A stretch of DNA of 24,382 bases, from positions 1-24,382 of the forward strand of contig QZIU01000026.1 of the NCBI GenBank assembly GCA_003599625.1, given 5' to 3'. How positions within the stretch are numbered: the first letter of the stretch is position 1; every line of letters begins with the position of its first letter. The position numbers and the translations under genes were made by a program. The stretch is from Candidatus Parcubacteria bacterium (GTDB lineage: Bacteria > Patescibacteriota > Minisyncoccia > UBA9983). Positions 1-24,382 of the stretch are shown one piece after another. The notes beneath the pieces were generated by a model. That model saw only the letters and a program-made list of their open reading frames with translations, made no database searches and had not been told where the DNA came from.

Positions 1-46
1 GCTTTAGCCTGATAAATACCAAAATTATATGGTTAAACCGTCAGCT

Positions 47-92
47 ATGACATTTCTACTTTGCTGTGGTATGACATTATCATGTTGCTGTG
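47..92. repeat. Imperfect 22-nt tandem direct repeat (tgacattTCTaCTttgctgtgG / tgacattATCaTGttgctgtgA) at the window edge
   Basis: Two adjacent units match at 16 of 22 positions. There is no supported ORF here. The window edge limits interpretation. Confidence 0.3.
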
Positions 93-110
93 ACAGAATT
101 ATTACTTTTT

Positions 111-1701
<1,591 letters not shown>

Positions 1702-1705
<4 letters not shown>

Positions 1706-1920
1706 TTTTCGCGGAATGAAGATTTCTTTAGACCGCTTTCCAAATCGGACAAAAATTCTTGAGAATATAAACTTGTTTTGCGAAAATCTTTTATCACTTC
1801 TTCCACGGAATCTTTTATGACGGACTCAAAAAAACGGCCGGACAATCTTTTATAGGCCTCGGCCTGACGCTTCAATTTCAAATATTCGGTTTTTGGAATG
1901 GTAATATTGCTCATATTCAC
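1702..1920 (-). CDS. Putative cognate antitoxin (possibly Phd/YefM-like)
   Basis: 72-aa ORF directly upstream of the toxin and translationally coupled to it. The C-terminal ...EFLSDLESGLKKS resembles the YefM tail. The N-terminus is not diagnostic. Confidence 0.4.
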
Positions 1921-1958
1921 AATAATATAATACTTTTTTGCCTACACCCGGTCAAATC

Positions 1959-1986
1959 TTGACTTTTACCCATTTTTCCGTATAAT
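1959..1986 (+). promoter_or_regulatory. Sigma70-like promoter for the SPFH operon. It is followed by a 14-bp tandem direct repeat (ataatttaaacttt x2, 2010-2037) in the leader.
   Basis: TTGACT at 1959-1964, a 16-nt spacer, and a perfect -10 TATAAT at 1981-1986. The RBS gaggtaggag lies before the ATG at 2061. Confidence 0.45.
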
Positions 1987-2060
1987 TTAGGACGAACTTA
2001 ATTTCTTTGATAATTTAAACTTTATAATTTAAACTTTTTTGAAGGAAAGCGAGGTAGGAG

Positions 2061-3476
2061 ATGATAGATAACAGACTGCCGTTTTGGATGAGACTGGGAA
2101 TTACAGTTTTGGGAGGAATCGCGATAGTTGTGGGATTGCTTTTCCTTGGTGGATGGTTGCTAGGGGGGAAAAAAGAGCGGCTCGTGGAATACAAAAACGA
2201 GTCCGGGAGAGTTGTTTACAAAATCGTAAACAACTCTGAAGCGTTTGAGCAAAACCAGAAAAGCGCCGAGGGTGTAGAAGGCGCAGAAGATGTAGAAGAT
2301 GTAGAAGAAATAAAAATTCCAAGATGGGGCAAATTGCTTGCTTGGTTAATTTTATTCTTTGGCACTGTGGGTTGCATTCATGCAATGGCTTGGGTCCACA
2401 AGGCAACGGGCGGAAAGTTTCATCTTTTTCTTTTTTCTCTTGAGGACGGAAAGGCCGCTGCTATTTGGGCAGTAGACCGGATTATTTCCATTAAAATCAC
2501 CTTGTATGGATATAGGATGAGAAAAGATGGCGAGGTCGTTTATTATGATCCTAACTGGATTATCAAACCTTTTTATTGGCTGAGGCATTATCTTTTTGGC
2601 AGTATCCATTTCTTGGGAATCCCCCTGATTCATCGAACCAGCCAAGAGGAATACAAATGGAAACACTTCGATCCTCTTACTAATGAAATAAAAACCGAAA
2701 CGGGCAAGAGAGGATATATTCCCCTCAGGGAATACGCCCCTCTTTTTGAATTCAAGGATCTAGACATTGGAGAAGGCGGCCAAATAAACGTGCAGGCCGC
2801 CATTCTAATCAAGGTGGTCAATCCGCGAAAAGCCCTGACCAATGCGAGAGATTGGTTTGCGGTGTTGAATGACCTTATGCAGAGCGGCGCGAAAGAATTC
2901 TTCAGCCCGAGGACGATCGAAGAAGTCTTCACGAGTAAAAGCAAAACCGGAGAAAAAATTGAAAAAATGCTCTCCGTCATAATGTACGACTACATGTCCC
3001 AAACCGACGCGATGCCTTCGGCAAAAGACATAATGCTCAGTATGGGGGAAATTTCGCAGGAAGAAAGGAGCGGGAAAATAACTCTCTTGTTATTTTTGGA
3101 GAAGCATTACGGGATCCGACTGATATCGACGAATGTAAAGTCTGTCGATGCGGCAAATAAGTCAACGGAAGAACTTTTGAATTCTCTCTCCAAACCTGCC
3201 AAAACTCAGCAAGAGGCCAATGCCTTATTGATCATGGCAGATGCCGAGGCTGAAGCCTTCAACAAAAAACGCAAAGCAATGGAAGCACCCGGTGGAAGAT
3301 TGTTGAGAACACTGGAGGCAATTGAAAACTCCAGATTGATCACGCTGGGTGGCAAAGGAGAGGATATAAACTTTTTAGTCGGTCAAGGATTCGAAGGCGC
3401 GGGAGGCAAAGAACAAAAAGAAAGAAAGAGTAAAGAAAAAAAGAAAAATGAAACAAGAGAGGAGGAGGAAGAATGA
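2061..3476 (+). CDS. SPFH/band-7 (stomatin/prohibitin/flotillin-like) membrane protein with two N-terminal TM segments and a Lys/Glu-rich tail
   Basis: The C-terminal half (INVQAAILIKVVNPRKALTNARDWFAVLNDL...HYGIRLISTNVKSVDAANKS...QQEANALLIMADAEAEAF) follows the SPFH-domain pattern. TM helices lie at about residues 10-35 and 92-112. Confidence 0.6.
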   Translation: MIDNRLPFWMRLGITVLGGIAIVVGLLFLGGWLLGGKKERLVEYKNESGRVVYKIVNNSEAFEQNQKSAEGVEGAEDVEDVEEIKIPRWGKLLAWLILFFGTVGCIHAMAWVHKATGGKFHLFLFSLEDGKAAAIWAVDRIISIKITLYGYRMRKDGEVVYYDPNWIIKPFYWLRHYLFGSIHFLGIPLIHRTSQEEYKWKHFDPLTNEIKTETGKRGYIPLREYAPLFEFKDLDIGEGGQINVQAAILIKVVNPRKALTNARDWFAVLNDLMQSGAKEFFSPRTIEEVFTSKSKTGEKIEKMLSVIMYDYMSQTDAMPSAKDIMLSMGEISQEERSGKITLLLFLEKHYGIRLISTNVKSVDAANKSTEELLNSLSKPAKTQQEANALLIMADAEAEAFNKKRKAMEAPGGRLLRTLEAIENSRLITLGGKGEDINFLVGQGFEGAGGKEQKERKSKEKKKNETREEEEE

Positions 3477-4291
3477 TGACCAAGTTATTAGGGTTCTGGA
3501 ATTGGATTATTTGGCTGTGGGCCGCAGGTTGGATCTTTAAGGCGGCAATTATCATTGTCGGCGTTTTGATTTTAGGGCTTTTAATTTTTGCCATGCTTAA
3601 AACACCAAGGCCGGGAAGAATCACCTTCGGAGCCAAATTAGTCACAAAGAAGAGAATAATCTTGGCTCTTATCCTGGGCTTTATCGGCCTCATCGTCTTG
3701 AACAATCTTCCGCAGATCAGATTGGCCAGGAAGGTTAAGAAAGTGGAAAGAAATTTGACTGAAAAAGCCTTGAAGCCGCTCGAAAAAAGAGCGGATGAAT
3801 TGGCAGAAAAAGTGGAAACCGGAGAAGGATTAACCCTTAATGAAGCTCGCGAGCTTCAGGACCTGAAAAAAGAGATCACGGCAACCAAGAAGCTGGTTAA
3901 AGAAGGACCGCCGTCGCCGCCGAAACCGGCTAAACTGAAACCGCCAAAGCCGGTTAAATGGATCTTCCAGATCAGGGCAGATCCGGAAGTGGTGATGCAA
4001 GCTGGACTGAGAGGGGTTGATCAGGTTCCTTTTCGAGAGTTTGAAGCGGTCTCTGTAAGTATCAAGGAGAAAGAGATTCGCTTCAGCTACAAGAGGAATT
4101 CTAAGAAGAGAAACGTTCTACTAACCCGAGAGTCTTCAGATCAATTCTATTTTGGAATGGTTGATCTGGGAGAAGGAATCAAAATGCAACTCTGGCTAAA
4201 AGAATCCCCTGAAGGATTCGCAGGAATGGCAGAAAATTGGGACGGAAAACATTGGTATCCCAAAGTTTCCGCTCTCCTGCTAAAATCCTAA
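3473..4291 (+). CDS. Hypothetical membrane protein, co-transcribed partner of the SPFH protein. It has two TM segments, a coiled-coil, a Pro-rich linker and a C-terminal globular domain.
   Basis: Its start overlaps the SPFH stop (ATGA). TM helices lie at residues 10-40 and 60-78. An EKALKPLEKRADELAEKVE coiled segment and a PPSPPKPAKLKPPKPVK linker follow. I recognise no family. Confidence 0.55.
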   Translation: MMTKLLGFWNWIIWLWAAGWIFKAAIIIVGVLILGLLIFAMLKTPRPGRITFGAKLVTKKRIILALILGFIGLIVLNNLPQIRLARKVKKVERNLTEKALKPLEKRADELAEKVETGEGLTLNEARELQDLKKEITATKKLVKEGPPSPPKPAKLKPPKPVKWIFQIRADPEVVMQAGLRGVDQVPFREFEAVSVSIKEKEIRFSYKRNSKKRNVLLTRESSDQFYFGMVDLGEGIKMQLWLKESPEGFAGMAENWDGKHWYPKVSALLLKS

Positions 4292-4300
4292 AAAAGTTTG

Positions 4301-4340
4301 AAAAACGCAGCCTGAACGCAATGTTCAGGCTGTTTTTATT
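4301..4340. terminator. Bidirectional rho-independent terminator between convergent operons
   Basis: The stem cagcctgaac (4308-4317) / gttcaggctg (4323-4332) is followed by tttttattt. A-run aaaaa at 4301-4305 precedes it for the opposite strand. Confidence 0.75.
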
Positions 4341-4342
4341 TA

Positions 4343-4831
4343 TTATCCGCCTGTACCCTCTCTCGTTCCTCCGTCCCCTCCCTTAAACCGCGGGATGTCT
4401 ATTTGCTGAGAGGAGCCGTCTAGCTCGAATGTGTAAACCAAGATATTGACGAAGCCCCAGAAGCTGACCATTACAAAAAGACCGATGATGCCGTAGAGAA
4501 CAAGCTGTCCTCCTTTTTTGCGCTCGTCTTCGTCTCCGCCGGACTTTATATATTTTAAAACTCCGTAAAGGAAGAAAATAACCGCAAGAGCTATCAGGAA
4601 GATCACGATCCTGTCCATTATGTCTTCAATAATATAGAAGAGATTCCAGAATGTGCCGCTTCCTCCGCCACTTCCCCCGCTGCCGCTTCCATAAATATAT
4701 TTAGCGCCTTTGCCGTAATTTACCTTAAGAAAATCTTTTTTCTCGGCAAAGGAGACAAAAGGCAAAAAAACCAAAAGAAATCCCAGAACTTTGCCGGCTC
4801 TTTTTATAATGCCATTGATATTATTCCGCAT
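4343..4831 (-). CDS. Paralog P5: signal peptide, Gly/Ser-rich linker (GSGSGGSGGGSG), two TM helices joined by the loop SGGDEDERKKGGQ, and a Gly-rich C-terminal tail
   Basis: LIALAVIFFLYGVLKYIKSGGDEDERKKGGQLVLYGIIGLFVMVSFWGFVNIL. This is the last gene of the minus-strand operon before the terminator at 4301-4340. Confidence 0.75.
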   Translation of the reverse strand: MRNNINGIIKRAGKVLGFLLVFLPFVSFAEKKDFLKVNYGKGAKYIYGSGSGGSGGGSGTFWNLFYIIEDIMDRIVIFLIALAVIFFLYGVLKYIKSGGDEDERKKGGQLVLYGIIGLFVMVSFWGFVNILVYTFELDGSSQQIDIPRFKGGDGGTREGTGG

Positions 4832-4901
4832 AAAGTGTTTGATCTTACTTAGCGACCACTCTCCCCCGCCCCGCTCTTGGCAAGGCAGGGATGAGCAGTA
4901 A

Positions 4902-5165
4902 CTAGATCGCGCCTTCTATTTCCCACCAGAAACCGGCCAGAAAATGCATTATGCCGTATACACCCACCATCACGAACATTCCTATAACCCCCCAGATCAT
5001 ATGCTCTTTGCCTTTGTCTCTTTTATCTTCATTGTCGGCGCCTAGTATATATTCCACGATTCCGTAAATAAACATCACGACGGCAATGGCAAACATGAAT
5101 CCGATTATGGGATTAAGGACATTCAACTTTATGTTCGCAATAAGTTTATCCGCTTTGTCGCTCAT
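4902..5165 (-). CDS. Paralog P4: the shortest member (87 aa) with no cleavable signal peptide and two TM helices joined by the loop GADNEDKRDKGKEH
   Basis: FAIAVVMFIYGIVEYILGADNEDKRDKGKEHMIWGVIGMFVMVGVYGIMHFL. Confidence 0.75.
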   Translation of the reverse strand: MSDKADKLIANIKLNVLNPIIGFMFAIAVVMFIYGIVEYILGADNEDKRDKGKEHMIWGVIGMFVMVGVYGIMHFLAGFWWEIEGAI

Positions 5166-5183
5166 TATTTTTTAGCTTCTTAA

Positions 5184-5534
5184 TTAAAATCTTGGCAACA
5201 GATCATCGACGGTGTCCGGTATGTCGTTATCCAGATCAAACGTCCCTGAAAGGATATTGACAAGGCCCCAGATGCTGACCATCACGAAAAGGCCGATGAT
5301 GCCGTAGATCATAAGATTTCTGGCTTTGCCCCTTTTTTCGTCATCATCGCCCGCTCTGATGTAACTGACGATGGCAATAAGCAGAATAACGACCGCCACG
5401 GCTATAAGCAAGGGAACCAATTTGCTTAAAACATCGTCGGCAAAATCAAAAATGTCTTCCAAGTCGCTGATGGCTCCCGCCACGAACGGCAGCGCCATGA
5501 ACCCGAAAGGAAGTATTCTTTTTAATAATTTCAT
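5184..5534 (-). CDS. Paralog P3: signal peptide plus two TM helices with the loop AGDDDEKRGKARN and an acidic C-terminal tail
   Basis: LIAVAVVILLIAIVSYIRAGDDDEKRGKARNLMIYGIIGLFVMVSIWGLVNIL. Confidence 0.8.
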   Translation of the reverse strand: MKLLKRILPFGFMALPFVAGAISDLEDIFDFADDVLSKLVPLLIAVAVVILLIAIVSYIRAGDDDEKRGKARNLMIYGIIGLFVMVSIWGLVNILSGTFDLDNDIPDTVDDLLPRF

Positions 5535-5630
5535 ATTTTGATTAATCTTTTTAATTATTTCTCGACCCTTATTTTAATATTTTTCAAATTTATATTTCTA
5601 TTTTAAACTATCCGCGGCAAAATGCCACTA

Positions 5631-5996
5631 TTATTCCAAACTGTCGACGGTGGATTGCAAAATCTCCACTATCACCCAGGCGCCAAGCAAAATGGCCGTT
5701 CCGATAATCGACCACAACAATCCATTTTTGGCATCTTTGATCTTGTCCTCGCTTCCTCTTGCCATCACGAGCTTCAAACCGGAATAAATTATAAACAGCG
5801 CGGCTATTGGAATCCCGATGTTAATGGCCAATTTGGAAACGACCGATATCAAGTCGTCAAAACTGTCCGCAGAAAGCGGGTTGCACAAGATTCCGCTGTC
5901 CTCGTCGGTACATTGCTCGGCTTTGAGTTTGAGCAAAGGGAAAACAAGGAAAAGTAGAATTATAAGGGTGTAATAAACTTTTTTAATATTTTTCAT
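5631..5996 (-). CDS. Paralog P2: signal peptide, a two-Cys N-terminal segment, and two TM helices with the loop ARGSEDKIKDAKNG
   Basis: IGIPIAALFIIYSGLKLVMARGSEDKIKDAKNGLLWSIIGTAILLGAWVIVEIL has the same architecture as P1 and P3-P5. Confidence 0.75.
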   Translation of the reverse strand: MKNIKKVYYTLIILLFLVFPLLKLKAEQCTDEDSGILCNPLSADSFDDLISVVSKLAINIGIPIAALFIIYSGLKLVMARGSEDKIKDAKNGLLWSIIGTAILLGAWVIVEILQSTVDSLE

Positions 5997-6009
5997 TTTG
6001 ATTTAGTTT

Positions 6010-6453
6010 TTAATCGTCGCATCCCGGAAATTTATTCCACGACTCCGATATGCTTTCTCCGGCCAAGCCGCCCAATATGACATTCACTATCATCCACGCG
6101 CCGAAAACAATGACGATCCCCCATATCGCCGCCCAAAAAGCGTTCGTTCCTTTCGCCTTGTTTTTTTCGTTCCCTCCGGAAGTAATGTACATGAATCCCC
6201 CATATATAAGGATAAGGACCGCCAAAGGAGAAGCCAGTTTGAAAGCGGCAAAGTTAACGATGTTGGAAATAAGCTGGAAGATGTCGCAAATCCCGCAATC
6301 ATTCCCTTCGCAAGGAATAAAGTCGCCCAAATGGTTGCTAGCCAGAGAATCAGCCGCTCCTCCAAAAAACAACGTCGTTACGGAAAAGAAAATAATCGCT
6401 GAAACGGGAAGAAAATAAGCCGCCCCCTTGTATATTTTTTCCAAGGACTTCAT
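6010..6453 (-). CDS. Small secreted/membrane protein P1 of the paralog array. It has a signal peptide, a Cys-rich segment and two TM helices joined by the loop SGGNEKNKAKGTN (VirB2/TrbC-like topology).
   Basis: The likely true start is ATG at 6453; TTG at 6456 is the ORF-track start. The core LAVLILIYGGFMYITSGGNEKNKAKGTNAFWAAIWGIVIVFGAWMIVNVIL is shared with the four downstream paralogs. Confidence 0.75.
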   Translation of the reverse strand: MKSLEKIYKGAAYFLPVSAIIFFSVTTLFFGGAADSLASNHLGDFIPCEGNDCGICDIFQLISNIVNFAAFKLASPLAVLILIYGGFMYITSGGNEKNKAKGTNAFWAAIWGIVIVFGAWMIVNVILGGLAGESISESWNKFPGCDD

Positions 6454-7793
6454 CAATTATTCGCTAAAACCTTTGATAATGATTGATCCAGTTTCCTTTT
6501 GGCCAAAGCCACGGCACCGGAAACAGATAAGCTTCCTGATGTAATTCCCTCCACGGCTTCTTTGAAGATCTTTCGCGTCTCTTCCGGTTCGGGCTCGAGC
6601 CAAGATTTGGCCATGATCGCGCTTTTGTTTACGGTTCCAAAATAAGCGCTCTCGGCTTCTTCCGCCAGGAGATCCCTGCGGGGAGAGGCCAACCCGGTCG
6701 CTTCTGAAAACTTTTTCGAATAAACCCTCGAGGTCATTCTTGCCATGGCGCCGAAAGAATTTATTTTTGCCGTCTCTCCGGAATTTCTCATCAAAGCCAG
6801 AAAATAAAGCTTCCCAAAAACACTTTTGGTCTTGGCTCCCTTGATCTGAGGGGATTCCGCGATGTCGAAATTCAAATGGGGATTCTTTGCCCGAATAGCC
6901 GGAAATTCGCTGGCATAACCCAAGTACATTGCCAAAGTCCCTTTGGCGAACATAGAATCAGCCTTCATCAAAGCCTTGTTCCATGAGTAAACCGTTTTGT
7001 TGGGATTGGAGAAATCGCCATAAAATTTAAAAGAATCAATGGCAGGCTTGGATCCGGAAGAGCCTTCTTCGGCAAGAACCACCTTCAGATTACCTCTCGC
7101 GTCTTCTTTTATCACCTTATTGCCGGCTTGAAGAAGCAGCATCGAAAGTATCTCCTTGGCATCCGGGATATTGTTGAACTCTCCGAGCGCCGACCCCGAT
7201 TGAACTATATTGCCGATGTCGTTTTTCTCCGTCAGTGTTTCTGCCACTTCGGCAAACTCTTCCCAGTCCTCGGGAGGCTGACTCAATCCGGCGGACGAGA
7301 ACATATCTTTGTTCCAAAATAATACGATCGGATCGATCAAAAAAGGAATGCCCGAAACGGCCCTATTCTTCTCGTCGATCAACAACTCGGATATATCCGC
7401 GAAATTATCCAAAAAGGTTCTCTCCGGATAATTTTCAAAACTTATGGGATGGACTTTGTTTCGGCTTTTTAAAACGATGTCCTGGCTTAATATCCAAAAA
7501 TCAGGCCCGCTTCCCGACGCCAAAGCCTCAGTGACATCCGAAAGATAGGAAGCCGGGGATTTTTCCGAGTAGGTTAGCCGAATTTCCCTGTTATTTTCCT
7601 TATTGAACTCGCTGACGGTTTTATTCATTCCTCCTGCGGGCAATGTCCCCCAAAAATTAAGCTGAACGGCGTTCTTGCTCTTGCCCCCTTTGTTTTTGTA
7701 TCCCGGCAGCACTCCGCCGAAGATAAGCATCGCCAAAACCGCCACAACCCCGAACCCGACAAGCAGAATTATTTGAAAAGGAGAACTTTTCAT
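6453..7793 (-). CDS. Membrane-anchored extracellular solute-binding protein (family 1, sugar-type ABC SBP homolog). No permease or ATPase lies in the window.
   Basis: N-terminal TM anchor, then IRLTYSEKSPASYLSDVTEALASGSGPDFWILSQDIV..., DPIVLFWNKDMFSSAGLSQPPEDWEEFAEVAETL and GTLAMYLGYASEFPAIRAKNPHLNFDIAESPQ blocks typical of SBP family 1. The stop overlaps the next gene's ATG (TGATG). Confidence 0.7.
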   Translation of the reverse strand: MKSSPFQIILLVGFGVVAVLAMLIFGGVLPGYKNKGGKSKNAVQLNFWGTLPAGGMNKTVSEFNKENNREIRLTYSEKSPASYLSDVTEALASGSGPDFWILSQDIVLKSRNKVHPISFENYPERTFLDNFADISELLIDEKNRAVSGIPFLIDPIVLFWNKDMFSSAGLSQPPEDWEEFAEVAETLTEKNDIGNIVQSGSALGEFNNIPDAKEILSMLLLQAGNKVIKEDARGNLKVVLAEEGSSGSKPAIDSFKFYGDFSNPNKTVYSWNKALMKADSMFAKGTLAMYLGYASEFPAIRAKNPHLNFDIAESPQIKGAKTKSVFGKLYFLALMRNSGETAKINSFGAMARMTSRVYSKKFSEATGLASPRRDLLAEEAESAYFGTVNKSAIMAKSWLEPEPEETRKIFKEAVEGITSGSLSVSGAVALAKRKLDQSLSKVLANN

Positions 7794-7795
7794 AA

Positions 7796-7862
7796 TTAGG
7801 AACTAGCTTTTTAGGAATTAGCTTTTTAGGAATTTTCCTAACTCCTACAAGCTAATTCCTAA
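7796..7862. promoter_or_regulatory. Structured intergenic element with nested and alternative hairpins built from ttaggaa / ttcctaa units, between the methyltransferase gene and the SBP-pilin operon
   Basis: ttaggaattagc (7811-7822) is the exact reverse complement of gctaattcctaa (7851-7862). An inner palindrome ttagga-attt-tcctaa lies at 7826-7841. A second copy of the left arm, ttaggaactagc (7796-7807), gives mutually exclusive pairings. Confidence 0.5.
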
Positions 7863-7865
7863 CTC

Positions 7866-8378
7866 CTATTTTTTAAAAATTATTCCGTAATGATTATCTC
7901 CGGCCTCGAATTCTTTTTCTTCCGCGAAGCCTTGCTGTAAAAACAATTTTTCCGCTTCCTGTTTTGGAAAAACAACTCCTCCTCCGGTCATCATTTTTGT
8001 CCAATCGATGACCGCCGCTTTCCCCCCGTCCTTAAGAACTCTGTGAGCTTCCTTGGCCGCCGCTTCTTTGTCGGTTAACTGAAAAAGGAGGTTGGAGATA
8101 ATCACCAGATCCACTGATCCGCTCGCCAGTTTCACGCCTTCTTTGCCCTCGACATCGGCCCAAATTATTTCAACATTGCCAAGATGATTTTTCTCAGCGG
8201 CCGATTTCACGCTCTCCAAAAGATTTTTTTGAATATCTATGGCGTAAACAACCCCGTCTCCGTTCATCTTTCTTGCCGCCGCCATCACATAATGGCCGCT
8301 TCCGCTGCCGAAATCCGCCACCACCTGCCCGGGCCGGATATCGAAATTATTGATGATTTGATCAGGAGCGATAAACAT
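7866..8378 (-). CDS. Small class I SAM-dependent methyltransferase
   Basis: Motif I VADFGSGSGHYV, the acidic residue in ...YAIDIQ, and motif IV-like DLVIISNLL. 170 aa. Confidence 0.7.
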   Translation of the reverse strand: MFIAPDQIINNFDIRPGQVVADFGSGSGHYVMAAARKMNGDGVVYAIDIQKNLLESVKSAAEKNHLGNVEIIWADVEGKEGVKLASGSVDLVIISNLLFQLTDKEAAAKEAHRVLKDGGKAAVIDWTKMMTGGGVVFPKQEAEKLFLQQGFAEEKEFEAGDNHYGIIFKK

Positions 8379-8385
8379 AAAGTTT

Positions 8386-8510
8386 AATTTTCAATTTTCA
8401 ATAACCAATTTTCAATGAATTATCAATTATTAAATTCTTAAATTTTCAATTAATTTGAAATTTGATATTTGAAAATTCATTGCAAAATTGAAAATTGTAA
8501 ATTGAAAATT
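8386..8510. repeat. Copy A of a ~120-bp AT-rich repeat element with inverted termini (aattttcaat... / ...attgaaaatt)
   Basis: The 31-nt left block aattttcaattttcaataaccaattttcaat (8386-8416) and the ~42-nt right block ttgaaaattcattgcaaaattgaaaattgtaaattgaaaatt (8469-8510) are identical to 11303-11333 and 11382-11423. The middle differs. Confidence 0.7.
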
Positions 8511-8514
8511 CATA

Positions 8515-10977
8515 CTACAAACAGGTCATTGACGCTATGCTGTCATCCGGCTTCAGCTTCATGATTCTCACTCCCTGGGTCTGCCTGCCAAGAGCCGGGA
8601 TTTCCGTCAAGGAAGTCCTGATCACCTGCCCTTTCATCGAAATGGCGATCAATTCTTCTTCCTCCTGTCCTATTATCTTGGCAACCATCAATGGGCCGGT
8701 CTTATCCGTAACCTTGAAGGTCTTGATACCCGAACCACCCCTCTTTTGCAGACGATAATTCTTCACGCTTGTTTTTTTGCCGTATCCTTTGCTGCCCATC
8801 GTCAGGAAAAATTGATCTTTGCCGCCGGCTTTGACCACATCCGCGCCAACCACTTCGTCTCCTCCGTCCAGCCTTATGCCGCGCACTCCGGCTGCCGCCC
8901 GTCCCATTGCCCGAGCGTCCGTCTCTTTGAACATTATAGACTGTCCTTCCTTGGTTGCCAAAATCACCATATCGCCTTTCGATACCAGTCTTACGAACTT
9001 AAGCTCGTCATCTTTGTCCAATCTTATCGCCACGATCCCGTTTCGCCTCACATCTTTGAAGCTGGGAGCCTCCACTTTCTTCACTACGCCTTGTTTTGTG
9101 ACCATTATAAGGCAATTCTCCGACTCCTTGAGGGATTTGGGGAACACCAGGGCGGAAGTGACCTTTTCTTCCCCGGAAAGAGAGAGAAAATTCATTATCG
9201 ATTTCCCTTTTGTGGCTCTTTTGCCCTCAGGCAGATCGAACATCTTTATTTGATACGCTTTTCCTTTGTCGCTGAAGAATAAAATATCGTCGTGCGTGTT
9301 GGCAGTAAGAAATATATTTACGAAATCTTCCTCCTTAGTCTCTATGTCTATCACTCCGGTGCCGCCCCGCTTCTGAGCGCGATAAGCCTCCGGGTCGGTG
9401 CGTTTCACATATCCTCCCTGAGTAAGCACCATGACCTGATCTTTAGACTCGACAAGATCTTCTTCGGAAAGCGCCTTCACCGCCCTTGCCATGACCTTCG
9501 TCCTCCTGTCATCGCCATACTTTTCCTTTATTATATTCAGCTCGTCTTTTATGACTTTCAGGATCTTTTTGGGGTCGGCCAGCAAAGCTCTCAATTCTTT
9601 TATAAGTTTTTCTTTTTCCTTCAATTCATCTTCGATCTTTTGTCTTTCCAAGCTGGCCAGGGATTGCAATTTCATTTCCAAAATAGCTACGGCCTGCTTG
9701 TCGGAGAATTTGAATTTGGCCATCAATTGCTTATGGGCGTCATCGCGGTCATTGGAAGCGCGGATGGTTTTGATGATGGCATCGATATGATCAAGAGCTT
9801 TCTTCAAACCTTCCAATATATGAGCCCGGTCGAGAGCCCGATTCAAATCGAACTGCGTTCTTCTTCTCACCACCACCTCCCGATGGGAAATGAAGTATTG
9901 AATTATCTCCTTCAAACGCAAAACTTGCGGCTGAATGCCATCCACCAAAGCGATCATGTTGAAATGGAAAGTCTTCTCCAGGTCGGTGAACTTGAACAGG
10001 TTGTTCAAAACATTCTGGGGATTGATGCCGGTTTTGAGATCAATGGCGATCCGGACTTTCTCCTCCCTGTCGGACTCGTCTCTGATATCTCTTATCCCCT
10101 CGATCTTTTTTTCCCGGACGAGGTCGGCCATCTTCACGATCATCTCCGCTTTGTTCACTTGATAAGGAATGGAAGAAATTATGATTTGGTAGCCGTTTCT
10201 GGCCGACTCGACGATCTCCGCCTCGCCGCGCATCACCACGCCGCCTCTTCCGGTGGCGTAAGCCTGCTGGATGTCTTTGACGTTGTAGATCACTCCGCCG
10301 GTGGGAAAATCAGGACCTTTGACGAATTGCATCAGATCTTCCAGGGTGGCATCCGGGCTTTCGATCAAATGATTAGCGGCGTCGATCACTTCCCTGAGGT
10401 TGTGAGGAGCGATGCTGGTTGCCATGCCGACGGCGATACCGAATGATCCGTTTATAAGAAGCTGCGGGACGGCAGCGGGAAGAACCACCGGCTCCATCAA
10501 CCGGTTGTCGTAGTTGGGTTTGAAGTCCACCGTCTCCTTATTTATATCCACAAGCATCTGCTCGGCTATGGAAGTCATCCTGGCCTCGGTATACCTCATG
10601 GCCGCCGGGGGATCGCCGTCGATGGAACCCCAGTTACCCTGACCGTCCACGAGCGGATACCTCATGGCGAAGTCCTGGGCCATTCTGGCCATGGTGTCGT
10701 AGACCGGCACATCTCCGTGAGGATGATATTTACCGAGCGTGTCTCCCACTATCGCCGCAGACTTCAAGAACTTTGCCCCGTGAGTGAGGCCCGCCTGATG
10801 CATGGTGTAAAGCACCTTTCTGTGCACCGGCTTAAGCCCGTCCCGCACGTCCGGCAAGGCTCTTGCCACGATAACGGACATCGCGTAATCGATATAAGAT
10901 TCGCGCATCTCCTGCGAAATATCCCTGACTATTATTTTGTTTTCCTTTTCATTGGCCATATTATTCTCCTGTGTCAT
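8515..10977 (-). CDS. gyrA: DNA gyrase subunit A
   Basis: [30 protein letters not shown]...[12 protein letters not shown]... plus the C-terminal beta-pinwheel repeats. The true start is probably the internal Met of MANEKENK at about 10959. No gyrB is adjacent. Confidence 0.95.
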
Positions 10978-11296
10978 TATATTCTACCACATTTTGCTGC
11001 CCTGTTTCTTGATTTATTGATCCTTCCTTTATTTCCCCGATCTCTTTTATTTTTCCAAAAGAATCCTTAATGCCGCTTACGGCAACATCCACGCTGCCCG
11101 TCACTATGCCAAAGAATGTCGATATCGGGGAGGCTACCTGGCTCTCCTCTTCCGAACTGCCCAAACTTATTTTTAAAGTGGACACCCAGACAGTGACGAC
11201 CAAGAACATTATGACAAAAAGACTGGCAAAAAGGACCCTTCTTTTGATATGTTCCGGTTTCTTCTGCAAATTTTCTATTTTATCGATTAAGGACAT
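10961..11296 (-). CDS. Hypothetical small single-TM protein upstream of gyrA
   Basis: The ATG at 11296 is preferred over the ORF-track TTG at 11311. The TM segment is [21 protein letters not shown]. No family recognised. The 5' end lies in repeat copy B. Confidence 0.4.
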
Positions 11297-11302
11297 AATT
11301 AA

Positions 11303-11423
11303 AATTTTCAATTTTCAATAACCAATTTTCAATTCGTCGAGGCAGATCTAACTATTAAATTTTCATTTGAAAATTGTAACATTGAAAATTCATTGCAAAA
11401 TTGAAAATTGTAAATTGAAAATT
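11303..11423. repeat. Copy B of the ~120-bp AT-rich repeat element, in the same orientation as copy A
   Basis: Terminal blocks identical to copy A; see 8386-8510. Confidence 0.7.
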
Positions 11424-11425
11424 AT

Positions 11426-12061
11426 TTAATTGCTTCTTAATACCACTATCTCTCCTTTCTTTTCCGCCAAATCCTTCCTCTTGATAGTAAGTTTGTCCGA
11501 CGGAACAACTTCCCCGCTGCCGAATTCTTTGATAAACTGCCTCAACTGCGCTTCCTCGTAATGCATCGGAATAACCACTTTCGCCTCAAGGTGGGCGGCG
11601 ACACTCGCCGCTTTCTGCGGATCCATGAGATCGCCCCCGCCTATCGGCGCGAATAAAATATCCACTTCGCCTATGTCTTCTTTGATCTTAGGATCGAATT
11701 CTGTGCTCATCGCCCCCAAATGACAAATGGAAATGTCTTCCACAGTCAAGCTATAGATAGTATTATTGAGACCGTTGCTTCCCGTCCCTTTTATATAAAT
11801 CCCGCCAACCTCGTATTCGCCCTTACCATCGGCGAGAAAAGGTTTGCCTCCATCGGATTTGCCGGGAATATTTTCACCCCCATTGTAATCCTTATTATTG
11901 GAACTGACCAAAACAATATCCGCCGCGAATCGCGGGGACTTGAAATTGGATTCTTTTGACGGCGGATTAAAGGCGATGACTGTCTCGCCAGATTGAACTT
12001 TGAAACAAGATGCTCCGTAATAAGTGATCACCATATAGAATAGATGTTTATATAATACCAA
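11426..12061 (-). CDS. MBL-fold (UPF0173-like) protein with a degenerate metal-binding motif; probably a non-catalytic homolog
   Basis: MVITYYGASCFKVQSGETVIAFNP and ...VVIPMHYEE match the MBL-fold hydrolase family. DIVLVSSNNKDYNG replaces the HxHxDH motif, and HLGAM replaces HAGD. The likely start is the second Met, at 12034. Confidence 0.6.
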   Translation of the reverse strand: MVLYKHLFYMVITYYGASCFKVQSGETVIAFNPPSKESNFKSPRFAADIVLVSSNNKDYNGGENIPGKSDGGKPFLADGKGEYEVGGIYIKGTGSNGLNNTIYSLTVEDISICHLGAMSTEFDPKIKEDIGEVDILFAPIGGGDLMDPQKAASVAAHLEAKVVIPMHYEEAQLRQFIKEFGSGEVVPSDKLTIKRKDLAEKKGEIVVLRSN

Positions 12062-12161
12062 AAAGAAACTTTTCTTGCAAAAAAATAATTTTTCAATATA
12101 CTATTGGATTATGATAGCAACACAAAAAGAAAAACAAACAACGACCGGAAAACAAGGAGTA

Positions 12162-13211
12162 ATGGACTTCCTGATGAAGACCGTCCCTACCCCCTTGCCT
12201 AAACTGGATGACCTCGTGGATGGCACGGTCATCGGGCACGAAAATTCGACTCTTTTTGTGGATCTCTCGCCCATTGGAACGGGCATAATTTACGGAAGAG
12301 AATACAACAGGGCCAAAGACATCGTCAAAAACTTGCAGCCGGGAGACAAGATCACCGTCAAAATAGCCGAGCTGGAAAACGAGCGCGGCTACATTTCCCT
12401 TTCTCTCCGCGAAGCCAAGCAAAAATTGATCTGGCGGGAAGCGGAAGAATTGCAAAAGAACAAAACGGCGCTCACTCTTCCCGTAGTGGAAGCCAACAAA
12501 GGCGGCCTTGTGATAGACTGGAACGGCATTCAAGGCTTTCTGCCCACTTCTCAGCTAAGAGCCAATCATTACCCCAGAGTGCAGGACGGCAACAAAGACA
12601 AAATAGAAACCGAACTTAAAAAACTGGTTGGGGAAAAATTGAAAGTTACGATCATCACCAGCGATCAGAAAGAAAACAAACTTATTTTCTCGGAAAAAAA
12701 CAGCGACATCGAAGAGATCAAGGAGGTTGTCGCGAAATACAAGATCGGGGATATCGTCGAAGGGGAGATCACCGGCATTGTCGATTTCGGCGTTTTCATC
12801 AAAATTGCCGACAATCTCGAAGGACTGGCCCACATTTCCGAACTGGATTGGTCCCTCATAGACAAACCTTCCAGCCGCTTTAAAGTCGGGGAAAAAGTAA
12901 AAGCTCAAATAATCAGCATCGCCGACGGCAAGATCTCTCTTTCCCTCAAAGCTCTCAAACCGGATCCGTGGAGCGAAATCAAGGACAAGTATAACAAGGG
13001 CGACATTGTGAAAGGCGTTGTCATCAAATTCAACAAACATGGCGCTTTAGCCAGCATCGAAGAAGGCGTGGCCGGTTTGGTGCACATCTCAGGCTTCAAA
13101 TCGGAAACCGAAATGAAACAAAAACTCGATCTCGGCAAATCGTACAACTTCCAAATCACGACTTACGAACCGAAGGAACATAAACTGACTTTGGTTTACT
13201 TGGAGGGCTAG
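12162..13211 (+). CDS. rpsA: 30S ribosomal protein S1 (short form with four S1 domains)
   Basis: Repeated S1-domain blocks such as GDIVEGEITGIVDFGVFIKIADNLEGLAHISEL and GDIVKGVVIKFNKHGALASIEEGVAGLVHIS. The start is chosen at ATG 12162, preceded by AAGGAG. The upstream promoter is TTGCAA-16-TATACT. Confidence 0.8.
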   Translation: MDFLMKTVPTPLPKLDDLVDGTVIGHENSTLFVDLSPIGTGIIYGREYNRAKDIVKNLQPGDKITVKIAELENERGYISLSLREAKQKLIWREAEELQKNKTALTLPVVEANKGGLVIDWNGIQGFLPTSQLRANHYPRVQDGNKDKIETELKKLVGEKLKVTIITSDQKENKLIFSEKNSDIEEIKEVVAKYKIGDIVEGEITGIVDFGVFIKIADNLEGLAHISELDWSLIDKPSSRFKVGEKVKAQIISIADGKISLSLKALKPDPWSEIKDKYNKGDIVKGVVIKFNKHGALASIEEGVAGLVHISGFKSETEMKQKLDLGKSYNFQITTYEPKEHKLTLVYLEG

Positions 13212-13319
13212 GTACTTTGAATCTTCTCTTTGAAGTAATTTTAAATTTTGAAAAAATGTTTGAATTTTCGAAATTCGAATTTGATTCAAAATTTAAATTA
13301 GAAATTCAAAATCCAGCTC

Positions 13320-13913
13320 TTAGCTGCTGTTATACTCACCCATCGCTTTTCCTAAACCTTCCTTTATGATCACATCGATGGCTTCCGCCGCCTTTTTGGC
13401 GGATTTTTTAATGACAGCGAGTTCGGCGGGCTTGAATTTGCCGACTATATAGTCCAAGAATTTATCGCCGGAAGGTTTCTTGACGCGACCTTTCGCGTCC
13501 GTTACGGAGATGCCGATTCTGACACGGATGAAATTAACGGTCTTAACCGCCTTGATCACCGATTCCACTCCTTTATGCCCTGCTGAATTTTTAGCGAAAG
13601 AAATTTTTATTTTCCCCAATGGCAGATCAATGTCATCGTGGACAACGATCATCTTTTCCAATTTTTTCGGAGATGATCTGGCCAATGTCTTCAAAGCCAA
13701 ACCGGACTTGTTCATAAAAGTTTCCGGCAATATCACCTGGACTTTTTCTTTGCCAATCTCCCCTTTTGAGGCCAATCCGCTGAATTTCTTATCCAATTCC
13801 GGATCGTCCATTTTTTCCTTTTTCAGAAACTCCAAAACGGCCATTCTTCCCGCGTTATGCCGGGTAAGCTCGTACTCCTCTCCCGGATTTCCCAGACCGA
13901 TGATGTAATACAT
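13320..13913 (-). CDS. pth: Peptidyl-tRNA hydrolase
   Basis: MYYIIGLGNPGEEYELTRHNAGRMAV...KMIVVHDDIDLPLGKIKI...GHKGVESV, the canonical Pth motifs. Confidence 0.9.
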   Translation of the reverse strand: MYYIIGLGNPGEEYELTRHNAGRMAVLEFLKKEKMDDPELDKKFSGLASKGEIGKEKVQVILPETFMNKSGLALKTLARSSPKKLEKMIVVHDDIDLPLGKIKISFAKNSAGHKGVESVIKAVKTVNFIRVRIGISVTDAKGRVKKPSGDKFLDYIVGKFKPAELAVIKKSAKKAAEAIDVIIKEGLGKAMGEYNSS

Positions 13914-13957
13914 GGCTCAATTATAGCACAAAAGCATTCAATCAAAAAACCTGGTAC

Positions 13958-13987
13958 TTGACACCTAATTAAATTTTAAAGTATTAT
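13958..13987 (+). promoter_or_regulatory. Consensus-like sigma70 promoter (TTGACA-18-TATTAT) with no downstream ORF
   Basis: TTGACA at 13958-13963 and TATTAT at 13982-13987. Confidence 0.4.
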
Positions 13988-13994
13988 CTATATA

Positions 13995-14140
13995 GAAGCA
14001 TGCAATAATAACTTTCGAGATGCTTCGGTGTTCCCTTAGAGTATCTAAGATATAGTTGTTTAACTATAAAGCCGAAGACTGGAGTCGCCATCTTGAGAGA
14101 CGCTGCTTCAATCTAAAAAGCCCCCAATAGGGGGCTTTTT
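13995..14140 (+). ncRNA. Candidate small RNA of about 145 nt, bracketed by a promoter and an intrinsic terminator. It is antisense to the pth upstream region. Class unknown.
   Basis: No ORF. Several internal hairpins: gaagcat/atgcttc at 13995-14026, cttaga/tctaag at 14034-14048, tatagtt/aactata at 14051-14068. It ends at the hairpin gcccccaatagggggc plus TTTTT (14120-14140). Confidence 0.3.
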
Positions 14141-14141
14141 A
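14116..14141. terminator. Bidirectional intrinsic terminator (aaaaagcccccaatagggggcttttt)
   Basis: 6-bp G/C stem flanked by an A-run and a T-run. Confidence 0.8.
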
Positions 14142-14146
14142 GATTT

Positions 14147-14502
14147 TTACTTTTCTTCAAAAAATTCAATTCCTGAATCAAGCAAATTGTTTTTAAGTAT
14201 CTTATAACACTCGTTTCCGATGGGTCCTTTTTCAAGGTAACGGGCTAATGCCCCGGATATCCAATCGGCTATTTGTATGTTTGCGTTTGCTGCCGAATCT
14301 ATCATTTCCACGCGGATAATTGTTTCAGGAGAACATTTTGGCAATAATCGCCCTCGGACAGCCTGCTCAAATTCTTTCTTTGTAACACCCTTTAAAGATC
14401 TCTTGTCGCAAAATATAGAGACGTTTTTTTCGGTTGCTGGAAGATATTTTTCTCATGATTGTGTTTTGTAAATTGACCGCTCTCGTCCAAGAAAATATGC
14501 AT
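14147..14502 (-). pseudogene. Frameshifted small ORF with a DUF3800-like N-terminus (MHIFLDESGQF...). It is split at a poly-A7 homopolymer (14424-14430 on the + strand).
   Basis: Frame 1 (14392-14502) gives MHIFLDESGQFTKHNHEKNIFQQPKKTSLYFATRDL*. One extra A in the homopolymer would fuse it to the 65-aa ORF 14147-14344 (...IQIADWISGALARYLEKG...). Confidence 0.4.
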
Positions 14503-14594
14503 AGAAACTTTTAGTAAAAATGATAAATTCTTTCATTTAATTAGGGCATTAAACTAATTCTTACTATACCACAAAATTCTCCTTCGCATAAGCT

Positions 14595-15881
14595 TTGAAT
14601 AAAAATTTGCCGGATGATAAAATTGAACCGATGAAAAATCTAAAAAAATTCGATCCGGAAATTTATAAAGCGATAAAGGGCGAGCTTGCCCGCCAAAAAG
14701 ACGGCATAGAACTCATCGCTTCGGAAAATTATGTGTCTGAAGCCGTACTGGAAGCGCTCGGGACCGTCTTTACCAACAAATATTCCGAGGGATACCCCGG
14801 CAGACGATATTACGCCGGGCAGGAATTCACCGACAAAGTTGAAAACCTTGCCATCGAACGGGCAAAAAAACTATTCGGAGCGGAACATGTCAATGTCCAG
14901 CCTCTTTCCGGCGCGCCAGCCAACAATATCGTTTACAGCGCCATTCTAAAGCCCGACGACAAGATCCTGGGGATGAACCTTTCCCACGGCGGCCATCTCA
15001 CCCACGGACACCCGTCCACTCTTTCGGCTAAAATTTACAATTTCGTCAGCTACAAAACCGAGCCGAACGGCGAGATAGATTATGGCAAATTGGAAGAAGT
15101 CGCGACCGCGGAAAAACCGAAACTGGTCTTGGCCGGTTTTTCCGCCTACACCAAACAACTTGATTACAAAAAATTCCAGGAAATTGCCAACAAGATCGGC
15201 GCTATCTCCATGATAGACATTTCTCATATCGCGGGACTTATCGCGGGCAAAGCCATTCCCAATCCTGTTCTCTATTTCGATATAGTTACGACGACAACCC
15301 ACAAAACTTTGCGCGGCCCGAGAGGAGGAATGATAATGTGCCGCAAGGAATTTGCCTCCGCGATAGACAAAGCTTTGTTTCCCGGATTCCAAGGCGGACC
15401 GCATATGAACAATATCGCTGCCAAAGCAGTTGCCTTCAAAGAAGCGCTTCAACCGACTTTCAGAACTTACGCCAAGCAAGTCATCAAGAACGCCAAAGCT
15501 CTGGAAAAAGAATTGCAAAAACTGGGCTTTAAAACTATTTTCAGCGGCACGGAAAACCATATCGTCCTTGCGGACGTATTTTCCAGCAAAGGCATCAGCG
15601 GCAAAGAAGCGGAAAAGGTTTTGGACGAGGCTGGCATAACCTTGAATAAGAATGTCATCCCCGATGATACCCGAGGCCCAATGGATCCAAGCGGCATAAG
15701 GCTCGGCCCGCCCGCGGTTACAACCAGAGGCATGAAGGAAAAAGAAATGAAGCTTGTCGCCAACTGGATATGCGAAGCAATCGAGAACCGCAATGATAAA
15801 AAAGTTTTGTCGCGAATCAGAGAAGAAACGCTGGCCCTCTGCAAAAAATTCCCCTTGTATAAAAACTTGAAGTTGAAATAG
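14595..15881 (+). CDS. glyA: Serine hydroxymethyltransferase
   Basis: LIASENYVSEAVLEALGTVFTNKYSEGYPGRRYYAG...THKTLRGPRGGMI. The start is ambiguous: TTG at 14595 or ATG at 14631. Confidence 0.95.
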   Translation: MNKNLPDDKIEPMKNLKKFDPEIYKAIKGELARQKDGIELIASENYVSEAVLEALGTVFTNKYSEGYPGRRYYAGQEFTDKVENLAIERAKKLFGAEHVNVQPLSGAPANNIVYSAILKPDDKILGMNLSHGGHLTHGHPSTLSAKIYNFVSYKTEPNGEIDYGKLEEVATAEKPKLVLAGFSAYTKQLDYKKFQEIANKIGAISMIDISHIAGLIAGKAIPNPVLYFDIVTTTTHKTLRGPRGGMIMCRKEFASAIDKALFPGFQGGPHMNNIAAKAVAFKEALQPTFRTYAKQVIKNAKALEKELQKLGFKTIFSGTENHIVLADVFSSKGISGKEAEKVLDEAGITLNKNVIPDDTRGPMDPSGIRLGPPAVTTRGMKEKEMKLVANWICEAIENRNDKKVLSRIREETLALCKKFPLYKNLKLK

Positions 15882-15887
15882 CATGCG

Positions 15888-15969
15888 AAAAAATCAGAAA
15901 AACTTGATTTCCGAAAACTTTCCCTTGCCGTTTGGCTCTTGCAGGAAATCAAGTTTTTTCTGATTTTTT
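15888..15969. terminator. Long near-perfect inverted repeat (25-bp arms, 31-nt loop) followed by a T-run, downstream of glyA
   Basis: aaaaaatcagaaaaacttgatttcc (15888-15912) pairs with ggaaatcaagttttttctgatttttt (15944-15969). Confidence 0.6.
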
Positions 15970-16047
15970 CATTGACAATAGGCCAAAAAAGAAACAAACT
16001 GATACCAGTTTATTTTATTTTTGGTCTTTAAAAACAGAAGGGAAATA

Positions 16048-16743
16048 ATGAAAAAGGAAATGATGAAAAAGCGAAAATTCGTCGCAATAACGGGCACGGA
16101 TGGAAGTGGCAAGGCCACGCAGCTAAAGCTTCTTTCTTCTCATTTGAAAAGAAAAGGATATAGAGTTTCCACCATTGATTTTCCGGGCTATCAAAGGAAT
16201 TTTTTCGGCAAAGTTGTCGGAAAATATCTCCGGGGCGAATTCGGAAAAGCTTCGGAGGTCAGTCCTTATCTGGCTTCCATGCTTTACGCGGCGGACAGAT
16301 TCGAGGACGCGAAACGGATAAGAAGATGGCTGAGCGAAGGCAGGATCGTTATCGCCGACCGATACGCCAGCGATAATCAGATTCATCAGGGCGGCAAAAT
16401 AATGAATGCCGCCAAAAGAAAAGAATTTCTGGATTGGCTGGAAGAAATGGAATTCAAGATTTTCAAAATCCCCAGGCCGGACGCGATAGTATATCTAGAC
16501 GTGCCGCTGGAAATTACTCAAAAATTGCTGGCTGAAAAATCGTCGCAAGACAAAAAAGATTATCTTGCCGGCAAAAAGGATATTCACGAGAGCGACTCGG
16601 AACATTTGATAAACGCCAAAGCAAACGCCATAGAACTGGTCAAGAAAACTAACAAATGGATTCGCATAAATTGCGCGCCTGACGGAGAAATATTGCTTAA
16701 AGAAGAAATAACAAATCTTATTTTAAAAGCTTTAAAATTTTAG
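16048..16743 (+). CDS. tmk: Thymidylate (dTMP) kinase
   Basis: P-loop FVAITGTDGSGKATQ, DRY motif IVIADRYASD. The ATG at 16048 is preceded by gaaggga. Confidence 0.85.
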   Translation: MKKEMMKKRKFVAITGTDGSGKATQLKLLSSHLKRKGYRVSTIDFPGYQRNFFGKVVGKYLRGEFGKASEVSPYLASMLYAADRFEDAKRIRRWLSEGRIVIADRYASDNQIHQGGKIMNAAKRKEFLDWLEEMEFKIFKIPRPDAIVYLDVPLEITQKLLAEKSSQDKKDYLAGKKDIHESDSEHLINAKANAIELVKKTNKWIRINCAPDGEILLKEEITNLILKALKF

Positions 16744-16756
16744 AAAGGAGAAAGCA

Positions 16757-18115
16757 ATGGAAGTAAAACTTATAAGTTGCGCGAATACGGATCCGCTTGA
16801 TCTGGCAAGTTTCGCCGCCGGAACTTGTTATCAAGACAAACTGCCGGAACTTGGCAAAAGGCTGAATGTCAAGGACAAACTCTTCAGTGTCGGGCATCAT
16901 ACGACTTTGCAGCATCATTATGCCACCTTTGCCATAGAGGAAATTGCCGTTGGCGACATTACTTTCGGAATGCATCTGGCCAGTCCGTTTTATAACAGCG
17001 ACCAAAGAAGCGGAAGATATTGCGCCAAAATGTTTCTGGAACCGGATTACGGCAAAATAGAAAATTATATAAAAAAATTTTGGCCTGAAGTCTCAAGCAA
17101 CACCCTAGCTTCCGCCGTTGATTATGTCAAAAAAGGAGTGGAAACTTACCATTCTCACATAGCGGCAGCCACGGAACTTGCGGCAAAATTTGTGGCCGAA
17201 GAAAGGCCTCGCGCCAGCGCTATTATAAAAGGAAACATCCCTAAATATGCCCAAGAACAGATGAGGATGTTTATCTCGGTCATATTCCCCACCGCTTTTG
17301 TTTTTACCATAAACGATACCGCTCTTGCGGCCATGTACGAAGCGGCGTGGACTCCGCCGATGAGATACGCCAGCGAGGAAATGGCGCGGCTTTTTGTAGA
17401 AAAGTATCCCGAGACGGCCTTTATGTTCAACGAGTCACGGAGACGGAAAACGGATTGGGCCATGTCTGTTAAAGACATTCCTTATCACGGGATTAAGTAC
17501 AGGCCGGATTTGCAGCTGTTGGAAATAACTCGCGCCGAGTTCAATCTTCCCAATAAGGAGATTATGCATCCGATTGACATGCTTCACTTCACGCCTGAGA
17601 CAATGGAGAACAATATTCCACATATCTCGAGCCTGATAGAAATTTCCACGGCAACCATGGGACAAGATCAAAGGCACCGGACCATAAAAAGAGGCTTGCC
17701 AAGATTTACCGGGAACTTCTACATTCCTCCCGTTTTAAGGGGGTTAAAACTGGAAAAAAAAGCCATCGAACTGATGAATCAATGGGCTGAGGTCAGTAAA
17801 AAAATCCCCGACACCCTGGCGATGATTCTTGCTCCATACGGCGCCATGGTTTCCTACGCTAAATCGGGATCGCTTAACGCAATCGCCCACGAGCAGGCAA
17901 AAAGATTATGCTGGTCCGCGCAGGAAGAGATTTACCACCTTGGGAGACTGCAAAGGTTGGCCGTTGAGGAAAAACTCGGGAAGGCGACTTCTCTTCTTAA
18001 AATCTTCGAACCTCCTTGCTACGAGAAAGGCATATGCTCCGAGGGGGAAAGATATTGCGGAAGAGACAGGGAGCTCAGGAAAAACGGCGATTATTTTCCC
18101 GGAAGAAAAATTTGA
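16757..18115 (+). CDS. ThyX-like flavin-dependent thymidylate synthase homolog with an internal tandem duplication (two ThyX-like half-domains, 452 aa)
   Basis: The N-terminal half reads HHTTLQHHYATFAIEE...GMHLASPFYNSDQRSGRY. It keeps the SGRY loop, but RHR is replaced by MHL. The C-terminal half reads HISSLIEISTATMGQDQRHRTIKRGLPRFTGNFYIPPV...RLCWSAQEEI. It keeps RHR and the AQWEI-like motif but not the Ser/RY. Confidence 0.6.
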   Translation: MEVKLISCANTDPLDLASFAAGTCYQDKLPELGKRLNVKDKLFSVGHHTTLQHHYATFAIEEIAVGDITFGMHLASPFYNSDQRSGRYCAKMFLEPDYGKIENYIKKFWPEVSSNTLASAVDYVKKGVETYHSHIAAATELAAKFVAEERPRASAIIKGNIPKYAQEQMRMFISVIFPTAFVFTINDTALAAMYEAAWTPPMRYASEEMARLFVEKYPETAFMFNESRRRKTDWAMSVKDIPYHGIKYRPDLQLLEITRAEFNLPNKEIMHPIDMLHFTPETMENNIPHISSLIEISTATMGQDQRHRTIKRGLPRFTGNFYIPPVLRGLKLEKKAIELMNQWAEVSKKIPDTLAMILAPYGAMVSYAKSGSLNAIAHEQAKRLCWSAQEEIYHLGRLQRLAVEEKLGKATSLLKIFEPPCYEKGICSEGERYCGRDRELRKNGDYFPGRKI

Positions 18116-18119
18116 AAAC

Positions 18120-18160
18120 ATCCCCGCCAAGCTTGAAAAGTTGGCGGGATTTCTTTTTCT
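18120..18160 (+). terminator. Hairpin plus T-run between the thyX-like gene and dcd (terminator or attenuator). A TATAAT at 18164-18169 lies only 7 nt before the dcd ATG.
   Basis: atccccgccaa / ttggcgggat stem followed by ttctttttct. Confidence 0.5.
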
Positions 18161-18176
18161 CAATATAATGTAACAA

Positions 18177-19292
18177 ATGAAAAATGGCGCCAACAAAAAA
18201 GGAGCACTCTCTTCCAGAATGATCAGGGAATACGCGGAAAAAGGTTTTATCCAAAACATTAACCCGGAAAACATCCGTCCTTCTTCCCTGGATCTCTCCA
18301 TTTCTGATGAAATTTACCGCGTTCAGGGGATTTTCCAACCCAGACCCGGAGAAAAGATAGTCGACCTGCTTAAAAGTGTCGAGCACGCCAAACACGATCT
18401 TTCTTATCCGCTGGAAAAAGATGTGATGTATTTGGCAAAACTGGAAGAATCTTTGGCCTTGCCAAAAAATATTTATGCTTACTGCAATCCCAAATCAAGC
18501 ACCGGGAGGACAGATACGCATGTGAGAGTTCTCACAGATGGTATTTCCCGATATGACGCTGTTCCCCAGTCAGGCTACGAGGGAAGTCTTTGGGCGGCCA
18601 TAACCCCCAAGTCTTTTCCCATCAAGATTTCCGGCGGGGAAACTTTAAGCCAGATAAGATTCTTCAATTGGGACACCAGATTCAGTGAAGATGATCTTGA
18701 AAAGTCCGTAAAGAAAGATAAATTGCTTTGGGATATTTTTGACGACAGACCTCTTGATTACGATGAGCTGAAGATAAGCGATCGGGACGGCTCGATCATT
18801 TTGACCCTTGATCTGAAGAGCAAGATCGTAGGCTACAAATGTTCCGGCTCGAACAAGATCCTTGATTTCTCCAAAATAAAGCACTATTCGCCTGAAGACT
18901 TTTTTGAACCAATAGTAAAAAGAAATGATCATTTATATCTGAACAAAGGAGAGTTCTATATCCTGTCTACAAGAGAAGCCCTTCGAGTGCCGCCTTCCCT
19001 ATCCTGCGAAATGATCCCGATGGATGAAAGAAGCGGCGAGTTCCGCTCCCACTATGCCGGTTTTATAGACCCCGGTTGGGGCTGGGGCGCAAAGGGAGAA
19101 GGCAGGGGGCGAACAATAACCCTTGAACTGCGTCCGTTTGAAGATCTTGTGGTGAGAGACAAGCAACCCATCGGCAAAATTAGATTTGAAAGAATGATAG
19201 AAATACCCGATATGGTTTACGACAAGATCGGAATGTCTAATTACACAAGCCAAAACGGACCAAAACTTTCAAAGCATTTTAAGACACTATGA
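18177..19292 (+). CDS. dcd: Long-form 2'-deoxycytidine 5'-triphosphate deaminase (DCD family, about 370 aa)
   Basis: GALSSRMIREYAEKGFIQNINPENIRPSSLDLSISDEIYRV follows the dCTP-deaminase/dUTPase-fold N-terminal pattern. The length matches the long-form family. Confidence 0.65.
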   Translation: MKNGANKKGALSSRMIREYAEKGFIQNINPENIRPSSLDLSISDEIYRVQGIFQPRPGEKIVDLLKSVEHAKHDLSYPLEKDVMYLAKLEESLALPKNIYAYCNPKSSTGRTDTHVRVLTDGISRYDAVPQSGYEGSLWAAITPKSFPIKISGGETLSQIRFFNWDTRFSEDDLEKSVKKDKLLWDIFDDRPLDYDELKISDRDGSIILTLDLKSKIVGYKCSGSNKILDFSKIKHYSPEDFFEPIVKRNDHLYLNKGEFYILSTREALRVPPSLSCEMIPMDERSGEFRSHYAGFIDPGWGWGAKGEGRGRTITLELRPFEDLVVRDKQPIGKIRFERMIEIPDMVYDKIGMSNYTSQNGPKLSKHFKTL

Positions 19293-19409
19293 CATTTGAG
19301 GCCGCGAAGTTGAAATAAGTTTTTTGACTCATTCTTAAGGATATGATAGAAATATCGCAGACTTATCGTAACTTTACATAGAAATTCAGAAATTTTTTGG
19401 AGGAAAAAG

Positions 19410-19985
19410 ATGGCATGGCAAAATGAAATACCGAAGAACATACTCGAAAAGATGATTCAGGAGAAGATTGACCCGTTGTACGAATTAAGAAAGAGACCAA
19501 CTTGCGACGATATATTTGTCGAAGTGGCTTTGGCGGTTTCAAAAAGAGCAGTTTGTCTTTTTCATGAGGTTGGCGCCGTTATTTTTAAGGGCAGTCACAT
19601 ACTGTCAACGGGATATAACGGTCCTGCTTCGGGCGATCTTCATTGCACCAAAGTCGGTTGCGCCAAAATTATTGGCGGAGAAATTAAATCTGGGACCGGT
19701 TTATGCAGAGGAACGCACGCTGAATTAAACGCCATAGGAAACGCGGCTAAATTCGGCATTAACATAGAAGGCGCGAGTATTTTTGTAACATGGGCGCCAT
19801 GTTACACATGCGCGAAGCAACTTGTGAATGCCAGTCTTCGGCATGTTCTGTATCTTATCAACTATGAAGATGCCAGGGCAAAAAAGTGCCTTGAAACAGC
19901 CAAGATAAGTTTAACCAGATACGAACCCAGGCTTGAAAGCCTGTCACAGAAGGTCGAAGAATTAAGAAACACCTACGAAAAATAA
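19410..19985 (+). CDS. dCMP (deoxycytidylate) deaminase
   Basis: Zinc motifs HAELNAI and PCYTCAKQL. GAVIFKG...STGYNG core. Confidence 0.85.
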   Translation: MAWQNEIPKNILEKMIQEKIDPLYELRKRPTCDDIFVEVALAVSKRAVCLFHEVGAVIFKGSHILSTGYNGPASGDLHCTKVGCAKIIGGEIKSGTGLCRGTHAELNAIGNAAKFGINIEGASIFVTWAPCYTCAKQLVNASLRHVLYLINYEDARAKKCLETAKISLTRYEPRLESLSQKVEELRNTYEK

Positions 19986-19996
19986 ACCAATCTTTC

Positions 19997-20030
19997 AAAA
20001 AGGGCATGCTAATCGCAATGCCCTTTTTCA
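19997..20030 (+). terminator. Intrinsic terminator after the dCMP deaminase gene
   Basis: gggcat (20002-20007) / atgccc (20018-20023) stem plus ttttt. Confidence 0.65.
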
Positions 20031-20092
20031 TTCTTAAATTGCCAAGGGTCTTTTTATGGCTTAAAATCATTTATGATAAAGTAATTATACTC

Positions 20093-20422
20093 ATGACATT
20101 TGAACAGTATCAAAAACAATCCCGCGAGACGGCGATCTATCCGGATAAAGGTAGAAATTTCATTTATCCAACCTTGGGACTTGCCGGGGAAGCCGGCGAG
20201 GTGGCGGAAAAGATCAAAAAGGTTTTAAGAGATAAGGGCGGCATCGTTGATGAAACTGTCAGACAAGAACTTGCCAAAGAGCTGGGGGACGTCTTATGGT
20301 ATCTCTCTCAGATCGCCACGGAACTGAATTTGTCTTTGGAAGAGATAGCGGCAAAGAATATAGAGAAGCTGCTGTCCCGAAAAGGTCGGGGTGTTTTGGG
20401 TGGAGATGGAGATAACAGGTGA
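20093..20422 (+). CDS. MazG-like all-alpha nucleotide pyrophosphohydrolase (candidate dUTP/dCTP pyrophosphatase)
   Basis: LGLAGEAGEVAEKIKK...ELGDVLWYLSQIATELNLSLEEIAAKNIEKL, the EExxE/D and DxxWY MazG motifs. The start is chosen at ATG 20093, 109 aa. Confidence 0.7.
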   Translation: MTFEQYQKQSRETAIYPDKGRNFIYPTLGLAGEAGEVAEKIKKVLRDKGGIVDETVRQELAKELGDVLWYLSQIATELNLSLEEIAAKNIEKLLSRKGRGVLGGDGDNR

Positions 20423-20435
20423 TTTTTTAAAAAGC

Positions 20436-20480
20436 TGTGTATAGCCTGTGAACAACTCCGCCAACCCGCCGGGTTGGAAT
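20436..20480 (-). repeat. Second, inverted copy of the ~45-nt element found at 119-163, here intergenic; contains a 7-bp hairpin ccaaccc-gcc-gggttgg
   Basis: The reverse complement of 20436-20480 is ttccaacccggcgggttggcggagttgttcacaggctatacacag, about 85% identical to 119-163. Confidence 0.55.
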
Positions 20481-20533
20481 GAGCAAAAAACGAGCCTTGC
20501 AACTAACAAAATTATACTGTATTATATATTCAA

Positions 20534-21034
20534 ATGGAAGAAGATTTTTTCGAAAAAACGGCGGGAAATAACGGTCAAGACCCTCAAAAAGCTAAAAGCG
20601 CCGTTTTTGATTTCATAAAGTTCGTTTTTATCGTGGCGATCATCGTTATACCGATCAGGCTTTGGATCGCTCAACCGTTTTTGGTCAACGGCGCTTCGAT
20701 GGAACCAACCTACTCCAGCGGCGACTATCTCATCGTGGATGAGCTCTCTTACCACGTCCGCGATCCCAAGAAAGAAGAGGTCATAATTTTCCGCTATCCG
20801 AAGGATCCTTCCACTTTCTTCATAAAGAGAATCGTCGGTTTGCCTAATGAAGAGATAACAGTCGAAGGAAGAAAAATTAAACTCAAGGAAGACGAGTATT
20901 TCGTTTTGGGAGACAACCGGGATCAAAGCTCGGATTCAAGAATTTGGGGACCGGTTCCCAAAGAACTGATAGTGGGCAGATCATTCATAAGACTTTGGCC
21001 AATCAATCAGGTATCTTTATTCCCGGGATATTAA
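20534..21034 (+). CDS. lepB: Signal peptidase I
   Basis: Catalytic-Ser box NGASMEPT, and Lys box KRIVGLPNEE...GDNRDQSSDSRIWGPVP. Confidence 0.9.
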   Translation: MEEDFFEKTAGNNGQDPQKAKSAVFDFIKFVFIVAIIVIPIRLWIAQPFLVNGASMEPTYSSGDYLIVDELSYHVRDPKKEEVIIFRYPKDPSTFFIKRIVGLPNEEITVEGRKIKLKEDEYFVLGDNRDQSSDSRIWGPVPKELIVGRSFIRLWPINQVSLFPGY

Positions 21035-21149
21035 TAAATAAAATTTAAAATGAAAAGCGTAAAATTCAGGTATTTTTTCAAAAATTAATTTAAATTTTAA
21101 ATTTTGCTTGCGGTTTTTATTTTTTCATTTTTAACTTCACATTTTCTTC

Positions 21150-22427
21150 ATGAATACTGAAAAACCAAAAGGGGGACAAGATTTGTTCGCCGATAAATAT
21201 GTTTTATATCAAAATGTTTTTGAAAAAGGCGAAGAGATCGCTTCTTACTACGGATTCAGGCCCATCCAGACTCCCCACTTGGAAGACCTCCGGACCGTAA
21301 GCGGCGGACTGAACCTTATTTCCAGATCAACCGAGGGAAATTTTTTTGTGACCGAATCGGAGCCGAGCCGCGAAATGATCCTCCGGACGGAAGGAACCAT
21401 CGGCCTCATGCGAGCGTACATAGAAAATGAAATGTACGCCATGCCGCAACCAGTGATGCTTTGGCATAAAGGGTCATTCTTCAAAAAAGATGGCTCTGCC
21501 GAAGGAAAGCTTCGCGAAACACAGGAGTTCGGAATAGACATGATCGGCGAACCTAAGCCCATAGGAGAAGCTCTCGTGATCCAGCTCTTGATCTTGATAC
21601 TCAAGGAATTGGGAGCGGGACAAACGGTAGTCAACATAAATTCTACCGGAGACAAAGAATGCAAAGGCGAATTCAAAAGAAAAATTCTTTCTCATTACAA
21701 AAAAAATTTTTCCTCCCTTTGCAAGGAGTGCAAAAAAAATTTCAAAGAAAATCCTACATCCGTTCTTGACTGCCGGGAAAGCAAATGCCTTGAGATAAAA
21801 AAGAACGCTCCTCAAGCCGTGGATTCGTTGTGCCCGGGATGCAAGCAGCACTTCAAGGAGGTTCTTGAATTTCTCGATTCGAACGATATCAATTACTTTT
21901 TAAACACCGGCCTTGTCAAAAAATTCGATTGTTATTCCAGGACGGTGTTCGAGATAGTATCCGAAGAAGAAAAAGGCAAAGACGGCTCCCCTCTTGTCTT
22001 AGGCTCCGGGGCAAGGTATGATGCTTTATCGAAAGCCTTCGGTAAAAAAGAATTCCCTTCGGTTGGAGGCAGGATCAACGCCGACGCCGTCGTCGCTCTC
22101 ATGGAGTCGCGAAACATTTCTCCGAAATATAAACGCGTGCCGAAGATCTTTTTGATACAATTGAGCCATTCCGCCAAACAGAAATGCATGGGGGTGATCG
22201 AAATGTTCAGGAAAGCCAATATCTACATATCGCAGTCCATAAATAAAGACAATCTGAACAGCCAGTTGGGCATAGCGGCAAGACTGAACACGCCTTATGT
22301 CCTGATATTGGGGCAAAAGGAAAGCTTGGAAAATTCCATTATTGTTCGAGATATGGCAACCGGCTCGCAAGAATCGGTTCCAATTGAAAAGGTCGTGGAA
22401 GTCGTTAAAAAGAAATTAAAAAAATGA
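21150..22427 (+). CDS. hisS: Histidyl-tRNA synthetase with conservatively substituted motif 2
   Basis: ILRTEGTIGLMRAYIEN; the HisRS insertion-domain Cys motif LCKECKKNF.ENPTSVLDCRESKC; CYSRTVFE; SGARYDAL (the GGRYD-like histidine motif); and a C-terminal class II anticodon-binding domain. Motif 2 reads FKKDGSAEGKLRETQEF where FRHERPQKGRYRQFHQ is expected. Confidence 0.8.
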   Translation: MNTEKPKGGQDLFADKYVLYQNVFEKGEEIASYYGFRPIQTPHLEDLRTVSGGLNLISRSTEGNFFVTESEPSREMILRTEGTIGLMRAYIENEMYAMPQPVMLWHKGSFFKKDGSAEGKLRETQEFGIDMIGEPKPIGEALVIQLLILILKELGAGQTVVNINSTGDKECKGEFKRKILSHYKKNFSSLCKECKKNFKENPTSVLDCRESKCLEIKKNAPQAVDSLCPGCKQHFKEVLEFLDSNDINYFLNTGLVKKFDCYSRTVFEIVSEEEKGKDGSPLVLGSGARYDALSKAFGKKEFPSVGGRINADAVVALMESRNISPKYKRVPKIFLIQLSHSAKQKCMGVIEMFRKANIYISQSINKDNLNSQLGIAARLNTPYVLILGQKESLENSIIVRDMATGSQESVPIEKVVEVVKKKLKK

Positions 22428-22639
22428 TAGAAGTTAAGAAAAAAGAAAGCGAAACAACAGCCGGTTTGATGAGAAGGTTTTCTCAAAGAGTAAAACTTTC
22501 CGGCAATTTAAGCAAAGTCAGGAGCCACAGGTTCAAGACCAGGCCGAAATCGGAATTAAAGAAAAAAGAAGATGCTCTCAAAAGAGAGGCTTACAGAAAG
22601 AAAACCGAACTGTTGAGAAAACTGGGTAAAATAGACTAA
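22424..22639 (+). CDS. rpsU: 30S ribosomal protein S21
   Basis: LMRRFSQRVKLSGNLSKVRSHRFKTRPKSELKKKE matches the S21 pattern. The start overlaps the hisS stop (ATGA). Confidence 0.8.
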   Translation: MIEVKKKESETTAGLMRRFSQRVKLSGNLSKVRSHRFKTRPKSELKKKEDALKREAYRKKTELLRKLGKID

Positions 22640-22641
22640 CA

Positions 22642-22995
22642 ATGAATTCGCTTTGGGAAAAGCTAAAAAACCGGGTTTTAGGAAGAAAATACGACCTGAG
22701 CCTGTTTTTTTTGCCTGAAAAAGAGATGCGGAGACTGAACAGTACATACCGGAAAAAAGACTACCCGGCCAATGTGCTGTCTTTCCCCCTGTCTAAAACT
22801 GCCGGAGAAATTTTGATTAATTCTTTCTATAAAAGAAAAGTAAAAGCGTCGACCTATCTCTTCATCCACTCTCTTCTCCACCTCAAAGGCCTCGGTCATG
22901 GAAAAAGAATGAGTGAAACGGAGACCCGGATGCTTAGAGCTATTTATCCGGAAAGATACGAAGCAATAATGAAAGAATTTTTCGTATCCGAATAA
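22642..22995 (+). CDS. ybeY: Endoribonuclease YbeY (short form)
   Basis: DLSLFFLPEKEMRRLNSTYRKKDYPANVLSFP and the HxxxHxxxxxH zinc motif HSLLHLKGLGH. Confidence 0.7.
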   Translation: MNSLWEKLKNRVLGRKYDLSLFFLPEKEMRRLNSTYRKKDYPANVLSFPLSKTAGEILINSFYKRKVKASTYLFIHSLLHLKGLGHGKRMSETETRMLRAIYPERYEAIMKEFFVSE

Positions 22996-23056
22996 ATTTA
23001 AGATTATTTTTTATCCACACCTTCTAAAAATTCCCGGTATATCTTATAATAAGAGC

Positions 23057-24268
23057 ATGTCTCGCAATATCATCACGGGTCTGGATATCGGAAGTTCTTC
23101 GGTAAGAGCAATTGTCATCGAACAAAAAAAGGATGACACTCTTCACATTATTGCCGCGTCGCAAAAAGAATCGGAAGGCGTCCGCAAAGGATATATCACC
23201 AACCTCGAGGAAGCCTCCAAGTCCATCTCGCTTGCCGTAAAATCTCTTGAAAAAATTTCCGGTCTCAATATCAGGAACGCCATGGTTTCGATTGGAGGCA
23301 TAAGTCTTTCCTCCACGCGCTCGAAGGCCATGGTAAGAACATCGAAAGCCGACGGAGAAATAACCCAGAATGACATCTCTCGACTCATCGCTCAAAGCGA
23401 AACCAACCTCGCCAATATGTCCAACAAAAAGGTCATCCATTCGATACCTTTGCTTTTCAAAGTGGACAACACCATCGTCCAAGGGAGGCCGACCGACCTC
23501 AAAGGCGCCAAACTTGAAGTTGAAAGCCTTTTCATATCATGTTTGAGCCTTCATCTCAACGACCTTATAAAAACGGTGGAATCATCCGGCTTGGCGATAG
23601 AAGATGTCATAGCCTCCCCCCTCGCGATGAGTTACGCCATTCTTACTCCACAGCAAAAAGAAACAGGCTGCGTTCTGGCAAACATCGGAGCAAGCACTGT
23701 TTCAGTGATCGTTTTTGAAGAAGGCTTGCCAATCTCTCTTGAAGTCTTTCCCATCGGTTCTTCCCATATTACAAACGACATAGCGCTCGGCCTGCAGGTT
23801 CCGCTTGACGAAGCCGAGAGGATCAAAATAAATTACGGCTCCGAATCGCCCTCATCCAGGAAAAAGCTTTCCGACATAATCGAAGCCCGCCTTAACGACA
23901 TTTTTGAAATGATCGAAAGCCACCTGAAGAAGATCGATCGCAACCAAGTGCTTCCCGCCGGAATAATACTTACGGGCAGCGGCTCGAATCTTTTTACTCT
24001 TGAAGAAATAGCCCGGACGTCGCTGAGACTCCCGGCCAGGATCGGCAATCTTGCTCCGCGCAACAATCAGTCGCTCTCCATAACGGCTCCATCGAATAAT
24101 TTGAGGGACCAGATCCTGAACGATCCGGGCTGGTCCGTCGCATTGGGATTGTGTTTGTTCGGATTCCATAACGGAAATCCGTATATTTTCGAAGGACGGA
24201 AGCCGGGTTCCGGCTCCGGCAGAATAGTGCCTTCGATAAAAAAGTGGCTTCATTCTTTGCTTCCATAG
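23057..24268 (+). CDS. ftsA: Cell division protein FtsA
   Basis: GLDIGSSSVRAIVIE...actin-like fold blocks, and a C-terminal amphipathic helix IKKWLHSLL. TATAAT at 23046-23051. Confidence 0.85.
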   Translation: MSRNIITGLDIGSSSVRAIVIEQKKDDTLHIIAASQKESEGVRKGYITNLEEASKSISLAVKSLEKISGLNIRNAMVSIGGISLSSTRSKAMVRTSKADGEITQNDISRLIAQSETNLANMSNKKVIHSIPLLFKVDNTIVQGRPTDLKGAKLEVESLFISCLSLHLNDLIKTVESSGLAIEDVIASPLAMSYAILTPQQKETGCVLANIGASTVSVIVFEEGLPISLEVFPIGSSHITNDIALGLQVPLDEAERIKINYGSESPSSRKKLSDIIEARLNDIFEMIESHLKKIDRNQVLPAGIILTGSGSNLFTLEEIARTSLRLPARIGNLAPRNNQSLSITAPSNNLRDQILNDPGWSVALGLCLFGFHNGNPYIFEGRKPGSGSGRIVPSIKKWLHSLLP

Positions 24269-24382
24269 GGTGAGTAAAGCGCCCCAGTATTCTCCCATCG
24301 TAAGATGAGCCTGAAATGATCTTAGCATTTTTTGATGACGGCGAATAATTTTTTCTTTTCTTCTGCCATAATTTCGGCGAAT

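Follow-up and report, generated by a model that had tools for sequence, protein, structure and literature searches.

A pilin-homologue operon with a membrane-anchored solute-binding protein in Parcubacteria

Pilin arrays in Patescibacteria

Tandem arrays of 2-11 pilins of the PF18895 type have been published for Patescibacteria (PMC12102498, PMC10633639, PMC12857230), and VirB2-like arrays of these bacteria were described by Wang (2023) and Quinonero-Coronel (2025), the latter with 441 arrays. In S. epibionticum, a six-gene PF18895 array is located within the type IV secretion (T4SS) gene cluster and is essential, and in cultured Paceibacteria T4SS pilin genes belong, among genes with a signal peptide, to those expressed at the highest levels. 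Of 3,035 Patescibacteria genomes, 2,417 have VirB4, and the closest relative examined here, GCA_013360865.1, is one of them; a T4SS pilus in Patescibacteria is treated in the literature surveyed as a possibility only. Here we describe a chromosomal operon of an ultrasmall Parcubacteria (CPR) bacterium, class Paceibacteria, found on a stretch of 24,382 nt (the window), and establish to which family its small proteins belong, their topology, how the operon is built and conserved, the positional orthology of its genes and its separation from VirB4. A preliminary description had considered an undescribed envelope system, which does not hold, since PF18895 is a curated Pfam entry and VirB2-like arrays in Patescibacteria are already published. 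New is the operon unit with a solute-binding protein (SBP) and a methyltransferase. The literature searched describes no fixed coupling of Patescibacteria pilin arrays to a binding protein, and the coupling seen here suggests how a poorly understood secretion system might contact the host or feed on it.

Genes of the operon

The operon and its surroundings comprise the following features:

7866..8378, minus strand: class I SAM-dependent methyltransferase of 170 aa, opening the conserved operon (Pfam)
7790..7870, minus strand: long hairpin in the 72-nt methyltransferase-SBP spacer (RNA fold -33.3 kcal/mol, z=-6.3)
6453..7793, minus strand: membrane-anchored family-1 SBP, 446 aa, predicted oligosaccharide-SBP fold (Pfam, AF2, Foldseek)
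6010..6456, minus strand: putative pilin A, 148 aa, signal peptide, Cys motif before helix 1 and two-helix core (PF18895, 39.8 bits)
5631..5996, minus strand: putative pilin B, 121 aa, signal peptide and pilin core, second position (PF18895, 45.0 bits)
5535..5630, minus strand: AT-rich 96-nt junction ahead of pilin C, candidate internal promoter (promoter-like hexamers)
5184..5534, minus strand: putative pilin C, 116 aa, signal peptide and pilin core, normally next-to-last gene (PF18895, 46.1 bits)
4902..5165, minus strand: putative pilin D, 87 aa, two-helix core only, without signal peptide (PF18895, 42.2 bits)
4828..4905, minus strand: GC-rich hairpin between pilin D and the fifth pilin (RNA fold -35.9 kcal/mol, z=-4.4)
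4343..4831, minus strand: putative fifth pilin, 162 aa, Gly-Ser linker and Gly-rich tail (PF18895, 34.6 bits)
4307..4333, no strand assigned: bidirectional intrinsic terminator, common to the operon and the convergent gene (terminator-like sites on both strands)
2061..4291, plus strand: convergent membrane-protein pair (Band_7 match, TM segments)

The open reading frames of the five small genes (4343-6456) downstream of the SBP gene (6453-7793) lie exactly where the preliminary description had placed them on the minus strand, and the charged loops quoted there are all present, listed in reverse gene order. The TGATG stop/start overlap that was said to couple the array to the SBP gene exists as well, and pilin A starts either with TTG at 6456 or with ATG at 6453, overlapping the SBP stop.

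All five small proteins match PF18895 (T4SS_pilin, VirB2/TrbC-like) above the Pfam gathering cut-off, and 100 of 101 operon orthologues match this profile as well, whereas 37 of the 101 match PF04956 TrbC (best E=4e-10). The window proteins reach 21-22 bits with TrbC, under the cut-off of 27.9 (E=1.5e-4 for pilin A, E=3.5e-4 for pilin B). Furthermore, all five match NF045849 (mycoplasma ICE pilin-like) over nearly the full length with E-values of 2.5e-9 to 5.5e-4, which at 19.6-36.7 bits is below the equivalog cut-off of 40 bits. The shared paralogy is evident from pairwise BLASTP within the window (E 1e-5 to 1e-23, 27-43% identity). These matches make the five small proteins homologues of VirB2/TrbC-type pilins, in agreement with what had been proposed before.

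Hydropathy indicates a signal-peptide-like segment and two hydrophobic helices in four of the proteins, which also carry predicted signal-peptidase-type cleavage sites, and two helices only in the 87-aa pilin. The AlphaFold2 model of the 116-aa pilin consists of helices 2-20, 25-61 and 65-98 with a hairpin core pLDDT of ~90. Both agree with the originally suggested topology of four signal peptides and two helices, and two further traits are likewise seen: cysteines in the N-terminal segments encoded by the first two genes, and in the last protein a Gly-Ser linker with a Gly-rich tail. The YG...Y and WG.VNIL blocks show conservation short of invariance, just two columns being identical throughout the five-pilin alignment. 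Solved pilins were not singled out in structure searches, the two-helix hairpin matching thousands of unrelated chains, and hhalign against a single VirB2 sequence gave a weak result (E=0.1). From A-type pilins fused to a subtilase or Ig-like domain in some genomes, the pilin N-terminus is predicted to lie outside and to be able to carry functional modules. Small size, signal peptides and two hydrophobic helices would also fit secreted peptides, i.e., bacteriocins or holin-like membrane-disrupting proteins. However, exporter, immunity or lysis genes were not found nearby in any locus, PHROG matches are absent, and the specific and significant matches to pilin families make this reading extremely unlikely.

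The SBP matches SBP_bac_8 and SBP_bac_1 of Pfam, and an NCBI protein of Candidatus Parcubacteria has the same sequence (100% identity). Its single N-terminal TM segment (residues 1-33, hydropathy) is an unusually conserved anchor, and a prepilin-type cleavage motif is absent from its N-terminus. The protein is confidently modelled as an intact oligosaccharide-type binding-protein fold (AF2, pLDDT 92.6) with conserved aromatic residues, and Foldseek relates it to cyclo/maltodextrin-, manno- and sophoro-oligosaccharide-binding proteins and UgpB with E ~1e-22. No permease or ATPase gene neighbours the SBP gene in the window, and a permease is never adjacent across related loci; Pfam, AF2, Foldseek and neighbourhood agree with the earlier view of a family-1 SBP lacking such partners. 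Most likely, the SBP is a co-expressed surface receptor or assembly partner for the pilins. The methyltransferase matches Methyltransf_31/11/25 of Pfam, has no TM segment and has only generic relatives in the PDB; we presume that it plays a role in the operon.

Conservation and positional orthology

The operon, with the order SAM-methyltransferase, SBP and pilins A-B-(C)n-C-D, is kept across ~80 species-level genomes examined, SBP relatives being encoded in at least 596 stretches of the species-level genome collection. Of the 68 loci that extend 2.5 kb or more downstream of the SBP gene, 66 have three or more pilin genes there. The SBP-plus-array unit is therefore conserved in relatives, a point raised in the preliminary description, with the copy number varying in the C type. 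The genes overlap or nearly abut, and in 83 of 85 loci the methyltransferase gene is located directly upstream of the SBP gene and shares its strand, with a median gap of 6 nt and often a 4-nt overlap, compared to a median of 118 nt between GyrA and methyltransferase.

As synteny across the loci covers the whole Pth-S1-MBL-GyrA-MTase-SBP block and, from GyrA on, reaches the pilins, part of the adjacency could be inherited gene order. It is conceivable that the SBP works with an ordinary ABC sugar importer whose genes lie elsewhere, that the methyltransferase is unrelated, and that both are merely co-transcribed with the pilins. The normal, confidently modelled sugar-SBP fold with its conserved aromatic residues is in line with this, and streamlined genomes often place unrelated genes tightly together. 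Nevertheless, we consider it unlikely: the junctions from methyltransferase to pilins overlap or span a few nucleotides, whereas the GyrA junction is loose and tolerates insertions of up to 4 kb, the unit stays unbroken despite a right flank that varies by genome (enolase vs RbfA/IF-2), and SBP and pilin A stay paired where the remaining array is lost or displaced (L020, L085).

Pilin A is always the first gene past the SBP gene, and in 75 of 83 loci it matches the position-1 gene best; its PCxGxxC motif is conserved among orthologues in the form (L)VPCxGxxC. Pilin B, with a conserved NPL motif, best matches the position-2 gene in 66 of 82 loci. Orthologues of pilin C (up to 72% identity in the wider database) are mostly next-to-last (40 loci) or third from last (30 loci) and occur in 1-3 copies. 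Pilin D best matches the last gene in 64 of 79 loci with 50-73% identity and appears to be the final gene of the ancestral operon. The fifth pilin is closest to C within the window (43% identity, E=1e-23), has a fifth-position orthologue only in the closest relatives (L001-L003) and matches C-position genes elsewhere, so it would be a lineage-specific, recent extra C copy.

The paralogues had been regarded as surface-exposed proteins under diversifying pressure, which would serve antigenic or host-range variation as proposed for VirB2 of Bartonella or Anaplasma. The low paralogue identity, the variable C-type copy number and an earlier published suggestion for Patescibacteria arrays speak for this idea. 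However, the pilins share 42-68% identity with those of a Paceibacter relative (L002, SBP 52% identical), which exceeds the within-genome identity, positions are kept, and each type carries its own conserved motifs. Since positional orthologues elsewhere are closer than neighbours in the same genome, pilin types A-D can be regarded as ancient, specialised, non-redundant positional orthologues rather than recently diversifying copies. For types A, B and D the data contradict diversifying selection; the variable C-type copies may still be subject to it. As an explanation of the array it is very unlikely.

The junction ahead of pilin C is the only long one in related operons (median 90 nt vs 3-17 nt elsewhere). 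In the window, its sequence matches the promoter consensus at 5628-5600 and 5600-5571 and has the leader motif GGTCG ~36 nt ahead of the pilin C ATG; GGTCG is present in 19 of 58 equivalent junctions, mostly at -28 to -51, and the junction is a candidate internal promoter. The methyltransferase-SBP spacer hairpin contains the direct repeat TAGGAGTTAGGAA twice and ends 4 nt ahead of the SBP ATG; it seems to be specific to the lineage, since the spacer is nearly absent at this site in most related loci. The hairpin between pilin D and the fifth pilin has no U tail and is probably the ancestral operon end, because D is terminal in most genomes. The terminator hairpin (-17.5 kcal/mol, z=-3.6) is followed by the convergent pair of an SPFH/Band-7 protein (2061-3476) and a TM/coiled-coil protein (3473-4291). 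At least 36 loci have an SPFH-like gene 0.5-2.6 kb beyond the last pilin on the opposite strand, and the pair are conserved neighbours that may be functionally linked to the operon.

Separation from VirB4 and comparison with known systems

As first noted, VirB4, VirB6 and VirD4 are absent from the window, where the substantial gene-like open reading frames were compared to Pfam and the matches are housekeeping functions. Moreover, VirB4 is absent within 10 kb of the operon in all ~80 related loci, which confirms the separation of the array from its machinery and indicates that the T4SS machinery is encoded elsewhere. With a probability of roughly 0.6, we favour the reading that the pilins are subunits of the patescibacterial T4SS, with the SBP acting at the surface beside the structure. 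Against it speaks that neither the window nor the ~80 related loci have any T4SS machinery gene linked to the operon. The five pilins would insert into the membrane as two-helix hairpins, the charged loop presumably facing the cytoplasm by analogy with characterised VirB2-type pilins, and most likely form a membrane subunit pool for a T4SS derived from the monoderm conjugation type, with VirB4 and the other machinery encoded elsewhere in the genome. Pilins A and B, with their specialised N-terminal extracellular modules, are candidate minor, tip or initiator subunits, and pilins C and D, behind the probable internal promoter, candidate bulk subunits. The co-translated anchored SBP is most likely positioned at the cell surface near the pilin structure and may either act as a receptor of glycans, through which the cell contacts its host or captures nutrients, or join pilin A as a partner in assembly; a contact between SBP and pilins is our proposal. 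That a pilus is actually assembled, how the paralogues divide the work and what the SBP and the methyltransferase do are what we infer.

Alternatively, the two-helix proteins and the SBP could form their own envelope assembly independent of T4SS and VirB4, which could be a bindosome-like surface scaffold that positions the SBP or a new type of SBP-dependent membrane channel. This would be consistent with the SBP gene coupled to the array in nearly every locus without an adjacent permease, the lack of linkage to virB4, the unusually conserved TM anchor and the persistence of SBP with pilin A alone in L020. In a published VirB4 table, two of the five listed operon-bearing genomes are scored VirB4-negative, both being scaffold-level assemblies, and a precedent exists in the Sulfolobus bindosome (Bas system), where surface placement of sugar-binding proteins depends on small pilin-like proteins (PMC3047682). 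However, the small proteins have homology to VirB2/TrbC, no prepilin-type cleavage motif is found at the SBP N-terminus, and the PF18895 array of Saccharimonadia is essential and lies within a T4SS cluster, with no SBP annotated in the available part of its gene table. To our knowledge, polymerisation of VirB2-type pilins without VirB4 is not known, and we regard such an independent assembly as doubtful.

Among described systems, the window array is closest to those of Patescibacteria such as SEML1_0014-0019 of S. epibionticum, with which it shares PF18895, tandem divergent copies (~25% identity), the phylum and a monoderm T4SS background. In contrast to that array, which lies with virB4 inside the T4SS cluster and, in the part of the gene table available, has no annotated SBP, the window array has no virB4 linked to it and shares its operon with a methyltransferase and an SBP; compared to the published arrays, a fixed gene order with positional orthologues is shown for the window-type operon. 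The TrbC/VirB2 conjugative pilins of diderm T4SS (PF04956) have the signal peptide, two hydrophobic helices and short charged loop in common with the window pilins, a likeness underlined by the significant TrbC matches among operon proteins. Yet diderm systems have one major pilin, whereas the monoderm window has several specialised paralogues and no adjacent VirB genes, and for cyclisation or lipid binding of the window pilins there is no evidence. The Mbov_0395 family (NF045849) of mycoplasma ICEs likewise comprises small two-helix pilin-like proteins, of wall-less monoderm conjugation, but as single genes on mobile elements instead of a chromosomal array. In Gram-positive conjugation systems, the orphan binding proteins PrgZ (pCF10) and TraC (pAD1) belong to family 5, bind peptide pheromones, rely on the Opp permease of the chromosome and have a regulatory role. 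Like the window SBP, they are encoded with monoderm T4SS-related genes and have no permease of their own; the window SBP, however, is a family-1 protein with a predicted oligosaccharide-type fold. The archaeal Ced/Ted systems, which may be a parallel, use VirB2-like small membrane proteins with a VirB4-type ATPase in cells that have no outer membrane, for DNA import rather than export. They belong to another domain of life and are not known to have an SBP or methyltransferase partner; the Ced components are named in PMC11868833. Finally, the bindosome consists of type IV pilus-type proteins with class III signal peptides, whereas the window has VirB2-type proteins and an SBP without prepilin motif, and the bindosome may serve as a working analogy for the placement of the SBP, but is not a system to which the operon belongs.

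Family membership and topology of the five pilins

The six minus-strand open reading frames, consisting of one gene for a solute-binding protein (SBP) and five small genes, have exactly the coordinates given in the preliminary description, and the stop codon of the SBP gene overlaps the next start in TGATG, as was also stated there. The genes are listed below with the bit scores of the small proteins against PF18895 (T4SS_pilin; profile of 71 positions, gathering cut-off 26.6 bits) in the Pfam scan.

7866-8378, minus strand, methyltransferase (MTase)
6453-7793, minus strand, TM-anchored family-1 SBP, 446 aa
6010-6456, minus strand, pilin A, 148 aa, 39.8 bits
5631-5996, minus strand, pilin B, 121 aa, 45.0 bits
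5184-5534, minus strand, pilin C, 116 aa, 46.1 bits
4902-5165, minus strand, pilin D, 87 aa, 42.2 bits
4343-4831, minus strand, fifth pilin, 162 aa, 34.6 bits

All five proteins score above the cut-off, with alignments that begin at profile positions 2-8 and end at 67-71. Among 101 operon proteins from many genomes, 100 match PF18895 and 37 match TrbC (best E=4.2e-10), while every other family is matched by at most five proteins. Within the window, the TrbC/VirB2 profile PF04956 (gathering cut-off 27.9 bits) gives sub-threshold matches for pilin A (22.4 bits, E=1.5e-4) and pilin B (21.2 bits, E=3.5e-4), and the Pfam scan returned no PF04956 match for C, D and the fifth pilin. The TrbC matches of the orthologues therefore support homology, yet the window pilins are not formal members of PF04956. 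Likewise, all five match NF045849, the Mbov_0395 pilin-like conjugal transfer protein of a mycoplasma ICE, below its equivalog cut-off of 40 bits (top score 36.7 bits). The PF18895 and TrbC matches tie the proteins to canonical VirB2/TrbC by sequence homology and not by topology alone. The VirB2/TrbC-type reading proposed at the outset holds for all five. Some orthologues already carry the name "pilin" in the NCBI annotation. A phage or holin origin of the small proteins was dropped, as there were no PHROG matches.

The proposed common core, a hydrophobic helix, a charged loop and a second helix, is alignable throughout the five proteins (pairwise BLASTP E 1e-5 to 1e-23, 27-43% identity). According to hydropathy, four of them have a signal-like N-terminal segment in front of the two helices, again in line with the preliminary description, and the 87-aa pilin D consists of the two helices only. 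Reading of the four sequences gives putative AxA-type cleavage sites at GAA/DS, KA/EQ, AGA/IS and SFA/EK. This is the VirB2-type topology of a cleavable signal peptide and two hydrophobic helices joined by a short charged loop, with type D lacking the signal peptide. The AlphaFold2 model of pilin C, built from 65 sequences, has helices at residues 2-20, 25-61 and 65-98 with a pLDDT of ~90 in the hairpin. Structure comparison of this two-helix hairpin, run to look for specific likeness to the solved conjugative pilins TraA, VirB2, TraM and TrbC, matched generic coiled coils and helical hairpins and nothing else, a profile search of PDB sequences was weak (E=0.3), and so was an hhalign comparison with one Ti-plasmid VirB2 sequence (E=0.1). 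Secreted peptides, as a reading of five proteins with signal-like segments on four and the two-helix core on all, are extremely improbable.

The operon and its specialised paralogues

An exact-sequence search of the contig index with the window SBP gave no match, and genomic context was taken from homologues. For four SBP homologues (59% to 37% identity) it comprises, in this order, GyrA, the MTase, the SBP, 4-6 PF18895 genes and two convergent membrane proteins. A profile scan for the SBP with one genome per species gave at least 596 stretches with an SBP relative, of which the best 80 loci were analysed; these carry many Parcubacteria-group names, including Campbell-, Terry-, Taylor-, Kaiser-, Nomura-, Taga-, Niyogi-, Giovannoni-, Zambryskii- and Komeilibacteria. 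With an HMM built from the window pilins we found 404 pilin ORFs in the related loci, nearly all directly 3' of the SBP gene and on the same strand. Where 2.5 kb or more follow downstream (68 loci), three or more pilin genes are present in 66 and four or more in 65. The junctions in front of the array are as follows.

GyrA to MTase, median gap 118 nt, insertions up to 4 kb
MTase to SBP, median gap 6 nt, many 4-nt overlaps
SBP to first pilin, median gap 4 nt

From these lengths, the operon is MTase-SBP-pilins. Mere co-transcription of unrelated genes, as another reading of this unit, we regard as unlikely. The array is broken at two loci: at L020:4492-6230 pilin A alone adjoins the SBP gene and the rest is missing, and at L085:10001-12206 pilin A adjoins it and the rest follows ~5.5 kb further on. 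This retained adjacency hints at a specific partnership of the SBP and pilin A. The convergent pair past the array lies at 2061-4291 (plus strand) in the window and encodes an SPFH/Band-7 membrane protein and a fast-evolving TM/coiled-coil protein; it occupies this place in at least 36 loci, which may reflect function or mere synteny.

The position of each paralogue within the array is largely fixed. In 75 of 83 other loci the gene that best matches pilin A stands at position 1; the best match of pilin B stands at position 2 in 66 of 82, and that of pilin D at the end of the array in 64 of 79. Matches of pilin C stand second or third from the end in 70 of 79. Most frequent among the layouts are ABCCD, ABECD, ABCD and ABCCCD, E being a C-like copy that best matches the fifth gene of the window. 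In a Paceibacter relative with an SBP 52% identical to that of the window (L002), identity between orthologues is 42-68% and thus higher than between the window paralogues. The types are also marked by motifs of their own: A has (L)VPCxGxxC ahead of helix 1, B has NPL and D has NP. The pilin types are old, specialised paralogues, and positional orthology together with an own motif per type points to a heteromeric assembly whose members have distinct roles. The sequence divergence around a conserved core had been taken as a sign of a paralogue family under diversifying pressure. However, the positional orthologues and type-specific motifs contradict this claim, and diversifying or antigenic-variation paralogues are very improbable, which sets right the usual view that such arrays are antigenic-variation families. 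The fifth window pilin is a lineage-specific extra C-type copy. It sits behind a strong GC-rich hairpin without U tail at 4828-4905 (minus strand; -35.9 kcal/mol, z=-4.4), and the operon's ancestral 3' end probably lay at this hairpin between D and the fifth pilin.

Modular or fused operon pilins occur at L015:4722-6347, L008:5330-6325, L053:12290-13225, L043:13582-14319 and L042:12565-13296. One of these has an N-terminal subtilase (Peptidase_S8) domain, another pilin-array ORF has a bacterial Ig-like (Big_5) domain, and several are tandem fusions of two pilin domains. It is the A-position pilin that bears the subtilase or Ig-like domain, at its N-terminus, in some genomes. The subtilase and Ig-like modules fit an N-terminus that faces outwards and can bear functional modules.

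Candidate control regions and remaining genes of the window

Within the array, only the junction that precedes the C-D pair is long, with a median of 90 nt versus 3-17 nt for the others in the related loci. At 5535-5630 in the window and in the equivalent junctions there are -10-like boxes and a GGTCG motif, the latter in 19 of 58 pre-C junctions (~4 expected), mostly 28-51 nt before the ATG, and the window junction has it as well. This combination suggests an internal promoter boosting C and D, and the pre-C junction is probably an internal promoter or leader for this pair. Likely, the promoter region of the operon is the AT-rich stretch 8379-8514 upstream of the MTase gene, where TTGAAAATT / CAATTTTCAATTT units recur and hexamers resembling a promoter are present. 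The spacer between MTase and SBP, which is absent in most related genomes, is occupied by a 26-bp hairpin at 7790-7870 (minus strand; -33.3 kcal/mol, z=-6.3) that is formed by a duplicated TAGGAGTTAGGAA unit and stops 4 nt short of the SBP start; this hairpin could represent a repeat insertion or an element controlling translation.

A DnaA-box-like motif, TATCC[AC]CA, is found on the coding strand in 22 loci (L007-L086), for the most part 75-126 nt ahead of the ATG of a C-type gene, and has a density of 2.6 per kb in the junction before the next-to-last pilin gene versus 0.05 per kb per strand overall. It may be a site for a transcription factor or for DnaA. It was rejected as characteristic of the window operon, since the B-C junction there does not contain it and the window shows no enrichment. 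Perfect TTATCCACA copies lie in the window at 143-151 and 23011-23019, a little past the enolase gene and 38 nt upstream of ftsA.

The window (24,382 bases) is an entire contig of a Candidatus Parcubacteria bacterium (CPR/Patescibacteria). According to Pfam, its other substantial gene-like ORFs encode the housekeeping proteins enolase, GyrA, S1, Pth, SHMT, signal peptidase I, HisRS, YbeY and FtsA as well as a cluster of thymidylate kinase, ThyX, dCTP deaminase, dCMP deaminase and MazG. The ThyX-like protein of this dTMP-salvage cluster (16757-18115) has 452 aa and two Thy1 stretches and is ~2x the usual length. The gene-poor stretch between pth and glyA contains an Rfam DUF3800-V RNA motif at 13994-14110 (plus strand; 52.6 bits, gathering score 37.4).

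The solute-binding protein, the T4SS and known systems

The SBP is 100% identical to an NCBI protein of Candidatus Parcubacteria. It belongs to family 1, with Pfam scores of 76.7 and 66.2 bits in SBP_bac_1/SBP_bac_8, both above the cut-off. Its AF2 model (pLDDT 92.6) has the two-lobed binding-protein fold, and the closest solved structures in Foldseek (E ~1e-22, TM 0.7-0.8, 15-20% identity) are malto/cyclodextrin-, manno- and sophoro-oligosaccharide-binding proteins and UgpB. Across 63 homologues, many of the aromatic residues do not vary. The protein looks like a working, putative ligand binder, probably for a glycan. It is anchored by one N-terminal TM helix (residues 1-33, window 7695-7793), and the N-terminal sequence M-K-x-S-x-F-Q-I-I-L-L...A-V-L-x-F is conserved far beyond the need of simple anchoring. 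As had been noticed before, it has no permease or ATPase partner: neither is encoded in the window, and none adjoins the SBP gene in the contexts drawn from homologues, where the fixed neighbours are the MTase and the pilins and not the components of an ABC importer operon.

The Pfam scan of the substantial gene-like ORFs found no VirB4, VirB6, VirB11 or VirD4 in the window, which bears out the earlier remark on three of them, and the pilins do not lie near virB4, virB6 and virB3 as in a T4SS cluster. A search of ~80 loci, covering recurrent clusters among ORFs of 400 aa or more as well as ORFs with a Walker A motif, likewise gave no VirB4 within 10 kb of the SBP gene. One genome only has a homologue of the VirD4/TraG-type coupling protein ~6.5 kb upstream of it (L019:993-3506). 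A T4SS-independent envelope complex of SBP and pilins, bindosome-like or a new uptake route, would suit this separation, and we consider it rather unlikely. VirB4 was found in 2,417 of 3,035 Patescibacteria genomes (Quinonero-Coronel et al., 2025), and a published table has it in three of five operon-bearing genomes, including the closest relative examined (GCA_013360865.1), both VirB4-negative ones being scaffold-level assemblies.

Overall, the most likely mechanism, to which we assign a probability of about 0.6, is that of T4SS-type pilins with the SBP as partner and the MTase. The five proteins would be T4SS-type pilin subunits stored in the membrane, and we infer that they form a filament. 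They would serve the patescibacterial T4SS, which would be derived from the monoderm conjugation type and encoded elsewhere, with A and B as specialised minor and C and D as bulk subunits. The SBP would be a co-expressed surface receptor or assembly partner, tied most closely to pilin A. A bolder version, which we regard as quite unlikely, unites the SBP and the VirB2-like proteins in one machine, a T4SS-type filament or stalk that carries, or is gated by, the oligosaccharide-type SBP, with the MTase modifying a pilin or lipid component. If true, it would mean an SBP-guided conduit in Paceibacteria for host recognition or import of host-derived molecules, or a bindosome-like or pilus-coupled uptake without ABC permease. 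In the only species where this was tested, the patescibacterial T4SS is essential, and the literature calls its function completely unknown; the MTase-SBP-pilin operon is a testable lead on its role. Handles are the soluble SBP ectodomain for the ligand, the pair of SBP and pilin A, and the candidate division into major and minor pilins.

Pilin arrays as such are known from Patescibacteria. An essential series of predicted pilins (SEML1_0014-0019) lies inside the T4SS cluster of Southlakia epibionticum (Wang et al., 2023), with PF18895 on all five for which the annotation was retrieved. Searching 3,035 genomes, ~1/3 of them Paceibacteria, with PF18895 and PF04956 revealed 441 arrays of 2-11 pilin genes, with a mean identity of 25% (Quinonero-Coronel et al., 2025). 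T4SS pilins rank among the signal-peptide genes with the highest expression in cultured Paceibacteria, and a FEMS review of 2025 names the "potential to elaborate conjugative pili" as what sets these systems apart among monoderm T4SSs. A "pilin-like array" is therefore already known, and the suggestion of an undescribed envelope system is no longer tenable. The bindosome has an SBP whose signal peptide is of class III, whereas the window SBP lacks a prepilin-peptidase-type motif, inspection having revealed neither a Gly at -1 nor a Glu at +5. A link of an SBP or MTase to pilin arrays was not found described in our literature search. What is new compared to the published arrays is the conserved MTase-SBP-pilin operon with its fixed, specialised paralogues, unlinked to VirB4: in many Paceibacteria four specialised VirB2-like pilins are hard-wired to a sugar-type binding protein and an MTase.

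Follow-up and report, generated by a model that had tools for sequence, protein, structure and literature searches.

Two AT-rich elements on either side of the gyrA operon

The 24,382-nt contig QZIU01000026.1 of a Candidatus Parcubacteria bacterium, here called the window, raises the question what a repeated AT-rich element does on both sides of the gyrA operon. Patescibacteria constitute a large share of bacterial diversity, and to our knowledge almost nothing is known of their gene expression. All genes of the window are housekeeping genes.

A sequence-only reading had described two copies in the same orientation, with exact 31-nt and 42-nt blocks and a diverged centre, in promoter-proximal intergenic DNA of minus-strand genes. 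This was confirmed (Table 1). Each copy fills the whole spacer that separates the stop codon of a minus-strand gene from the ATG of the gene that follows it. The arms of copies A and B are 100% identical, and the centres align poorly. As had been proposed, the blocks are built from reverse-complementary units: they consist of tandem 7-nt units, AATTTTC and GAAAATT, in inverted order, and the arms are 85–88% reverse-complementary over 24–27 nt. Period 7 was detected by TRF in both arms of both copies.

Table 1. Coordinates of the elements and of the neighbouring genes in the window.
Feature	Position	Strand	Description
Copy A, whole element	8386..8510	-	125 nt; fills the spacer between gyrA stop (8515-8517) and methyltransferase ATG (8376-8378)
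Copy B, whole element	11303..11423	-	121 nt; fills the gap from the MBL-fold gene's stop (11426-11428) to the small membrane ORF's ATG (11294-11296)
ATG-proximal arm, copy A	8386..8416	-	left block, 31 nt; minus strand reads ATTGAAAATTGGTTATTGAAAATTGAAAATT
ATG-proximal arm, copy B	11303..11333	-	31 nt; same sequence as in copy A
Stop-proximal arm, copy A	8469..8510	+	right block, 42 nt, TTGAAAATTCATTGCAAAATTGAAAATTGTAAATTGAAAATT; GAAAATT-type units, facing outward to the gyrA 3' end
Stop-proximal arm, copy B	11382..11423	+	42 nt; same sequence as in copy A; directed at the MBL-fold gene's 3' end
Variable centre, copy A	8417..8468	.	AT-rich; extends the stem; shares only TTAAATTTTCA with copy B
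Variable centre, copy B	11334..11381	.	GC-richer stretch TCGTCGAGGCAGATCTAAC, missing from copy A
SAM-dependent methyltransferase gene	7866..8378	-	Pfam Methyltransf_31/11/25; ATG without Shine-Dalgarno, 7 nt past the end of copy A
Operon bracketed by A and B	8515..11296	-	small membrane ORF and gyrA
Small membrane ORF	10961-11296	-	starts MSLID; leads the gyrA operon
gyrA	8515-10959	-	GGAG 6 nt upstream; mechanical ORF reaches 10977
Third stop-to-start hairpin element	7794..7865	-	unit family TTAGGAA / TTCCTAA / AGCT; fills the methyltransferase-to-SBP spacer

The motif TTGAAAATT occurs 16 times in the window compared to 2.0 expected occurrences (0 shuffles reached 16), and 14 of the 16 lie inside copies A and B. 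Since the motif is therefore not scattered in the coding DNA of the contig, a DNA-uptake-sequence model was rejected. A profile of 33 full copies matched the window only at copy A (model positions 2-119, minus strand, E 4e-16) and copy B (minus strand, E 7e-14). The same core had also been claimed for the rpsA-pth spacer (13243-13295), but neither exact TTGAAAATT or AATTTTCAA nor a match to the family profile could be identified there; this spacer contains a different, weaker AT-rich palindrome (z -2.6). Searches against Rfam gave nothing at copies A and B even at E <= 1, and at the gathering threshold DUF3800-V was the sole match in the whole window.

Copy B had been thought to supply the 5' end of the small ORF. 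This is the case only for a mechanically called TTG at 11311, whereas relatives share the start MSLID..., which here is the ATG at 11296, 6 nt beyond the end of copy B. The start of gyrA is most likely at 10959, behind a GGAG Shine-Dalgarno motif, which gives 814 amino acids as in the public record. The order of the small ORF and gyrA is kept in loci L121-L124.

The copies belong to a dispersed family of heptamer palindromes

The exact 31-mer was found in 59 metagenome contigs from many samples, with 11 contigs of one metagenome sample containing it, and an exact 23-mer of the right block was found in at least 120 genome contigs, of which about 84 are labelled Patescibacteria from many classes. 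As had been suggested, the repeat is thus dispersed and not merely a local duplication. Judged from their sequence, copies A and B are members of a dispersed family of AT-rich imperfect palindromes of ~65-150 bp that is found throughout Patescibacteria. Two copies were seen in this 24-kb contig and four in 2 kb of L147, where four consecutive spacers contain them. In the literature, nothing specific on heptamer or palindromic repeats in CPR was found.

Several of the matches carry a 'Gammaproteobacteria' label, which is doubtful; one of these contigs (L088) is nearly identical to a Shapirobacteria contig (L041). On a Terriglobia contig of 61% GC, the array forms an AT island, with 5 nt between it and an ATG. 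A single match on a giant-virus MAG contig is uninformative on phage carriage.

The arms of the family are short tandem arrays of the 7-nt units ATTGAAA and ATTGATA, read outward; ATTGTAA and ATTGGTT were seen as well. Homology spans the whole length of the elements, including unit order, the CAATGAATTTTCAAT block and the centres; the centres are variable. In 858 kb of related loci, 217 arrays had period 7, compared to 4-9 for each of the periods 5, 6, 8 and 9 and 1 in shuffled sequence. Arrays of two, three, four and five units were counted 86, 89, 182 and 6 times, respectively, so that four units is the commonest size with a sharp stop there; the loci were picked by motif, which biases all counts across them. 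Whole elements were located between genes of the same direction (>E> 40, <E< 46), between divergent genes (14) and between convergent genes (9), and among these contexts no bias for orientation or spacer type was observed. Single arms without a partner also exist. Of 87 such solo arms, 56 point to the downstream gene and about a third face away from the next gene.

Origin and spread of the elements

The variant TTCATTGCAAAATTGAAAATTG is common to copies A and B and was present in 0 of the 187 fetched loci. This private variant indicates that one copy was derived from the other inside this genome. No near-identical strain pair was found by exact-protein look-ups with gyrA (820 aa), the methyltransferase and the small ORF. 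The orthologous spacers of relatives with 83-85% gyrA identity contain no AATTTTC element, but other heptamer palindromes or none.

The third element in the window is outside the AATTTTC family, yet has the same architecture (TRF periods 7 and 15; predicted hairpin of -32.6 kcal/mol, z -6.8). In relatives, the methyltransferase-to-SBP junction is just 4 or 16 nt long and does not contain this element, which points to a clean insertion into a coupled junction of 4-16 nt. A relative of the third element was found in another spacer of L123.

The terminal inverted repeats of copies A and B had been called MITE-like. The inverted arms agree with this view, and terminal inverted repeats are indeed present. 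These are, however, variable arrays of 7-nt units rather than unique termini, arms without partner occur, and the genes of the window include no transposase. Target-site duplications had been suggested as a check. There is no flanking direct repeat at copies A and B, and none was found at the L120 pair or at the third element when compared with the empty junctions of relatives, with the flanks being so AT-rich that duplications of 2 nt or less are undecidable. Transposition, conversion, or slippage plus recombination are candidates for how the family may have spread.

The elements might be selfish or neutral repeat DNA, either MITE-like or a palindrome from heptanucleotide slippage spread by recombination, which has no function at both sites and persists because hairpins in spacers are tolerated. 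Dispersal with full-length homology and variable centres, the absence of the element from the orthologous spacers of relatives (which have other heptamer palindromes or none), the clean insertion of the third element together with its relative in a different spacer of L123, the lack of preference for orientation or spacer type, and the arrays in frame inside genes (see below) all fit this explanation. Heptanucleotides are also the commonest long simple repeats in prokaryotes, for which polymerase slippage was proposed (Mrazek 2007, as cited in PMC4679880). Still, this explanation is considered unlikely. The arms of A and B are 100% identical while the centre has diverged, the arrays stop at four units, unlike free-running microsatellites, and neither a target-site duplication nor, in the window, a transposase was seen. 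Moreover, there is no room for a native promoter 6-7 nt from a leaderless-type ATG, and a neutral insertion should thus silence the gyrA operon unless the element itself brings expression signals.

A putative promoter in the ATG-proximal arm

The favoured reading, to which we assign a probability of roughly 45%, is that the element is a dispersed palindromic cassette, resembling Correia elements or STRR, that would provide a promoter for the downstream gene and a long hairpin for the upstream transcript. The spacers at A and B leave no room for any other promoter. A consensus scan identified TTGAAA-17-GAAAAT in both ATG-proximal arms (9/12 matches, 17-nt spacer), which is a consensus match and not proof of function, with GAAAAT agreeing with TATAAT at 4 of 6 positions. 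In copy A, the -35-like TTGAAA is located at 8415-8410 and the -10-like GAAAAT at 8392-8387, followed by 8 nt to the ATG; in copy B they are located at 11332-11327 and 11309-11304, followed by 7 nt to the ATG at 11296. From the ends of the elements, the gaps to the ATG are 7 nt (copy A) and 6 nt (copy B), and both ATGs lack a Shine-Dalgarno motif. Both copies thus have the geometry of a sigma-70 promoter of the leaderless type, with hexamers 16-18 nt apart and the -10 hexamer 6-8 nt before the ATG.

The same contig contains leaderless-type genes with TGcTATAAT-6-ATG (pth), TATAAT-7-ATG (18177), TATAAT-6-ATG (23057) and TATTAT-8-ATG (20534). These genes share the geometry of copies A and B, and leaderless starts are thus normal here. 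The geometry is also that of the orthologous small-ORF gene of L124, which has TGcTATAAT-8-ATG in a 38-nt spacer without an element.

Across the motif-picked loci, arrays most often end 5-7 nt before the ATG of a long ORF (29/79), and of 60 spacers no longer than 14 nt just one has a Shine-Dalgarno-like motif. In a second group of loci the distance is 18-21 nt, and GGAG-type motifs occur in about half of these cases. The 56 of 87 solo arms that point to the downstream gene, the sharp stop of array size at four units and the AT island on the Terriglobia contig likewise agree with a promoter. On the other hand, array-to-ATG distances of 0-14 nt are wider than strict leaderless geometry permits.

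In the proposed mechanism, the ATG-proximal arm would act as a putative sigma-70-type promoter (TTGAAA-17-GAAAAT); transcripts would start on the ATG or only a few bases away from it, and the mRNA would thus be leaderless or almost so. Copy A would serve the methyltransferase gene and copy B the operon of the small ORF and gyrA. It can be argued against this that the opposite, outward-facing arm would drive antisense transcription into gyrA or the MBL gene. The lack of preference for orientation or spacer type among whole elements, and the third or so of solo arms that face away from the next gene, also speak against a promoter. In addition, other heptamer palindromes of like architecture, such as the third element, have no promoter-like hexamers, so promoter function cannot explain the architecture generally. 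The suggestion of a repeated regulatory module shared by gyrA-region promoters is retained only in part: the sigma-70 geometry at leaderless-gene distance supports a regulatory module, but it is not specific to the gyrA region.

Any four ATTGAAA units yield the spacing TTGAAA-17-GAAAAT, since 3 x 7 = 21 nt = 6 + 17 - 2. Four heptamer units thus generate the -35/-10 spacing by themselves, and a four-unit array is proposed to be a portable promoter. A wider form of this proposal is rather doubtful. It holds that four-unit ATTGAAA/ATTGATA arrays would be self-phased portable sigma-70 promoters, with both hexamers supplied by one and the same 7-nt unit at a distance of three units. Mostly as outward inverted pairs, they would proliferate through the compact genomes of Patescibacteria and occasionally beyond without target-site duplication, replace native promoters, split operons into new transcription units and even enter loops of housekeeping proteins in frame.

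Arrays in frame within genes

Of 126 matches to the 23-mer, 42 are inside long ORFs, where arrays are also placed in frame. Alignments with PDB structures showed that in-gene arrays occupy loops of approximately native length (+2 or -2 aa). In KsgA orthologues, heptamer arrays of different units are located at the same codon site, and short forms have 7 aa fewer. Together, the loop lengths and the KsgA orthologues indicate that in-gene arrays are in-situ arrays which change in steps of 21 nt and are not simple insertions of whole elements. In-frame insertion in the manner of Rickettsia palindromic elements was rejected on the same two observations, the near-native loop lengths and the unit differences in KsgA. 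The segments IENCKLKIEN or NFQFSIFNFQ recur in frame in many unrelated proteins.

Predicted hairpins and a possible role in translation

Copy A is predicted to fold into a hairpin of -35.1 kcal/mol (z -6.6) on the minus strand and -40.1 kcal/mol (z -8.9) on the plus strand, and copy B into a hairpin of -26.6 kcal/mol (z -2.9). All 46 of 46 distinct copies fold far better than shuffled sequences, with a median z of -6.75. Cognate arms, however, pair no better than non-cognate arms (-23.2 vs. -24.0 kcal/mol; permutation p 0.96), so selection on pairing is not demonstrated and hairpin selection via covariation was rejected. The stems of A and B are almost pure A-U, and a scan for intrinsic terminators reported none at either element. 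Neither a U-tract nor a G+C-rich stem is present, so the element is not a canonical intrinsic terminator. In read-through RNA of the upstream gene, the arms may fold into a long A-U hairpin just past the stop codon, which could serve as a 3'-end barrier, a stabiliser or a processing site; this part of the mechanism is the weaker one.

The hairpin could instead be a post-transcriptional or translational element in a polycistronic mRNA. The base of the stem would join the stop codon with the ATG lacking a Shine-Dalgarno motif for re-initiation by the ribosome, or the A/U-rich heptamers would attract ribosomes via protein S1, or the hairpin would be a site for RNase III processing or stability. 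In each of the three elements of the window (3/3), the stem base is indeed 0-7 nt away from stop and start, and the third element, without promoter hexamers, was inserted at a junction which in relatives is 4-16 nt long and without Shine-Dalgarno motif, implying obligate coupling. In L043, one family element was found within the LSU rRNA gene; an additional hairpin there could be tolerated or cut out. Similar roles were proposed for TAACTGA repeats upstream of starts without Shine-Dalgarno motif (PMC4679880) and for STRR hairpins (PMC2670836). Nevertheless, this alternative is judged improbable. Solo arms without a partner also adjoin ATGs (L152, L166, L168), other arrays are located ~20 nt before leaders bearing a Shine-Dalgarno motif, where a promoter and not a ribosome site is expected, and the orthologous gene of L124 clearly has its own promoter at the position in question. 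Arm covariation is absent, and elements occur in divergent and convergent spacers too.

Binding-site and guide-RNA arrays as improbable alternatives

The arrays could also be phased binding sites for a DNA-binding protein, such as a regulator, a nucleoid protein or a replication factor, that reads ATTG/CAAT every 7 bp. This would agree with the pattern of four conserved and three variable bases per unit seen across many unit families, with conservation residing in the sequence of each arm and not in pairing between arms, and with the array of L009, which lies between two perfect TTATCCACA DnaA boxes. Against it, no candidate protein and no gene association were found, a spacing of 7 bp does not match the helical phase of DNA, and unit sequences differ widely among loci of a single genome, making a single cognate protein unlikely. 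We therefore regard a binding-site array as very improbable.

Guide-RNA arrays, as in TIGR-Tas or CRISPR systems, were considered because TIGR-Tas is present in CPR bacteria, including Parcubacteria, and its arrays are poorly conserved short tandem repeats (PMC12045711). TIGR units, however, measure 36 nt, contain two spacers of 8-9 nt as well as box C/D motifs, and are located beside a Tas gene with a Nop domain (PMC12045711). Here, the period is 7 nt, variable spacers are missing, the copies are dispersed one per spacer, and none of the window genes, all housekeeping, encodes a Nop-domain protein. Based on the 7-nt period and the gene context, the TIGR array was rejected and is effectively refuted.

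Significance

A conserved 31-nt array that precedes essential genes such as gyrA, at the place where a promoter must sit, is a candidate native promoter that can be tested directly. With Saccharibacteria now being genetically manipulable, it could also become a tool. Heptanucleotide arrays have been recognised in cyanobacteria since ~1990 and, more recently, in Beggiatoaceae, and we know of no established function for them. The arithmetic of -35/-10 phasing together with the four-unit limit provides a specific and falsifiable hypothesis. If the wider form of the promoter proposal is true, this old puzzle (STRR, TAACTGA) would gain a concrete function. For annotation, the elements cause spurious TTG/ATG extensions of ORFs and can break or mis-join assemblies.

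Comparison with known systems

Correia elements (CREE/NEMIS) of Neisseria are, like copies A and B, intergenic palindromes of ~100-150 bp with many copies near genes, and their dual function as promoter and hairpin matches the role proposed here. CREE end in fixed repeats of 26 bp and show a TA target duplication. In contrast, the arms of A and B are heptamer arrays of variable number with no TA duplication and no sequence similarity, and the likeness is functional only. CREE are confined to Neisseria and carry an IHF site, whereas the present copies come from a Parcubacteria-type MAG and the host range of their family spans a superphylum.

REP, BIME and REPIN sequences are likewise palindromes dispersed in extragenic DNA, where they lie at the ends of genes and form hairpins in the mRNA. 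REPs are G+C-rich palindromes of 20-40 nt, mobilised by a RAYT gene flanked by REPs. The present family differs in composition and architecture, and the window has no RAYT gene.

Cyanobacterial STRR share tandem intergenic 7-bp units that can form hairpins. Their units are G+C-containing heptamers. The hosts are heterocystous cyanobacteria and the unit sequences are other ones, so the units of A and B are not STRR units, and neither the promoter-phased geometry nor the four-unit limit found here is known to have been described for STRR. For STRR, transcript stability or translational coupling was suggested (PMC2670836). An STRR inside a structural RNA gene, that of RNase P RNA, is attributed to Vioque (1997) in PMC2858038 and parallels the family element in the LSU rRNA gene of L043.

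TAACTGA direct repeats were described in marine Beggiatoaceae, Cyanobacteria and Bacteroidetes (MacGregor 2015, PMC4679880). Both systems consist of heptamer arrays of two to six units, mostly a few nt before start codons without a Shine-Dalgarno motif, some inside ORFs under stop-codon constraints and some before ribosomal protein genes, and both are patchy across phyla with no evident transfer mechanism. Nearly all TAACTGA arrays are direct repeats, inversion being known from one case, whereas the family here has inverted pairs and a different unit. They were interpreted as translational signals, and -35/-10 phasing is inapplicable to them.

Finally, a 7-nt unit is favoured in long simple repeats, with polymerase slippage as the proposed origin, as PMC4679880 reports from Mrazek et al. 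(2007). Compared to such repeats, the family described here has a four-unit limit, inverted pairs and homology beyond the arrays; slippage alone does not account for these features.

Structure of the two gyrA-region elements

Two exact blocks, one of 31 nt (AATTTTCAATTTTCAATAACCAATTTTCAAT) and one of 42 nt (TTGAAAATTCATTGCAAAATTGAAAATTGTAAATTGAAAATT), are shared by copies A and B, the two AT-rich elements of this complete 24,382-bp contig from a MAG labelled 'Candidatus Parcubacteria bacterium'. The centres between the blocks could barely be aligned. Shuffling predicts 2.0 occurrences of TTGAAAATT in the window; 16 were found, 14 of them within the two copies. The pair described in the sequence-only reading is real and far beyond chance. 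Both blocks consist of tandem 7-nt units, AATTTTC-type in the left and GAAAATT-type in the right block, and the arms are therefore 85-88% reverse-complementary. Two further claims of that reading did not hold: the rpsA-pth spacer, said to share the core, contained no exact core and was not matched by the family profile, and copy B as the 5' end of an ORF reflected a mechanical TTG only, as the conserved start of the small membrane ORF (MSLID) is the ATG at 11296.

All genes flanking the copies are on the minus strand. Read on this strand, each copy follows the order stop codon, 2-4 nt, 42-nt arm, centre, 31-nt arm, 6-7 nt and ATG, and thus constitutes the entire spacer. No Shine-Dalgarno sequence was present at either ATG downstream of the copies; other genes of the contig do have one (GGAGG before 19410, 3473 and 16757). 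The remaining window genes are housekeeping genes, and neither a transposase nor a Nop-domain protein was found among the window genes. TIGR arrays were ruled out by period and context.

Features of the contig
Feature	Position	Strand	Remarks
Five tandem T4SS-pilin (PF18895) paralogues	4343-6456	minus	
Solute-binding protein (SBP)	6453-7793	minus	
Third hairpin element	7794-7865		methyltransferase-to-SBP spacer, stop to start; units TTAGGAA / AGCT / TTCCTAA
SAM methyltransferase	7866-8378	minus	
Copy A	8386-8510		fills spacer between gyrA and SAM methyltransferase
gyrA	8515-10959	minus	GGAG 6 nt upstream; 814 aa
Small membrane ORF	10961-11296	minus	
Copy B	11303-11423		fills spacer between MBL-fold gene and small membrane ORF
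MBL-fold protein	11426-12061	minus	
pth	13913		TGcTATAAT-6-ATG
Gene at 18177	18177		TATAAT-7-ATG
Gene at 20534	20534		TATTAT-8-ATG
ftsA-like	23057		TATAAT-6-ATG

Every copy folded far better than its shuffles, with a stem beginning 2-4 nt past the upstream stop. Such a hairpin might plausibly serve as a 3'-end barrier, a stabiliser or a processing site; a canonical terminator was rejected. Cognate arms paired no better than non-cognate arms, which gives no sign of selection on pairing.

Other repeats and RNAs were also observed in the window. Two of the T4SS-pilin paralogues have a 75-nt stretch in common (81% identity; 4442-4516 and 5253-5327), and the cluster is kept in the syntenic relatives L121 and L124. 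The stop codons of the enolase gene and of the MazG-like gene are each followed by a 45-nt repeat (84% identity; 119-163, minus, and 20435-20479, plus), reading CTGTGTA..CTGTG..CCAAC(C/A)CGCCGGGTTGGAA. This repeat forms a G+C-rich hairpin, carries a DnaA-box-like 9-mer (TTATCCACA) in one copy and may work as a terminator module common to both genes. Among curated RNA families (Rfam), DUF3800-V alone matched in the window, at 13994-14110, plus strand (52.6 bits, E 4e-9, above the gathering score), inside a 680-nt non-coding stretch (13914-14594).

Distribution of the family

In a species-representative genome set, a 23-mer of the right block matched exactly in at least 120 contigs. Among the matches listed, about 84 contigs carried a Patescibacteria label, in many classes (Saccharibacteria, Parcubacteria and Microgenomates groups, Peribacteria, Berkelbacteria, WWE3), and a few were DPANN archaea. 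Exact matches to the 31-mer of the window, which is distinguished by a GGTTATT unit, came from 59 metagenome contigs of many different samples. These are the matches of an element family rather than of a local duplication; of the proposed 'MITE-like' element the dispersed family stood, and MITE status is not established.

A profile HMM of 119 positions, built from 33 distinct full copies, matched only A and B in the window, both full-length, best on the minus strand and with E-values of 4e-16 and 7e-14. Full copies are 64-147 nt long with variable centres, and their unit order remains recognisable (AATTTTC AATGATC AATAATC AATTTAC AATGAATTTTCAAT ...). On one contig (L147), four spacers in a row, in front of small genes, hold four such copies. 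The variant TTCATTGCAAAATTGAAAATTG, common to A and B, occurred in none of the 187 fetched loci, indicating that one of the two gave rise to the other within this genome.

ATTGAAA arrays also form AT-rich islands in MAGs of 57-65% GC, namely of Planctomycetota (L012, L059), Terriglobia (L033) and Nitrospirae (L072, L105). The Terriglobia array ends 5 nt before an ATG, and in L105 a prepilin-like gene has its start codon directly next to the array. Several TPA contigs named 'uncultured Gammaproteobacteria/Pseudomonadales' (L037, L047, L088 and others) have low GC and CPR-type genes, and L088 is nearly identical to a Shapirobacteria contig (L041) around the array; these labels look wrong. On five contigs (L131, L135/L136, L138, L163, L172) the 31-mer lies ~10 nt upstream of the start of a short conserved ORF, in opposite orientation to that start (MNQLSNKPVYDLEERTAKFA-like); in L135 this ORF is truncated by a second array.

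A predicted promoter in the 31-nt arm

On the minus strand, the 31-nt arm of both copies matches TTGAAA-17-GAAAAT, ending 8 nt (copy A) and 7 nt (copy B) before the ATG. Canonical promoters of exactly this geometry precede other ATGs of the contig that have no Shine-Dalgarno sequence; these TATAAT or TGnTATAAT motifs, 6-8 nt before the ATG, imply that this genome makes frequent use of leaderless mRNAs. At 10982-10990 the 3'-terminal part of the small ORF contains TGgTAGAAT, a possible internal promoter for gyrA. In L124, the spacer ahead of the orthologous small-ORF gene is 38 nt long, is free of any element and contains TGcTATAAT-8-ATG. The element in the window would have taken the place of this promoter and would have to supply one itself, since between the upstream stop and the ATG there is nothing else, and since an internal ATG lacking a Shine-Dalgarno sequence would be poorly translated from a read-through mRNA.

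In a four-unit ATTGAAA array, TTGAAA of unit 1 and GAAAAT of unit 4 are automatically 17 nt apart, and likewise TTGATA and GATAAT in the ATTGATA array of the other arm. This phasing fits several observations. Array sizes stop sharply at four units (2 units, 86; 3 units, 89; 4 units, 182; 5 units, 6; 8 units, 1). Where an array is followed by a long ORF, it ends most often 5-7 nt before the ATG. A Shine-Dalgarno-like motif was present in only one of 60 array-to-ATG spacers of up to 14 nt; a second distance cluster, at 18-21 nt, has a GGAG-type Shine-Dalgarno sequence in about half, e.g. in Saccharibacteria. Finally, solo arms exist, and 56 of 87 point at the downstream gene. From sequence, the best-supported mechanism would be a portable, heptamer-phased promoter arm combined with a spacer hairpin, to which we assign a probability of about 0.45.

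Several findings speak against a promoter. GAAAAT is a weak -10 hexamer, array-to-ATG distances span 0 to 14 nt, whole elements showed no preference for orientation or spacer type, the other arm would fire antisense, and palindromes of other unit types have no promoter hexamers. These same points make a post-transcriptional role, by stop/start juxtaposition, S1 recruitment or RNase III processing, a serious rival, albeit an unlikely one, especially as the hexamer-less palindromes sit in junctions that must need translational coupling. Selfish or neutral repeated DNA is likewise a serious rival and, like the post-transcriptional role, an unlikely one. An array of protein-binding sites is possible, unsupported and very improbable.

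Palindromes of other heptamers

The third hairpin element is one of these palindromes. Its fold reached -32.6 kcal/mol (z -6.8), the SBP ATG abuts its stem, and neither a Shine-Dalgarno sequence nor promoter hexamers were found in it. The same junction measures only 4 nt in L121 and 16 nt in L124, which identifies the element as a clean insertion; compared with these junctions no target duplication was visible. A related element was present in a different spacer of L123, between the MBL and small-ORF genes.

In L121-L124, whose GyrA is 83-85% identical, the orthologous spacers have no AATTTTC-family element. Most orthologous spacers in relatives contain palindromes of other 7-nt units (ACACGAA/TTCGAAT, AAAGTTT/AAACTTT, GTTAGGA/AGCT and others), and those of L124 are short and plain. 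The fetched CPR loci (858 kb) contained 217 period-7 arrays of at least four units, of many unit types, compared to 4-9 for periods 5, 6, 8 and 9 and 1 in shuffles.

Arrays inside genes

Long ORFs contain, in frame, a third of the 23-mer matches listed and 33 of 108 other arrays; PDB alignments placed these arrays in variable loops of about native length. They translate as IENCKLKIEN (forward) or NFQFSIFNFQ (reverse), and were seen in L015, L019, L022, L031, L041/L088, L051, L053, L084, L093, L102, L106, L108, L110, L113, L125 (10272-10308), L126 (10306-10340) and L127 (10205-10241 and 10307-10343). The housekeeping genes concerned include KsgA, TpiA, TsaD, Def, GatA, FolD, RlmN, MiaB, NifS-like and PcrA-like genes.

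In KsgA, compared in a 120-sequence alignment and in the DNA of three orthologues, different lineages carry different units (ATTGAAA, ATTCAAA, ATTAGAA, ATTAAAA) at the same codon site. Short forms have exactly 7 aa fewer (21 nt, three units), and unit 2 carries TGT, TGG or TTG, which keeps out the stop codon expected from a perfect array. A second array lies upstream within the same gene.

A full AATTTCC/GAAAATT palindrome (L043, 4565-4663) lies inside a bacterial LSU rRNA gene (2017-5583) and resembles an intervening sequence. A solo array is located between two tRNA genes (L034, 4978-5000), and an array on an Amesbacteria contig (L009, 5928-5957), flanked by two perfect DnaA boxes (TTATCCACA), may be the AT-rich unwinding element of an origin.

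Comparison with known repeat systems

No prior description of heptamer arrays in CPR bacteria was found in the searchable literature, the coverage of which is incomplete. By sequence, host or target duplication the element belongs to none of the following systems. Structurally closest are three heptamer systems. The cyanobacterial STRR are 7-bp repeats that form hairpins and have no known function (PMC2670836); a reference listed in PMC2858038 also places them inside the RNase P RNA gene. TAACTGA heptamer repeats immediately precede start codons that have no Shine-Dalgarno sequence; some of the repeats lie in ORFs, and their distribution across phyla is patchy (PMC4679880). Heptanucleotide long simple repeats are in general excess (Mrazek 2007, as cited in PMC4679880). 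By function the closest system is the Correia element of Neisseria, given that the element described here is predicted to combine a promoter with a hairpin.

Follow-up and report, generated by a model that had tools for sequence, protein, structure and literature searches.

In this work, we examined the thyX gene of a Candidatus Parcubacteria bacterium on a contig of 24,382 nucleotides (GenBank assembly GCA_003599625.1, contig QZIU01000026.1), which was analyzed over its whole length and is hereafter called the window. The gene lies within a series of genes on the same strand, in the order glyA, tmk, thyX, dcd, dCMP deaminase and mazG:

14595..15881, + strand: glyA, serine hydroxymethyltransferase, the source of CH2-H4folate (PF00464, 518 bits)
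16021..16743, + strand: tmk, dTMP kinase (PF02223, 68.7 bits)
16757..18115, + strand: thyX, in a tandem form with duplicated domain (452 codons and a stop)
18177..19292, + strand: dcd, two-domain dCTP deaminase (NF005734, 297.8 bits against a cut-off of 283; PF06559 and PF22569)
19410..19985, + strand: dCMP deaminase, ComEB-like (PF00383, 59.8 bits; TIGR02571, 93 bits, which is under its cut-off)
20006..20422, + strand: MazG-like nucleotide pyrophosphohydrolase (PF03819, 44.3 bits)

The thyX reading frame starts with an ATG 13 nt past the tmk stop codon, with AAAGGAG as its ribosome-binding site, and no strong terminator-like site was found within the glyA-to-mazG cluster. The true start of glyA is probably an internal ATG, and the MazG-like protein is a candidate for the step from dUTP to dUMP. 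Similar surroundings recur in CPR relatives: the order is SHMT, dCMP deaminase, Tmk and tandem ThyX, followed directly by a dUTPase, in L081, and SHMT, Tmk and tandem ThyX in L083, with a glyA homologue upstream and tmk kept immediately 5' of the tandem ThyX in both. Elsewhere the window carries ordinary chromosomal genes (enolase, gyrA, ribosomal protein S1, pth, hisS, ftsA), and a phage or mobile origin was rejected on account of this housekeeping content. An identical database entry, annotated 'hypothetical protein', comes from a Candidatus Parcubacteria MAG.

The earlier note on this sequence had described the product as an internally duplicated ThyX-like protein whose two halves have lost complementary sets of catalytic motifs, and every motif that it had picked out was found where it placed it. 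The polypeptide is laid out as follows, the donor roles given in quotation marks being putative:

16757..17431, + strand: N-terminal ThyX domain, 'substrate-loop donor', residues 1-225 (Thy1, 43.4 bits)
17432..17488, + strand: inter-domain linker, residues 226-244, poorly conserved
17489..17986, + strand: C-terminal ThyX domain, 'flavin/RHR donor', residues 245-410
17987..18112, + strand: C-terminal extension past the ThyX domain, with C421-x5-C427-x-E-G-x-R-Y-C434-G

The note had proposed a search with the Pfam profile Thy1 (PF02511) in the expectation of two domains. The whole protein scored 61.5 bits against a gathering cut-off of 24.8, with two separate stretches matched. The N-half by itself matched profile positions 7-190 with the score given above. 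The C-half alone matched positions 60-177 with 22.0 bits (E 1.5e-4), just under the cut-off. The equivalog model TIGR02170 of NCBIfam gave 40.7 bits and its curated cut-off of 87.9 was not reached, which marks the window protein as a very divergent ThyX member; four of six other tandem relatives pass this cut-off (103-120 bits), while P0267 and P0188 fail.

As these alignments might all stem from the N-half, the C-half was also tested separately, with the help of distant relatives. In alignment A3, which holds 33 diverse tandem homologues with 21-41% identity to P0258, the C-halves carry the invariant residues of the window C-half. When such distant C-halves were compared with Thy1, six out of seven matched with E-values of 8e-13 to 2e-24, three of them over nearly the full profile (positions 2-191), the seventh reaching only 15.8 bits. 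With A3 as the profile, the C-half also matched T. maritima ThyX (TM0449) directly (E 1.3e-5), and the motifs lined up: QxQRHR with RQWFRHR, FYIPP with FYIPS, the LxP strand, and RLCxxAQEEI with LRADSHAQWEI. In hhalign comparisons, the N-half matched TM0449 with a probability of 98% (E 6.5e-14), and N-half and C-half matched each other with an E-value of 6.9e-5 using A3; with the shallow Parcubacteria alignment, the latter comparison was non-significant (E 0.37) and misaligned. Searches against PDB sequences were less informative, since single-sequence phmmer returned marginal ThyX matches (E 0.3-0.5) along with a spurious match to a designed repeat, and the family profile brought little gain (E 0.01), so that fold comparison was required. 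An AlphaFold2 model built with 120 homologues (pLDDT 93.2, pTM 0.91) runs two times through one succession of strands and helices, and comparison with known structures placed the protein in the ThyX fold, with support covering both halves. Taken together, the independent matches of the C-half and the alignment of the two halves with each other indicate that the internal duplication is real, and the single-domain outcome that would have refuted the note did not occur.

The catalytic residues of ThyX are divided between the two halves, as indicated by alignment to the T. maritima protein:

16895..16915, + strand: HHTTLQH, residues 47-53, corresponding to T. maritima H53-E-T55-P-F-E-H59
16970..16978, + strand: M72-H73-L74, a degenerate RHR, placed by HMMER alignment on the RHR of T. 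maritima ThyX
17003..17020, + strand: Q83-R-S85-G-R87-Y88, the dUMP-binding Ser/Arg/Tyr loop, corresponding to T. maritima S88, R90 and Y91
17264..17266, + strand: R170, corresponding to T. maritima R147, 100% conserved
17663..17680, + strand: Q303-D-Q305-R306-H307-R308, corresponding to T. maritima Q75...R78-H79-R80
17900..17932, + strand: K382-R383-L-C385-W-S-A-Q-E-E-I392, corresponding to T. maritima L173-R174-A-D-S-H178-A-Q-W-E-I

The N-half keeps H47, T49 and H53, the S85-G86-R87-Y88 loop and R170, and lacks both RHR, where M72-H73-L74 stands instead, and the element with R174 and H178-AQWEI. Conversely, the C-half keeps Q303, Q305, R306-H307-R308, H378, R383 and AQEEI. It has lost the Ser/Arg/Tyr loop, in whose place there is a shorter TIKRGLPRFTGN loop, and also the equivalent of R147, its Arg-free 'TLAMILAP' aligning with 'REVARIVLP'. 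The canonical motif RHRx7-8S therefore exists only split over both domains. Each of the equivalents of T. maritima H53, T55, Q75, R78, H79, R80, S88, R90, Y91, R147 and R174 is present once per polypeptide, that is, H47, T49, S85, R87, Y88 and R170 in the N-half and Q303/Q305, R306, H307, R308 and R383 in the C-half.

The conservation of this pattern was assessed in 414 full-length tandem proteins, arranged in four sequence sets and originating from Parcubacteria, Microgenomates, Acidobacteriota, Chloroflexota and other phyla. The complementary pattern that the note had proposed for one protein is conserved at nearly 100% among them. Specifically, H47, T49, H53, H73, S85, R87, R170, Q303, Q305, R306, R308, H378, R383, Q389 and E391 are conserved at 97-100%, the exceptions being T49, H53, Q389 and E391, which are at 88-93% in the representative set (88-100% for H47, T49 and H53 over all sets), and H307, which ranges from 82%, in the Microgenomates-type set, to 100%. 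S85, R87 and the catalytic Arg R383 are found in all the proteins (100%), and Q303, Q305, R306 and R308 in 97-100% of them. The ligands present once per chain are thus conserved at 82-100% in the four sets with the exception of Y88, which is Tyr in 62-100% and is replaced by Phe in up to 36%. Equally, the replacement of RHR by MHL in the N-half, to which the note had drawn attention, is no peculiarity of the window protein, as the motif is degenerate in all four sets: the first position is L, F or M (Arg in about 1% at most in one set and in none of the other three), the middle residue H73 is His in 97-100%, and the third position is mostly S, A or L, with a minority of T or M. From these 414 sequences we derived a tandem-ThyX signature, whose elements are conserved at 82-100% in the four sets and which the window protein fits throughout: (i) S-x-R-[YF] and, at the RHR position, [LFM]-H-[SAL] in the N-half, (ii) Q-x-Q-R-H-R and R-x-C-x-x-A-Q-E-E in the C-half, and (iii) C...C-x-E-G-x-x-x-C-G in the tail.

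The note had also suggested looking for fused homologues in related genomes, and these were found in hundreds of independent assemblies. Parcubacteria-type proteins form at least 702 clusters, and the 120 listed span 441-491 aa, mostly 450-470. The form of ~528 aa, with at least 4551 clusters, and the Microgenomates form of ~540 aa have the same layout as the window protein. With representatives taken at 50% identity, an exhaustive profile search returned 835 proteins grouped in tiers, forms of 440-528 aa among them, and a scan of GTDB species representatives gave at least 597 confirmed relatives, the best 80 of which include Acidobacteriota, Elusimicrobia, Myxococcota, Omnitrophota, Planctomycetota, Chloroflexota, Nitrospirae and one Woesearchaeota MAG. 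Split two-gene forms were considered among representatives of ~240 aa and rejected, as these start exactly at a conserved internal Met (profile positions 93 and 211) and look like truncated gene calls.

This distribution bears on whether the gene could be a degenerating or chimeric duplicate, an incipient pseudogene or an error of assembly or annotation. Such an origin could be read from the score of the C-half, just under the Pfam cut-off, and from the non-significant match of the two halves with the shallow family alignment, and decay was an outcome that the note itself had named as refuting its proposal. We consider it hardly credible, since the reading frame is intact, the same architecture recurs in those hundreds of assemblies, and the model confidence is high. 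Moreover, mean pairwise identity among 120 Parcubacteria-type homologues is higher in the C-half (64%) and the tail (65%) than in the N-half (60%), while it falls to 31% in the linker, measured over residues 226-268. The similar values for the two halves and the tail point to an equal constraint on all three.

Canonical ThyX is an FAD-bound homotetramer that converts dUMP to dTMP with NADPH and CH2-H4folate, and each of its four active sites is built by three subunits. The contributions of these subunits have been assigned in published structures. Subunit A gives the RHR motif and Arg199 of the M. tuberculosis (Mtb) enzyme, equivalent to R174 in T. maritima (Tm); subunit B gives Ser71(Mtb), equivalent to T55(Tm), to the FAD, and Arg190(Mtb), equivalent to R165(Tm); and subunit C gives Arg87, Ser105, Arg107 and Tyr108(Mtb), the last three equivalent to S88, R90 and Y91(Tm) (PMC6514825). 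The inhibitor structure of the PBCV-1 enzyme agrees, with Q75/R182 on monomer A and S88/Q89 on monomer B (PMC3498832), and R174 of T. maritima activates dUMP (PMC8316439). As RHR and R174 on the one hand and the Ser/Arg/Tyr loop on the other come from different subunits, the fusion can rebuild about one complete site per polypeptide.

We infer from the retained residues that the C-half acts as a dedicated 'A-type' domain and the N-half as a dedicated 'C-type' domain, the latter probably serving as 'B-type' as well through T49. In a canonical site, RHR and R174 on one subunit contact the flavin and the uracil, the Ser88/Arg90/Tyr91 loop comes from a second subunit, probably along with R147, and T55 (Ser71 in Mtb) reaches the FAD phosphate from a third. 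In the tandem protein, the two main roles would be split between the fused halves, with the C-half as the donor of RHR and R383 and the N-half as the donor of S85, R87, Y88 and R170 as well as H47 and T49. Two 452-aa chains would then form a tetramer-like dimer that would bind FAD and catalyze the reaction at no more than two complete sites for FAD, dUMP and folate, the other two, reciprocal sites being predicted to be degenerate, without RHR, R174 and substrate loop. The proposal of the note that such a fusion may have fewer, asymmetric active sites fits the published subunit assignment (PMC6514825, PMC3498832). Of the FAD and dUMP contacts assigned there, the equivalents of Mtb Arg87 and Arg190 (Tm R165) were absent from both halves, whereas all others occur exactly once per chain.

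We also considered that all four sites of the pseudo-tetramer might work, the lost residues being replaced by lineage-specific ones such as H73 or, in the Parcubacteria type, R84 and R312. H73 is conserved in 97-100% of the proteins and R312 is invariant in the Parcubacteria type, which suggests that the second pocket may have been more than simply abandoned. However, R312 is replaced by G or A and R84 by V or Q in other tandem subfamilies, which indicates that no family-wide substitute residue exists. Besides, the N-half has no Arg at the positions of R78 and R80, apart from about 1% in one set, nor at that of R174, and the C-half loop is shorter and devoid of Ser-x-Arg-Tyr. Four working sites are for these reasons very improbable in our view, and an enzyme with two complete sites per pseudo-tetramer is the arrangement that we favor.

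The Cys-rich tail had been listed by the note as an extra feature, and alignment shows that it is missing in T. maritima ThyX. Four cysteines make up the motif: C385, two residues after the catalytic R383, and C421, C427 and C434 in the tail. Among the 414 proteins, C385 is conserved at 99-100%, the three tail cysteines at 100%, and E429 and G435 at 95-100%, giving the signature R-x-C-x2-A-Q-E-E ... P-C-x5-11-C-x-E-G-x-R-[YFW]-C-G. The tail is modeled with a pLDDT of 82-90 in the full AlphaFold2 model. The C-terminal 75 residues had no match among PDB sequences, and no link of ThyX to iron-sulfur or zinc was found in the literature searched. Judging from the sequence pattern, the four cysteines most likely bind a metal, which would fix the tail against the R383 loop. 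It is tempting to speculate that they hold a redox-active iron-sulfur cluster near the flavin, and that tandem ThyX forms a distinct class of metallo-flavoprotein thymidylate synthases with half the active sites and another electron input, for example from ferredoxin. We regard this as unlikely on balance; if true, the electron input would differ from the NADPH oxidase half-reaction of canonical ThyX. In a weaker version, the cysteines may bind a structural zinc, and the tail may plug or regulate the degenerate pocket.

As to its function, we propose that the gene encodes the flavin-dependent thymidylate synthase of the organism in a domain-duplicated form, a reading to which we assign a probability of roughly 0.75. 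In the operon, CH2-H4folate would come from the adjacent GlyA and dUMP from Dcd, with MazG, and from the dCMP deaminase, and the product dTMP would pass to the adjacent Tmk. The operon argument of the note for a thymidylate synthase holds, with the recurrence of the gene context in CPR relatives. The duplicated ThyX has been reported as the only thymidylate synthase in Chloroflexi other than Dehalococcoides (Valas & Bourne 2009, PMC3224940); in Acidobacteria, where the tandem form is common, a review table counts ThyX in 6/6 and ThyA in 0/6; and bacteria generally have either thyA or thyX but not both (PMC10733785). The dTTP-branch operon and this literature on the distribution of ThyX and ThyA make thymidylate synthesis by far the likeliest function.

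A changed function, either modification of another nucleotide (UMP, as by PolB, or dCMP) or a non-catalytic regulatory role, appears to us quite unlikely. The dUMP-recognition residues R78, R80, S88, R90, Y91, R147 and R174 are all counted as invariant, the equivalent of Y91 being Y/F. The gene is flanked by tmk and by dcd/dCMP deaminase, with glyA further upstream, in a complete dTTP branch that has its parallels in the relatives, and in Chloroflexi other than Dehalococcoides it is the duplicated form that is reported as sole thymidylate synthase (PMC3224940). PolB, a ThyX-like UMP/dUMP C5-methylase of polyoxin biosynthesis (PDB 4p5a), is a single-domain homo-oligomer encoded in a secondary-metabolite cluster, whereas the window gene lies in a housekeeping dTTP operon, which argues against its being a UMP C5-methylase of the PolB type; likeness to PolB was seen at the fold level only.

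Compared with canonical ThyX (PF02511/TIGR02170; T. maritima TM0449, M. tuberculosis Rv2754c, H. pylori, PBCV-1 A674R), the thymidylate synthase proposed here differs in several respects. Canonical subunits have 190-250 aa, whereas the window encodes one two-domain chain of 452 aa; RHRx7-8S is contained in one canonical domain, whereas neither domain of the window protein has the full motif; and instead of four sites, about two complete sites are predicted per (pseudo)tetramer. The window protein also lacks the two Mtb arginines mentioned above and has gained the C-terminal extension with three of the four invariant cysteines.

Domain-duplicated ThyX was noted in Chloroflexi 'and a few other species', uncharacterized, by Valas & Bourne (2009, PMC3224940). 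We traced this Chloroflexi-type form of ~500-550 aa in Acidobacteriota, Elusimicrobia, Myxococcota, Planctomycetota, Omnitrophota, Nitrospirae, Microgenomates and DPANN MAGs. It shares with the window protein the architecture, the complementary residue pattern and the C385/C421/C427/C434 signature. In contrast, the Parcubacteria type is 60-90 residues shorter, through deletion in the linker and of helical inserts (the ~528-aa forms have a much longer linker, and other subfamilies show 60-80 extra residues in A3). Its C-half is much more diverged (22 bits on Thy1 against 49-87 bits), its tail cysteines are spaced C-x5-C rather than C-x10-11-C, and it has the lineage-specific invariant residues R84, G86, R312, N374 and K382. 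Furthermore, it is found inside a dTTP-synthesis operon, whereas 79 of 80 loci from other phyla are without one. The window protein is, in short, a member of the domain-duplicated ThyX family that stands out for its compactness and divergence.

No characterization of any tandem ThyX was found in the literature searched, and in the PDB we found no solved structure that matches and no ThyX-family chain longer than about 260 residues. The ThyX of Chlamydia trachomatis (CT632), which we take to be ~529 aa long, matches the usual size of long tandem proteins (~528 aa) and is said to have been characterized biochemically by Griffin et al. in 2005; if CT632 belongs to the tandem class, thymidylate synthase activity of a tandem ThyX would already have been shown. 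Chlamydiota were found neither among the best 80 of the at least 597 GTDB relatives nor among the matches listed for P0258, which represents the ~528-aa type with its at least 4551 clusters.

The tandem family is large, its members already carry the annotation FAD-dependent thymidylate synthase, and the duplication has been in print since 2009. In the accessible literature we found no description of how the catalytic residues are partitioned in a complementary way, of the universality of this partition among tandem proteins, or of the four-cysteine signature. ThyX is an antibacterial target, and its mechanism relies on sites shared by three subunits. In the tandem form, evolution has itself put the two main subunit roles on separate domains, which amounts to a natural experiment and gives a fixed asymmetric enzyme with two sites predicted per pseudo-tetramer. 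The 'flavin-side' and 'substrate-loop' contributions could here be mutated one without the other, as no homotetramer allows. This form is very common, with thousands of clusters in many phyla. For the biology of the CPR, the operon represents a compact and complete branch from dCTP/dCMP to dTDP, together with the enzyme for the one-carbon donor.

Five residues of the tandem ThyX, R84, G86, R312, N374 and K382, are invariant across the Parcubacteria-type family, and the corresponding positions are occupied in the other tandem subfamilies by V/Q, Q, G/A, L/F and M/Q, respectively. In addition, the A192 position is Ala or Ser in the Parcubacteria-type proteins, whereas a 100% conserved Arg occupies it in the other tandem subfamilies. 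The active-site periphery of the enzyme is remodelled in the Parcubacteria-type lineage. Several representatives of approximately 235-245 aa, namely P0186, P0205, P0206, P0211, P0217 and P0218, cover only profile positions 211-455, and their first residue coincides exactly with a conserved internal Met. These are probably gene calls truncated at contig ends and, less likely, genuine split, two-gene forms.

On the upstream side of the dTTP operon lie:

13320-13913, - strand, pth
14110-14145, pth-glyA gap, hairpin with a perfect 16-bp stem and T-runs on either side (bidirectional terminator-like site)

The hairpin marks the upstream boundary of the operon. When the GlyA, Tmk, Dcd, dCMP deaminase and MazG sequences of the window were used as tblastn queries against 80 tandem ThyX loci from other phyla (L001-L080), the best of at least 597 GTDB species matches, a single match, to Tmk, was obtained. 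Outside CPR, the tandem ThyX is unlinked to the other operon genes, and the dTTP operon arrangement is a CPR feature. Elsewhere in the window, two further, uncharacterised genes overlap, the stop codon of the first with the start codon of the second:

2061-3476, + strand, protein of 471 aa whose sole match, to SPFH/Band 7, is weak
3473-4291, + strand, 272-aa protein without Pfam match

Downstream of thyX, the operon continues with:

18177-19292, + strand, dcd, 371-aa dCTP deaminase made of two fused domains (PF06559 DCD_N and PF22569 DCD_C)
19410-19985, + strand, dCMP deaminase
20006-20422, + strand, MazG-like pyrophosphohydrolase

With NF005734, the dcd product reaches 297.8 bits, exceeding the cut-off (283). 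Like the tandem ThyX, it represents an oligomeric enzyme in internally duplicated form, the second one encoded in this operon. As both deaminases are encoded, dUMP is reachable by two routes. The MazG-like protein may carry out the dUTP-to-dUMP step, and its place is taken by a dUTPase (11443-11868) in the CPR relative locus L081.

Tandem ThyX proteins of approximately 525 aa were also found in DPANN-type archaeal MAGs, namely in a Woesearchaeota MAG (L059) and in an "archaeon" MAG (P0391), the latter being 66% identical to P0258, a protein of the approximately 528-aa form. This occurrence suggests that the tandem ThyX gene has passed horizontally between bacteria and episymbiont lineages with small genomes.
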